Shown: piece after piece, positions 1-64,000 of the stretch
How positions within the stretch are numbered: position 1 is the first letter of the stretch
How the letters are laid out: each line of letters opens with the position of its first letter
From: Bacteroidota bacterium
Lineage (GTDB): Bacteria > Bacteroidota > Bacteroidia > AKYH767-A > OLB10
Assembly: GCA_016717325.1 (NCBI GenBank)
Contig: JADKFV010000054.1
Coordinates: 8,788-72,787 of the forward strand
Length of the DNA: 64,000 nucleotides
Reading direction: 5' to 3'
Program-made: the position numbers and the translations under genes
Notes under the pieces: generated by a model
Database searches by the model: none
What the model was told of the DNA's origin: nothing
Seen by the model: only the letters and a program-made list of their open reading frames with translations

Positions 1-297
1 CACATCGCTGCTTACCTGTCCATTGCCCGATACTTTGAGTTCGGTAAGATTTTTAACACCTACTTCAACCACATTGGCCACAGGGCTCGACACAGTGAGC
101 ACATTGTTATTTACAGTAAAAATGCTCGATATATCGTTGGCCGTAGCAGTAATGGTATACGATTGCGAAGGCACCAGTTTTATGTTTGCAGTGCTGCTGA
201 TAGAAATTTTATCGAACGGCTCTATTTGTATAGTTTGCTGCCCCTTTGCCATTATCTGCAACATTATTAAGGCGGCCAAAAAGCTAATCTTCTTCAT
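1..297 (-). CDS. Secreted head-GIN/DUF2807-like protein, 5' part only (runs off the window edge)
   Basis: Not in the ORF track. Open frame from ATG at 297 to base 1: MKKISFLAALIMLQIMAKGQQTIQIEPFDKISISSTANIKLVPSQSY...VKNLTELKVSGNGQVSSDV. Signal peptide, then the 'FDKISIS...I.L' start and 'L..SG.G.V' repeat typical of DUF2807. Confidence 0.6.
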   Translation of the reverse strand, partial: MKKISFLAALIMLQIMAKGQQTIQIEPFDKISISSTANIKLVPSQSYTITATANDISSIFTVNNNVLTVSSPVANVVEVGVKNLTELKVSGNGQVSSDV

Positions 298-388
298 AAG
301 TATATTTTTGTATTATTTAATTGTAAGTATGACAATGATACAAAGTAAAAAGTTACAAGGCATAGTTTTAATTATTTTGAAAAACATA

Positions 389-1027
389 TTACAATATTTT
401 TCGTAGTATTTCATTCACTTCACCGGCTTTGTTCATAAGCATAAAATGGCCACCATTTTTAATTACAAAATCTGCTTTTATATTTTGGATGGGGAATATT
501 CTGTCGCTACTTCCATGTATGTGTATCACATTGTCCGGGTAAGTTTCATTTTGCCAATGAATAATTTTATCAATACTCCATTTCAAATAAGCAGCATCGA
601 TATTTGTTACATAACTATTTATAAGCCTTTGCTCATCGCTGCTTGTTACACCAAACATAAAGCTGGCTGTGGTTTTCATTTTTTGCATCCAGGTAAGGGG
701 AAAATATTTGTGTGCAGGAATTTTCTGCAGTGCTTTCATGTAAGTGGGTTTTTCGTATTGCGTTTTTATGGTCGATAGTAAAATTATTTTTTGAGGCTTA
801 TAAACTTTCGAAATTTCAATAGCCACCATACCACCAAATGATAAGCCCATTAACATAAATGGTTTACCCGTATCTATTGTTGCTGCCATGCGCAAAGCAT
901 ATTGCTGCAGCGATTGGCTTGTTATAACCGGCAGCCATGGCAAGTGTACCACCGTGTGCTGTGCAAAGTAGGTATGACAAAAAACTTTTTCATCGGCACC
1001 CAAACCACTTATAACGTATATATGCAT
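389..1027 (-). CDS. Alpha/beta hydrolase
   Basis: 212 aa. Oxyanion motif SGLGAD, nucleophile elbow GLSFGG, HGSSD (Asp), GGHF (His). Confidence 0.85.
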   Translation of the reverse strand: MHIYVISGLGADEKVFCHTYFAQHTVVHLPWLPVITSQSLQQYALRMAATIDTGKPFMLMGLSFGGMVAIEISKVYKPQKIILLSTIKTQYEKPTYMKALQKIPAHKYFPLTWMQKMKTTASFMFGVTSSDEQRLINSYVTNIDAAYLKWSIDKIIHWQNETYPDNVIHIHGSSDRIFPIQNIKADFVIKNGGHFMLMNKAGEVNEILRKIL

Positions 1028-1184
1028 AGTTACATTCTTTTTTAGAAGTGTACACTCAGGTGATGTTTATAAACTTGTTAATAATAAAAGTACACTTACC
1101 CGAATAGCAAATAAGGCAAGATTACTTTTGTTACGAAATTTTTTTTGTAAGTTAATTATATATTTCTAAAGCTTTTTAAAATTC

Positions 1185-1218
1185 AGCCCCCGTTTGTAAG
1201 GTTTCGGGGGCTTTTTTC
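1185..1218 (+). terminator. Intrinsic-terminator-like hairpin
   Basis: AGCCCCCG (1185-1192) / CGGGGGCT (1205-1212) followed by a T run on the + strand. Confidence 0.5.
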
Positions 1219-1272
1219 ATTTTATACATTTGCTATACAGCAATTTCGTTTCAACAATTTATTTTGTGTTCA

Positions 1273-1364
1273 CATGGTTTGTGGGGACACAAACCATGGC
1301 AGGCGAGGACTCACGAATGGTTTGTGGGGACACAAACCATGGCACCAAGGACACAAACCATGGC
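1273..1364. repeat. REP-like palindrome cluster (2 full copies and 1 half copy)
   Basis: CATGGTTTGTG-GGGA-CACAAACCATG at 1273-1298 (11-bp stem). Second copy at 1317-1341. Half copy GGACACAAACCATGGC at 1349-1364. Confidence 0.8.
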
Positions 1365-1373
1365 TGGCGCAGC

Positions 1374-1413
1374 AATGACCAATGACAGAATTAAATGACC
1401 AATGACAAGAATT
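1374..1413. repeat. Heptamer-based direct repeat next to the frr stop codon
   Basis: AATGACC-AATGACA-(A)GAATT occurs twice (1374 and 1394). Confidence 0.7.
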
Positions 1414-1974
1414 TTAAACAGTCATAATTTCTTTTTCCTTAGTTTCCAGGTGCTTGTCCACTTTTATTATGTAGGAATCGGTAAGGTGTTGCACTTTTAA
1501 TGTGGCTTCCTTTTCCACGTCTTCGGGTAGTCCGGCTTTAAGGGCTTTTTTCAATCCTTCGTTGGCATCGCGCCTGGCATTGCGTATTGTTACTTTACAA
1601 TGTTCGCCTTCGGCTTTGGTTTTCTTTACCAAATCTTTTCTACGTTCTTCGGTAAGAGGTGGCACAGCAATGCGAATAACAATACCATCATTTTGTGGGT
1701 TGAGTCCAAGGTTGGCAGCTTGTATAGCTTTTTCAATAGGCACAAGCATCGATTTTTCCCATGGTTGTACAACCAGTGTGCGCGCATCGGTAGTATTTAC
1801 AGTGCCCACTTGATTGAGTGGAGTGTTTGCACCATAGTAATCAACATACAAGCCATCGAGCATTTGTGGCGATGCCTTACCGGCACGAATTTTTGATAAT
1901 TCTGTTTCGAGATGATCGAGTGCATTGTTCATTTCGCCAACGGCATGATCAAATATTTTTTTTACTTCTTCCAT
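1414..1974 (-). CDS. frr: Ribosome recycling factor
   Basis: KIRAGKASP, VDYYG...PLNQV, NPQNDG..IR...PPLTEERRKDLVK, IRNARRDAN. Lies downstream of pyrH. Confidence 0.99.
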   Translation of the reverse strand: MEEVKKIFDHAVGEMNNALDHLETELSKIRAGKASPQMLDGLYVDYYGANTPLNQVGTVNTTDARTLVVQPWEKSMLVPIEKAIQAANLGLNPQNDGIVIRIAVPPLTEERRKDLVKKTKAEGEHCKVTIRNARRDANEGLKKALKAGLPEDVEKEATLKVQHLTDSYIIKVDKHLETKEKEIMTV

Positions 1975-2228
1975 AGTTTATTTTTAGTTTGAGAGGAGGC
2001 AACAGGTGTTGCAATTATATCGCGAATTTGCAATTTGTATTTTTAGTACACAAGATTTTTTTATTGCTCATCTTTGTCTCTTTCCTTATTTTATTGAATA
2101 TAGTTTACTTGAGTTTTTCAATGCTCCAAAAAATAAATCGTTCAATTTGGATTTATTGTTACTTCCATTTTTCGGGTTAACAAGGATTGTAAAACCTAAA
2201 ATCAAGTTTGAGATAATTTTTTTTGAAA

Positions 2229-2936
2229 TTATATAGTAACCAGTGTTCCAATTTTTTCGCCTTGTACCAGATTAAGTAAGTTTCCTTTTTTATTCATATC
2301 GAAAACTATAATGGGGAGTTTATTTTCTTCGCATAAAGTAAATGCTGTCATGTCCATTACTTTGAGGTCGCGGTCGTACACTTCTTTAAATGTTACACTA
2401 TCAAATTTAGTAGCCGTGGCATCTTTTTCGGGGTCGGCAGTGTATATACCATCAACGCGGGTTCCTTTGAGTATCACATCGGCTTCAATTTCAATAGCAC
2501 GCAACGATGCAGCTGTATCGGTTGTAAAATATGGATTGCCTGTACCGGCACCAAAAATTACCACTCGGCCTTTTTCTAAATGACGCACAGCCCTGCGCCT
2601 GATAAATGGCTCGCATATAGCCTCCATCTTAATGGCGCTTTGTAAACGGGTATTGACTTCTATTTGCTCCAATGCCGACTGCAAAGCCATACTATTGATA
2701 ACGGTAGCAAGCATGCCCATATAGTCGCCCTGCACGCGATCCATACCGCTTTCGCTGGCTTGTAATCCTCTAAAAATATTGCCTCCACCAATTACAATGG
2801 CAATTTCAACTCCTGCAGCCTGCACATCTTTTATATCCTGTGCATATTGCGATATACGTTCGGTATCGATTCCAAATTGTTTGTTGCCCATGAGGGCTTC
2901 GCCACTTAGCTTTAGTAGTATGCGTTTGTATTTCAT
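2229..2936 (-). CDS. pyrH: UMP kinase
   Basis: [59 protein letters not shown]. Confidence 0.99.
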
Positions 2937-3102
2937 ATTGGATTTTTTTTGCGATGGCGAAAGTAGAAATTATTTTTTCATTGGTTTATGAGAATGTGTG
3001 ATGGTTCAAAAAAAATAAAATCTGGGGTTTAAAAACTCTTAATTTATTGAACCACACTAAAATGAAGCCCACTACGTTATGTAAAATCTGTATCTTGCGG
3101 GC

Positions 3103-4395
3103 ATGAAAAAATGTGTATTATTTTATTTTGGATTAATAGCAACGCTGCTTTGGGGAGCATGTAACAAAGCGGACGAAATAGGCAACGGTATTTTACCGGC
3201 CGATGATATTCCCGGATTATTGTTTAGCGACACAGCCAGTATTGTAAGTTTCTGCATTACCGATGACTCTATAAAATCGGGTGGGGTTACCAATAAAACC
3301 TTTCTTACATCGGTAAATCCGGTGGGCGCCCAAAACGATGCTACTTTTGGTACAACCGTTGCCGGACTTTATGCACAAGTTGATCTTAGTAAAACATCGT
3401 TCGATTTTGGCACCAACTTTATTGCCGATAGCTTAGTCCTTACAATGGCTTATAAAGAAGTTTTTGGCGATACCAATTCGCCTGTAACTTTTCATGTATA
3501 TCGCCTCAACGATAAAATAAGCAGCGATTCTATTTATTTTACCAGTAAGGATTACTTCACTTACAATGCACAAGAAATAGGAAGTGCCACAGTAGTGTTA
3601 ACGCCAAAAGACAGCACTGCGGAATTTGGTGTAAAACGTGCACCACATGTAAGAATAGTACTCAACCCCACCTTAACAGCGGAGTTTGCTGCGAAAACCC
3701 AAAGCAATGAATTAAAGATAAACGATGATTTTTTAAATTTCTTTAAAGGAATTTATATCACTGCCGATATACCAACTGCTGCAGGTAGTGGTTTTATTTT
3801 TACCCTCGATTACAAATCAGTAGCATCGCGCATGGCATTATTTTATCACAACGATGCTGGCGACTCCGCAGTATTTGCTTTTCCTTTCAATGACTACAAC
3901 AGGGTAAACAGATTTAAACATGATTATAGTGGAACCGCTATAGCAACACAACTTGCCGATTCAACAACCGGAAACGAATATTCTTATTTACAATCGCTTG
4001 GTGGTTTGCAAACAAAAATAAAATTGCCTAATTTAAAAGATTATAATCTTACAAATAAAAGAGCAATCAATAAAGCACAACTAATAATTCAGGCCGACAA
4101 TAGCGAGGTGACAAAATATACTGCACATAAAACCATTTCGGTATTTACTGCCAATGGAAGCAATCAGATAACAGACAAGTTTAGAATATTACCCATGGCT
4201 TATGATAGTGTAAAGTCGCAATACATAGCCGATATAACAGTGTATGCACAGCAAGCGCTCACGGGTAAGTATGACGACCTTGGTCTTATTTTAAAAGCTA
4301 ATGGAGCATTGGTAAATGCATACCGCACACGTTTGTTTGGAAATAGTCCAATAGACAAGCGCATGAAATTGAAATTGTATTTTACCGAGTATTAA
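3103..4395 (+). CDS. DUF4270-family lipoprotein
   Basis: Lipobox-type signal (LLWGAC), G...D..FG...A..YAQ, DSLVL, YLQSLGG...KI, C-terminal KLKLYFT. Confidence 0.8.
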   Translation: MKKCVLFYFGLIATLLWGACNKADEIGNGILPADDIPGLLFSDTASIVSFCITDDSIKSGGVTNKTFLTSVNPVGAQNDATFGTTVAGLYAQVDLSKTSFDFGTNFIADSLVLTMAYKEVFGDTNSPVTFHVYRLNDKISSDSIYFTSKDYFTYNAQEIGSATVVLTPKDSTAEFGVKRAPHVRIVLNPTLTAEFAAKTQSNELKINDDFLNFFKGIYITADIPTAAGSGFIFTLDYKSVASRMALFYHNDAGDSAVFAFPFNDYNRVNRFKHDYSGTAIATQLADSTTGNEYSYLQSLGGLQTKIKLPNLKDYNLTNKRAINKAQLIIQADNSEVTKYTAHKTISVFTANGSNQITDKFRILPMAYDSVKSQYIADITVYAQQALTGKYDDLGLILKANGALVNAYRTRLFGNSPIDKRMKLKLYFTEY

Positions 4396-4474
4396 TTTTT
4401 TCTGATATCTGTAAGTGTATACTATTGTAAATTTAACAGCGTTAGAAACTTACATTTAAAATACCCGCATCAAC

Positions 4475-6814
4475 ATGGTCAAGACATTACTCACTGGTAC
4501 GCTATTGCTAATAACCCTGACGTGCTTTGGTCAACAAAAAATTGGACAATGGCGTGTTCATCTTTCATATAACCAAACAAAAGCGATAACGGTTTCGCCC
4601 ACAAAAATTTATGTTGGGGCTAACGATGCTGTATTTTATTATGATAAGGAAAACAATGAAATAAAAACATTGTCGAAAGTGGAAGGTCTTTCATCGATTG
4701 GAATAAATACACTGAAGTATAATGATTACAACAAATGTTTGCTTATAGCATACAGCGATGCCAATATCGATTTGCTGAAAGGTAAAACCATAATAAACAT
4801 ATCCGACATAAAACGAAAAAACATAATTGGCGGCAAAAACATAAATAATATTCACTTCAAAAACGAGTTTGCTTATGTATCGTGCAGCTTTGGAATAGTA
4901 GTAATAAATACTGATAGAAACGAAGTAAAAGAAACGTATACCCTGGGCATTACAAATTCAAATATAAAAATATGGAGTTGCACTACCGATGATAATTATA
5001 TTTATGCTGCCTCCGATTCGGGCGTTTATCGTGCAACGCTTACCGATCCTTTTATTGTAAATCCCACTGCATGGCAAAAAGTATTTGCAATAAAGCCCGG
5101 CAGTGGTGGGGTAAAATATATTACCAATTTCAACAATAAAATATTTGCTAATCAGGTACAAACAACCACCCTCGATTCGCTATACATAATGGATATTGCC
5201 ACACAACAATGGAGTGGATTTGCAATAGGGGCAAACGAAACACAAACAAAATTGAGCATGCAAAGCAGTGGCGATGTGCTTACGCTTACAAGTTTATATT
5301 TTGTACATACTATTGATAAAAATTTCAATGTCACCACCTACAACAACACAAATATTGCATTCACCACTGCCAACGATGCCGCAGAAAACAATGGTAATAT
5401 TTGGATTGCCGATGCCAATAAAGGGCTGATAAAATACACTCCTCAGCAAGGCAGCGAAATAATTGTGCCTTCGGGTCCGCGGTCGAATAAAGTTGCGCTC
5501 ATTGATGGTTCGGAAAATAATATTTGGATTGGACATGGCCCGCGTTTCAACAACTGGGCACCTGCTGGTGTGGTTGATGGCTTTGCAAAATTTGATAACA
5601 CACAATGGACAACATTTCATGGCAATGCACCCGGCAATAGTTTTTCGCTCGATACTGTAGAAGATTTGATTTGCATTGCTGCCGACCCTTCCAATAAAAA
5701 TCATGTGTACTTTGGTTCATGGGGTCGTGGTTTAGTGGAGTATGATAATGGCACCATCAAATTGTATAACGATGCCAATAGCCCCATTAAAGTGCAACAG
5801 TTTATTGCCAACTACAGGCACTTACGAATTGGAGGTTTAGCACTCGATCAAAATACTAATTTGTGGATGACAAACACATTATCGGATTCGGGATTGATTG
5901 TAAAAAAGAATGATGGTACGTGGAAAAAATTTTATGTCCCGTTATTATCAGGAGGAGATTATGTAACAGATATTATTGCCGATGACTATAATCAACTGTG
6001 GATAAATGTGCCCATAAGCGGAGCAAACAATACCGGCATTTTGGTTTATAATCATAATGGCACTATCGATAATGTGAGCGATGACAGAGTGCGTTTGCTT
6101 AGCGATGAAGAAGGCAAAGGACAATTGCCAAGTAAAGCTGTGCGTTGCATGGCACGCGATCAGGATGGGCTTATATGGGCAGGTACCGAAAAAGGAGTTG
6201 GTGTTTTTTATTCTCCATCTTCGGTCTTCAGTGGTGGCAATTACGATGCACAACAAATATTAATTGTGCAGGAAACTTACAACTTGTACTTGCTCGATAA
6301 AGAAGTAGTGCAGGCCATAAATATAGATGGTGCTAACCGCAAATGGTTTGGTACACAAAGTGGCGGAGCCTTTCTTACATCGCCCGATGGAGTAAATCAG
6401 GTTTTGAATTTTAATGAAACCAACAGCCCTTTGTTGTCGAATAATATTTACAGCATAAAAGTAAACGATGCAACGGGCGAAGTGTTTTTCTCTACCGATA
6501 GAGGATTAATATCTTATCAGGGCGATGCTACTCAAGGTTCGGCAGCGTGCGAAAACGTGCTCGTATATCCAAACCCTGTTCGCGAAAACTATGAAGGACC
6601 AATCGCAATTCGTGGATTAGTAAATAATGGCAATGTGAAAATAACTGATGTAAGTGGTAATCTGGTTTTCGAAACACAGTCGCTTGGTGGGCAAGCTATT
6701 TGGTATGGAAAAAATTTGAAAGGCGAAAAAGTTTATACCGGAGTTTATCTTTTGTTTTGCAGCGATGCCGATGGCACAAACACATGTATAACCAAATTGC
6801 TATTTGTGCGTTAA
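4475..6814 (+). CDS. porZ: T9SS component PorZ (beta-propellers plus CTD)
   Basis: IGQWRVHLSY N-terminus, propeller repeats (DGANRKWFGT, GEVFFSTDRGLISY), CTD YPNPVRENYEGPIAIRGL...GGQAIW. Directly upstream of recO, as is usual in Bacteroidota. Confidence 0.9.
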   Translation: MVKTLLTGTLLLITLTCFGQQKIGQWRVHLSYNQTKAITVSPTKIYVGANDAVFYYDKENNEIKTLSKVEGLSSIGINTLKYNDYNKCLLIAYSDANIDLLKGKTIINISDIKRKNIIGGKNINNIHFKNEFAYVSCSFGIVVINTDRNEVKETYTLGITNSNIKIWSCTTDDNYIYAASDSGVYRATLTDPFIVNPTAWQKVFAIKPGSGGVKYITNFNNKIFANQVQTTTLDSLYIMDIATQQWSGFAIGANETQTKLSMQSSGDVLTLTSLYFVHTIDKNFNVTTYNNTNIAFTTANDAAENNGNIWIADANKGLIKYTPQQGSEIIVPSGPRSNKVALIDGSENNIWIGHGPRFNNWAPAGVVDGFAKFDNTQWTTFHGNAPGNSFSLDTVEDLICIAADPSNKNHVYFGSWGRGLVEYDNGTIKLYNDANSPIKVQQFIANYRHLRIGGLALDQNTNLWMTNTLSDSGLIVKKNDGTWKKFYVPLLSGGDYVTDIIADDYNQLWINVPISGANNTGILVYNHNGTIDNVSDDRVRLLSDEEGKGQLPSKAVRCMARDQDGLIWAGTEKGVGVFYSPSSVFSGGNYDAQQILIVQETYNLYLLDKEVVQAINIDGANRKWFGTQSGGAFLTSPDGVNQVLNFNETNSPLLSNNIYSIKVNDATGEVFFSTDRGLISYQGDATQGSAACENVLVYPNPVRENYEGPIAIRGLVNNGNVKITDVSGNLVFETQSLGGQAIWYGKNLKGEKVYTGVYLLFCSDADGTNTCITKLLFVR

Positions 6815-6846
6815 AAATAAAAACAGAATAATTCCTATCTTTTGAT

Positions 6847-7572
6847 TTGCAAATTTCGACACAAGGCATAGTACTGCAAACAGTAAATTATAGCGACACT
6901 GCTGTTATTGCAAAAATATTTACCCTCCATCATGGGTTAGTTTCGTTTATGGTAAAAGGAGTGCGGAAAAAAAATGCACGCTTTGCAGCAAATTTATTTT
7001 CTCCGTGTTCGATATTATCCATGAATTATTTATTCAAAGTGAATAAAAATTTACAATTCGTAAATGAAATATCATGCGATGTACCTCTCACAAATTTACA
7101 ATCGAATCCACTGAAAAGTTGTATTGCTTTTTTTATGGCAGAGGTTTGCGTCAAGTCTATTAAAGAACAAGAGCAGGATGAATTATTATTTGATTGTATA
7201 AGGCATTTTATTGAGTTACTCAACGACACAGAAGAAAGCATAAAACAATTTCATCATTATTTTTTGTTGCAGCTTGCCAATAAATTAGGTTTCGGGCCAC
7301 AAGGCATTTACGATGATATGCACACGGTTTTCGATTTGCGTGAAGGTATCTTTCAATCTTCTTATCCGGTATATCCTGAATTTGTAATTAACCGCACTGC
7401 ACAATTAATTTCGCTTTTTACAAATAGTACTTTTGAAAACAGCATAAGTATAACTGCAACAAAAGCTGAACGCAATTCGTTACTGGCGACCCTGCTTTTT
7501 TATTTCGATTTACATGTATTGCATGGAAGCAAAATAAAATCGACCGATGTGTTGAGCGAAATGATGGCTTAA
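6847..7572 (+). CDS. recO: DNA repair protein RecO
   Basis: TQGIVL...YSDTAVIAKIFT..HG..SFMVKGVRK OB-fold. C-terminal YF.LH...KIKS.DVL.E. Confidence 0.93.
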   Translation: MQISTQGIVLQTVNYSDTAVIAKIFTLHHGLVSFMVKGVRKKNARFAANLFSPCSILSMNYLFKVNKNLQFVNEISCDVPLTNLQSNPLKSCIAFFMAEVCVKSIKEQEQDELLFDCIRHFIELLNDTEESIKQFHHYFLLQLANKLGFGPQGIYDDMHTVFDLREGIFQSSYPVYPEFVINRTAQLISLFTNSTFENSISITATKAERNSLLATLLFYFDLHVLHGSKIKSTDVLSEMMA

Positions 7573-7576
7573 ATTA

Positions 7577-8206
7577 TTAGTTATTTTCTACATCGGTAAC
7601 CCCTCCCGAAATAATAAATTTCATCATCTCGGTTCCCGATGCATTTATGGGCGAAATATTTGCTACCGGCACTATTACCAATTGACCATTAAAGCCATAA
7701 GAGAAAGGCAAGTAAACAGCTACCTTTCCCTGAGGTATTCCCAAAAAGCCTAAATCATCTTGTGTAACAAACCCTATGCGCTGCACTTGAGCTTCTTTAT
7801 CAACCATTACCAACACAGGATGATTGAATCTCTTTTTTTCGCCAACAAATGCTGCTATCAAATCTTTTATTGACGTGTAAACTATTTTTAACAAAGGAGT
7901 ACTTTCAAAAAAATTGTCTATGTAATAAAGCACCGGATTGCGAACAAAACGTGTAGTGATATAACCAAGGATGATAACGCCAAGCATTATGGACAAAATT
8001 CCCAAACCTGGCAGCTCGAAAGTGTAATCATCACTTAGTTTAATGGGAATGTGAAAAGGCAGCAGCCCATCAATCCAGCGTATGGCATTAAAAAAAATAA
8101 TTATGGTTAAAGCAACCGGCACTGTTACCAATGCGCCTTGCATAAAAAACGTAAATAAACTTCTGAATACTTTCTTCATTAGAGTGATTAATCTGTTGTA
8201 GTGCAA
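7577..8206 (-). CDS. DUF502-family membrane protein
   Basis: F.QG.L..VP...T, PGLG, TPL.K.VY.S.KDL..AF, VAVYLP.SY.F.G...IVP, MKFIISGG. Confidence 0.88.
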   Translation of the reverse strand: MHYNRLITLMKKVFRSLFTFFMQGALVTVPVALTIIIFFNAIRWIDGLLPFHIPIKLSDDYTFELPGLGILSIMLGVIILGYITTRFVRNPVLYYIDNFFESTPLLKIVYTSIKDLIAAFVGEKKRFNHPVLVMVDKEAQVQRIGFVTQDDLGFLGIPQGKVAVYLPFSYGFNGQLVIVPVANISPINASGTEMMKFIISGGVTDVENN

Positions 8207-8257
8207 AAGTAACTATACCAAATCATGTTGAGCTATTAATTATATTTTGCTCCCGAT

Positions 8258-8614
8258 TTATTTTAAGCCTTCATATTCAAGCTTCACTTTTTTGGGGAGG
8301 TCATTTACTATCAAATCATACGAATCATCAATCCATTTCCTTATTAAAACATCCGTTAAACCCTGCGCCATATCAATAGTATTCCAATGCTTTTTATTCA
8401 TGTGATAGCCGGGCTGCACGGCATCATACTTTTCGCGCAAATCTATGGCGGTTTCAGGATCACATTTTACATTTATTTTTTCGGGCTCGCTTAAGCTCGT
8501 GAGTAAAAACATTTTGCCCATCACCTTAAACACTAATGTGTCGCTATCGAAAGGAAATGATTCTGTTACCCCTCTCTTATTCATACAATAATTTCTAATC
8601 AATTCTATATTCAT
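8258..8614 (-). CDS. MmcQ/YjbR-family protein
   Basis: ESFPF..DTLVFKVMGKMF, NVKCDP, PGYHMNKKHWNT, IDDSYDL. Confidence 0.92.
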   Translation of the reverse strand: MNIELIRNYCMNKRGVTESFPFDSDTLVFKVMGKMFLLTSLSEPEKINVKCDPETAIDLREKYDAVQPGYHMNKKHWNTIDMAQGLTDVLIRKWIDDSYDLIVNDLPKKVKLEYEGLK

Positions 8615-9898
8615 TCTTCTATCGTGTGTTTAATAAATTTAATTTCTTTTACAACATAAATCCCAAAGCAGCCTTTATCTACTTTATAAACAACCTTTTT
8701 CCATTGTTTCCAGGCATCGTCATACTTCATTCTACGCACAAAATAATAATTATCGAAGAGTCCCTTTTTTATACTCTACAATAGCCCTCCACTTATCAGG
8801 GTCGGGAGGCGTATTGATTGTCACTTTCATAACCTCCAACTGTATAGATTTTGGCTCATTAAGTGTTATGTTGCTATTGAGAAATAAAGCCAACATCATT
8901 AAAGGCATACCCAAAACGGTTATACAAACAAAAGCAAGATTAAATTTATTTGAAATCGATTGATAGCCCATAGTTGCATTAATGAAGTAATAAAAACTTA
9001 GCCCTAAAGCCACAACTATCAAGATAGTATTTGTAATAGAAATAAGTTGATGGTCGAGCAAATACATAAAAGGCACCCAACCACAAACAGCAAAAAAACC
9101 GCACAACAAAAAAGGTAAAACATAATTTGAAGGTTCAAAACTTCTTGCTTCAAGGGAAATGTTTTTCGGTTTTGTTTGCACTTCCTGTTGCCTGCCAATT
9201 GCATTGTGGTGATAATAATTCCCGCCAGCATTCATTGGGTTTTGGTTTAATAAATTGCAAAGGGCATCATACAACTCGGGGTAAGTCTGCATTAATTTTT
9301 GCGGAACTTCGAAAAAATATTCTACGCATACGGCAAAAAACTCATGAGGGTTTGTTCCTGCATACTCGCGTAAAAATGATTCGGCTCCTGAATTTTGCAT
9401 TTTTAAAAAAATTTCATTCCCAACTTTTTCCCATTCCTGTGTAAGATTTTGCAAATGCATGTCAAACTGCTTAGTAGTGTCGATACATAATTTGTACACA
9501 TGAGCGAACTCATGTAGTCCTAAATTGTAATTGTCGTCAGGGTGTAAGTATCCTTCATAAAAATTATCCCATGATATCATTACTAATCCGCTTTTAAAAG
9601 TTCCTCCTTTCATGTAAAGTTGAGATCGTGGTGCATAAAACACTCCGGGAGTTACAACTATTCGCGAAAAATTATGCATATCAAATTCTTCGAGCCCAAA
9701 TGTGATTTGTGTTAACGGGCAACATAAAAGATATTTAACTTCATCAGTCATTTCGAAACCATCTATACCAGCAAATTCAAAATTTGATGCAAAGTATTGT
9801 ACCCTTTGCACAAATTTTATCCGATTATTAACATCGAGCTTCTTATAATAAATTATTATAGGTTCTATTACCTGATGAATGTAATCATGTTCATGCAT
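8611..9898 (-). CDS. MtfA-like zinc peptidase (M90) with a C-terminal membrane extension; probable +1 indel near 8764
   Basis: NLGLHEFAH zinc motif, YAGTNPHEFFAVCVEYFFE, then three hydrophobic segments. After YKKG, a shifted frame continues for 50 codons (GLFDNYYF...KHTIEE) to a TGA at 8611-8613 that overlaps the next ATG (ATGA). Confidence 0.8.
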
Positions 9899-9910
9899 AA
9901 ACTTTTCAGG

Positions 9911-11151
9911 TTAGTTTATTTGATTAGCAAACAAGGTTACAAGTTTAAATAAATCCTCATATTCGGTGAGCGGTAATGTTTTGGCAATATCGTAAACATC
10001 GTGGTAAGCTTTTATTCCCCCAAGTGTATAAATAAAAAAGGAAGGCACCCCTTTTTCGGTAAACCAATAATGATCACTGTTGGCAGCCTTGCCTCGTTTA
10101 TCTACCTTGGTCAGTAAATTATTATCATTATTAATAGTAACCATTGCTGTATACGCTTCACTAAACTCGGTAGCATTTACCACCATAATTCCTTCGTCAC
10201 CCGTGCCCATTAAATCGAAATTCAACAAAAACTTAATTCTATTTAATTCAAATAAAGGGTTTTCGGTGTAATACCGTGAACCTATTAATCCGGCCTCTTC
10301 GCCTGCAAAAGCTATAAACACTAAGGTATATTTTGGTTTGTGCTTTGAATAGTGCTTGGCTAAGTTCAGTAGAAAGCTAATGCCACTTGCGTTATCATTT
10401 GCTCCCGGGAAAATGGTTTTCTTTCCCATCATGCCTAAATGATCATAATGCCCGGTGTACACAACGAAACTATCTTTTACTTCACCTTCAATAAACCCAA
10501 TAACATTTTGGCTTTTGTGATTTGGTAATATCAAGGCATCAATATTTACTTTTAATGTTTTAGAGTTTTTGTTAAAACTTTGCTTCAATACCGAAACTGA
10601 AAATTTATTTTTTTGACTGGTTGATACACTCCACGTCAGCTTTTTTTCTTCTAAATAGATGAAACCAATATTGCTGTGATTTTCGTTTACATATGCTCGC
10701 ACCACTTTCTTTAAACTGTCGCTGAATAATGAAAGGTCAATTAGCACAATCTTATTATCGAGTTTTGATTTTTTATACCAATCATCAACTGTCAACAACT
10801 CCACTATTTCAAAAGTGCCTGTTATAGCGGGGCAGGCAGGATCAACAATAAACTCGATGCCGGGAATTCGTGATACCCCATCGGCTACAATTGCCATTTT
10901 CCCCGGAAAAGTGTTTACGGGAAAGCTAAAGTCTTGATTATAGCTTCTGCCAAATGGCTTTAATTCAAATTTTAAAAATTCTTTGGAAATGAATGTGGCT
11001 GCAACATGTTCACCATTTTTGACATAACCCCTACCGGCATATTTTTTGAGGTTAACGTCTCTATTACACTTTTCGCGTAATTTATATCCTGAGCAACAAT
11101 GTTTGTTGTGTAACACAACACTGCAAAATAAAATGTATAAATACTTTTCAT
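9911..11151 (-). CDS. M28-family aminopeptidase; probable missing A at 11042-11047
   Basis: GHYDHLG, PGANDNASG, FAGEEAGLIGS, NSDH, YH motifs. A signal-peptide start MKSIYTFYFAVLCYTTNIVAQ at 11151 joins KYAGRGY if one A is added to the A6 run. Confidence 0.88.
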
Positions 11152-11181
11152 GCCTTCGTTTTAGAAAGGGTGAAAATAAGC

Positions 11182-11217
11182 AAAAAAAAACCGCAAGTAA
11201 TAATTGACTTGCGGTTT
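11182..11217 (-). terminator. Intrinsic terminator of the giant gene
   Basis: AAACCGCAAGT/ACTTGCGGTTT stem followed by T9 on the minus strand, about 20 bp after the stop at 11237. Confidence 0.8.
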
Positions 11218-11236
11218 CATTTAATTTGCTATTAGA

Positions 11237-14200
11237 TTATTGCTTAACAATTTTTACTGTTCGTGTCAATCCATCAATCCTCAATTGAACAGTATAAATT
11301 CCCTGTGCAAAACTAGATGTATTATAACGGAATGTATTCGCACCTTCTGTGGCTAAACTTTCTTGCCTATATACTACTCTGCCAGTCATATCGAAAATCA
11401 CAACATCGAATTTTGTGTCTTTTGATGATATAAAACTTATTGCTAACTCATCCAAAACAGGATTTGGATATGCATTAAAACTCAACTCATCGTCAGTACT
11501 AAACCATGTTGAGCTTTTACTACAATTATTCACAGGACAAGTGAGAACATTGTTCGATTTGTTACCAATATACCAAGATGAATTTATAAAAGCAGCGTAA
11601 GTCCGTAATATTGAATTGGAATATGCAGAGCCACACCCTGTTAAAGCATTAACACCTTCATTGAATATCTGCTGAACTGTTAAACCTGTTAATGGTCCTG
11701 AGTCTACCACTAAATCTTTAAAATTAACAGTACTAGGTGCAAAATTAGGATTAGCTAAATCAAACTGAATGTTGAGTGCCAAAGTTACAAGTTGAGCAGC
11801 AAGTGAATTATTTAAAGCTAATAACGTTGGGTCAACATATGACTGAGTTAACGCTGCAACATTAACTGTTCCTTGCATAGTAATACGTGCAGCAGCGGCT
11901 GAAGTAAGTAATAAAGACTTAGCAGTGCCGCAAGTTCCCTGCAATTTTAATCCTGCTGGGAATACGGTGTTAAAGTTAGCATCTAAGTATTTATACAATG
12001 TGTCGGGCTTCCAATTCGAATTCCAATAAGTTTGTGCATGACCTGTATAGAAGGTAGTACATACGTATGCAGGTTGCAAAATAACTATTGATCCGGTTTT
12101 GGTACAACCTTTACTATCTGTCACGGTCACTGTATACGTTCCTGCAACAAGTCCAATAATAGTTGAATTTGTGCCACCATTGCTCCAAACATAAGTGTAA
12201 CCTGGCGTTCCACCACTCACCGAAGCTGTTGCGGTTCCATCATTATTGTTACATGACGAAGCATCTTTTCCTGACATCACAACAACAATTTGTGTAGGTT
12301 GTGTAACAACTTTTGTACATGATGATGTACAACCATTCACATCTGTTATTGTTACTGTATAAGTTCCCACTGTAACTCCAGAATTAATTGCAGTTGTTTT
12401 TCCATTGCTCCATAAATAAGTGTAAGGAGAAGTACCTCCAGCGGCTAAAGCAGTTAAAGACCCATTATTTGCCCCAAAGCACGAAACATTATTATTTGTA
12501 GTAATGCTGCAAGTAACTGTAGAAGATGCCGAACCAACTATAGCTTGTGCAGTTCTTGTACATCCTTTAGAATCTGTTACAGTTACTACAAAGGTACCAC
12601 TACAAAGCCCAGATGCTGTTGCAGTAGTTTTAACAGGAATTGAATTCCAGGAATAAGTATATGGAGCGGTACCGCCTGCTGGAGTTGCAGTTGCCGTACC
12701 ATTACAAATACCACAAGAAGCTGGTGTTGTAGAAGTGCTTGTTGTTAATGCTGCTGGCTGTGTTATGGTTACTGAACATGTGGTGGTACATCCGTTTACT
12801 GAAGTAACTGTAGCAGTATACGTTCCTGCTGCTAATCCCGTTCTGGTTTGGGTGGTCACTCCATTATTCCATAAGTAGGTGTAACCCGAACCTCCCGTAG
12901 CATTTACTGTTCCGCTACCGTTAGTGCCTCCGTTACACGATACATTCGTTCTGGCTATTGTACATGCTATACTGCCTGTTGATCCTATCAAAGTAGTACA
13001 TGTTGTTGTACAGCCTCTAATATCTGTAGTGGTTACTGTGTATGTGCCGCCACATAATCCGCTTATGCTGGCTGTGGTTGCTGCATTACTCCATAAGTAT
13101 GTATATGTTGGTGTTCCACCAGTTGCTGTTACAGTTGCTGTTCCATTACAAACTCCACAGGCAGCTGCTGTTGAAGAAACACTGCATGTTAATGCTGCCG
13201 GCTGCGTTATGGTCACCGAACATGTTGTGGTACATCCATTGGCCGAGGTAACTGTAGCAGTATACGTTCCTGCGGCCAATCCTGTTCTGGTTTGAGTGGT
13301 CACTCCATTATTCCATAGATAGGTGTATCCCGAACCTCCTGTTGCATTTACTGTTCCGCTTCCATTACTGCCACCGTTGCACGATACATTTGTACCCGTT
13401 ATGGTACATGCTATACTTCCTGTTGATCCTACCAAAGTAGTGCATGTTGAAGTACATCCTTTACTGTCTGTGGTGGTTACTGTGTATGTGCCGCCACATA
13501 ATCCGCTTATGCTGGATGTGGTTGCTGCATTACTCCATAAGTATGTATATGTTGGTGTTCCACCGGCTGCTGTTACAGTTGCTGTACCGTTACAAACTCC
13601 GCAAGTAGCTGTTGTTGATGCAACACTGCATGTTAAAGCTGCCGGCTGTGTTATGGTTACCGAACATGTGGTGGTACATCCATTCGCTGAAGTAACTGTA
13701 GCAGTATACGTTCCTGCGGCCAATCCTGTCCTGGTTTGGGTGGTCACTCCATTATTCCATAAATAGGTGTAACCCGAACCTCCCGTGGCATTTACTGTTC
13801 CGCTACCGTTAGTGCCTCCGTTACACGATACATTCGTTCCGGCTATTGTACATGCTATACTGCCTGTTGATCCTACCAAAGTAGTACATGTTGTTGTACA
13901 CCCTCTACTGTCTGTGGCGGTTACTGTGTATGTGCCGCCACATAATCCGCTTATGCTGGCTGTAGTGGCTGCATTACTCCATAAGTATGTATATGTTGGT
14001 GTTCCACCAGTTGCTGTTACAGTTGCTGTTCCATTACAAACTCCGCAAGTAGCTGCTGTTGAAGAAACACTGCAAGTTAATGCCGCTGGCTGCGTTATGG
14101 TTACCGAACAGGTGGTGGTACATCCATTCGCTGAAGTAACTGTAGCAGTATACGTTCCTGCGGCCAATCCTGTTCTGGTTTGGGTGGTCACTCCATTATT

Positions 14201-17200
14201 CCATAAGTAGGTGTAACCCGAACCTCCCGTGGCATTTACTGTTCCGCTACCGTTAGTGCCTCCGTTACACGATACATTCGTTCCGGCTATTGTACATGCT
14301 ATACTGCCTGTTGATCCTACCAAAGTAGTGCATGTTGAAGTACATCCTTTACTGTCTGTGGTGGTTACTGTGTATGTGCCGCCACATAATCCGCTTATGC
14401 TGGCAGTGGTTGCTGCATTACTCCATAAGTATGTATATGTTGGTGTTCCACCGGCTGCTGTTACAGTTGCTGTACCGTTACAAACTCCGCAAGTAGCTGT
14501 TGTTGATGCAGCACTGCATGTTAAAGCTGCCGGCTGTGTGATGGTTACCGAACAGGTGGTGGTACATCCGTTAGCTGAAGTAACTGTAGCAGTATACGTT
14601 CCTGCGGCCAATCCTGTTCTTGTTTGGGTGGTCACTCCATTATTCCATAAATAGGTGTAACCCGAACCTCCCGTGGCATTTACTGTTCCGCTACCGTTAG
14701 TGCCTCCGTTACATGAAACATTGGTTCCAGTTATAGTACATGATATTGCTCCAACAGCTGTAACAATAGTTGTGCAGGTTGCGGTACAACCTTTACCGTC
14801 AGTTGTTGTCACTGTATATGTGCCACTGCATAATGCTGTTAACGAAGTTAAAGTTGCACCATTACTCCATAAATAAGAATATGGTAAGGTACCTCCATTT
14901 GAAGTAACATTTGCAGTTGCATTGCATACCCCACAAGAAGCATTAGTAGAAGTTGCGTTGCACGATAATGCTGTTGGCTGAGTGATTGTTAACGAACATG
15001 TTGTAGTACATCCGCCTGATGATGTAACTGTTACTGTATATGTTCCTGCAATTAATCCGGTATTTGTTTGATTTGTTGAACCATTAGTCCATAGATAAGT
15101 ATATCCGCTTCCTCCAATAGCAGTAACTGTAGCGATACCATTACTTCCACCATTGCATGAAACGTTAGTACCATTTATAGAACACGAAAGGCCGGTGCCT
15201 CCTGAAATAGTTGCTTCACAAGTAGTAGTACAACCCCGGCTATCAGTGGTTGTTGCAGTATAAACTCCGGCACAGAGCCCATTTCTCGTTTTGGTTGTTT
15301 GACCATTGTTCCATAAATAAGTATATGGAGCAACCCCTCCAACAGGGGTTATGGTTGCAGATCCCGTGCACCCACAAGCAACGTTAGTTGCAAAAATACT
15401 ACATGTAAGTAAGTTAGGGTTGCTTAGTACAACCTTGCATGAAGTAGTACAAATTCCTGCAGTAACAGTAACTGTATACGTTCCGGAAGAAAGTCCGGTA
15501 ATAGTAGATGTAGTAGCGGCATTGCTCCACAGGTAAGTGTAATTTGCACCTCCTGTAGGTATTACTGTTGCAGTTCCGTTACTGCCATTATTACAGGTAA
15601 TATTTGTTTTAGTTGTTGTGCAACTCATAGTACCAGCGCCACTCACAACTGCTACACAGTTTGAAGTACATCCTTTGCTATCAGTAACGGTAACAGAATA
15701 ACTTCCTGCACATAACCCTGAAATAGTGGTTGCTGTACTACCATTATACCATAAATAGGTGTAAGGAGCTGTACCCCCTAAAGAGGACACAGTGGCTGTG
15801 CCAATACATTGCCCACAGGATGCATTCGTTGTAAGAGCAGAGCAAGTTAAAGCTGCGGGTTCAGTTATATTTATTGTACAAACACTGGTACATCCATTCG
15901 CTTCTGTTACAGTAACATCGTAGTTTCCTAAAGTTAAACCAGTTGCTGTTGCTGTTGTTTGACCGTTATTCCAAAGGTAAGTATACGAAGTTCCTCCAAA
16001 GGCTGTTACCGTAGCGGTTCCATCATTGCCGCCATTGCAACTAATGTCCTTCTTAGTCATGCTACAAGAAATCGGAGTTGTTGCTCCCACGGATACAGTA
16101 CATGTCGTTGTACATCCCTTTTTGTCAGTAACACTCACTGTATAAACTCCTGAGCATAATGCCAAAATCGTTTTTGTTGTTGAGCCGGTACTCCATAAAT
16201 AAGTATATGGAATAGTACCTCCGGTGGCAGTAATGGTTGCTGTTCCATTGCATACCCCGCATTTGGCGGGAGTCGAAGTGGTTGCACATGATAAAATAGC
16301 AGGTTGAGTAATCGTAACATTACAACTGGTAGTACAGCCATTATTTGCTGAAACCGTTACGGTATATGAACCTGCTCCCAAACCTGTAATTGTTTTTGTT
16401 GTGCTACCATTGCTCCAGAGATAAGTATAACCAGCACCACCCGTTGGGTTTACGGTTGCTGAGCCATTAGTTCCTCCGTTACAACTTACATTAGTTCTTG
16501 AAATTATGCATGATAATGGATTGGATGTTCCTACACTGACATTGCAAATTGAAGTACATCCAGTAGCATCTGTAACAGTTATAGTATACAAACCACCACA
16601 CAATCCTGATAAACTTGTAGTTGTGCTACCATTATTCCATAAGTAAGTAAAAGGAGGATTGCCCGATATAGCTGAAACAGAAGCAGATCCATTACAAACA
16701 CCACAAAAAGCTAAAGTTGAGGTGGTAGTGCAAGTTATCGCGGCTGGTTCAGTTATTATGACTACGCATGAGGAGGTGCATCCTGGGCCAGCAGAAACAG
16801 TTGCAGTATATGCCCCGGCTACAAGTCCAGTTGCAGTTTGGTTAGTTTGACCATTGCTCCATAAATAACTTGTTGCGGTTGCTCCGCTCGCGTTAACAGT
16901 AGCAGTTCCGTTATTTAATCCATTGCAGCTAACATTTGTCCCTGATATTGTACATGAAATATTTCCTATGCTATTAATTACCACACTGCAAGCAGACGAA
17001 CACCCATTGGCATCAGTTATCAAAGCAGAATAGCTTCCTGCACAAAGTGTTGTTGCAACATTATTCGTTAGCCCATTACTCCATAAATAAGTATACGGAG
17101 CAGTGCCTCCCACAACGTTTATTATTCCTGTTCCGTTGCAAACACCACAAGAGGCATCTGTTGCCGTTATTGTACAAATGAGTGGTTGTGGTTTGGTAAT

Positions 17201-20200
17201 CACTATTGAACATGTACTTGTGCAATTATTTCCGGAAGTAACTGTTGCAGTATACGTACCGGCAGTAAGCCCAGTCACAGTTTGAGTAGTTGCTCCTGTA
17301 GTCCATAAATATGTGTAAATTCCGGTGCCACCAACAGCAGATACAGTTGCTGTAGCATTACTACCTCCATTGCATTGAACATTTACGCCTGTAACAGAGC
17401 AACTCAAGTTATTATTTGTTACTATAATTACGACACAAGTTTTAGTACATGCATATTGATCAGAAACAGTTACAACATAAGTATTTGGACATAAACCAGA
17501 TATAGCCTTAGTGGTAGCCCCAGTACTCCATTTATATGTGTATGCCAAACCGCCACCCGATGCAAGCACACTTGCAGTTCCATTACATGCACCGCAAGAA
17601 GCATCTGTACTGGTAACAAAACAATCAACTGGCCCATGAGCTTTCAAGGTTGCTTCACATGATGACGTGCAGCCGAATTTATCTGTTACGGTTACGGTAT
17701 AAGTTCCACCAAAAAGGAAATTTAGAACTTGTGTTGTTGTACCTGTATTCCATAAATAAGTATATGGCGAAGAGCCACCTAAAGGAATTGCTTTTAATTT
17801 TCCGGTTGGCAGCCCACATTTGGTAGCATTTGATTTAAAAACACTACAAGTTAACAATGGTGATCCTGTTATAGAAACCACGCAAGAAGTTGTGCAACCA
17901 TTTGCATCTGTAACAATTACGGTATACGTTCCGGCACATAATCCAGTTGCAGTTGCGGTGGTTTGAGTTGGAATAGTATTCCAATTATAAACATATGGGC
18001 TGGTGCCTCCGGTTGCAGCTACGGTTGCTGTTCCGTTACATCCACCATTGCATGCTGCCCCTGTTGCTGTTGTTGTGCATTCTAAAAGTTGCGGTTCTGT
18101 AATTGTAACGCTGCCCGATACAGTACAACCTGCATTATCACTAACTATAACTGTATAAGATCCTGCATTTAATCCGGTAGCAATTAAATTAGTTTGAACA
18201 GGAACTGAGTTCCAGATATAGGAATAAATACCTGAGCCGCCTGTCACGTTAGCAATTGCACTGCCGGCACTACCATAGCACAGTGGACTAGTTGGAACAA
18301 TATTCAAGTTCAAATTACTTGACAGGCCAATGGTAACACTTGAAGTAGCGGTGCACCCATTAGCATCTGTAACAGTAACTGTATACGTTCCAGAACCTAT
18401 TGATGAAATAATAGCTCCATTTTGACCATTAGACCAAAGATAAGTATAAGAAGGGGTTCCGCCTGCTGTCGATGCACTTGCACTACCATTGGTATTTCCA
18501 CACGTAGGATTTGAACCTGTAGTAATCAATTGTAATTGTGAAGGCTCATTTATGATTATCACTAATGAGGCTGAACAACCATTATTATCGGTTGCTGTGA
18601 CCGTATAACTATTTGCTGCCAATCCGGAAATGGAACTTGTAGTTTGGCCATTGTTCCATAAGTAAGTGTATGGGCTGGTACCTCCGGATGCAACAACGCT
18701 TGCCACACCATCCGAACCTCCTTTACATTTCACATCTGCTTTCCCGCTTGTAAGCATCAATACAGCAGGGTCTGTAATAGTAGTTTGGCAAACCGTAGTA
18801 CAACCGTTTGCATCATTTACAGTTACAGTATAAGTTCCAGCTATTAATCCTGACAAAGTCGAACCACTTATTCCATTGCTCCACAAATAGGTATATCCCG
18901 GAGTGCCTCCTGTTACTACAACGTTTGCTGTCCCGTTGCTATTTCCATTACATGAAGGAGATGATGAATTAATTCCACAAATCAATGCATTGGGTTGAGC
19001 TATTTGAACAGATAATGTTTGACTACAGCCATTCGACTGTGTAATTGTTACAATATAGGTATTTGCAGGCACATTGTTTATATCCTGAGTTGTTTGTCCA
19101 TTGGACCAAGAATAACTGAATGGGGCACTTCCTCCTTGCAATGTAACATCAATGGAACCATTGCTTCCACCGTTGCAAGTAACATCAATATGTGTTTCGG
19201 AAGCAATTAATTGAGCAGGTTCTGTAATTGTAACTACTGCAGTTCCTGTACAGCCTTTTTTATCAGTTACTGTTACTGTATAATTGCCAGCTGATAAATT
19301 ACTTGCTAAAGCATTCGTTTGGCCATCACTCCATAGATATAAATAAGGGGTAGAACCTCCACTCGCAACTACTTGTGCTGAGCCATCTGCTAATCCAAAG
19401 CAAGACACATTAGAAAAATTGGAAATATTAACAATCAAAGAAGGAAGTTGGTTAATATTAAAAGAAAAACTGCCTGAGCATCCAATATTGTCTGTAACTG
19501 TAACTGTATACGTACCTGCGCAAAGCCCTGTAGCTGAAACAGATGTAACGCCATTAGACCATAGGTAAGTGTAAGGTGATGTTCCACCAGCAACGCCACT
19601 AACTGATGCTGTGCCGGTACAAATACTGTTGCAATTTGTCGGGGTTTTATTTATTGTTAAAATGATAGTCGAAGATGCATTAATTCCAGTGTTACAAGAA
19701 GTTGTACAACCATTTGCATCTGTTACAGTAGCGGTATAGTTGCCTGTAGCTAATGCCGAAATTGTTGCATTTGTTTGTCCATTACTCCACAAATATGTAT
19801 ATCCACTGGTTCCACCGGTAACATTCACTGTAGCACTACCATTGTTAAGGCCACAAGTTGTATTTATTGGAGAAATTGAACAGGCCAAAACTGCAGGTTG
19901 AACAACCAAAACGTCACAAGACGAAGTACATCCAACATTATCTGTCACTATTACAATATATGTTCCACCGGATAATCCTGTTGCAGTTGAATTTGTTTGC
20001 AAAGGTGTTGTATTCCACAAATAAGTATAGCCTGGTGTTCCGCCATTTACTGCAACTTGTGCTTCACCATCGTTACCGGCATAACATGTAACAGGCATTG
20101 TATTAGCGGCAATGCAACTAAGATTGCCTGGTTGAGTTATGCTTGCATCGCAAGTTGTTATGCATCCGTTTGCATCTGTAACGGTTACTGTATACAATCC

Positions 20201-23200
20201 TGCGCTCAGTCCAGTAGCTGTAGCACCAAATTGAGGAGGAGTTGTACTCCATACATAAGAAAATGCTGCTAAACCCCCCGATGTGGTTACTGTTGCAGTT
20301 CCATTTGGAAAACCAGCGCAAGTTGCATTGGTAACTGAAGTTTGACAACTCAGCGGTGAAACAACTGCAATAGTAGTAGCACATTGGCTCGTACATCCTT
20401 TACTGTCTGTAATTAATACTGTGTAACTACCACTTGAAAGACCCGTGGCCGTTATATTAGTTTGGCCATCGCTCCATAGATATGCGTAAGGCGATGTTCC
20501 TCCTGTTACAGAAGCTGTTGCAGTACCATTAGCCGATCCATCGCAATTTAATGAAGTAGAGGTAGCAACACAAGTTAATGGGGCAGGCTGTGTGATGACA
20601 ATAAAGCAAGATGTTGTACAACCGTTTGCATCAGTAACAATTACAGTATAAGTACCGGCATTTACAGAATTAATGGATGATGTAGTTGCCGCTGTAGAAG
20701 TATTCCACAGATATGTATAAGGGGCAACACCTCCATTTACTGTGACTGTTGCTGTGCCATCATTTCCGCCATTGCAACTCACATTAATACCAAATACGCT
20801 GCAACTTAAAGCATTTGAAGATGGCACAGTTACTGAACAAGAAGATGAACAACCTTTGCTATCGGAAATTACCACCACATAAGTTCCTGAAGAAAGACCG
20901 GTAGCGATTGCCGTAGTTTGAACAGGTGCCGTGAGCCAAATATAAGTATAAGGAGCTACACCTCCCGAAGCAACAGCCTGTGCTTTACCATTATTATTAT
21001 TGCAAGTGGCAATATTTAAAACATTTGCATTACAAACTAATTTTGAAGGCTGAGTAATTGTTACGAAACAATTTTTGGTACACCCTTTTGAATCAGTTAT
21101 GGTTACTGTATATAAACCTGCCGCAACACCTGCATTATTAGCAGTGCTTACACCATTTGACCATAAATAAATGTATGGCGAAGTACCTCCGGTTGCAGTT
21201 ACTGTTGCCGAACCATTACTTCCACCATTACATGTTACATTTGTTTTTGTTATTGAACAATTTAACACTGCAGGTTGGGTAACTGCAATGCTGGCATTTA
21301 AAACACACCCTTTTGAATCAATAATTGTAAGCACATAGTTGCCTGCTCCAATATTATTTAAATCTTGAGTAGTAGCTCCATTTGACCATCCATAGGTATA
21401 AGGTGATGTTCCGCCTACCACACTCACATCTATAGACCCATTAGTATTGCCGTTGCACAATGGTCTAACAACAGTATACAATGCAGCTATAGCAGAAGGC
21501 TGTGTTATTGTTACACTACAAGTAGAGCTACAACCAACATTGTCAGTTACAGAAACAGTATAGACACCTGTTGCAAGGTTTATAACTGTTTGAGTTGTTT
21601 TTCCATTGCTCCATAAATAGGTATATGGTGCAGTTCCTCCATTAACAGCAGCACTAGCGGAACCATTTGTATTTCCAAAACAAGTTATGTTTGTGTTGGT
21701 AATAGAACAGCTCACACCAAGTTGAGGTTGACTAATAGTGATTTGTGCACTTGCTGTACATCCATTTGCGTCCGTAACAATACCAGTATACGTACCAGCC
21801 ATCAATCCGGTAGCTAAAGAAGTAGTTGTAGTAGGAACCGTGTTCCAAGAGTAAGTATAAGGTGCTACACCACCAAATCCATTAACACAAGCTGTACCAT
21901 TTGAGCCTCCATTACAAGTTACATTTTGCACACAACCCATTAATGCAAATAGTTGATTTGGTTGAGTAATTGTTACAGAACCAACCTTTAAGCAACCATT
22001 AGCATCAGTAATAGTTACCGTATATGTTCCGGCTGTAAGGCCTATTATGGTTTGAGTTGTTTGACCATTTGACCAAACATAAGAATATGGTGCTAATCCT
22101 CCAATTGGTAGCGCTGTGACAGAACCATTGTTGCCTCCAAAGCAAGAAACATTTATGACACTTGCATTGCATATACATGAAAGCGCACTTGGTTGGGTAA
22201 TGCTAACCGATGCAGTACCTGAACAACCATTATTATCAGTCACTGTTAAAGTATAAATACCAGGACCGATATTAGTTAAGTTAATTGTAGTAGAACCATT
22301 ACTCCACAAATAGCCAAACGGTGCCAAGCCTCCTCCAATGGAAGAAATAATTGTTCCATTAGAACTTCCATTACAAGTTACATTGGTAGCAGAAAGATTA
22401 ACTGAAAGACCCGGTAGCTGACTCACAGTATAACTACAAGAATTAGTACAGCCTGAAACATCGGTAACAGTAACTGTATACGTGCCTAATGCTAAACCGC
22501 TGTTGGTAGAAGTCGTATTGCCGTTGGACCACAAATAGGTATACGGTGAGGTACCGCCACTGGTATTTAAAGTAATACTTCCATTGTTGTTTCCGGAGCA
22601 AGTTATAGGAACTACTGTAGCATTACAAGCTAATGGTAAAGGATTCAAAACACTATAGGTAAATTGTGCTGAGCATCCATTAGCATCAAAAACAATAACT
22701 GTATAGGTGCCTCCTGCAACATTTAACAAGTTTGCTGTAGTTTGAGTTGGGGATGAATTCCATAAATATGAGAAGGGTGCCAATCCACCTGATATTGATG
22801 TTTGAAGAATCTTTCCGTCTGTAGAAGCTTGGACAGGTAGGATTCACAACCGTATAAACAGCATTGATTTGAGGAGGAGAAGAAAGCAGTATATTGGCAG
22901 ATGAAGTGCAACCATTGAAGTCTGTAACAGTAACAGTATACGTATTTGCACTTAAATTAGAGGCTGTTTGTGTGGTTTGACCATCGCTCCATAAATAAGT
23001 ATAAGGCCCAACGCCTCCAACAGGGTCTGCAGTTACTTCTCCATCACTTGCACCAAAACAACTTACATCAGTTCCAATCATTGAGATAAAAATTGGATCT
23101 GGTTCTGTTAAAGTCACAATAACATTCTTGATACAATTTAGCGAGTCGATAATAGTTGCAGTATAGGTACCTCCTCCTAATCCTGTTGTTTGAAATCCCG

Positions 23201-26200
23201 TTTGAGGTGGTATGGTATTCCAAACTATGTTATATGCATCTCCTACGGTGAAAGGTTCACCTCCAATTACACTAAGAGTGATAATTCCGTTGTTTGCACC
23301 ATTACAAGTAATTGCCGACACATTAGTAGAAGCCACCAATAAAGTTGGTTCTTTAACCAATATGCTTATAGTTGTATCGCAACCTAATGAATCGGTGATA
23401 GTCAATGACCATATTCCGGCTGGCAAATTGGTGGCTAAAGCTGTTGTCTGAGCAGGAACTGTATTCCAAAGATAATTATATCCATAATAAAACGGAGTAG
23501 CACCATTTACCTGAACAAATGCTGTTCCGTCAGTTGCTCCATGGCATGAAACAGACGTACAACAATTGTTCAATCCAATGGCATAACGAGGTTGTTCTAA
23601 AACATCAAAAGCCGAAACAAATTCACAGCCATTAGCATCTGTAATAGTTACCGTATAAACATCAGCAACCACATTTACTAAATCCTCATTGGTAGTGCCA
23701 TCGCTCCAAGCAAATATATAAGGTAATGTTCCACCAACAACCGTGATATCAACAGAGCCACTATTTTCTCCCCAGCAATTAATATTATTTACAAGTTCAT
23801 TACTAATGGTGAGGTAATCTGGTTCGTAAATAGTATAATCTTCTTGATAAGTACATTGCTCTAAAAGATCATTAACATAAACAGTATATACCCCTGCTGT
23901 CAATCCTGTAAATAGTCCTGAAGATTGCCAGCTCGAATTATCAAGAGAATATTCATAAGGTCCTACCGAATTTCCATTTGTTAACCCTGTTACTTCAATA
24001 CTTCCGTCTGCAAATCCAAAACAAGAAACACTATCAATTGTAACCAGGCTCAAAGAAATAATAGCAAAATCATCAGCTACAGTGGCACTACATGTTTGCG
24101 AACATCCTGAATTGATATCCGTAACTACTACAGTGTAAGTGCCTGCAGTTAAGTTATTTTGTGATGAATTCGTATCGCCATTACTCCATAAAAAGTCGGC
24201 ACTAACAGCATTTGTTAATACACTAACTGTTCCATCAGGTACCGAACAATTTGTTCTGTCAGTGGAACCACAAGTAGCGGTAACAGGTATTACAGCATCA
24301 TTAACTGTAGTAGCACATGTTCCAATACAACCGGACAAAGCATCTGTAACGGTAACAGTATACATTCCAGCCGATAAGCCGGATATTGCATTTGTTGTAT
24401 TTCCATTGCTCCACAAGAAAGTAGCATTAAGTGAGTTTGTTATTACGTTTGCTGTGCCATTTGGAGCAATACATGAGTTAACATCTGTTGAGGAGCAAGT
24501 TGCGGAAATTCCTGTAGAATTAGTGCCTACAATAGCTTCGCAAGTAGCTGTACAACCATTTGTATTATCGGTTACAGTAACCGAATATGTACCTCCGGCT
24601 AAACCACTTATTGAAGCGGTAGTTTGCCCATTACTCCAAATATATGTTGGATTTAGTGCATTGGTTGTTACGCTAGCCGAACCATTTTGTGTTGTACAAC
24701 CGGTGTTATCGGTGGCTGTACAATTTGCAGTAGGGATTGCCGCAGGAGTATTTAAAATTTCTAATGAACATGTTGCAGAACAGCCTGTTAACATTTCAGT
24801 AACTGTTACTGTGTATACACCAGGAGCCAATCCAGATAGGCTTTGAGTTGTTTGACCATTACTCCATATATATGTTGGAGATACCAAATTATTATTAACC
24901 GTGCATTGACCATTAAATATAAAACAATGTGTATTATTTTGAATCACCTGGCAAGTAACAGCTGGTGTAGATTGATTGACAACCAACACAGACTGGCAAC
25001 TTGCTGTGCAACCCGTAGTTAAATCTGTAACTACTACTGTATATGTTCCCGCTGAGAGGCCGCTTATGCTTGCATCTGTTGAACCATTACTCCATGAATA
25101 ACTTACATTGGCAGCCGTGGCACTTGCTGTGCCATTTGGTGTTGTGCAACTGGTATTGTCAGTAGATGCGCAGGTTACTGCAGGGTTGGTTGTGTTTGTT
25201 CCTACTACCGATTCGCAACTCGCTGTGCAACCCGTAGTTAAATCCGTAACTACTACCGTATAAGTTCCGGCTGAAAGGCCGCTTATGCTTGCATCGGTTG
25301 AACCATTGCTCCATGAATAACTTACGTTACTAGCTGTGGCGCTTGCTGCGCCATTCGAAGGCGAACAATTAGTATTGTCCGTGGCCGAACAAGTTACAGA
25401 AGGTGATGATGGACTACTTCCTACTATCGATTCGCAACTTGCTGTACAGCCCGTAGTTAAATCCGTAACTACTACTGTATATGTTCCGGCTAATAAGCCG
25501 CTGATGCTCGCATCGGTTGAACCATTGCTCCATGAATAACTTACATTAGAAGCCGTGGCGCTTGCAGTACCATTTCCTGCACCCGAACAATTTGAATTAT
25601 CTGTTGCTGAGCATGTTACTGTTGGATTACTTGTATTGCTCGCAACATTACTTGTGCATGATGATGTGCAACCTGTAGTCATATCCGTAACTGTAACGGT
25701 ATATACCCCTGCATTCAAACCACTGATGCTGGATGTGGTTGCTCCATTACTCCAAGTATATGTAACATTGGTAGCCGTGGCGCTTGCCGTGCCATTTGGT
25801 GTTGTGCAACTGTTATTGTCAGTTGAAGCACAGGTTACTGTTGGGCTAGTCGTGTTTGTTCCAACTATCGATTCGCAACTTGCCGTGCAACCCGTAGTTA
25901 AATCCGTAACTACTACTGTATAAGTTCCGGCTGAAAGGCCGCTTATGCTTGCATCGGTTGAACCATTGCTCCATGAATAACTTACGTTACTAGCTGTGGC
26001 GCTTGCTGCGCCATTCGAAGGCGAACAATTAGTATTGTCCGTGGCCGAACAAGTTACAGAAGGTGATGATGGACTACTTCCTACTATCGATTCGCAACTT
26101 GCTGTACAGCCCGTAGTTAAATCCGTAACTACTACTGTATATGTTCCGGCTAATAAGCCGCTGATGCTCGCATCAGTTGAACCATTGCTCCATGAATAAC

Positions 26201-29200
26201 TTACATTAGAAGCCGTGGCGCTTGCAGTACCATTTCCTGCACCCGAACAATTTGAATTATCTGTGGCTGAGCATGTTACTGTTGGATTACTTGTATTGCT
26301 CGCAACATTACTTGTGCATGATGATGTGCAACCTGTAGTCATATCCGTAACTGTAACGGTATATACCCCTGCATTCAAACCACTGATGCTGGATGTGGTT
26401 GCTCCATTACTCCAAGTATATGTAACATTGGTAGCCGTGGCGCTTGCCGTGCCATTTGGTGTTGTGCAACTGTTATTGTCAGTTGAAGCACAGGTTACTG
26501 CCGGGTTGGTTGTGTTTGTTCCAACTATCGATTCGCAACTTGCCGTGCAACCAGTAGTTAAATCTGTAACTACCACTGTATACGTTCCGGCTGATAGGCC
26601 GCTTATGCTCGCATCGGTTGAACCATTGCTCCATGAATAACTTACGTTTGTAGCTGTGGCGATTGCTGCGCCATTTCCTGCACCCGAACAATTTGTATTA
26701 TCTGTGGCTGAACAAGTTACAGAAGGCGATGATGGACTACTTCCTACTATCGATTCGCAACTTGCTGTACAGCCCGTAGTTAAATCCGTAACTACTACTG
26801 TATATGTTCCGGCTGATAAGCCGCTGATGCTCGCATCGGTTGAACCATTGCTCCATGAATAACTTACATTAGAAGCCGTGGCGCTTGCAGTACCATTTCC
26901 TGCACCCGAACAATTTGAATTATCTGTTGCTGAGCATGTTACTGTTGGATTACTTGTATTGCTCGCAACATTACTTGTGCATGATGATGTGCAACCTGTA
27001 GTCATATCCGTAACTGTAACGGTATATACCCCGCATTCAAACCACTGATGCTGGATGTGGTTGCTCCATTACTCCAAGTATATGTAACATTGGTAGCCGT
27101 GGCGCTTGCCGTGCCATTTGGTGTTGTGCAACTGTTATTGTCAGTTGAAGCACAGGTTACTGTTGGGCTAGTCGTGTTTGTTCCAACTATCGATTCGCAA
27201 CTTGCCGTGCAACCAGTAGTTAAATCTGTAACTACCACTGTATACGTTCCGGCTGATAGGCCGCTTATGCTCGCATCGGTTGAACCATTGCTCCATGAAT
27301 AACTTACGTTTGTAGCTGTGGCGATTGCTGTGCCATTTCCTGCACCCGAACAATTTGTATTATCTGTGGCTGAACAAGTTACAGAAGGCGATGATGGACT
27401 ACTTCCTACTATCGATTCGCAACTTGCTGTACAGCCCGTAGTTAAATCCGTAACTACTACTGTATATGTTCCGGCTGATAAGCCGCTGATGCTCGCATCG
27501 GTTGAACCATTGCTCCATGAATAACTTACATTAGAAGCCGTGGCGCTTGCAGTCCCATTTCCTGCACCCGAACAATTTGAATTATCTGTGGCTGAGCATG
27601 TTACTGTTGGATTACTTGTATTGCTCGCAACATTACTTGTGCATGATGATGTGCAACCTGTAGTCATATCCGTAACTGTAACGGTATATACCCCTGCATT
27701 CAAACCACTGATGCTTGATGTGGTTGCGCCATTACTCCAAGTATATGTAACATTGGTAGCCGTGGCGCTTGCCGTGCCATTTGGTGTTGTGCAACTGTTA
27801 TTGTCAGTTGAAGCACAGGTTACTGTTGGGCTAGTCGTGTTTGTTCCAACTATCGATTCGCAACTTGCCGTGCAACCCGTAGTTAAATCCGTAACTACTA
27901 CTGTATAAGTTCCGGCTGAAAGGCCACTTATGCTTGCATCGGTTGAGCCATTGCTCCATGAATAACTTACGTTACTAGCTGTGGCGATTGCTGCGCCATT
28001 TCCTGCACCCGAACAATTTGTATTATCTGTGGCTGAACAAGTTACAGAAGGCGATGATGGACTACTTCCTACTATCGATTCGCAACTTGCTGTACAGCCC
28101 GTAGTTAAATCCGTAACTACTACTGTATATGTTCCGGCTGATAAGCCGCTGATGCTCGCATCGGTTGAACCATTGCTCCATGAATAACTTACATTGAAGC
28201 CGTGGCGCTTGCAGTCCCATCTCCTGCACCCGAACAATTTGTATTATCTGTGGCTGAGCATGTTACTGTTGGATTACTTGTATTGCTCGCAATATTACTT
28301 GAGCACGTTGATGTGCAACCCGTAGAAATATCCGTAACTATAACGATATATACCCCTGCAATCAAACCACTGATGCTTGATGTGGTTGCTCCATTACTCC
28401 AGCTATATGTAACATTGGTAGCCGTGGCGCTTGCTGTGCCATTTGGTGTTGTGCAATTAGTATTATCTGTGGCTGAACATGTTACATTTGGATTAACAGT
28501 ATTTGTTCCAACAACCGATGCGCAACTTGCTGTACATCCTGTTGTTAAGTCTGTTACTATTACTGTATACGTTCCAGCTGAAAGTCCGCTAATGCTTGCG
28601 CTTGTTGAGCCGTTGCTCCAAGAATAACTTACATTGGTTGCTGTTGCACTTGCTGTGCCATTTGGTGTTGTGCAATTGGTATTATCTGTGGCTGTGCATG
28701 TCACACTTGGATTAACAGTATTTGTTCCAACAACCGATGTGCAACTTGCTGTACATCCTGTAGTTAAGTCTGTTACTATTACGGTATACGTTCCTGCTGA
28801 AAGGCCGCTAATGCTTGCGCTTGTTGAGCCGTTGCTCCAAGAATAACTTACATTGGTTGCTGTTGCACTTGCTGTTCCATTTGGAGTTGTGCAATTTGTA
28901 TTATCTGTCGATGAACATGTTACACTTGGATTAATAGTATTTGTTCCAACAACCGATGTGCAACTTGCTGTACATCCTGTTGTGAAGTCTGTCACGATTA
29001 CTGTGTAAGTTCCTGCTGAAAGGCCGCTAATGGGTGCGCGTGTTGAGCCGTTGCTCCAAGAATAACTTACATTGGTTGCTGTTGCACTTGCTGTTCCATT
29101 TGGGTTTGTGCAGCTTGTATTATCTGTTGCAGAACATGTTACACTAGGATTAACAGTACTTGTTCCAACAACCGATGTGCAACTTGCTGTACATCCTGTA

Positions 29201-31608
29201 GTTAAGTCTGTTACTATTACTGTATACGTTCCTGCTGAAAGTCCGCTCAAGCTGGCACCTGTTGAGCCATTGCTCCATAAATAATTTGCATTAGTTGCCG
29301 TGGCGCTTGCTGTGCCATTTGGGTTTGTACAATTTGTATTATTCGTAGATGAACAAATTACCGCAGGCACTGCAGGATTTGTTATCGTTGCAGAACATGT
29401 TGCTGTACATCCTGATGTTGTGCTGGTTACTATTACAGTATATGTTCCTCCAGATAATCCCGTCAGATTCGGATTAGTGGATCCATTGCTCCATGAATAA
29501 GTAACGCCTGTTGAAGTCGCACTAGCGGTTCCATTGCCTGCGCCTGAACAAGCGGTATTGTTTGTGGAAGAGCATGTCACTGCAGGAACAATAGGATTTT
29601 CTACTATTGCAGAGCAAGTAGCCGTGCAACCTGAACCAAGTCTTGTTACAGTAACTGTATAGGTTCCGGCAGACAAACCAATTATTGCTGCGTTGGTTGA
29701 TCCAGTACTCCATAAAAACGTTACACCTGTTGAATTTGCAGTTGCTGTGCCATTACCACCACCTGTACAATTTGTATTATTTGTTGAAGAACAAGACACT
29801 GTAGGTATTGTCGGGTCGCCCAATGTTGTTGAGCATGAAGCTGTGCATCCAGAATTTATGCTTGTTACAGTAACAGTATAAGTTCCGCCTGAAAGACCAC
29901 TTAAGCTAGGGTTTGTTGAACCATTGCTCCACAAATAAGTAACACCGGTTGAAGTTGCTGTTGCTGTTCCATTACCCGCTCCAGTGCAATTTGTGTTATT
30001 AGTTGATAGGCACGAAACTGTTGGCAACTCTGGATTATTTATAGTTGCCGAACAAGTTGCGGTACATCCAGTAGTAGTGCTTGTAACTGTAACTGTATAA
30101 GCCCCACCTGACAAACCACTTATGCTGGCGTTAGTAGAACCATCGTTCCATAAATAGGTGACTCCTGTTGAAGTAGCAGTGGCTGTTCCATTTCCCGCTC
30201 CGGAGCAATTTGTATTATTGGTGGATTGGCATGTCACAGTTGGCGTCACAATATTATCCGTAATTGTAGTAGAACAAGTGGAGGTACAACCGCTAAGCGC
30301 CTCGGTTACTGAAACTGTATAAGTACCAGCTGCCAAATCAGAAATGCTGGATGTGGTTGCTCCATTACTCCATAAATATGTCGGTGAAGAAGCATCAGTT
30401 GTAACCGAAGCAGAACCATTAAATGGAGCAACACAACGAGTATTGTTGACAGATGAACAAGTAGTTACATAAGTGCATCCTTGAAAAAAAGTAAATATTT
30501 GATTGCACTCACTAAAATTATTGCAAATATCCGTTGCCCTGTATGTTCTTTGAACTATATATGTACAACCGATGGTATTAATTGGTAATGCATCACCCAC
30601 GTGGGTAATGTTGATCGGGCCATTGGGGTCCGTTGCAGTTACCAAATTCGTATTAGCTGCTGGAATGGCCGCCAATGCAGCCGTTTGAGTTGTAAAACAA
30701 CCGGAAATAGTCGCATTTGCAGGGCAGGAAATAGTTGGCCCAGTAGTATCGGCAGGGCAAGCTGCTGCGGAAGTAATTGTTGTAACCGGGCTGAGTACTG
30801 TATTATCGGAAGTACATACACATCTTGCAAAATACGAAGTTGCCGCAGCATAGGTGGGAGTTGTTGTTACACCTCCTGTGGTGGTGGTTGCATTTGTAAA
30901 CCACCGTAACTCCGATCCCGAAGGGCAGTTTGCTGAACCGGTGTTTATTGTTCCTGTGCGTATTGGTGAACAACCTGAAGGACAGGCATTATCTGTAATT
31001 GTCACGTTAGGAGCAACAGTTAAAGTTGGGCAGGAAGGCGCCCCACCCCAACTGAACGGAGGACCAACATTCACCGGAGGATCATCACATCCTGAGTTTA
31101 TCCAACTCCCGGTAGTACCATCACCTGTTACCTTAACCTGAATTTGCTGGGCAACTCCTGTTCCAGTAAGTGGTATAGTTATTTTGAAGCAAAAAGTTCG
31201 GCCACATGGGCCGGCTGGATCATCACCACATGGGTCATCGCCAAAATTATTACATGGATCGTTATCTGCATCTTCATCAAAATACCAACCTGCTGGTCGG
31301 CCGTTACAACCTCCAGAATACCAAATCCAAGTAGATCCTGGGTTGCCTGATGAATCAACTGTGGCACCTGCTGGTAAACTAGCAGGAAACATATAAACGC
31401 CATGAAGCCAATTTGTTTGGTCCTCAAAGTATTCATCGATGGTTATGCAGTATCGCAAAACTGCACCTGAAGAATAAGGGCTGCCGGGTGTGCCGTTTCC
31501 AGAACCCGAAAGCACAGTAACAGTGGTGGCTCCAAGGATTGCGCACTGCGCGTTTGCAATTTGCAAACTAATTAAACTAAAAAATGCAAGTAGTAGATAT
31601 TTTCTCAT
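11237..31608 (-). CDS. Giant (~6,790 aa) Cys-rich SprB-repeat surface protein with T9SS CTD; three frameshifts (~28195, ~27032, ~22825)
   Basis: Four ORFs (28189-31608, 27002-28237, 22686-27005, 11237-22783) carry one continuous repeat pattern. There is a single signal peptide (MRKYLLLAFF...ANAQ) and a single CTD (AYPNPVLDEL...QGIYTVQL...KIVKQ). Modules of ~73-74 aa follow the pattern C.G...G.ATV...GG..PY.Y.WSNG.TT..ISGL.AGTYTVTVTD..GC. Comparison with sister repeats shows the exact missing bases at 28195/6 and 27032/3. Confidence 0.88.
12770..14720. repeat. Near-identical 444-bp tandem array within the giant gene (~4.5 units, two modules each); boundaries approximate
   Basis: Anchor GTTCCGCT recurs at 12909, 13353, 13797, 14241 and 14685. 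Confidence 0.9.
25000..28400. repeat. Near-identical 660/663-bp tandem array within the giant gene (~5 units, three modules each); boundaries approximate
   Basis: Anchor CTTGCAGT.CCAT recurs at 25561, 26221, 26884, 27546 and 28208. Spacings are 660, 663, 662 and 662, where each 662 is 663 minus one missing base. Confidence 0.9.
28400..29330. repeat. 219-bp tandem array within the giant gene (~4-5 units, one module each); boundaries approximate
   Basis: Anchor TTGCTGT.CCATTTGG recurs at 28431, 28650, 28869, 29088 and 29307. Confidence 0.85.
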
Positions 31609-31662
31609 AAGTTCGATTTTGTTTCAAAATTAAATGTTGAATCGTAAGTATATAATTACAAT

Positions 31663-32000
31663 TTAGGGTAAGATAGCAGTTTGAGCAACTGAAAGCTGAA
31701 AATATTTTTGCAAAATGTCTTTTGCTTTAGGCTTGTCAAGTTTCAAAATAAAATACCCTGATTGGCTTCTATCTATTGAAATCAGTCCTGAAATGGAGGT
31801 GAATTTTTTCTGAATGATAGCTCAGAAACGTTACTTACTTTGGAATGTATGGCAGGGGCAAATACCTTCACCTCATAATCGGCTACATTAGTTTGCAATA
31901 ATTGCAATGTATTGGATTGCTGTGCGCTTAGGCTTAACGAAACCGCTAATAATAACATAACCGCAAAGGGTTTGAAAAATCTAATTACCTTTTTTTTCAT
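31663..32000 (-). CDS. Small secreted hypothetical protein (~112 aa) just upstream of the giant gene; probable missing base at ~31822
   Basis: Signal peptide MKKKVIRFFKPFAVMLLLAVSLSLSAQ. Adding one base after VS(E) opens 52 more codons (AIIQKKFTSISGLISIDRSQSGYFILKLDK...AILP*), ending 55 bp before the giant gene's ATG. Confidence 0.6.
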
Positions 32001-32366
32001 AATATTTAAATTTAATATTTTTTTACATCAAGCGAAACCCAATTAAATCAAGCAAAACTGAGTACAGAAAAATAAACAAACTTCTTATCAAGGGGAAAAC
32101 ACGTAAAAAGTGTTGCAATTTATGTACTATATTCTATAAATACAATCAGATTCCAAATAAATAAAACTTTTAAAGCGCCTAACAGATGTATGTAATTGTT
32201 ATTCAATTGTTTAAGTAATTAACAACGGTTTTCAACACTCGTTGATAACTTTTTGGTTGTATTCAAAAATCCTTCAACTAAAAGGATACGAGAATTGAAA
32301 TTGAGCTCGGGTTTTATGGAATGAAAACTTTTTTTGTTTCATATTGTGATATTTAAAAAATAACAA

Positions 32367-32374
32367 TACTTTTG
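32367..32374 (+). promoter_or_regulatory. Bacteroidota -7 promoter box of the rplM operon
   Basis: TACTTTTG matches the TAnnTTTG consensus and lies about 25 bp upstream of the GTG start. Confidence 0.6.
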
Positions 32375-32398
32375 CGACCCTTAAAAAAATAACATTAA

Positions 32399-32848
32399 GT
32401 GAACACATTAAGTTATAAAACAAAAAGCACGAATGCACAAACTGTTGATAAGCAGTGGGTGTTAGTAGATATGAACAATTTAGTTCTTGGAAGAGCAGCA
32501 TCTGAAATCGCAAAAATATTGCGCGGCAAAAACAAGCCTTCATTCACACCACATGTTGATGGAGGCGATAATGTAATAGTAATAAATGCTGACAAAGTGC
32601 GGTTAACCGGAAACAAAACAACTCAAAAAACATATGTTCGCCATACAGGTTATCCTGGAGGTCAACGGTTTTCAAATCCAAAATTGTTGTTGGCTACTCA
32701 TCCGACCCGAGTTGTTGAGTACGCTATACATGGCATGCTTCCCAAAAATCGTCTTGGAAATTCGATCAAAAGCAATTTGTTCATATATGCCGGAAGCGAA
32801 CATCCTCATGCAGCCCAACAACCTAAAGAAGTAAAATTTAAACTATAA
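32399..32848 (+). CDS. rplM: 50S ribosomal protein L13
   Basis: GTG start. LGRAASEIAKILRGKNKPSFTPHVDGGDNVIVINADKV, HTGYPGGQ, HPHAAQQP. Confidence 0.99.
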   Translation: MNTLSYKTKSTNAQTVDKQWVLVDMNNLVLGRAASEIAKILRGKNKPSFTPHVDGGDNVIVINADKVRLTGNKTTQKTYVRHTGYPGGQRFSNPKLLLATHPTRVVEYAIHGMLPKNRLGNSIKSNLFIYAGSEHPHAAQQPKEVKFKL

Positions 32849-32862
32849 AACGTTATTCATTC

Positions 32863-33248
32863 ATGGACATTACACATAAAATAGGCAGAAGAAAAACAGC
32901 AGTTGCCAGAATTTATTTAAAACCAGGCAACGGCACTATCATAGTCAACAACAAAGACTATAAAAATTATTTTCCATCTGAGGTTTTGCATCATAAAATT
33001 ACACAAGCCTTTTCTGTATCTAATACAAGTAATATGTATGATGCAAGCGTGAATGTGTTTGGTGGTGGAATGACAGGGCAGGCAGAAGCTGTCCGTTTAG
33101 CCTTTGCCCGTGCTTTATGTGAAATAAATGCAGAACTCCGTCCTCCATTGAAAGCGAATGGGCTGTTAACACGTGACCCCCGAATGGTGGAACGTAAGAA
33201 GCCAGGACAGAAAAAGCAAGGAAGAGATTCCAGTTCTCTAAACGTTAA
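32863..33248 (+). CDS. rpsI: 30S ribosomal protein S9; one A missing at 33211-33215
   Basis: GRRKTAVAR, GGG..GQAEA, LLTRDPRMVERKKPG. One extra A restores the universal tail QKKARKRFQFSKR* (TAA at 33246-33248). Confidence 0.97.
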
Positions 33249-33296
33249 TCCAATTTTCGAAAACATAATATAAATAAGAAAAACTCAGAACGCTGC

Positions 33297-34115
33297 ATGT
33301 TGAATATCACACACGAACAACTACTTGATGCCGGTATACATTTTGGCCACCTCAAAAGAAAGTGGAACCCAAAGATGGCTCCATATATCTTTATGGAACG
33401 CAACGGCATTCATATTATCGATTTAAATAAGACGATGGCCAAGCTTGATGAAGCCGCCTCGGCAATTAAGCAAATTGCAAAATCGGGCAAGAAAATACTT
33501 TTTGTTGCTACAAAAAAGCAGGCAAAAGATATAGTTGCCAATGCAGCGAAATCGGTTAATATGCCTTTTATTGTTGAGCGTTGGCCTGGTGGCATGCTCA
33601 CCAACTTTGCCACTCAACGAAAATCAGTTAAAAAACTTGCTAATTTTGACAAGTTCATGGCTGATGGCACTTTTGATGTAATCTCTAAAAAAGAGCGCCT
33701 TCAAATTAGCCGCCAAAAGGAAAAAATGGAAAAATTTATCGGCTCCATTTCCGATATGGGGCGTCTTCCTGCAGCATTGTTTGTGATTGACATAGTAAAA
33801 GAACACATTTCTGTTGCTGAGGCTCGTAAATTAAATATTCCTACCATTGCTATTTGTGATACAAATACCGACCCTTCATTAATTGATTTCCCGATACCTG
33901 CCAATGATGATGCATCAAAATCCATTAGTTTGATTATGGATGTAATGGTGAAAGCAATAGAAGAAGGCCTGGCCGAACGTAAAACAGATAAGGAAGCAGA
34001 CAAAGAGCGTGATGTAGCAAATGACGAAGAGAATGCGGATGCAAAGAGCACTATGTCGGGCGGAAGCGATGAAGAAGGTGATGGCAAAAAAGGCCGTCCA
34101 AGAAGAAAAAAATAA
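33297..34115 (+). CDS. rpsB: 30S ribosomal protein S2
   Basis: LLDAGIHFGH...WNPKM.PYIF.ERNGIHIIDL, RWPGGMLTNF, IPANDDA. Confidence 0.99.
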   Translation: MLNITHEQLLDAGIHFGHLKRKWNPKMAPYIFMERNGIHIIDLNKTMAKLDEAASAIKQIAKSGKKILFVATKKQAKDIVANAAKSVNMPFIVERWPGGMLTNFATQRKSVKKLANFDKFMADGTFDVISKKERLQISRQKEKMEKFIGSISDMGRLPAALFVIDIVKEHISVAEARKLNIPTIAICDTNTDPSLIDFPIPANDDASKSISLIMDVMVKAIEEGLAERKTDKEADKERDVANDEENADAKSTMSGGSDEEGDGKKGRPRRKK

Positions 34116-34211
34116 TCTCATTTTGATCAGGTAAAATACATTAGAGACGGGATTACTTTCCGTCTTTTGTTTTAAATAAGAAGTTTTAAAAATTAAAAAA
34201 ATAACATTTCA

Positions 34212-35051
34212 ATGTCGACAGTAACAATAAGTGCAGCAGATGTAAATAAGCTGCGTCAACAAACAGGTGCAGGAATGATGGACTGCAAAAAAGCATTAAC
34301 AGAGGCGAATGGAGATTTTGAAGCTGCCGTAGATTATCTGCGCAAAAAAGGACAAAAGGTAGCTGCCAATCGTAGTGATAGAGAGGCTAAAGAAGGTTAT
34401 ATCATAGCAAAAACAAATGCTGACAATACCAAAGGATTCTTAATTTGTCTCAACTCCGAAACAGATTTTGTAGCTAAAAATCAAGAATTTACTCAGTTTG
34501 CTGAAAACATTTTAACTGCAGCTATGGAAAGCAATGCTTCAAATCTGGATGAGGTGAAAGCACTTAGTTTAGATGGAGCTACTGTAAATGATAAGTTATT
34601 CGACATGATTGGTAAAATAGGAGAAAAACTTGAAATAAGCTCTTATGAAAAAATTGAGACTCCAAAGGTTATCGTGTACAATCATCCGGGCAATAAATTA
34701 GCGGCAATGGTAGGTTTTAACAAAGCTGATGCAGCTAATCTTGACGAAGTTGGGAAAAATGTTGCCATGCAAGTTGCGGCCATGAATCCTGTTGCAATAG
34801 ATAAAGATGATGTGGATGCAAAAACCCTTGAACGCGAAATTGAAATTGGTAAAGACCAGGCACGCAACGAAGGAAAGCCTGAAGAAATGATTGAAAAAAT
34901 TGCTTTAGGGAAATTGAATAAATTTTATCAGGAATCAACTTTGTTGAATCAAGCTTACATAAAGGCTGACAAGCAAACAGTAAGACAATATCTGGAGTCA
35001 ATTGACAAAGGCTTAACAATAAGCGCAATGAAACGCGTGCAAATCGGCTAA
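34212..35051 (+). CDS. tsf: Elongation factor Ts
   Basis: V.KLRQQTGAGMMDCKKAL, NSETDFVAKN, AMQVAAMNP, KIALGKLNKF. Confidence 0.99.
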   Translation: MSTVTISAADVNKLRQQTGAGMMDCKKALTEANGDFEAAVDYLRKKGQKVAANRSDREAKEGYIIAKTNADNTKGFLICLNSETDFVAKNQEFTQFAENILTAAMESNASNLDEVKALSLDGATVNDKLFDMIGKIGEKLEISSYEKIETPKVIVYNHPGNKLAAMVGFNKADAANLDEVGKNVAMQVAAMNPVAIDKDDVDAKTLEREIEIGKDQARNEGKPEEMIEKIALGKLNKFYQESTLLNQAYIKADKQTVRQYLESIDKGLTISAMKRVQIG

Positions 35052-35091
35052 AACTTAAACCATTGTTGTTCAATTAGTTACAATATAATTT

Positions 35092-35120
35092 AAACCCGCT
35101 TCTATAGAGCGGGTTTTTTT
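35092..35120 (+). terminator. Intrinsic terminator after tsf
   Basis: AAACCCGCT/AGCGGGTTT stem followed by a long T run. Confidence 0.85.
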
Positions 35121-35164
35121 ATTAAGTTTTGTTTTTATATTTCGCAAACCAAATATTTCAAATT

Positions 35165-37184
35165 ATGAAAAAACTGATCTGCCTTATTTTCTTAATCATT
35201 TCAACTTTTAGTTCATACTCACAATGCAACACAGGCAATGCCACAACATGCGTATGTGCTGATGGTTCCATAAAATGTAAACTACTTCCCCGACATTACT
35301 ATTGGACGAAAAATGCTTATGGATCCCACCACCTATACTGAATATTCGCAAACAGGTAATGGAGTTGAAAATGGCCGTCTCCGTATTTCTGTTGCCACGC
35401 CAAATATAGGCCACGGACCATTAACAGTAATGACAACCACTACTTTTGTTTGTGGTACCGACACTTTTTATGGCACATCGCCTGGAACTTGCCCAAATGG
35501 TGATGCCCCAAAACAATTGATTAATCAGAGAGTGTTCTCAAAAAAAGGAAAAACCATGTCTTATTATGATCGGCCGGCCGGTACAATGACATACCATCCC
35601 ACACATCAGCATATGCATGTTGATGACTGGGGAATTTATACTTTACGAATAGCCACATTGGACCCCAATCCACTCAACTGGCCAATAGTTGGCACTGGTG
35701 CTAAGCTTGCATTTTGCCTGATGGATTTAAGTACTTGCACCGCAGAATTTGGAAATTGTGTGAATGATAAAAATGACACATTAGTTAACACAGATTTCCC
35801 CAATTATGGCTTAGGCGGTGGTCAGTATACCTGTTCGCCTGTAGTTCAGGGAATTTCATCGGGATTTGTTGATTATTACGATCAAACTTTAGATGGCATG
35901 TGGATTAATATACCTCCAGGTACATGCAATGGCGACTATTGGATAGTAACCCAAATTGATCCTTATAATTATTTTGACGAAGAAAATGAAAACAACAATA
36001 TAGTGGCTACACCCATTACACTAAAAAAGCAAACACCGTTTGGAACAGGCGGAATCATTGCCAATCTGGGTGCACAAACAATTTGTAACGGAGGCACTAC
36101 CACTCTGCAAGCTAATTTAGGTACTACATACTTGTGGAGTAATGGTGCTACAACACAAACAATTGTAGTTTCTGCCTCTGGAACGTATATGGTAACCGTT
36201 GATGGTTTTTGTGGTGTTACCACATCACCCCCATACACAGTAAGCATGATAACCCCTGCTGTACCTACTGCACAAAACTCTTACTTCATTGCTCCTGCCA
36301 GCACAACGGTTAGTGCTACAGGAACAGGCAAGATTGATTGGTATGATGCTTCGTCAGGTGGTAATTTTTTAGGTACAGGTAATGTGTTTACAACTGGAGT
36401 GCTAAACAATACTACAACATTTTATGCTGAAAATATCGAAACCCAGATTGGCCTTACTGCTTATGCACCACCATCTGCAAACACTATTGGAGGAGGAGCA
36501 AACCACACCGACCAAACACGATTCCTCACTTTTGATGCTTATAAAGATTTTATGCTACAATCAGTAAAAGTATATGCAACGGGTGCCGGCAATCGTTTAA
36601 TAGAATTACGCGATGGTAGTGGTGGTATTCTTGACACTGTAACAGCTATGGTGCCTTCTGGTGAAAGCCGGATCACACTAAATTTTCAAGTTGCAAAAGG
36701 TAGCAATTACCAATTAGGCGTAGGTTCCACCCCAAACTTCTTCCGTAATAATTCCGGTGTGCAATTTCCGTATAATGTAAGTGGAATGCTTGATATTACT
36801 AGCTCTTCGGCTGGTGCTTCATACTATTATTTCTTTTACGATTGGGAAGTAAAAGAGAACGATATTGTTTGCAATAGTTCGAGAGTACCAGCTACGGCAT
36901 TTAATTCCACAACTGGAATCACCAATAACATCAACAGCGTTGTTTGGAATACTTATCCTAATCCTGCAAGTGGATATTTAACAGTTGAATTACCATCATT
37001 ACCCGAAAATTCAAAACTAGAATTAATTGATGTAACCGGGAAAAAAGTTTGGGAACAAAACATAGGCTCAACGAACAAATCATCTATAATAAGTATTGAT
37101 GTAACAAAAATGAGTGCCGGAACCTATTCGTTGAAAATAGAAAACGAAAAGATAAGCGAGCGTAAAATTCTTATAATAGAATAA
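35165..37184 (+). CDS. Lysyl-oxidase-family protein with Ig-like modules and T9SS CTD; extra C at 35288-35291
   Basis: Signal peptide from ATG 35165 joins the main ORF as LLPDITIGRK if one C is removed. Motifs YHPTHQHMH, GAKLAFCLMD, QGISSGFVDYY, WINI, DP.N...E.NENNN. CTD YPNPASG...SAGTYSLKI. Confidence 0.85.
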
Positions 37185-37203
37185 AAAAATAAGACACGAT
37201 AAT

Positions 37204-37240
37204 AAAGGCTGCACATTATATATTTGTGCAGCCTTTTTTT
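37204..37240 (+). terminator. Intrinsic terminator
   Basis: AAAGGCTGCACA/TGTGCAGCCTTT 12-bp stem followed by a T run. Confidence 0.8.
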
Positions 37241-37253
37241 ATTTCATCATTTA

Positions 37254-38282
37254 ATGGATAATATTTTAATCATATACACCGGTGGTACCATTGGCATGGT
37301 GAAAGATGCAATAACAGGTAGTTTGAAACCATTCGATTTTGGTGAAATATATGCCCGCATTCCCGAATTGCATGCATTTGATTGTCATATCGATTTCATT
37401 ACACTTGAGCCATTAATAGACTCCAGTGATGTAACAATTGACAACTGGGTTGAAATGGCTTTGCTCATCAAAAAAAACTATGCCCGTTACAAGGCGTTCA
37501 TCATTTTACATGGAACAGACACCATGGCTTACACTGCATCGGCTTTGAGTTTTATTTTGGAAGGGTTAAATAAGCCGGTAATACTTACAGGGTCGCAATT
37601 GCCAATAGGTGCAGTGCGAACCGATGCAAGGCTTAACCTTATTACAACCATCGAAATGGCTTATCAATGCATAAAGAAAAACCTTGGTTTGAGCGAAGTG
37701 TGCATTTGCTTTGATGATGTGCTAATGCGTGGCAACAGGTGCGAAAAATATTCATCTTCAAAGTTTTATGCCTTCAAATCAGAAAACTATCCTCCGCTGG
37801 CCGAAGCTGGTACAGAAATTGTTTTTCATCAGCAAAATTTTTTACCACGACCCAAAATCAAACTCCGTATACAGGAGCAGTTATGCAATGACATCGCATT
37901 GCTGAAAATTTATCCCGGAATGCCCAATTCGTTACTGGACTCTTATTTGAATAATAAAAAACTTAAAGCCATTGTAATAGAAACATTTGGTGCAGGTAAT
38001 GCTCCGGTTAACAAGTCATTCATTAATTTTATAGAAAAAGCCATCGCCAATAAACTGCTTGTTGTAAATGTTTCGCAATGTATAGGAGGCATGGTGGAAC
38101 CGGGAAAATATGCCGGAAGTTATAGACTCGATAAAACAGGGGTGCTAAATGGAAGTGATATGACAACAGAATCGGCAATCACAAAACTGATGTACTTATT
38201 CGGGAAAAACCTGTCTTTGCAAACCATTAAAAAAAACATGACAATTTCTTTGCGAGGCGAAATGAGCGTATCTCCAATTTAG
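37254..38282 (+). CDS. ansA: Type I (cytoplasmic) L-asparaginase
   Basis: IIYTGGTIGM, HGTDTMAYTAS, PVILTGSQLP, ETFGAGN, DMTTESAITKLMYL. ATG 37254 preferred because the longer start lies inside the terminator. Confidence 0.93.
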   Translation: MDNILIIYTGGTIGMVKDAITGSLKPFDFGEIYARIPELHAFDCHIDFITLEPLIDSSDVTIDNWVEMALLIKKNYARYKAFIILHGTDTMAYTASALSFILEGLNKPVILTGSQLPIGAVRTDARLNLITTIEMAYQCIKKNLGLSEVCICFDDVLMRGNRCEKYSSSKFYAFKSENYPPLAEAGTEIVFHQQNFLPRPKIKLRIQEQLCNDIALLKIYPGMPNSLLDSYLNNKKLKAIVIETFGAGNAPVNKSFINFIEKAIANKLLVVNVSQCIGGMVEPGKYAGSYRLDKTGVLNGSDMTTESAITKLMYLFGKNLSLQTIKKNMTISLRGEMSVSPI

Positions 38283-38375
38283 CGATTGGTTAATAAAGGG
38301 TTAACTCATTTAAAATATATATTTCTACCAAAGCAATTATTGGTACTTTTGTAATTCCTTTTTAAGAAGAAAACA

Positions 38376-39976
38376 ATGTTTAAAAATCTCTATTTATTAT
38401 CGCAATATTTTGCTGTTCTATATTCGCGACAAAGGCACAGGAAAAAATCAACAATCTATCCGACTATTCGCGAAAGCTTTCAGCATTATTTCAAATGGTG
38501 GATGACTATTATGTTGATACATTAAATGAAAGCAAAATTGTGGACGATGGCATTCGGGCAATTTTGAAAGACCTCGACCCGCACTCAGTATACATTCCAT
38601 CTGATGAACTTAAACAAACAAACGAACCTCTTGTTGGTAAATTTGAAGGAGTAGGCATTCAGTTTAATATCCTGTATGATACCATTTTAGTAAGCAATAC
38701 AGTTCCGGGTGGCCCGTCCGAAAAGCTTGGCATACGCAGTGGCGACCGCATTGTAAAAATTGAAGATGAAGTGGTAGCTGGAATAAAAATTAAAAACAAT
38801 GATGTAATAAAAAGACTGCGTGGCGATAAAGGCACAAAAGTAAAAGTAAGTATTTTGCGCAGAGGCGAACGCGAGCTATTGGATTATGTTATAACACGCG
38901 ATAAAATTCCATTATTTAGTGTTGATGCCTCGTATGTCATAGCACCAAAAACTGGATACATAAAAATTTCGCGATTTGCCGATTCTACTGTTGAAGAATT
39001 TAAAACTGCGCTCGACTCATTGAAACAACAAGGTATAGAAAACCTCATTCTTGATTTACAAGGAAACGGTGGTGGATATTTATCACGTGCTATAGAGCTT
39101 GCAGATGAGTTTTTGAGCGACAAAAAACTCGTAGTATATACCGAAGGGCGCAACAACCCACGGCAAGAAAATCTTTCTACCAGCATTGGTGGATGGGAAA
39201 AAGGACGATTAGCAATACTGGTTGACGAATCATCGGCATCGGCAAGTGAGATAGTTTCGGGCGCCATTCAAGATTGGGATCGTGGACTTATTGTTGGCCG
39301 TAGATCGTTTGGTAAAGGATTGGTTCAAAAGCCTTTTGGCTTGCCTGATGGTTCGGCAGTGCGATTAACCATTGCCCGATATTATACTCCATCGGGTCGT
39401 TGTATACAAAAATCTTATTCCAATGGCGATGAGGATTACGACCTTGAATTGGCAGAGCGTACAAAGCGTGGTGAATTATTTTATGCTGATAGTCTTCCAA
39501 AAATCGATTCATTAAAAAAGTTTACAAATAATAAACGATTAGTTTATGGTGGCGGTGGAATTACGCCAGATGTATTTGTACCACTCGATACCAATATGAA
39601 CAGCAAGTATTATCGCGATCTGGTACGTAAAGGCCTCATCAATGAGTACACACTCGACTACATGGATAGCCACCGCAAAGAGTTAGTAGCAGCTTATAGC
39701 GATGCCAATACTTTTAAAAATCAATTTGTGGTAGATGAAAAGCTTATGGACGATTTTTTTGCCTATTGCGATAAGCATGATTTGAAAAAAGATGAGGAAG
39801 GATATAAAATCTCGAAAGTAATTATTCAATCTTCCATTAAAGGTCTTATTGCACGTAACTTATGGAATTTAAATGCCTATTTTGTGATACTGAACGATGA
39901 AAATGATGCTGCACAGGCCGCTATAAAAGCCATGACCGATAAGAGTTTTGAAAAGAATAAAATTGCCTGGAAATAA
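38376..39976 (+). CDS. S41A C-terminal processing protease (CtpA/Prc-like); probable missing A at 38382-38386
   Basis: LDPHS.Y, GVGIQF, PDZ domain, LILDLQGNGGG, SASASEIVSGAIQD, SFGKG. A signal peptide MFKKSLFIIAIFCCSIFATKAQ appears if one A is added. Confidence 0.92.
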
Positions 39977-40007
39977 TTTTTTAAGCAATCTCCTAAAACC
40001 AAAAACA

Positions 40008-40394
40008 TTGAAAGACCAACTTATAGGCTACGCGAAAAAACTCGTGCTCACAGGCTTGTTGGCCACACTCATAATTTACCTTGTGCAAATGGTATTACCT
40101 GCAAAATGGCAAGTACCTGCACCATGGGTATTGGTGGTTTTTTTCTTTATTATGTGCTTAGGCTTTTATGCAGGTTTATTATTTAGCTCCGAGGGCAACC
40201 CAAAAGGATTTGTGCGGTTTTACATGGTTGGCACTTTTTTAAAGCTATTAATATTTTTAGGTGTAATTATTTTCTTCGGGCTCATAAAACCTGACTTTGC
40301 CCTGGGTTTCACTTTCAACTTCTTTATCATTTATCTGGTATTTACAGTTTTTGAAGTGGCATTTTTGTATCATCGTTTTAAAAAAAACGAATAG
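40008..40394 (+). CDS. Four-TM hypothetical membrane protein (start uncertain: 39948 or 40008)
   Basis: Four hydrophobic helices with F...YM..TFLKLL and IYLVFTVFEV, reminiscent of Bacteroidota AtpI-like/DUF6168 proteins. Confidence 0.65.
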   Translation: MKDQLIGYAKKLVLTGLLATLIIYLVQMVLPAKWQVPAPWVLVVFFFIMCLGFYAGLLFSSEGNPKGFVRFYMVGTFLKLLIFLGVIIFFGLIKPDFALGFTFNFFIIYLVFTVFEVAFLYHRFKKNE

Positions 40395-40440
40395 AGTTTT
40401 TGTTTTTTACTTTTATTTGTACTTTCGCGCTCCGTTTTAT

Positions 40441-40511
40441 TGACCGATGGTGTAATGGTAACACAGCAGATTTTGATTCTGTCATTCTAGGTTCGAGCCC
40501 TAGTCGGTCAA
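40441..40511 (+). tRNA. trnQ: tRNA-Gln (TTG)
   Basis: Acceptor stem TGACCGA/TCGGTCA, anticodon arm GCAGA-TT-TTG-AT-TCTGT, T-loop GGTTCGAGCC. CCA is not encoded. Confidence 0.97.
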
Positions 40512-40520
40512 CAAAATATA

Positions 40521-40555
40521 AAAGTCCCTTGATATAAATTATCAGGGGATTTTTT
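40521..40555 (+). terminator. Terminator after the tRNA, facing the convergent DUF4126 gene
   Basis: GTCCCTTGAT/ATCAGGGGAT stem with wobble pairs, followed by a T run. Confidence 0.65.
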
Positions 40556-40657
40556 GTTTTAAATTGTGATTTGTTTTTTGCCTTCCCAAATCAACTGGTT
40601 TTCGTTATTCTCTTTTCAAATTGATTTACAAATTTCACAAACTTGCAATCAATCAAG

Positions 40658-41224
40658 CTATGATACTTTATCTTTTCCGCCTAATCCTCCGAAAAACAAA
40701 AAGCTAACCACAAGGAAAATAATTCCTGCAATTAAAGGAAGTATGATTGAAATAATACTAGCAACAATGGCAATTGTGCTTTCTACCATTGCAAAAAACG
40801 GATTGGCAGTTCCTCCCGTTGTTGCTGTCGATGTTCCTCGAAACAATGTAGTTGCCGTTTGTAGCAATCCTGCACTGCCACCACCCACAAGCAAAGCAAG
40901 TGTCCACTGCATCATCGGGTCGATATTGAATAGTGTACTGGCACTCAAAATTGTGCCTGCAACTATACTGGCTGGTGTAGTAATGGTATCGAGTAAATGG
41001 TCTACAAATGGAATCTTATATGCTAATATTTCTACAAATGCGGCAATGCCAAAACCCGCTATACTTGTATAATTGCCCAACCACACAAATTGTTCATTTA
41101 CACCAAGCCATCCCATTCGTAACGCAATGCCTGCAAACAGCATGGGTACAAATACGCGCAATCCACAACATGCGCTAAGACCTAAACCCATCAATAAACT
41201 TAAGGCAATTTCTTTCCACTCCAT
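40658..41224 (-). CDS. DUF4126-family membrane protein
   Basis: GLGLSACCGLRVFVP, EILAYKIPFVDHLLDTI..P...AG, STATTGG.AN...A..E. Confidence 0.88.
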   Translation of the reverse strand: MEWKEIALSLLMGLGLSACCGLRVFVPMLFAGIALRMGWLGVNEQFVWLGNYTSIAGFGIAAFVEILAYKIPFVDHLLDTITTPASIVAGTILSASTLFNIDPMMQWTLALLVGGGSAGLLQTATTLFRGTSTATTGGTANPFFAMVESTIAIVASIISIILPLIAGIIFLVVSFLFFGGLGGKDKVS

Positions 41225-41378
41225 AGTGTATATTTTATTTCAAAGTTAGTCTAATTTATAAACACATCATGGCAAAAAACTAAAAAGCAATGCTGCCCCA
41301 AAAAAAATAATTATCATTTTGCCACCACAATGTATGCAGTATACAAATAGTTACTTTTACGCCTTCAAAAAAAATGAT

Positions 41379-42164
41379 ATGAATATTGATTTACAAAAAA
41401 AGCGTGCGTTGGTATGTGGCAGCACGCAGGGAATAGGTAAAGCTGTTGCAATTGCATTGGCAGAATTGGAATGCAATGTAACCTTACTTGCCCGCAACGA
41501 AAACGTATTGAAAGAAGTGGTAAAAGAGTTGCCATCATTTGCAGGGCAACAACACGATTACATAGTGGGCGATTTTGCTTTTCCTCAAGAGTTGAAACAA
41601 AAAGTGGCACAATATATTGACGAAAAAATGCAATACATATTTTGATAAACAATACCGAGGTCCACTGCCGGGCCGGCCGCTACCGCCACTGTAGAAGAAT
41701 TTACTGCCGCATTTACCAACCACCTTATTTGCAATCATTTACTGGTGCAGGAATGCCTCGAAGGAATGAAGGCTGCAAACTATGGCCGAATCATCAATAT
41801 TATTTCTACTTCGGTAAAGCAACCTATAAAAGGATTGGGCGTGTCGAACACCATACGGGCTGCCGTTGCCAATTGGGCCAAAACATTATCGCACGAAGTG
41901 GCTCGTTATGGCATTACTGTAAACAATGTGTTGCCGGGAGCCACCAATACTGCACGACTTACAAATATCATTGAAGATAAATCGAAAAAAACCGGACGTG
42001 CGTTTAATGATGTAACGCGAGAAATGCTGGCCGAAATTCCTGCCGGACGTTTTGCCGAAGCTGTGGAAATTGCCGAAGCTGTAGCTTTTTTAGCTTCACC
42101 GGCTGCAGGATATATCAATGGTATAAACCTTCCGGTGGATGGTGGCCGTACTTTATCTTTGTAA
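41379..42164 (+). CDS. Short-chain dehydrogenase/reductase (FabG-like); three single-base deletions at 41623-41669
   Basis: CGSTQGIG, GRIINIIS, SNTIRAAVANWAK, GITVNNVLPG, YINGINLPVDGG. Adding three bases restores KNAIHILINNTGGPPAGP. Confidence 0.88.
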
Positions 42165-42261
42165 GTCAAGTTTCAATATCTTATCTAACTATTGGCACAA
42201 GTGTAAGCCTTTATTACATTTGCCAGCGAGTGATAAACAGTCTATTCTGAACAAACATTTT

Positions 42262-43257
42262 ATGGTAGGACAAATTAACAGTAACTATATACGTACCCGC
42301 TGGACGAAGTTTTTTTCGCGCATGTTATCATATGCTTTTTTCGAAGGACGACCGGTTACCACCGCAGGGCAATGGATAAACCCTATTGTATTTGCCAATA
42401 TGAGTTTTGCTAAATTGGGGTTAATAAAAAAGAAAGTAGAACAACCCACTTTCATATTGGGCACCGGCCGCAGCGGTACAACTATACTAGGCATAGTAAT
42501 GTCGATGCACCGCGATGTAGCATTTTTGAACGAGCCTAAAGCCCTTTGGCATTCGGTATTTAAAAACGAAGATTTAATAGGAAGTTATACACGCGAAAAT
42601 GCCTTGTACGAATTGCATGAATCGGATGCACAACCCGAAGCGATAAAAAAAATGCACAACATTTTTGGGTTTTATCTGAGTACAGTTTTTTCAAAACGGG
42701 TGTGGGATAAATATCCTGAACTTGTTTTTCGTATGGACTTTGTAAAAAAAATATTTCCCGATTTTAAAGCCATATTTTTGTATCGCAATGGCTGGGATAC
42801 TGCCATTTCTTCGGCAGGGTGGAGCGATATACATGGCGAACAAAAAGGCGAAGAAACACACAACTGGTGGGGTGTAAATAATAGAAAATGGGATTTACTT
42901 TGCGACCAAATAGTATCGAAAGACATTGACCTTGCACCTCATTGGCAGGAGATAAAATTATTTACCAGCGAGCTCGATAAGTCTATTGTTGAGTGGATTG
43001 TATCAATGCGATTTGGAATAGATGCCTGCAAAAAATATCCCAACCATGTGTTGCCTGTTCGGTACGAAGACCTTGCTGCACATCCTCAAAAAACCATAAA
43101 TGAAATTTGCACTTTTTGTAACTTGAGTGATGATGCAAAACTGATGGAGTATGCCATTGAAACTTTGAAACCCGTTCCATCGAAAAAGCCTGTCGAAATT
43201 AATCCGCTGCTCAAAGATGCTTTCATGAAAATAATGAAAGAAATGACATACGATTAA
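42262..43257 (+). CDS. PAPS-dependent sulfotransferase (Sulfotransfer_3-like)
   Basis: 5'-PSB loop FILGTGRSGTTIL, LNEP, WDKYP, 3'-PB motif LYRNGWD, VRYEDL...P. ATG 42262 preferred over 42139, which overlaps the SDR. Confidence 0.88.
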   Translation: MVGQINSNYIRTRWTKFFSRMLSYAFFEGRPVTTAGQWINPIVFANMSFAKLGLIKKKVEQPTFILGTGRSGTTILGIVMSMHRDVAFLNEPKALWHSVFKNEDLIGSYTRENALYELHESDAQPEAIKKMHNIFGFYLSTVFSKRVWDKYPELVFRMDFVKKIFPDFKAIFLYRNGWDTAISSAGWSDIHGEQKGEETHNWWGVNNRKWDLLCDQIVSKDIDLAPHWQEIKLFTSELDKSIVEWIVSMRFGIDACKKYPNHVLPVRYEDLAAHPQKTINEICTFCNLSDDAKLMEYAIETLKPVPSKKPVEINPLLKDAFMKIMKEMTYD

Positions 43258-43344
43258 CCGGATTTCCGCTATTTTTTTTAGCGAACTTCGTTTCATTACA
43301 AATCTAAACTTCAAATCTTTTTATTTTTTGCGTATCTTTAAATC

Positions 43345-43980
43345 ATGATACAAGTGCTTATTATACTTTTTTGTGCGGCTGTGGTAAGCTTTGTTGGTTC
43401 GCTTCAACTGGGCCCTGTAAATGTGATGGTGATAAATACTGTGTTATACCAAAACAGTCGTTCAGCTTGGCTTGTGGCATTAGGTGGTTGCATTCCCGAG
43501 TTTATATACAGCGCATTGGCAGTTTATTTTGGGCAACATTTTGTAAGCAACAGTGTGTTGAATAAAGCACTTAGCATTGTTAGTATTATTTTGTTCGCAG
43601 CAATGGGTGTGTTTTTCATTTTTAAAAAAGCTAAAGCCATTTCGCTCGAAAGCAATTCATTACAAAAAGCGAATACGGCACATAATTTTTATAAAGGATT
43701 TGCATTAGCATCTTTCAATCCGCAACTACTGCCATTTTGGTTTTTTATTTTTTTAGCTTTCAATGATATTACACTTTTAAAAGTATCCTCGTCAATACAA
43801 AAACTTGCATTTGTCCTTGGTTCAGGTGTAGGTGCTTTCGCTTTGCTGAGCCTTTTTATTTTCCTGACACATAAATATAAAACCAAAATTATATCGAAGA
43901 TTAATTTATCGCAAATCAATATTGCCATTGGAGTTTTTTTTCTTATAATTGCATTAAGGCAATTGATAAGCATAATATGA
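43345..43980 (+). CDS. LysE/RhtB-family transporter
   Basis: SFVGSLQLGPVN..VI, about six TM helices, GF.LAS.NPQ.LPFW. Confidence 0.85.
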   Translation: MIQVLIILFCAAVVSFVGSLQLGPVNVMVINTVLYQNSRSAWLVALGGCIPEFIYSALAVYFGQHFVSNSVLNKALSIVSIILFAAMGVFFIFKKAKAISLESNSLQKANTAHNFYKGFALASFNPQLLPFWFFIFLAFNDITLLKVSSSIQKLAFVLGSGVGAFALLSLFIFLTHKYKTKIISKINLSQINIAIGVFFLIIALRQLISII

Positions 43981-44663
43981 ATAGCGACAAAAAATTCTGG
44001 TATCTGCGTAACCACCAATTATACAACACCCTGAGCGATAATGAGCTTGATTCGCTGTGTATAATAGCATCTTATAAAGAAGGCAAAAAAGGCGATATCA
44101 TCAACTTTACCGATAGAGAGAATGAACTTTTGTACAGTGTAAAAGAAGGCACATTTAAAATATGTTATCAGGATGATAATGCCCACGAAATTATTTCCGA
44201 AATACTTACACAAGGTGATTTGTTTGGACGTATTCACCTTTCGCGAAAAGGAAACAATAATCGCGATGAATATGCAAAAGTGATAAGCGACACTTTTAAG
44301 ATTTGCAGTTTTGAAGCCGAAAAATTTAAAGAGATGTTGAAAAACAATCCCGACTTGTCACTTAAATATTCGGACTATATCAGCGAAAAAATGGAATCGT
44401 TTCAGATGAAATATACCGATTTGGTTTTTAAAGATGTATACACACGTGTAGCCGATTTTTATAAACGATATGCGTTTCATTCCGCCAAAGCAACGGGCAA
44501 TAGTGCCGATATGGAAATGATACTTACACACCAGGAAATTGCCGATTACATTGCCGCTTCACGTCAAACGGTTACTCAAATAATTAACACCCTTGTGGCT
44601 GAAGGCAAAATAATTTATCAGGGTCGCAAGCGCGTTATTATTCCCGATATGCAAAAATTATAG
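43977..44663 (+). CDS. Crp/Fnr-family transcriptional regulator
   Basis: cNMP-binding fold (LY.VKEG..KI, L..GD.FG) and HTH LTHQEIADYIAASRQTVT. ATGA overlap with the lysE stop. Confidence 0.92.
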   Translation: MNSDKKFWYLRNHQLYNTLSDNELDSLCIIASYKEGKKGDIINFTDRENELLYSVKEGTFKICYQDDNAHEIISEILTQGDLFGRIHLSRKGNNNRDEYAKVISDTFKICSFEAEKFKEMLKNNPDLSLKYSDYISEKMESFQMKYTDLVFKDVYTRVADFYKRYAFHSAKATGNSADMEMILTHQEIADYIAASRQTVTQIINTLVAEGKIIYQGRKRVIIPDMQKL

Positions 44664-44684
44664 CCTTTAAATTTCTCCGGCTTG

Positions 44685-44729
44685 TGTCGTTTATGTGACA
44701 TAGTGTTTTGCATATGCATAGTACATTTG
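44685..44729 (+). promoter_or_regulatory. Candidate Crp/Fnr operator and -7 promoter box of the dinB operon
   Basis: Imperfect 16-bp palindrome TGTCG-TTTATG-TGACA at 44685-44700. TACATTTG (TAnnTTTG) at 44722-44729. Confidence 0.55.
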
Positions 44730-44817
44730 CCTTATAAGAAATGAATTTGTATTTTTAGAAAAAATTAAATCGCCTCAAACCAGAATCGTAAATATCACTA
44801 CATAATATTTGAAAATA

Positions 44818-45324
44818 ATGTTACACCTCATAGCCAAAAAATATCTTACCGATCTTGCTAATGTTTTGCATCAAATAAAAGACAACGATTATTGCCGGCC
44901 GATAGCGGTATTTGATAATGGCAGTGTTGGCAAGCATGTGCGGCATATTTTAGAATTTTATAAATGCCTTATTATTGCAAATAAAAATAACGATGTTATT
45001 TGTTACGACAACCGTGAACGCAATTTATTGATAGAAGAAAATGTGCGTTTTGCAATTGATAATATTACAGAAATCATTGACGATATTTCTTCAATAGAAC
45101 AAAACAAACGCATGCTGTTAAAGTCCGTTTATAATGATGCAGAAATTAATACAGAAACAACATTATTGCGCGAACTTACTTACAACATAGAACATACTGT
45201 TCATCATCTTGCTTTAATTCGCATTGGTATTGTTGCCGAATGCAGCTATATTAAAATAGACAAAACTTTTGGTTATGCCGACAGCACGGTGCAATATTTA
45301 AAAACCTTACAAGCGGTTTCGTAA
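44818..45324 (+). CDS. DinB-family protein
   Basis: SVGKHVRHILEFY and REL....EHTVHHLALI give the His triad of the DinB/YfiT four-helix fold. Alternative TTG start at 44809. Confidence 0.85.
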   Translation: MLHLIAKKYLTDLANVLHQIKDNDYCRPIAVFDNGSVGKHVRHILEFYKCLIIANKNNDVICYDNRERNLLIEENVRFAIDNITEIIDDISSIEQNKRMLLKSVYNDAEINTETTLLRELTYNIEHTVHHLALIRIGIVAECSYIKIDKTFGYADSTVQYLKTLQAVS

Positions 45325-45328
45325 GCGC

Positions 45329-46039
45329 ATGTGTACAGTTACTTTTCTTCCATTATCAAATCAAAATTTTATACTTACATCTAATCGCGATGAAGATGTA
45401 AACCGTGCACAAGCTTTGCCTGTAGCTCAATACCAGCATTACGATACAAATATATTTTACCCCAAAGATGGCAAAGCAAATGGCACCTGGATTGCCGCTT
45501 CTACAACGGGCATTACACTTTGTCTGCTTAATGGGGCGTTTGTAAAACATTCATTCGGGCAAACATACCGCATAAGCCGGGGCATTGTTTTGCTCGATTT
45601 TTTCAAGTACAATGATGTGATGGATTATACACAATCCTATAATTTCGACAATATTGAACCCTTTACAAGGGTGATAGTTGACAACCGACAAGATCTGTTG
45701 CACCTGCACGAAATGCGATGGGATGGCAATACCATGCATGTAAAACAAATGGACGCCATGCTTACACACATTTGGTCATCGGTTACATTGTACAGTGCCG
45801 AAATTATTAAGCAGCGAGAGAATTGGTTCGAATCGTGGTTGCAAACAAACAATGATTTTACACCCGAAAACATTTTAATGTTTCATCACTTTGGTGGCGA
45901 TGGCGATAAAAATTCGGACCTGGTGATGAACCGCGGATTTGTAAAAACAGTAAGCATTACCTGCATACATAAAACTAATGCCGGCAGCGAAATAATTTAC
46001 GAAGATGTGATTCAAAAAAATTGCATCGCAACCTTGTGA
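45329..46039 (+). CDS. NRDE-family (TANGO2-like) protein
   Basis: N-terminal MCT, signature SNRDE, GTWI, CLLNG, SRG.V.LD, IWSS.TLY, TVS. Confidence 0.92.
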   Translation: MCTVTFLPLSNQNFILTSNRDEDVNRAQALPVAQYQHYDTNIFYPKDGKANGTWIAASTTGITLCLLNGAFVKHSFGQTYRISRGIVLLDFFKYNDVMDYTQSYNFDNIEPFTRVIVDNRQDLLHLHEMRWDGNTMHVKQMDAMLTHIWSSVTLYSAEIIKQRENWFESWLQTNNDFTPENILMFHHFGGDGDKNSDLVMNRGFVKTVSITCIHKTNAGSEIIYEDVIQKNCIATL

Positions 46040-46048
46040 TATAAAACT

Positions 46049-47067
46049 ATGCGCCTTCCACTTTTTATTATTAAATATATCTATTACGAATATTGGCCGT
46101 GGTGGCTGTTTTATGTTCCTATGTTGCCGCTGTGGTTTTACCTTTCGTTGCGCAACCGCTCATTTGCTTATTTTAGTGTTACCAATCCGGGCATATACCT
46201 TGGTGGTTTTTTTGGTGAGAGTAAAAAAGATATTATGGCCCTTATCGATAATGCTTACATGGCACAATCGGTGTACATCGAAAACGAAATAGACTTTGAA
46301 AGTGTAAAAAGCAAAATTAAAAACATGCCATATCCGCTAATTGCTAAACCCGATATTGGTGAACGTGGCAATGATGTAGAAAAAATAATTGATCCAATTC
46401 AACTTCAACACTATCATTCAAAAATAAATGTTCCTTACATCATTCAGGAATTTATAACTTATGATATTGAGTTGGGAATACTTTATTCACGTATGCCAAA
46501 TGAGGAAAAAGGAAGAGTAAGTTCGGTTACTTTCAAAAAGTTTATGAGTGTGACGGGCGATGGAGTAAATACTGTTTTACAATTGATGCAGAAAAATACA
46601 CGTGCACGATTTCAAATAAAACGAATGCTATCCGAGCAAAATTCTTAATGCAATCCATTCCTGTCAAAGGTGAAACGCTTTTGTTAGAGCCCATTGGCAA
46701 TCATTGCCGCGGAACAGCGTTTGTAAATTATAATCATATTATTAATGAAGATTTGCATCGTGTTTTCGATAACATTTGCAAACCGATACAAGGATTTTAT
46801 TACGGCCGCTTCGACCTCAAAGTAAAAAGTATTGAAGATTTATATAAAGGCGAAAACATAAAAATTATGGAGCTCAATGGTGCCAGTTCCGAACCGGGGC
46901 ATATTTACGATAAACATTACACATTGCTAAAAGCCTATAAAGATTTATCGCAACATTGGATACGGCTAAGTAATATTTCGCGCTATAATATGCGAAATGG
47001 ATATAAGCCTGTTTCATTTTCAACAATAGTAAAAACCTATTTCAAGTTTATTGTTTTCAAAAAATAG
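46049..47067 (+). CDS. ATP-grasp (carboxylate-amine ligase-like) protein; one missing base at ~46645
   Basis: N-terminal hydrophobic segment, NPGI..GGF.GESK, PLIAKPDIGERG, IIQEFI, GRFDLK, IMELNGASSEPGHIYD. The two ORFs join as EQNSLMQSIP if one T is added. Confidence 0.85.
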
Positions 47068-47170
47068 GTTATCCAAACAGTTAGAATTTATTCGGCATTC
47101 ATTCGCGCATTCCCCAACACTGCGGTCGGGGCAGGCGTGGCAAAAAAAATGAGCTGCAAAGCATTTTTCT

Positions 47171-47289
47171 TTCCGTCATTGCGATCCTCTTTGCTCTCGT
47201 CATTGCGAGCGCAGCGAAGCAATCTCAGCGTCAACAAGTCCACTTCACGAGGAGGTTGCTTCAGTCGTTCCTCCTTCGCAATGACGGAA
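47171..47289. repeat. 119-bp palindromic REP/MITE-like element between convergent genes
   Basis: Perfect 14-bp terminal inverted repeat TTCCGTCATTGCGA/TCGCAATGACGGAA. Extra left-end copy at 47198. Inner stem GAAGCAATCTC/GAGGTTGCTTC. Confidence 0.8.
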
Positions 47290-47329
47290 GGAAATTAATC
47301 ACTCGTGGCAATAAAGCATTTGCATTTTA

Positions 47330-48217
47330 TCAAAAATGATAATTCAATGCAATTTGCAAACCCACCGACCAGGGCTTATCTACAACATGATAGCTCACCG
47401 CAGTGCGCAACCCTGTATCGGGGTCAATATTATTATCGAATTTTTTTGAATACCAACGTGCCGGAAAATACCTAAAAGTAGCATCGGCCGTTAAAAATAA
47501 ATGCTGGCTAAAATATTTCATCAACCCAACTCCGGCATAAACTCCGGCATGGTGCAATGTAAATTTATTAACGTATACAGTGTTGGTTGTATCAGTGTTC
47601 AAGGCGGTAAATCTTCGCGAAGCATAATCATGAAATTTTAAATTGGTGGCATAAGCCGGACCAATAAAAACATAAAACAATGGCTTCTTTCTATTGTATT
47701 GCGAGTAGTCGGTATAGCATGTTCCCTTTTTACTTTTATCAAATGGGCGGTTTAACATGTAATGAAATGTAAGTGGAATTTCTAAAAACGGAAAATTACT
47801 TTTTGTTTTTACAAAAGGAACTATTGCATGACCGGGCAACGAATCGAATGCAGAAACAAAAGCGCGCGCACGAATTGCTTTGTTCGAATAATAAATTCCT
47901 AAGCGTGCAAACCAGCGCTTGCTTAAATCATATTGAAAGTGCAATCCGGCAGTGTACGAAAACCCTGCATATTCATTTGCTTTTAGCAAATTGCTCAATA
48001 GCACATTTTGGTCTTTATTGTCCGATGGGCCAAGGCCATCATAACTCTCTTTGCGTTCGGCTTTAAAAAACCGCCCCTCCCAATCGGGCGAACCCATTAT
48101 GCCTACCGACCATCTGCTTGGGCGGCCGGTGTTTACTTTATACAACCCATCTTGTGCCTGCGCCCCAGCAAATACTGCAAGCCAAAACAACATTATTAAA
48201 AACACGTGCTTCCACAT
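47330..48217 (-). CDS. Outer-membrane beta-barrel protein
   Basis: Signal peptide MWKHVFLIMLFWLAVFAGAQAQ, alternating beta strands, FLEIPL motif, C-terminal ..LNYHF (terminal Phe). Confidence 0.8.
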   Translation of the reverse strand: MWKHVFLIMLFWLAVFAGAQAQDGLYKVNTGRPSRWSVGIMGSPDWEGRFFKAERKESYDGLGPSDNKDQNVLLSNLLKANEYAGFSYTAGLHFQYDLSKRWFARLGIYYSNKAIRARAFVSAFDSLPGHAIVPFVKTKSNFPFLEIPLTFHYMLNRPFDKSKKGTCYTDYSQYNRKKPLFYVFIGPAYATNLKFHDYASRRFTALNTDTTNTVYVNKFTLHHAGVYAGVGLMKYFSQHLFLTADATFRYFPARWYSKKFDNNIDPDTGLRTAVSYHVVDKPWSVGLQIALNYHF

Positions 48218-48911
48218 TTTTTTACTACAAAATTTATTTTTTATTCCTGTTCTCATTTTTGAATTTCCGTTTGCAAAAAAGGCGAAACATTTCGCTACTA
48301 ATTTACTTTGCTTCAATTGTTATGAACGATTGTTACACGGGGAAATTGTGACTGCAAATATGCCTTTCATTAAATTTTTTAAATGCTTAAACCATCTATC
48401 AAGTTGGGGAATAAAATTGCATCCGAGAAAATATAACACAAAACATTTTGATTTTAGTTGTGAACAATTGTATTGTAGTCGTATAAAAATTTTATCTTTG
48501 GAATAATTAAAAATCATAAACATGAAATACTATGAAAACTTTTTTCAATTCAATTCCATTAATTATTTACATTCAGGTTGAACTCCTATTTGTACTATCA
48601 CTTTTCAGTGTGAGAATATTAGTTGCAAGCTTTTTTAGAAACATCCTTTGTGCTAAGTTTTTTTCCAATAATTTATATTTCACTTTTACAAAAACAACCA
48701 AATCATTTTCTACACTACGCGTAAAGCAAGAGATAACGACAATGCTGAGCCGTTGTGCATTACCTATTTTATACACAACAATTTAGTTTCGAGTTGACAG
48801 CTTCAAACTAAAACCATCTCAGCCAAATTTTATTTATCTTTAGTACCAACTTTGCAACATTGCATTGCGTATTTTTATAAAAATATTTTTACTTAAATAA
48901 ATTTCATTATC

Positions 48912-49862
48912 ATGAGTAAGTATTGGCTAATAACATTGTTGTTAACGTACACTGTATATGTGCATGGTCAAGTTAATTTGGTGCCTAATCCGAGTTTTGA
49001 GGATACTCTAAACTGTCCCAATTTACCTACACCGAATATTAGTTCGTGTCTATTTTGGGACACATATGGGGGAACTCCTGATTATTTCAATCCCTGCGCT
49101 AACTATGGGCCATTTTTCGGTGTTCCATATAATATTGGCGGGTATCAAATTGCATACAATGGTGAATCTTATTGCGGATTCCTTACTTGGAGTGTAGTTC
49201 CTGGAGTTATCCCTAATAGAGAATTTATCGGTGTAAAATTAATCGATTCATTGCAAATAGGGACAAAGTATTTTGTTTCTTGTTATATTTCCAATTCCGA
49301 TACAATTCCAAATAATTCCTCTACAAATAAGATTTGTTTTCGGTTTTCAAATATAGAATATACATATCTTGTGAATCCACCTGTTGATAATTTTGCGCAC
49401 ATCTGTGAGGATAGTATTGTATATGAGAAAAGTTCTTGGAAAAAAATTGGGAGTACTTTTATTGCCGATTCCAACTATAAATATTTGATTATTGGCAATT
49501 TCTATCAAGATAGCTTAACTAAAATAGATTCACTACCTCCTTATTCTCAAGCCCTTGCATACTACTATATTGATGCAGTTTGTGTTACAACCGATTCATC
49601 GTATGATGCCGTTTGGACTTCGATAACAAATAACACAGCAAGTGAAGAAATATTTTTTCCAAACCCGGCTAATGAATTTTTAAATTTTGAAAACAATTTA
49701 AACAATACTCATTTTGCAATTTATAATATTGTAGGTAAGCAAATCTTATGTAGTGAATTAGTAAAAGGCTTTAATCAAATAAATACAGGCTCAATTGCTG
49801 CGGGTTTTTATATTTTGATTACAGATAAAGCCAAAACTTTTCGATTTATCGTGCAGCATTAA
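48912..49862 (+). CDS. T9SS cargo with an N-terminal 'NLVPNPSFE' jelly-roll-like domain
   Basis: Signal peptide, NLVPNPSFED..CP, TPDYF, REFI, LIIGNF, YYYIDAV. CTD FPNPANE...AAGFYIL. Confidence 0.8.
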   Translation: MSKYWLITLLLTYTVYVHGQVNLVPNPSFEDTLNCPNLPTPNISSCLFWDTYGGTPDYFNPCANYGPFFGVPYNIGGYQIAYNGESYCGFLTWSVVPGVIPNREFIGVKLIDSLQIGTKYFVSCYISNSDTIPNNSSTNKICFRFSNIEYTYLVNPPVDNFAHICEDSIVYEKSSWKKIGSTFIADSNYKYLIIGNFYQDSLTKIDSLPPYSQALAYYYIDAVCVTTDSSYDAVWTSITNNTASEEIFFPNPANEFLNFENNLNNTHFAIYNIVGKQILCSELVKGFNQINTGSIAAGFYILITDKAKTFRFIVQH

Positions 49863-49882
49863 CTTTAATAAATTTAATAAAA

Positions 49883-52786
49883 ATGAAAAGATATTTAGTT
49901 TTACAATTGCTAATTGCAATTAATTTAATGTGTGTTTATGATACTTCAAAAGCACAATCTGATATATCGGGGGTGGTTACTGGACATATTGGTGCTGGAA
50001 ATACTACGTATTATGTTGGCTGGGATGCTGCTACCACTTTTGATTTAAATATTAAACATTTGGCAGCCAATAGAAATATAAATTTTTATACAGTGAATAA
50101 CCCGCGCATGCGTATACTACCAGGCGGCCTCACCGGCAATGGTGCTACTACCGATGGTTTTATTGGGATTGGTGATTTCAATTTTTTTGCTCCAAGTAAT
50201 TTACTCCATCAGCATTTAAATTATAATCGGAGTAATTATCATCAGTTTACAAATTCATTTACAGGTAATTTAGCATCCGATGGTTTGCTGATGGGATTAA
50301 CTTTTAACCCAGTCAATTTACCACAGCAACCTGTGATAAGTTCATCAGCGGACATAGTAATGCAAGAATCGGGACCCATACGATTTTGGACTGGCAATCT
50401 TACAAACAATACTGTACCCGAAAGATTGATAGTAACTACCGGCCATTTTCGTAATCAAATAAATAATGCTATCGGCTTTAATGTTGCTCGCGTTGGCATT
50501 CATTATGGTGGTAGTATGGGGGCTTTGTATGAGCCTTTAAGTTCCTTACACATAAGCAGTGTGTCAATTTACAATGCTATTGGTGGTACAGGCTATCGCA
50601 ATTGGATGAACTTAGGCACTTTGGTAAATAATGGATGCCACATGTTTACAGGCATGAAAATGGAAGGATTAAACCGTGCTGATGCAATTGTAAATTGGGG
50701 CGATGATTTAACAGGAAATGGCAGCCCCGATTTTATGCGTTTTGTTTTTACCGAATTCGTCAATGATTCAACACTCCACTTCGCAAATCCTACAAGTAAC
50801 TCTACCAGTTTTAATGGTGAAGAGGTAATGCGCTACGCAGGCAATGGCAATGTTGGTGTGGGCAATTATTATTTTTATGGTATAAATACTTTTCCAAATA
50901 ACCGTTTCGAAATATTAGATGCAAACCCAAATTCATTAACAAATGCAAATTCAGATATTCCGCAACTACGTCTTACTTATACATATGATGCTAATCCAGC
51001 ATTGGGTGTACATACGGATTTTCAAAATACCTCAACAGGTGATTTGCAAATAAATACTACCAATGGAACTTATCAACGGGTTGGAATTAATAATGCAACA
51101 AATACCCTTACGCAAACATTAGATGTAAATGGAAATTTGCGTTTGCGCACATTGCCCACTGCTACTTTCGATGCCACTAATAATGCAGCTATTAACAAAG
51201 TATTAGTTACTAACAATTTTGGAGAGATTTATTGGCGCACTGACATTGGAGTTGGGGGAGGAGGCAATTTAAATATGTGCCCCCTCACTGCGCCTGATTT
51301 AAATTATGTTGTAAAAATTACAGGTACCAATTCACCATATCAAATTTGTAAAACTGCAATTTATGAAAACGCTGCATTAAATGTAGGAATTGGTACCACA
51401 GCCATAAGTGCAAAATTGCATGTGAAGCATTCGAGTGCATCAAGCTTTAATGGTTTTATATCGGAAATAGATGGCCTTTCTACAGGTACAGAAATGTATG
51501 CAGGAAATTTTGTTGCACAAAATGGAACAGGTCGCACAATAGGCGTAAAAACGAATGCGTTTGGTAATGCCAGCAATACAGGCAACTATGGTATACTTTC
51601 GGAGGCAACAGGATATGTAGGAAAGAACGCATTAGGTGGCCACTTTTATGTTGTTTCTAATGGGGTAGCAGCTCAATTATGGGGTGTTTCGGCCAATGTA
51701 AATGGCAAAGCTGATGTTATGCAAGGCGTTAGTTCTGGTGTTGCAGGTACAGCCACCTATCAAAGTTTTGCTGGCCGTTTTGAAAATACAGCTACAGTTA
51801 CCGATGCAATCATTGGAAAGACATTTGGTGGCTCATTTGTTGTTACCGGGCAATCGGCTTTTGCGTATGGCGTTTATGCCCTTGCCAATGGAAGTGCTAC
51901 CAGGGAACAATGTGGAGGCTATTTTGAAGCAGCTGGTAATGCATTATCAACACCTGTTCGATTCGGTGTAAAAACACAAATTATCGGCACCCCATCCAAT
52001 GACCAATATGCCTTATGGGCCAAATCTGCTTCATCAAACTGCAACACAACATGTACTCAAGCAGCGGGTTATTTTACTGGAGATGTTTTTACCACAAGCT
52101 CAATGTACTTTACTTCAGATAGTATTCTCAAAAAAAACATTACCCCGATCTCCGCAGCTTTAAATATTTTGCAACAATTAAAACCTAAATCCTATGAATA
52201 TGAGAATGCTAAATACCCGCAAATGAATTTACCTGTTGGTTTACATTCTGGTCTTGTTGCGCAAGATATTGAAAAAGTATTGCCGGGTTTGGTCATGCAT
52301 GTCAACCACCCAGCGGAATATGATTCCACAGGAAAAGTCATAAATCAGATGGTAAGTTATAAAGGAATAAATTATATCGAACTTATCCCATGGCTTATAT
52401 CTGGCATCCAAGAACAACAAACCCAAATCACCAATCTTCAAAATCAAATAAACTTATGCTGTCCAAATAATTCAAAAGGAACAAACAGCAGCCACACCAT
52501 CACCACAAAACTATCAGACATAGAAACCATCATCCTCGACCAAAACGAGCCAAACCCATTTGCCGAGGAAACCAACATCAGTTATTTTATTCCAGAAAGT
52601 GCCGGCAAAGCGGAGATTATGTTTTACACAAACGATGGCCGCCTGATAAATAAAGTAGAAATAAAAGAAAAAGGGCAAGGCACTTTGCACATCTATGCTT
52701 CAGACTTAAGTAGTGGCATTTATACGTATACACTTATGGTTAATGGCAAAGTGGTGGAGACTAAAAGAATGATGAAATCTAAATAA
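49883..52786 (+). CDS. Tail-fibre-like protein with peptidase S74 intramolecular chaperone, coiled coil and T9SS CTD
   Basis: Signal peptide, GNVGIG fibre motifs, G.YG/F/A beta-helix-like repeats, TSDSILKKNI..., GLVAQDIE...P.LV, INYIELIP.LI.GIQEQQ..I..L. CTD LDQNEPNPF...SSGIYTYTL. Confidence 0.88.
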   Translation: MKRYLVLQLLIAINLMCVYDTSKAQSDISGVVTGHIGAGNTTYYVGWDAATTFDLNIKHLAANRNINFYTVNNPRMRILPGGLTGNGATTDGFIGIGDFNFFAPSNLLHQHLNYNRSNYHQFTNSFTGNLASDGLLMGLTFNPVNLPQQPVISSSADIVMQESGPIRFWTGNLTNNTVPERLIVTTGHFRNQINNAIGFNVARVGIHYGGSMGALYEPLSSLHISSVSIYNAIGGTGYRNWMNLGTLVNNGCHMFTGMKMEGLNRADAIVNWGDDLTGNGSPDFMRFVFTEFVNDSTLHFANPTSNSTSFNGEEVMRYAGNGNVGVGNYYFYGINTFPNNRFEILDANPNSLTNANSDIPQLRLTYTYDANPALGVHTDFQNTSTGDLQINTTNGTYQRVGINNATNTLTQTLDVNGNLRLRTLPTATFDATNNAAINKVLVTNNFGEIYWRTDIGVGGGGNLNMCPLTAPDLNYVVKITGTNSPYQICKTAIYENAALNVGIGTTAISAKLHVKHSSASSFNGFISEIDGLSTGTEMYAGNFVAQNGTGRTIGVKTNAFGNASNTGNYGILSEATGYVGKNALGGHFYVVSNGVAAQLWGVSANVNGKADVMQGVSSGVAGTATYQSFAGRFENTATVTDAIIGKTFGGSFVVTGQSAFAYGVYALANGSATREQCGGYFEAAGNALSTPVRFGVKTQIIGTPSNDQYALWAKSASSNCNTTCTQAAGYFTGDVFTTSSMYFTSDSILKKNITPISAALNILQQLKPKSYEYENAKYPQMNLPVGLHSGLVAQDIEKVLPGLVMHVNHPAEYDSTGKVINQMVSYKGINYIELIPWLISGIQEQQTQITNLQNQINLCCPNNSKGTNSSHTITTKLSDIETIILDQNEPNPFAEETNISYFIPESAGKAEIMFYTNDGRLINKVEIKEKGQGTLHIYASDLSSGIYTYTLMVNGKVVETKRMMKSK

Positions 52787-52974
52787 GTTCTTAGTTGCGT
52801 TTTCGATGCGCCATGTTCTTAGTTCTTAGTTACATTTGCGGAGAGGATTGTTCTTAGTTTTTATGGTGAGCGAAGTAGAAGCAACGTTTGCAGTGATTTA
52901 GTTTTCACAACAAATTTTTATAAAGTAGAAATAAGTTTCTTCCTGAATGACTTTAGCCCCACAAGTCATTCAGG
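52787..52974. repeat. Intergenic short repeats and a 12-bp hairpin between convergent genes
   Basis: GTTCTTAGTT occurs 4 times (52787-52859). Perfect stem CCTGAATGACTT/AAGTCATTCAGG at 52942-52974. Confidence 0.65.
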
Positions 52975-53124
52975 TGGAAACCTCTTGTTATTGAGGTGAT
53001 TTTGTTATTTGACCCTTTTTTTTAAATATGCATACTAATCGTTATTGAGGATTCGAATCACAAAACAATTTGAATACATGGCAATCTATAAATACAATAG
53101 TTTTTCGAGTACCAAAATCATTTT

Positions 53125-54030
53125 CTAAAAAAGATTTTCGTTTGCACCAAACTTATAAATATTAAAACCTTCCTCATCGATATGCGATGCAAGTTGCTTA
53201 GTAAGATTCTCGATAGAAATATTTTTCATGCGTTGCTGTTGAATAATGTGAAATAATCTGCGAGCGGCAAGGTGTAGCTTTTTTTCTTTGCTCGATTGTG
53301 TTGCAAGTGATTTAATATTATCAAGTAATTCTATTACACCTTCGTTTTTCGATGCAATGGTTTTTTGTACAGGAATGATTTTATCTTTTCCATTTTCGTG
53401 CAACATGGTTACAATGTTTTTGTACATAATATCGGCCCCATCGCGGTCGCTTTTATTTATTACAAACATATCGGCAATTTCTACAATTCCCGATTTTAGG
53501 AGTTGCACATCATCGCCACCTTCGGGCACCATTACAAGAATAGTAACATCGGCAAGCGAGGCAATTTCAACTTCCGATTGCCCCACACCTACCGTTTCAA
53601 TAATAATATAGTCGAACTGTGCAGCACGCAACACATCGGCTACTTCAAACGTTTTTGCCGAGAGGCCACCAAGGTTACCACGTGTTGCCAATGAGCGGAT
53701 ATAAACATTTTTGTTATCGTAATGTTGATTCATGCGTACACGGTCGCCAAGCAATGCCCCAGTATTGAAAGGCGATGTAGGGTCAACGGCAATCACGGCC
53801 ACACGGCTATCGATGGCAAGCGATGTAAGCATAGCGTTGATAAGCGTGCTTTTACCGGCACCGGGCGAACCTGTAATACCAATAGTTTTTACCCTATTCG
53901 AAAATTTTAGTTGTTGTAATATTTGCTCGTAACCCTCGGCATTATTTTCTACCCACGAAATAATACGTGCCAATGCACGGTTGTCTCCCGCCAGCATTTG
54001 TGTTATCCATATATTAAAATCGTTATTCAC
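53125..54030 (-). CDS. meaB: Methylmalonyl-CoA mutase-associated GTPase MeaB/ArgK
   Basis: GITGSPGAGKST, VDPTSPF..GALLGDRVRM, IRSLATRG.LGG, ETVGVGQSE, NKSD. GTG 54030 preferred over TTG 54063. Confidence 0.93.
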   Translation of the reverse strand: MNNDFNIWITQMLAGDNRALARIISWVENNAEGYEQILQQLKFSNRVKTIGITGSPGAGKSTLINAMLTSLAIDSRVAVIAVDPTSPFNTGALLGDRVRMNQHYDNKNVYIRSLATRGNLGGLSAKTFEVADVLRAAQFDYIIIETVGVGQSEVEIASLADVTILVMVPEGGDDVQLLKSGIVEIADMFVINKSDRDGADIMYKNIVTMLHENGKDKIIPVQKTIASKNEGVIELLDNIKSLATQSSKEKKLHLAARRLFHIIQQQRMKNISIENLTKQLASHIDEEGFNIYKFGANENLF

Positions 54031-54173
54031 CCGCCAATTTGTTTTGAACACTGTAAATTGCAAAACTTGTAAATAGACACCATCATTGCAAGCGGTATTA
54101 ATTAAATATTTTGCAAGTATTGCACAATGATTGTTACTGGTTATTCATTACTCGCTAATTTTGTAAATGATAC

Positions 54174-54246
54174 CAACGAATTACGAATTAAATACGCATA
54201 CACGAATTTCGCAATTCGTACATTCGAACCAATTCGTAATTCGTTG
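54174..54246. repeat. 73-bp nested inverted repeat built from ACGAATT heptamers
   Basis: Perfect 16-bp inverted repeat CAACGAATTACGAATT/AATTCGTAATTCGTTG. Inner ACGAATT-TCGC-AATTCGT. Confidence 0.8.
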
Positions 54247-54294
54247 ATGCCAAAAATAAAGGCCACATTTCAATCATAATATCGAAAATAAAAA

Positions 54295-56105
54295 ATGCCG
54301 GCACCAAACGAATACATACATCAATTATTAAAATCGTTACCCGATAGTCCGGGCGTGTATCAGTATTTCAATACCGATAAAGCTTTGATATACGTAGGCA
54401 AGGCCAAGAGTTTAAAAAAACGTGTGAGTAGTTATTTTAATAAGGAGGTACACGAAAATGCAAAAACCGCAGTAATGGTGCGGCACATTGTAGACATAAA
54501 ATATATACTTACCGAAACAGAATTTGATGCGCTGTTGCTCGAAAATAATTTAATAAAAAAGCATCAGCCGCGATACAATGTTTTACTTAAAGATGATAAA
54601 ACCTATCCGTGGATAGTGCTGCGCAAAGAAAATTTCCCTCGAGTGTATTACACCCGCAACAAGGTGATAGATGGCAGTACCTACTTTGGGCCCTATGCTT
54701 CGGTAAAAATGATAAACACTTTGCTCGATTTAATACATCAACTTTATAAATTACGTACATGCACTTTGAATCTAAGTTTAGAAAATATTGCCAAACAAAA
54801 ATTTAAAGTATGTCTCGAATATCAAATTGGAAATTGCAAAGGCCCATGCGAAGCACATCAAAGCGAAACGGAGTACAATGAAAATATTGAGCAAATAAAA
54901 CATATACTGAAAGGAAACATTCAAACGGTAATACAACATTTGACCGGAATGATGAATGCATTTGCACATGAATATAAATACGAAGAAGCCAATATTGTAA
55001 AAAATAAAATCGAGCTGCTCGAAGGGTTCAAAAGCAAATCGGTGGTAGTAAGCCCTTCCATACATAATGTGGATGTGATAACCATTGTATCGGAGCAATC
55101 ATCGGCATTTGCCAACTATATGAAAATTATTAATGGCAGTATTATACAATCGCAAACTTTAGAAATAAAAAGAAGCTTGACGAAACCAACGAAGAGTTGA
55201 TAGCACTTGCCATTACCGAAATGCGTACACGGCATCAAAGCAATGCCAAAGAAATACTGGTAAATGTAATGCCCGATGTGGAAGTGGAAAGTGTAACTAT
55301 TACAGCACCAAAAATTGGCGATAAGCGACACCTTGTTTTGCTGAGTGAAAAAAATGCGCGATACTTTATGCGTGATAAACTGGAGCAATACGATAAGCTA
55401 AACCCCGACCATAAAGTAGAAAGGCTGCTCACAAAAATGAAAGACGATTTGCGGCTGCCAGTGTTGCCACATCATATCGAGTGTTTCGATAATTCGAATT
55501 TTCAAGGTACCAATGCTGTGGGTGCAATGAGTGTATTTAAAGATGGCCGTGCATCGAAAAAAGATTACCGCCATTTTAATATCGAAACGGTTGAAGGGCC
55601 CGATGATTTTGCTTCGATGCGCGAAGTTATTTTTCGCAGATACTCGCGCCTGCTCGAAGAGCAACAACCTCTCCCTCAGCTTATAATTATTGATGGTGGC
55701 AAAGGGCAATTGAGTGCAGCACTTAGTAGTTTAGAAAAATTAAATCTCCGTGGTAAAATTGGTATTATTGGCATCGCAAAAAAACTGGAAGAGATTTTTT
55801 ATCCCGATGATCCGTTGCCATTATACTTAGATAAAAAAAGTGATACTTTGCGCATCATTCAGCAATTGCGCGATGAAGTGCATAGGTTTGGAATTACACA
55901 TCACCGCAACAAACGCAGCAAGGCATTTATAAAAAGTGAACTGGAAAATATTAAAGGTATAGGAAAAAATACTGCTGCAGCATTGATACAAGAATACAAA
56001 TCGGTAAAGAAAATTAAAGAAGCTACGCTCGAACAACTTACCGCATCGTTGGGCCCGGCAAAAGCAAAAATACTGGCAAACTATTTTAATCAAACACAAA
56101 AATAA
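54295..56105 (+). CDS. uvrC: Excinuclease ABC subunit C; one A missing at 55167-55171
   Basis: GIY-YIG domain (PGVYQY, YVGKAKSLKKRV, PRYN..LKDDK.YP), ECFDNS, DGGKGQL, RDEVHRF, HhH tail. One added A gives IKKKLDETNEELIA across the break. Confidence 0.95.
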
Positions 56106-56117
56106 TTTATATACAAA

Positions 56118-57479
56118 ATGTTGAACAAACTAAAATTTCGCAAGGCGGAGAAAAAAACCAAAGCGCTTCTCACTGTAATATTATTGTTCGTTGGGATGCA
56201 AATTTCCCAGGCGCAGTACACCGATTCCACAAAAACATATGTTGCACAAAAATTTCTCGGCAACCTCAGCAGTGGCGATTTTGGTGGTGCCGTGCGCTCA
56301 TTCAGTTGGGACCTTGCCGGCACGCTCAATCAGTATTGGTTAAAGGTAATATGGGAAAGTGTGCAAAAACAAAACGGAAAATATATGGGATGTTACAATA
56401 CGTATACAGACAGGGTTACAGATGAGGTTTTGATTTATCAGGAATGCCGCTTCGAACAAATTGATAAGCAACTGAAACTTGTTTTTGATAAAGAGAACAA
56501 AATAAAATCGATACACTTTGTGCCGGCACGGCCAACGGTGATGTACGAAATACCAACCTATGTCGACTTATCGTTTATGGTTGAAACCGATGTTACCATT
56601 CGCAGTGGAAAATATAATTTGCAGGCAACATTTAGTTATCCTATGAATGGCACGCACTTTCCTACAATTGTAATGGTGGCAGGCGAAGGCCCGTGCGATA
56701 TGGATGTAAGCAAGGGGCCAAACAAATTTTTCAAAGACCTTGCATGTGGCTTTGCCATGAATGGTATTGCCTCGTTGCGTTTCAATAAACGCACGTATCA
56801 ATATCCCGAAGTGAACGATGCACCCCTCACAGGTTTTACTCCAAACGAAGAAATTATAGAAGATGCTATTGCTGCCGTACGTTCAGCAAAATCTATTTTG
56901 GCAGTAGATACCACACGTGTTTTTTTATTGGGACATGGGTTGGGCGCACATCTACTTCCGCTTATTGCACAGACTACAAAACCCAAAGGCATGATGCTGA
57001 TAGGTGCGCCCGGCCTGCCTTACGAAGACGTGGTATATAACACACAAACCTATATCAACAACATTGCCGGCACATCTAATCTCGAAATACAAGACCTTGT
57101 ATCTTTGAAAGAACGTGTTGACAGCGTAAAGTTACTTAACGATAGTTCGGACTTTGCACCATACGAATTGCCACTCGAAATGCCTGTGAGCTATTGGATG
57201 TTTCTTAAAAATTACAATGCCGTGAAAACTGCTGCAGCACTATACCTGCCAATGTTTTTTATTTATGGCGGGCGCGATTTTCAAACTACAACTGCCGATA
57301 TGGAAGTGTGGAAAAAAGCCATGGCAAATAAAAATAACGTGCAATTTAAATTTTACGAAAACCTCAATTACTATCTCCACTTTGGCGATAAGCCAAGCAC
57401 ACCCGATGAGTACATACAGAAAAAGCAAGCCAGCAAAGTTGCCATTGATGAGATGAGTAAGTTTGTGATGGGGAAGTAG
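56118..57479 (+). CDS. Secreted DUF3887-type alpha/beta-hydrolase-fold protein with non-canonical catalytic residues
   Basis: Signal peptide, DUF3887-like N-domain, GIASLRFNKRT, elbow LLGHGLG (Gly at the Ser position), GGRDFQ, LNYYL where LNH is usual. Confidence 0.75.
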   Translation: MLNKLKFRKAEKKTKALLTVILLFVGMQISQAQYTDSTKTYVAQKFLGNLSSGDFGGAVRSFSWDLAGTLNQYWLKVIWESVQKQNGKYMGCYNTYTDRVTDEVLIYQECRFEQIDKQLKLVFDKENKIKSIHFVPARPTVMYEIPTYVDLSFMVETDVTIRSGKYNLQATFSYPMNGTHFPTIVMVAGEGPCDMDVSKGPNKFFKDLACGFAMNGIASLRFNKRTYQYPEVNDAPLTGFTPNEEIIEDAIAAVRSAKSILAVDTTRVFLLGHGLGAHLLPLIAQTTKPKGMMLIGAPGLPYEDVVYNTQTYINNIAGTSNLEIQDLVSLKERVDSVKLLNDSSDFAPYELPLEMPVSYWMFLKNYNAVKTAAALYLPMFFIYGGRDFQTTTADMEVWKKAMANKNNVQFKFYENLNYYLHFGDKPSTPDEYIQKKQASKVAIDEMSKFVMGK

Positions 57480-57743
57480 TTTTCTGTCTTTTATTATCAT
57501 CTGAATTTACACTATCAGGAGATTGATGTATTGTTTGCAAAAAAATACGTGACTAATTCTTGCTTCTCCACTTTAAAGATTTTCCACTGCAACACGCGCA
57601 GTGTTTTTAAAAACATGCTCGTAATTTATCCCAATACAATTTTTTATTCCTATCGAACACAAGTATCCATAATAAACCTTGCACATTCCAATTTCATTGC
57701 TAATCTTTGGCAATAATGTTATTATGTTTTATATTAAATACGC

Positions 57744-57849
57744 TTTACCCAAAACATAAATGCTGCAAATTGGCCCGCAGGCCTTTATTTAATTAAATTA
57801 AAAACAGAAAAAGAAAAAATAGCATGCAAGGTTGCAAAATATTAGTGGG
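57744..57849 (+). pseudogene. Orphan 3' end of a T9SS-cargo paralogue of the 60813-62304 gene
   Basis: 106 bp aligned without gaps to 62203-62308 with 9 mismatches. Encodes FTQNINAANWPAGLYLIKLKTEKEKIACKVAKY* with no upstream ORF. Confidence 0.8.
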
Positions 57850-60751
57850 TTTGATGTTGCCAGTGTTGCTTGTAGGGCAGACGCCAACGGTAGGTCAATA
57901 TAAAAACATGCGCGCTAAAAAGCCATTGTCTTTTTTGAATTTTAATTCTTCAATTGGTGTGCCCCAATGTGCAAATTTTAGTTATGTATGTCGCAATGTG
58001 CATTTACCCTCCATCACCCAAACCCCCGATGTGCCGCTGTGTGCCGACCAGTATAACACAGCAACGCTTACAGCAAATACAACATGCCCACCACTTAGTT
58101 ATGCCTGGAATACCGGTGCTGCAACATCAGCCATAAATGTAAACTTAGCCGGTACGTATACTGTTACAGTTACCTACCAATGTGGATACACAGCGTCCGC
58201 CACACAACAAGTGTATAATTGTTGCAATGGCACTTTCAGGATTGATGGGCCATATGAAAAGCTAAGCGATCTTGTTTTAAATAACAATATTGGCTTTTTA
58301 ACTACAGTTGGCAGCAATGCATACATGACAAATGTATTTGATTGTTCGAACCCCGCTGACCCTCATCAAACACTGGCAATTAATGGACGATTAATTGTAG
58401 ACATGAATCTTGAACTGCAGGGCATGGAAATACTCATGGGACCCAACTCGGAAATTGTAGTTAAAAATGGATTCTTGTTAAAAAACAATGGCCCTTCTCA
58501 GCCACAAATTTGCAACTACTTGCATGGCTGTGATGAATACATGTGGCAAGGAATAATATTAGAAGGTTCAACTGCCAACAACGATGCGTTGCAATTTAAA
58601 ATTATGCCAGTTTACATAGAAGATGCCAAGCAAGCAATCCGTGCCGATAACAATGCTAAGTTTACAGTTAACAATGTCCTATTTAATAAAAACAATGTGA
58701 GTGTGCATATAACCCCAAATGGCAACTTGGCAAACAACAGCACCATTACCAATTGCAAAATACAATGCAACACTTGGAGTTCTTATACACCCCAAACATG
58801 CTTACAGCCTTACCTTGGTAAGCGCAGCTATGCCGGTGTAAAAGCAAACAATATTTTGAGCATGACCATAGGCGATGAATTTAATTTGAACAATAAAAAT
58901 TATTTTCGCAATCAAGATACCGGCATTGTGGTAATAAATAGTGCTGCCGATATTTACAACAACACTTTTATTGATGCTACATTAAACGACCCCTTGGACC
59001 AGGGCCTGGAGAATGGAATTGGTGTGAGCGCTGTTGGAAGTAAAATAAAAACTTCAACTATTAATATTGGTAAAAATGGAATAGGTGCAAACTCCTTTTC
59101 TAATTTATGGTGTGGTGTGCGTTCAAAATTATTTACCGAACAAAACATAAAGTACAATAATTTTATGGGCATTGGCTATGGCATATTTATATCGAGCCAT
59201 AGAAACATGAAAATAGAGATAAATAATAATACGATGCAAAATTTTTATGCCGGCATTTTTGGTGGCGATATGGTAACGGCAGATTACTGTAAAGTACACA
59301 GTAATAATTTGTATCAAAATTTTGCATCGGGCTTTGTGGGTATAAGACTTGGTTCTTCGCTCGATAGATTTTTGGATTGTGAAATTTACGACAATACCAT
59401 AGCATCGTGCCGATATGGAATAAATGTTTTGAATACTGCACGTGCACGCATAAACAACAACACAATAAATATTACTGTGACACCAAATACAAATATGGCC
59501 GAGCATGTGGGCATACGCGGGCAAAACATCACCACGGCCGATGCTGTTTCCAATACCATAAATTGGCTTACACATCCTACTTCAACAAATGACATGATTA
59601 ATTACGCTACGAAAGTGAAAGGCTTACAATTTAATACATGCGCAAATGGTAGTATATCTTTCAATCATACACATTGGTGTGGTGCCGGGTTCGAGGCCAT
59701 TTTCAATTGCCCTCAATTAGAATTTACCTGCAACGATAATAACGATTGTTTCAATGGTTTTTATCTCACCGGTGCAACATTACCAAATATGATTAAGCTC
59801 AACGGTAACGATGCGGCTAATGCAAATACATGGAATAATAATATTAGCCAATTTAATATTGATTGGCCAATGTTCAATCCACCTAACATTATTGATTGGT
59901 ATTATGTCCAGGCAATTACGAATAGTGAACCTTTTCCAAGAGATCCGTTGATTGTTAAACCAAAGATAATTTCAAATGGAGTTGATTGCTCCAATATTCC
60001 CGATGGCGGTTTGGCAAATACAGTTGAACGAATAATCAATGACAGCATCAATTACGAAAGCTTTACCGAAGAAAATAGATTTGCCGAAGATGAGTTTGCT
60101 TATGATAGATTGCAAAAAGACAGCGCACTTGCCGCTACTATTGATAGTGTATTAGCACATCAATTTCGCTATGCAATGGATAGCAACACCATAGGTCAAT
60201 TTTATCAAGTGCAACAGGCAATAGCCAACGAAGATTATGCATCAGCTTATAACCTCAATGCACAAGTAAGCGACTCACGCATGGTGGCAGTTAATAAGCA
60301 AATAGTAAACGAAATATACTTGCGCACCATTGCATTAGACAAACCATTGGAAGCCGAAGATAAAATAACCTTGATGGACATTGCCACATTGTTGAGTTTG
60401 GCCGGTGGCGAGGGTACATTTTGGGCACGCGAAATATTGGGTGTAGATTTTGAAGATTTACTCAGCAGCTATTTGCGCACCACACAAACTACTGTGTACA
60501 ACGACAACCTGAATGCACAAGTAAAACTAATGCCCAACCCAACCAATGGCAAGGTAATATTAAATGCCAGCCTACCCATAAACTCTGTTACGCTATACAA
60601 TAGCATGCAACAAGAAGTAACAACACCACAATTATTAATGGACGATAAAAACATGGAGCTCGACTTATCGGCTATGGATAATGGTGTGTTTTATTTAAAA
60701 GTGGTATTTGCCACGCAGGTGAAATATTATACCGTTGTGGTTACACACTAA
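57824..60751 (+). CDS. T9SS cargo with right-handed beta-helix repeats; 5' end lacks a signal peptide and may be truncated
   Basis: SprB/PKD-like module (YAWNTG...AGTYTVTV), C....WQGI.L motif, Asn-rich 'I.NNTI...GI' repeats, CTD LMPNPTNG...GVFYLKV. The annotated start lies inside the orphan CTD remnant. Confidence 0.7.
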   Translation: MQGCKILVGLMLPVLLVGQTPTVGQYKNMRAKKPLSFLNFNSSIGVPQCANFSYVCRNVHLPSITQTPDVPLCADQYNTATLTANTTCPPLSYAWNTGAATSAINVNLAGTYTVTVTYQCGYTASATQQVYNCCNGTFRIDGPYEKLSDLVLNNNIGFLTTVGSNAYMTNVFDCSNPADPHQTLAINGRLIVDMNLELQGMEILMGPNSEIVVKNGFLLKNNGPSQPQICNYLHGCDEYMWQGIILEGSTANNDALQFKIMPVYIEDAKQAIRADNNAKFTVNNVLFNKNNVSVHITPNGNLANNSTITNCKIQCNTWSSYTPQTCLQPYLGKRSYAGVKANNILSMTIGDEFNLNNKNYFRNQDTGIVVINSAADIYNNTFIDATLNDPLDQGLENGIGVSAVGSKIKTSTINIGKNGIGANSFSNLWCGVRSKLFTEQNIKYNNFMGIGYGIFISSHRNMKIEINNNTMQNFYAGIFGGDMVTADYCKVHSNNLYQNFASGFVGIRLGSSLDRFLDCEIYDNTIASCRYGINVLNTARARINNNTINITVTPNTNMAEHVGIRGQNITTADAVSNTINWLTHPTSTNDMINYATKVKGLQFNTCANGSISFNHTHWCGAGFEAIFNCPQLEFTCNDNNDCFNGFYLTGATLPNMIKLNGNDAANANTWNNNISQFNIDWPMFNPPNIIDWYYVQAITNSEPFPRDPLIVKPKIISNGVDCSNIPDGGLANTVERIINDSINYESFTEENRFAEDEFAYDRLQKDSALAATIDSVLAHQFRYAMDSNTIGQFYQVQQAIANEDYASAYNLNAQVSDSRMVAVNKQIVNEIYLRTIALDKPLEAEDKITLMDIATLLSLAGGEGTFWAREILGVDFEDLLSSYLRTTQTTVYNDNLNAQVKLMPNPTNGKVILNASLPINSVTLYNSMQQEVTTPQLLMDDKNMELDLSAMDNGVFYLKVVFATQVKYYTVVVTH

Positions 60752-60762
60752 TCAATATTTGT

Positions 60763-60798
60763 AAAGCAAGTCAAGTTAATAATTACTTGACTTGCTTT
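60763..60798. terminator. 14-bp perfect hairpin between two co-directional T9SS cargo genes
   Basis: AAAGCAAGTCAAGT-N8-ACTTGACTTGCTTT. Confidence 0.6.
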
Positions 60799-60812
60799 TA
60801 TAAAATCAAATT

Positions 60813-62304
60813 ATGAAAATATATTTTGTTTTTTATTTTATTGTTGAATGTAAATGCCTACAGCCAAGGCCGCAATGCTAATTGGGTATTTGGTGATAGT
60901 GCAGGTATTCATTTCGATGGTATGAATGTACCAACTACTTTTCATTCAACTTGTGTAAGCGATGGTGAATCTGCAACCATTAGTGATACGTTGGGTAATC
61001 TGCTTTTTTTTGTACATGGTATTTCACTATATTCTCAACCAAATACAAAAATTATTGATAATAATTTTATCATGATGCAAAATGGTGACTCAATAATTGG
61101 AGACAATACCTATAATTCAGACATTATAATACCCGTGCCGTTAAATGATTCTTTATATTATCATATATCTTGCGTTTCAACAAGCAGTGCTGTCCATTAT
61201 ACTGTAATAAGAAAGAATAATTTTCAAACTAACGGAGTAGTAATTTCAAAAAACAATTTATTGTTAAGTAGAACCCTTTCTGATTGTTTAAATGCAGTAA
61301 GACATGGGAATGGCCGCGATTGGTGGATAATCACTCGACTTGGAGCAATTATACCTAATGATACTTTTTTTGTTTGGCTATTGGAACCGAATGGAATATC
61401 TGGGCCTTACAAACAACACGCAGGGATTAGCAAACCTGATGGCATACAAAGAAGCACCTTTAATAACGATGGCTCCCAATTTACAGAAGTATCATACTCC
61501 GGCAAAATAGAAGAGTTTAATTTTGACAGATGCACAGGAACAATAACGTCTAACAGGATTATCAGAAATCCATTTTTTGGGAGTTACCTTACTTTTTGGC
61601 ATGTTACATACTCAAGCAAAGGCAAGTATTTATATGTATCGCATTATAATATCAACACAGATAGTTCATTTATTTTTCAATTAGACATGGACTTACAAGA
61701 CCCTTGGCTCAATCGTGATACAATTTGGGCTATAACCCCTTGGCAAGGACCTTTTTTAAAATTAGGTCCAGATAAGAGAATATATGTGGCTCATGCCGAT
61801 ATTAAATATTCATTTCCATATTATCCATATCCTTCTAATTATTTTACAAACAAAATAACACACTTAGGCGTAATCAACCAACCCGATAGCCCTGCAGTGA
61901 GTTGCGATTTTCAGCCTTATAGTTTTTACCTTGGCCCCAATGCCCGCACCTACACAGGCACAAGCAACCTGCCCGATTATAATTTGGGCCCACTTGTGGG
62001 GAGCGGGTGTGATACGCTAAGCCTCCCCAACCCCTCCCAAGGAGGGGCTTTAGGAACAATGAGCGCATACTATCACCATGATTGGCAAACCATATTTGTA
62101 AATGCCCAAAACCTAAAAGGTCAAAATGTAACCATAAGTGTATACGATGGATTGGGAAGTTTGAAGTTGAAAGTTGAAAGTTTGAAGGCGGTGGGTGGAT
62201 ATTTTACCCAAAACATAAATGCTACAAATTGGCCCGCAGGACTTTATTTAATAGAACTAAAAACCGAAAATGAAAAAATAGCTTGCAAGGTTGTAAAATA
62301 TTAG
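60813..62304 (+). CDS. Beta-propeller-like T9SS cargo ('NWVFG' family); indel in the A run after the start
   Basis: MKYILFFILLLNVNAYSQG is restored by removing one A at 60816-60819. NWVFGDSAGI.F, SDTLGNLLF, HGNGRDWWI, LGPDKRIY, VINQPD, CTD-like end PAGLYLIEL...KVVKY. Confidence 0.8.
62019..62050. repeat. REP-like palindrome read in frame inside the 60813-62304 CDS
   Basis: AAGCCTCCCCAACCCCTCC-CAA-GGAGGGGCTT is a GC-rich hairpin in an AT-rich gene and translates as SLPNPSQGGAL. Confidence 0.6.
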
Positions 62305-62484
62305 TGGGGCTTTTTTATTTTTTCTGCAAACAATTTCAAATCTATTTGTTTAGTATTTCATCGCTTAAGGCATTTTACTGGCTGTGTGTTTTTGGCACTT
62401 TTCCTTTTCAAAACATTGCAATTTTTTTTGTAGTATTTAACAAGGGATATTTTTTAGCTTTATATTTACAAAAATAATTGCAGT

Positions 62485-63928
62485 ATGAAAAACGTATTTC
62501 TCATAGTTGTTACATTTTATGTTTAGTTGGGTTAGTGCCCAAAACCTGGTGCTCAACCCCAGCTTCGAAACCTTTGCTCCTTGCCCTGTTGGGCCTGGTG
62601 AATTTATCAATGCACAAAATTGGGACGATGCCAACTCGGGTGCCGACTCTACCTCATCGCCCGATTTGTATGCCGCCTGTTCGTGGCAAATAGGTGGTGT
62701 AAACAGTCCTGCGGCATTGCTTGGTTATCAGCCATCGCGTACAGGATTTGCACATGCCGGCATTATAAATTACGAAGCCGTTTCGTTGTTTGGTTGTGTG
62801 CAACTTTTTAGCGATAACTACCGTGAGTATATACGAGGTGAATTGTCATCGCCACTGCAGGCGGGCACGCAATACGATGTATCGTTTTATGTGAACCTTG
62901 CCAACAATGCAAAGTTTGCGGTGAGTAACATGGGGGTGTATTTTAGCACAACTGCAGTGTCACAAAATTTCGGCACTCAACCCGGACCTATGCAACAGAC
63001 GCCACAATTAACTTACACTGGAGTTTTACTTGATGATACTGCGCAATGGAAATTGCTTACCTGGAATTATACCGCAACAGGTGGCGAAAAATATTTTGTG
63101 ATAGGAAATTTTGATAACGACAATGGCACCAATGACCAATGTGTAAATGCAAATAGTTTTTTCCCTTATGCCTATTATTTTATTGATGATGTAAGTGTAG
63201 TTGCACTAACCTCCGCTGCCCCAATTGTAAATTTTGCTGCCAGCGATTCTGTTTTTTGCGAAAAACAAAGTATAGATTTTACCGACCTCAGCACCAATAA
63301 TCCTACAATGTGGCAATGGACTTTTGCCGGTGCAAACCCTGCTACATCCACAATGCAAAATCCGGCCGGGATATATTATCCTACATATGGTACGTTTGCT
63401 GTTTCACTTGTAGCATGTAATGCAGCCGGTTGCGATTCGCTATTTTACAACACCTTCATTACCGAATTGCAAAGCCCGCCAACGCCAACAGTAACTGTAA
63501 ACGGTAGTTTATTATGTGCTTCGGCAGCAGCAAATTATGCTTGGTACGAAACTTCAAATCTTAGTTTGATATTATCGACCTTGCAATGTTATCAACCTAC
63601 AATGCCGGGAAATTATTTTGTAATAGTTAGCGATAGTAATGAATGCAGCACTCCATCGGCAAGTGTGGCTATTACTTCGGTGCAAAATAATTTCAGTACA
63701 GATTGTATTGCAATAAATAAATTAGGCATCAATATTTTTGAAATAAAAAACAACTGCTCTCATCAAAATATAAGTTGCACCATTATGGATGTTACCGGAA
63801 AAATAATTGACGTATTTGAAACGAACGGTAAACACGTTTTCGATTTACAAAACGTTTCGACAGGAATTTATTTTTTGAAATATAATGCAAAAGAAATGTC
63901 TGGTGTAGTGAAGATGGCCGTGTATTAA
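62485..63928 (+). CDS. T9SS cargo: 'NLVLNPSFE' domain, PKD domain and CTD-like end; extra T at 62515-62518
   Basis: MKNVFLIVVTFMFSWVSAQ is restored by removing one T. Its N-domain is paralogous to that of the 48912 gene. PKD NF.AS...C..Q.IDFTDLSTN.PT.WQWTF.GA.P. End STGIYFLK. Confidence 0.8.
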
Positions 63929-64000
63929 TTCAGCCGAAATTTTTTGCATTTGCGTTACAGCTTTTATTTGCCTCACATAATTGCTTCTTCATACGTATAT

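Follow-up and report, generated by a model that had tools for sequence, protein, structure and literature searches.

A lysyl oxidase-family protein with predicted T9SS export in an uncultured Bacteroidota bacterium, encoded by a gene with a probable assembly-borne frame break

Does the gene at positions 35165–37184 of a 64-kb stretch of DNA from an uncultured activated-sludge Bacteroidota bacterium (the whole analyzed stretch, hereafter the window) encode a secreted lysyl oxidase (LOX), an enzyme known as the builder of animal connective tissue, and is this gene intact? A preliminary description of the window had presented the span as a single gene for a T9SS-secreted LOX. The LOX with its catalytic residues and predicted export stood up to our analysis, but the single open frame did not, a frameshift having been overlooked. 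The span opens with an ATG at 35165 and its stop codon ends at 37184, which gives 2020 bases and thus no multiple of three; in the window it consists of two reading frames and does not form an uninterrupted coding sequence. The frame starting at 35165, which carries the signal peptide (MKKLICLIFLIISTFSSYSQC...), meets a stop at 35339–35341, and the open stretch of the enzyme frame begins only at 35274. A run of 4 Cs is the site of the break (Table 1). With CCC at 35285–35288 the reading becomes ...KCKLLPDITIGRKML..., as in the homologue P0001, and the ...SIKCKLLPDITIGRKMLMDP... obtained with three Cs is an exact match to the P0001 sequence from other assemblies. P0001 is an intact 672-aa protein that is 99% identical, and the rest of the window ORF is free of stops. 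Read in this way, the protein consists of a signal peptide, a short Cys-rich segment, the LOX domain, two Ig-like domains, a beta-sandwich of approximately 160 aa, and a type A C-terminal sorting domain (CTD). A second LOX copy was not found in the 64-kb window by tblastn.

Table 1. Features of the LOX locus and its upstream border, in window coordinates
Feature	Position	Strand	Basis and remarks
Terminator-like hairpin and T-run after tsf	35092–35125	+	10-pair stem with 5 GC pairs, then TTTTATT
Start codon and Sec-type signal peptide MKKLICLIFLIISTFSSYSQ	35165–35224	+	Basic n-region, hydrophobic core; by inspection; P0001 begins identically
LOX-family catalytic domain	35274–36050	+	PF01186; AlphaFold2; Foldseek; domain proper from the LPD motif
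CCCC run with one extra C	35285–35288	+	+1 frame break, splits the signal peptide from the enzyme
Predicted Cu-site histidines, H-x2-H-x-H-x-H	35595–35618	+	HMM alignment to 5ZE3: H623, H626, H628, H630
Predicted LTQ lysine, K180 of the 672-aa form	35703–35705	+	Equivalent to LOXL2 K653; GaKlaFClmD vs GHKASFCLED
Predicted LTQ tyrosine, Y238 of the 672-aa form	35877–35879	+	Equivalent to LOXL2 Y689; GytdiY vs GCWDMY
E-x-N-x2-N-N loop	35979–35999	+	Aligns with LOXL2 Ca2+ site E722, D724, N727, N728; fleenennn vs VAESDYSNN
Two Ig-like beta domains, the second an Ig_7	36051–36440	+	PF19081; AlphaFold2; Foldseek
Unnamed beta-sandwich, approximately 160 aa	36441–36930	+	AlphaFold2 strands, most blocks with pLDDT 80–93
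T9SS type A C-terminal sorting domain and stop	36954–37184	+	PF18962; TIGR04183

The origin of the frame break was analyzed by comparing contigs from seven DNA runs, which are labelled activated sludge, wastewater, or bioreactor, except for one sample without a label. All 7 (X1, X2, X3, X5, X9, X10, and X14) have CCC, with one base fewer at 35288, and the metatranscriptome runs X25 and X26 also have CCC at 35285–35288. The CCCC version was found in none of these 7 DNA and 2 RNA runs. Programmed frameshifting at the C-run, or slippage there during transcription, was rejected because the DNA of the seven other samples is already CCC and the RNA contigs agree. Two further genes of the window contain one-base indels. 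The rpsI gene lacks one A at 33206–33210 and reads ...GQKKQGRDSSSLNV... in the window, with the canonical S9 ending KKARKRFQFSKR and its stop codon present in another frame; in X1, X2, and X9 one more A follows position 33210 and the rpsI ending ...KKARKRFQFSKR is restored. The giant SprB-repeat gene is split into four ORFs, and the extra base found at one of its junctions (position 22829) is absent in 4 of 4 runs. Because the essential rpsI is broken in the same manner, a systematic assembly error is favored over biology, and the extra C at 35285–35288 is very probably an artefact of assembly.

Were the frameshift instead real in the source strain, the gene would have turned into a pseudogene recently: translation of the signal peptide would yield a 58-aa dead-end peptide, and a product initiated at the ATG at 35313 would have neither the export signal nor the LPD residues of the putative calcium site. 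The window sequence as given does show CCCC and two frames, and none of the runs was found to match the window haplotype exactly (best share of words, 0.97). However, this alternative has to be set against the CCC of every DNA and RNA run examined, against the equally unique one-base indels that rpsI and the giant gene show in this window, and against a remaining ORF that is stop-free and 99% identical to the intact P0001 protein; we consider it quite unlikely. Altogether, we estimate a probability of roughly 0.75 that the locus represents a 672-aa secreted LOX-family enzyme and that the natural population carries an intact, transcribed copy of its gene, the extra C being an assembly error or at most a private mutation.

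Membership of the LOX family was analyzed by profile and structure searches. The Lysyl_oxidase profile of Pfam (PF01186), which the preliminary description had proposed as a check, matched residues 184–252 of the 636-aa translation with an E-value of 1.3e-9 and 38.4 bits, above the cut-off of 20.4. The aligned part covers only positions 128–196 of the 204 profile positions, which corresponds to the C-terminal third of an animal-biased model. The profile PF01179 of the TPQ copper amine oxidases gave no Pfam match at E ≤ 0.1. For the search against the PDB we used a profile of trimmed catalytic domains, as a profile of full-length homologues was dominated by matches to the Ig domains. Below E 1, this search matched a single PDB entry, human LOXL2 (5ZE3; E 0.0027). 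In the HMM alignment, the segment that holds the His and Lys residues, taken alone, scores a weak 1.6 bits. The AlphaFold2 model of the LOX domain has a pLDDT of 87 and a pTM of 0.81, and a Foldseek search of this model against the PDB returned chains A and B of 5ZE3 as the only significant matches (E 7.9e-8 and 2.4e-7, probability 1.00), with a TM-score of only 0.48–0.50 over about 270 columns. The next match had an E-value of 8e-3 and a TM-score of 0.12. As judged from these profiles and from the predicted structure, the N-terminal domain is a true LOX-family domain with the same fold as LOX and LOXL1-4 of animals (PF01186, EC 1.4.3.13; reference, the human LOXL2 precursor 5ZE3, PMC5899467), at about 17–19% identity.

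Conservation of the active site was analyzed on the alignment to 5ZE3. In human LOXL2, the metal ligands are H626, H628, H630, and Y689, and K653 and Y689 are the precursors of the lysine tyrosylquinone (LTQ) cofactor (Zhang et al., PMC5899467). The preliminary description had aligned 3 motifs with animal LOX by eye, and all 3 were recovered at the same places: YHPTHQHMH at 35592–35618 with His codons at 35595, 35604, 35610, and 35616, AKLAFCLMD with its lysine codon at 35703–35705, and GFVDYY with its second tyrosine at 35877–35879. H111, H113, and H115 (35604, 35610, and 35616) align to LOXL2 H626, H628, and H630. In the sequence-profile alignment, the candidate cofactor lysine and tyrosine fall on K653 and Y689, and hence are not predicted to lie outside the LTQ positions. 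LOXL2 also binds Ca2+ through D549, L550, E722, D724, N727, and N728 (PMC5899467). The loop of the Bacteroidota protein that aligns with this site (Table 1) has an Asn where LOXL2 has D724, and the N-terminal LPD motif is probably the equivalent of D549/L550. Of the five disulfides of the animal enzymes, the alignment shows a single one to be clearly kept, the pair equivalent to C657-C673 (C148 and C187 of the 269-aa piece). The position of LOXL2 C685 is occupied by Phe, and C60, C73, C155, C162, and C218 are the other conserved cysteines of the domain. At the level of sequence, the Bacteroidota and animal enzymes share the H-x-H-x-H motif including the extra upstream His, the K...FC..D and G..D.Y motifs, and the Ca2+ loop, and both are extracellular, export being predicted for the Bacteroidota protein. 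In contrast with the animal enzymes, the Bacteroidota LOX has an extra beta-hairpin region, placed after the N-terminal strands and before the His motif, and it lacks both a propeptide and SRCR domains. Its LOX domain is N-terminal and followed by the Ig-like domains, the beta-sandwich, and the T9SS CTD, an arrangement that animal LOX does not have.

These residues are maintained across a large family. A HMMER search of the whole library found 1803 clusters (at 50% identity) at E ≤ 1e-3, 146 of them at E ≤ 1e-30. P0001 is 99% identical, and the remaining 119 listed homologues are 59–69% identical over the catalytic domain. The motifs HxxHxHxH, K..FC..D, and G..D.Y are invariant in 120/120 of the closest homologues. 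A more distant set, made of 123 cluster representatives and the query (124 aligned sequences), extends down to about 32% identity. Each of the three Cu histidines is kept in 120/124 of these sequences and the upstream first His in 110/124, the LTQ Lys position in 123/124 and the LTQ Tyr position in 122/124. In the Ca2+ loop, the Glu is kept in 114/124 and the two Asn in 111/124 and 120/124, and in the LPD motif the Pro in 116/124 and the Asp in 105/124. The position just before the LTQ tyrosine (Y201) is freely variable (I, V, T, Y, L, or S). Catalytic residues that are kept down to 32% identity while their neighbors vary constitute a pattern typical of selection on catalysis. This bears on the idea that the LOX fold is no longer catalytic here and has become a module for metal binding or adhesion. 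The partial Pfam coverage of the domain and its weak CARDB-like similarity (Pfam and Foldseek) would be compatible with such a module, but the retention of the Cu histidines, both LTQ precursors, and the Ca site over this range of identity makes it highly improbable.

We next describe the export signals. The preliminary description had called the protein T9SS-secreted, and the sequence agrees with this in having both a signal peptide and a type A CTD, from which export is predicted. Cleavage of the signal peptide is predicted near SYS/QC. The CTD was recognized by PF18962 (E 2.3e-13, residues 561–634 of 636) and by TIGR04183 of NCBIfam (E 1.6e-11). Most of the listed LOX homologues have a T9SS sorting domain, which argues that the enzyme is exported. 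Of the 2 Ig-like domains, the second is an Ig_7 (PF19081, E 7.8e-11, residues 328–389) and the first is a weak Ig_7 match. The AlphaFold2 model of the C-terminal part is all-beta. Its Foldseek matches were mostly tandem Ig arrays (Aureispira GhpA, complement, and receptors), with weak glucuronidase- and SGBP-like hints. For the beta-sandwich, Pfam returned nothing up to E 10. The same beta-sandwich sits between Ig_7 and the CTD in M4, M14, reprolysin-like, M43, C1, S8, and trypsin peptidases, and a search with it also retrieved cupredoxin and FG-GAP/VCBS proteins with the cassette of Ig_7, beta-sandwich, and CTD. The full architecture of LOX, Ig_7, beta-sandwich, and CTD is common to about 20 of the listed homologues. 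Because many secreted heads have this cassette in common, it appears to be a general stalk and not a LOX-specific substrate module.

Upstream of the LOX gene lies rpsI-rpsB-tsf followed by the terminator-like hairpin, and downstream lie genes for a type I asparaginase and an S41 peptidase. In four relatives, the LOX neighborhoods have nothing in common with that of the window or with each other, and in some genomes the LOX genes are tandem paralogues. An operon or functional link with the neighboring genes was therefore rejected, given the terminator after tsf and the entirely different neighbors in the four relatives. Contigs from metatranscriptomes of wastewater communities cover most of the LOX gene at ≥ 97% identity, and hence the gene appears to be expressed in situ, although metatranscriptome libraries can contain DNA. 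These RNA contigs stop short of the downstream asparaginase gene, which is weak evidence.

The preliminary description had also raised, as a speculation, a link with the SprB giant encoded 3.6 kb away. This link found no support: the giant is on the opposite strand, beyond rpsI-rpsB-tsf and the terminator, and the neighborhoods are not conserved. The corresponding role would be one in which the enzyme cross-links this giant filament or a matrix made by the cell itself, as animal LOX does with collagen and elastin. The giant has a C-terminal PF18962 domain (E 7e-13) and is thus a further CTD-bearing cargo in the window, so that it and the LOX are both T9SS type A cargo. In the homologue P0056, a single polypeptide combines SprB repeats with a LOX domain, and peptidyl lysine is the substrate on which animal LOX acts (PMC5899467). 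Nevertheless, apart from the position of the giant and the unrelated neighborhoods of the four relatives, the C-terminal cassette is one that many peptidases have and is not specific for a LOX substrate. Cross-linking of the giant filament or of a self-made matrix is thus very unlikely.

For the 672-aa secreted LOX-family enzyme, we infer the following course of events. The N-terminal signal peptide would direct passage through Sec. In the periplasm, the LOX domain would fold, form its disulfides, and bind Ca2+ and Cu2+. Cu and O2 would then oxidize Tyr238 (35877), to which Lys180 (35703) would add, yielding LTQ. The type A CTD would direct the protein to the T9SS, by which it would be anchored to the surface or released. 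Outside the cell, the enzyme would oxidatively deaminate primary amines to aldehydes, NH3, and H2O2, peptidyl lysine, small amines, and diamines being the most plausible substrates.

What this activity would bring to the cell can be considered in the light of HTU-LOX of Haloterrigena turkmenica, the one prokaryotic member of the family for which our literature search found published enzymology. This enzyme is a Cu-dependent, BAPN-sensitive amine oxidase of relaxed specificity that oxidizes many free amines, aminoglycosides, and polymyxin (PMC6452851). Like the Bacteroidota protein, it belongs to the prokaryotic LOX homologues and has a signal peptide, and the two agree in their catalytic residues. 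HTU-LOX demonstrates that prokaryotic homologues are able to act as Cu-dependent, BAPN-sensitive amine oxidases, a precedent for the activity proposed here. Unlike it, HTU-LOX is archaeal, consists of a single domain, and is not exported by a T9SS, and its relaxed specificity is not simply transferable. Its broad activity is nevertheless in line with a chemical, not a structural, role for the Bacteroidota protein, as an active extracellular amine oxidase of broad specificity. Such an enzyme would free NH4+ from amines and lysine side chains, a nitrogen source scavenged in concert with secreted peptidases, or would attack competitors with H2O2 and aldehydes, or both. In the same direction points the cassette, which is also found on M4, M14, C1, S8, trypsin, and reprolysin-like peptidases and thereby places the LOX among secreted degradative enzymes. 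Genomes of relatives often encode several LOX paralogues, which differ in their C-terminal modules, and this too is in line with a chemical role. The cassette may, however, be a mere generic display stalk, and this role overlaps the main reading, from which it differs in physiological output only. We regard it as possible but doubtful. A functional analogue of such an enzyme is known in the LodA-type lysine-epsilon-oxidases, CTQ quinoproteins such as marinocine of Marinomonas, which are secreted by bacteria and act on the epsilon-amine of lysine. Their products are H2O2 and NH3, and their fold and cofactor are unrelated to those of LOX. No LodA-type Pfam match was found in the LOX protein, and the analogy is functional only.

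The occurrence of LOX homologues in bacteria, which the preliminary description had taken as known from phylogenomics, is indeed documented, Bacteroidetes included (Grau-Bove et al. 2015, PMC4448552). That survey described prokaryotic LOX as mostly single-domain proteins in which the first His is absent (PMC4448552). The Bacteroidota clade analyzed here is, in contrast, multi-domain and keeps the first His. Some NCBI entries of the family already bear the names 'lysyl oxidase family protein' or 'T9SS type A sorting domain-containing protein'. No paper joining bacterial LOX with the T9SS, or assaying the Bacteroidota clade, was found in the literature searched. The locus is thus one more member of a known and catalogued family and introduces no new principle; peculiar to the window are a frame break that probably arose in assembly and the finding that secreted peptidases have the C-terminal cassette of this LOX as well. 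The frame break carries a practical lesson, namely that one-base indels in assembly GCA_016717325.1 break genes.

A more speculative proposal concerns the cassette itself. Ig_7, beta-sandwich, and CTD may together form a common display and targeting stalk for extracellular protein-modifying heads (M4, M14, reprolysin-like, C1, S8, trypsin, cupredoxin, and LOX), with LOX as the oxidative tool of a surface protein-capture kit that converts lysine to allysine. We hold this to be improbable as it stands. If true, allysine formed on prey, host-filament, or matrix proteins would lead to covalent gluing of the cell to its substrate, or NH4+ would be freed. Such a system would be a bacterial counterpart of the cross-linking of the extracellular matrix, achieved through the animal enzyme's own fold.

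The Bacteroidota clade to which this protein belongs is very large and has a strictly conserved catalytic site. To our knowledge, a structure of the active, LTQ-containing state is still missing for the animal LOX enzymes. An easily expressed bacterial LOX could supply the structure of this state, and could reveal how bacteria make use of peptidyl-lysine oxidation.

The frame of the ribosomal protein gene rpsI is broken close to its 3' end in the window, where the conserved ending KKARKRFQFSKR* is out of frame because an A-run is one A short (see table). The extra A at this run is present in contigs of the DNA runs X1, X2, and X9, and the one-base deletion in the window is probably an assembly indel. 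The gene for the giant SprB-repeat protein is likewise interrupted, being represented in the window by 4 overlapping ORFs. At the first of the 3 ORF junctions, the window's base at 22829 is missing in 4 of 4 runs; the run comparison was confined to this junction, the other 2 lying within repeats without contig coverage.

Coordinates of features in the window
Feature	Position	Strand	Indel	Remarks
rpsI	32863-33273		33206-33210	A-run one A short
Giant SprB-repeat T9SS protein gene	11237-31623	-	22829	
ORF junctions of the giant gene	near 22686-22843, 27002-27068, 28189-28243			
Beta-sandwich module	36441-36930			approximately 160 aa; without Pfam family

Within the LOX gene, strain-level variants between samples were found at window positions 35329 and 35414-35429. 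The C>A change at 35329, which replaces Thr by Asn and is shared with the intact homologue P0001, is carried by runs X1 to X4 and is absent from X5, X9, X10, and X14; in these last 4 runs, a C>T change is found at 35414 instead. The LOX gene circulates in wastewater plants as at least 2 haplotypes. In addition, a base at 36943, in the region encoding the C-terminal sorting domain (CTD), is missing in one low-depth (4.4) contig of the X26 metatranscriptome; the X25 metatranscriptome lacks this deletion. Either strain variation or an error in the contig may account for the loss.

Several MAGs contain 2 or more LOX copies, and tandem LOX paralogues with differing C-terminal modules occur in relatives (record L005, positions 1-4929; records L010 and L013, whose LOX genes are on one contig with approximately 5 kb between them). 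In one tandem example, a 1032-aa form with fn3 is located immediately upstream of a 680-aa form. In another homologue, P0056 (1078 aa), the LOX catalytic motifs share one polypeptide chain with SprB repeats (PF13573), a P-domain, and a T9SS CTD. Bacteroidota-type LOX was also detected at 58-61% identity in 3 MAG records with Bifidobacterium titles (L039, L067, and L079), one of them titled 'Bifidobacterium breve'; these are probably mislabelled records or contaminated bins.

The unnamed beta-sandwich module of the LOX protein invariably follows the Ig-like domain Ig_7 and precedes the T9SS CTD. The same module was found in Bacteroidota on peptidases of the M4, M14, reprolysin-like, M43, C1, S8, and trypsin types, and on a cupredoxin and FG-GAP/VCBS proteins. 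It is a candidate new domain family.
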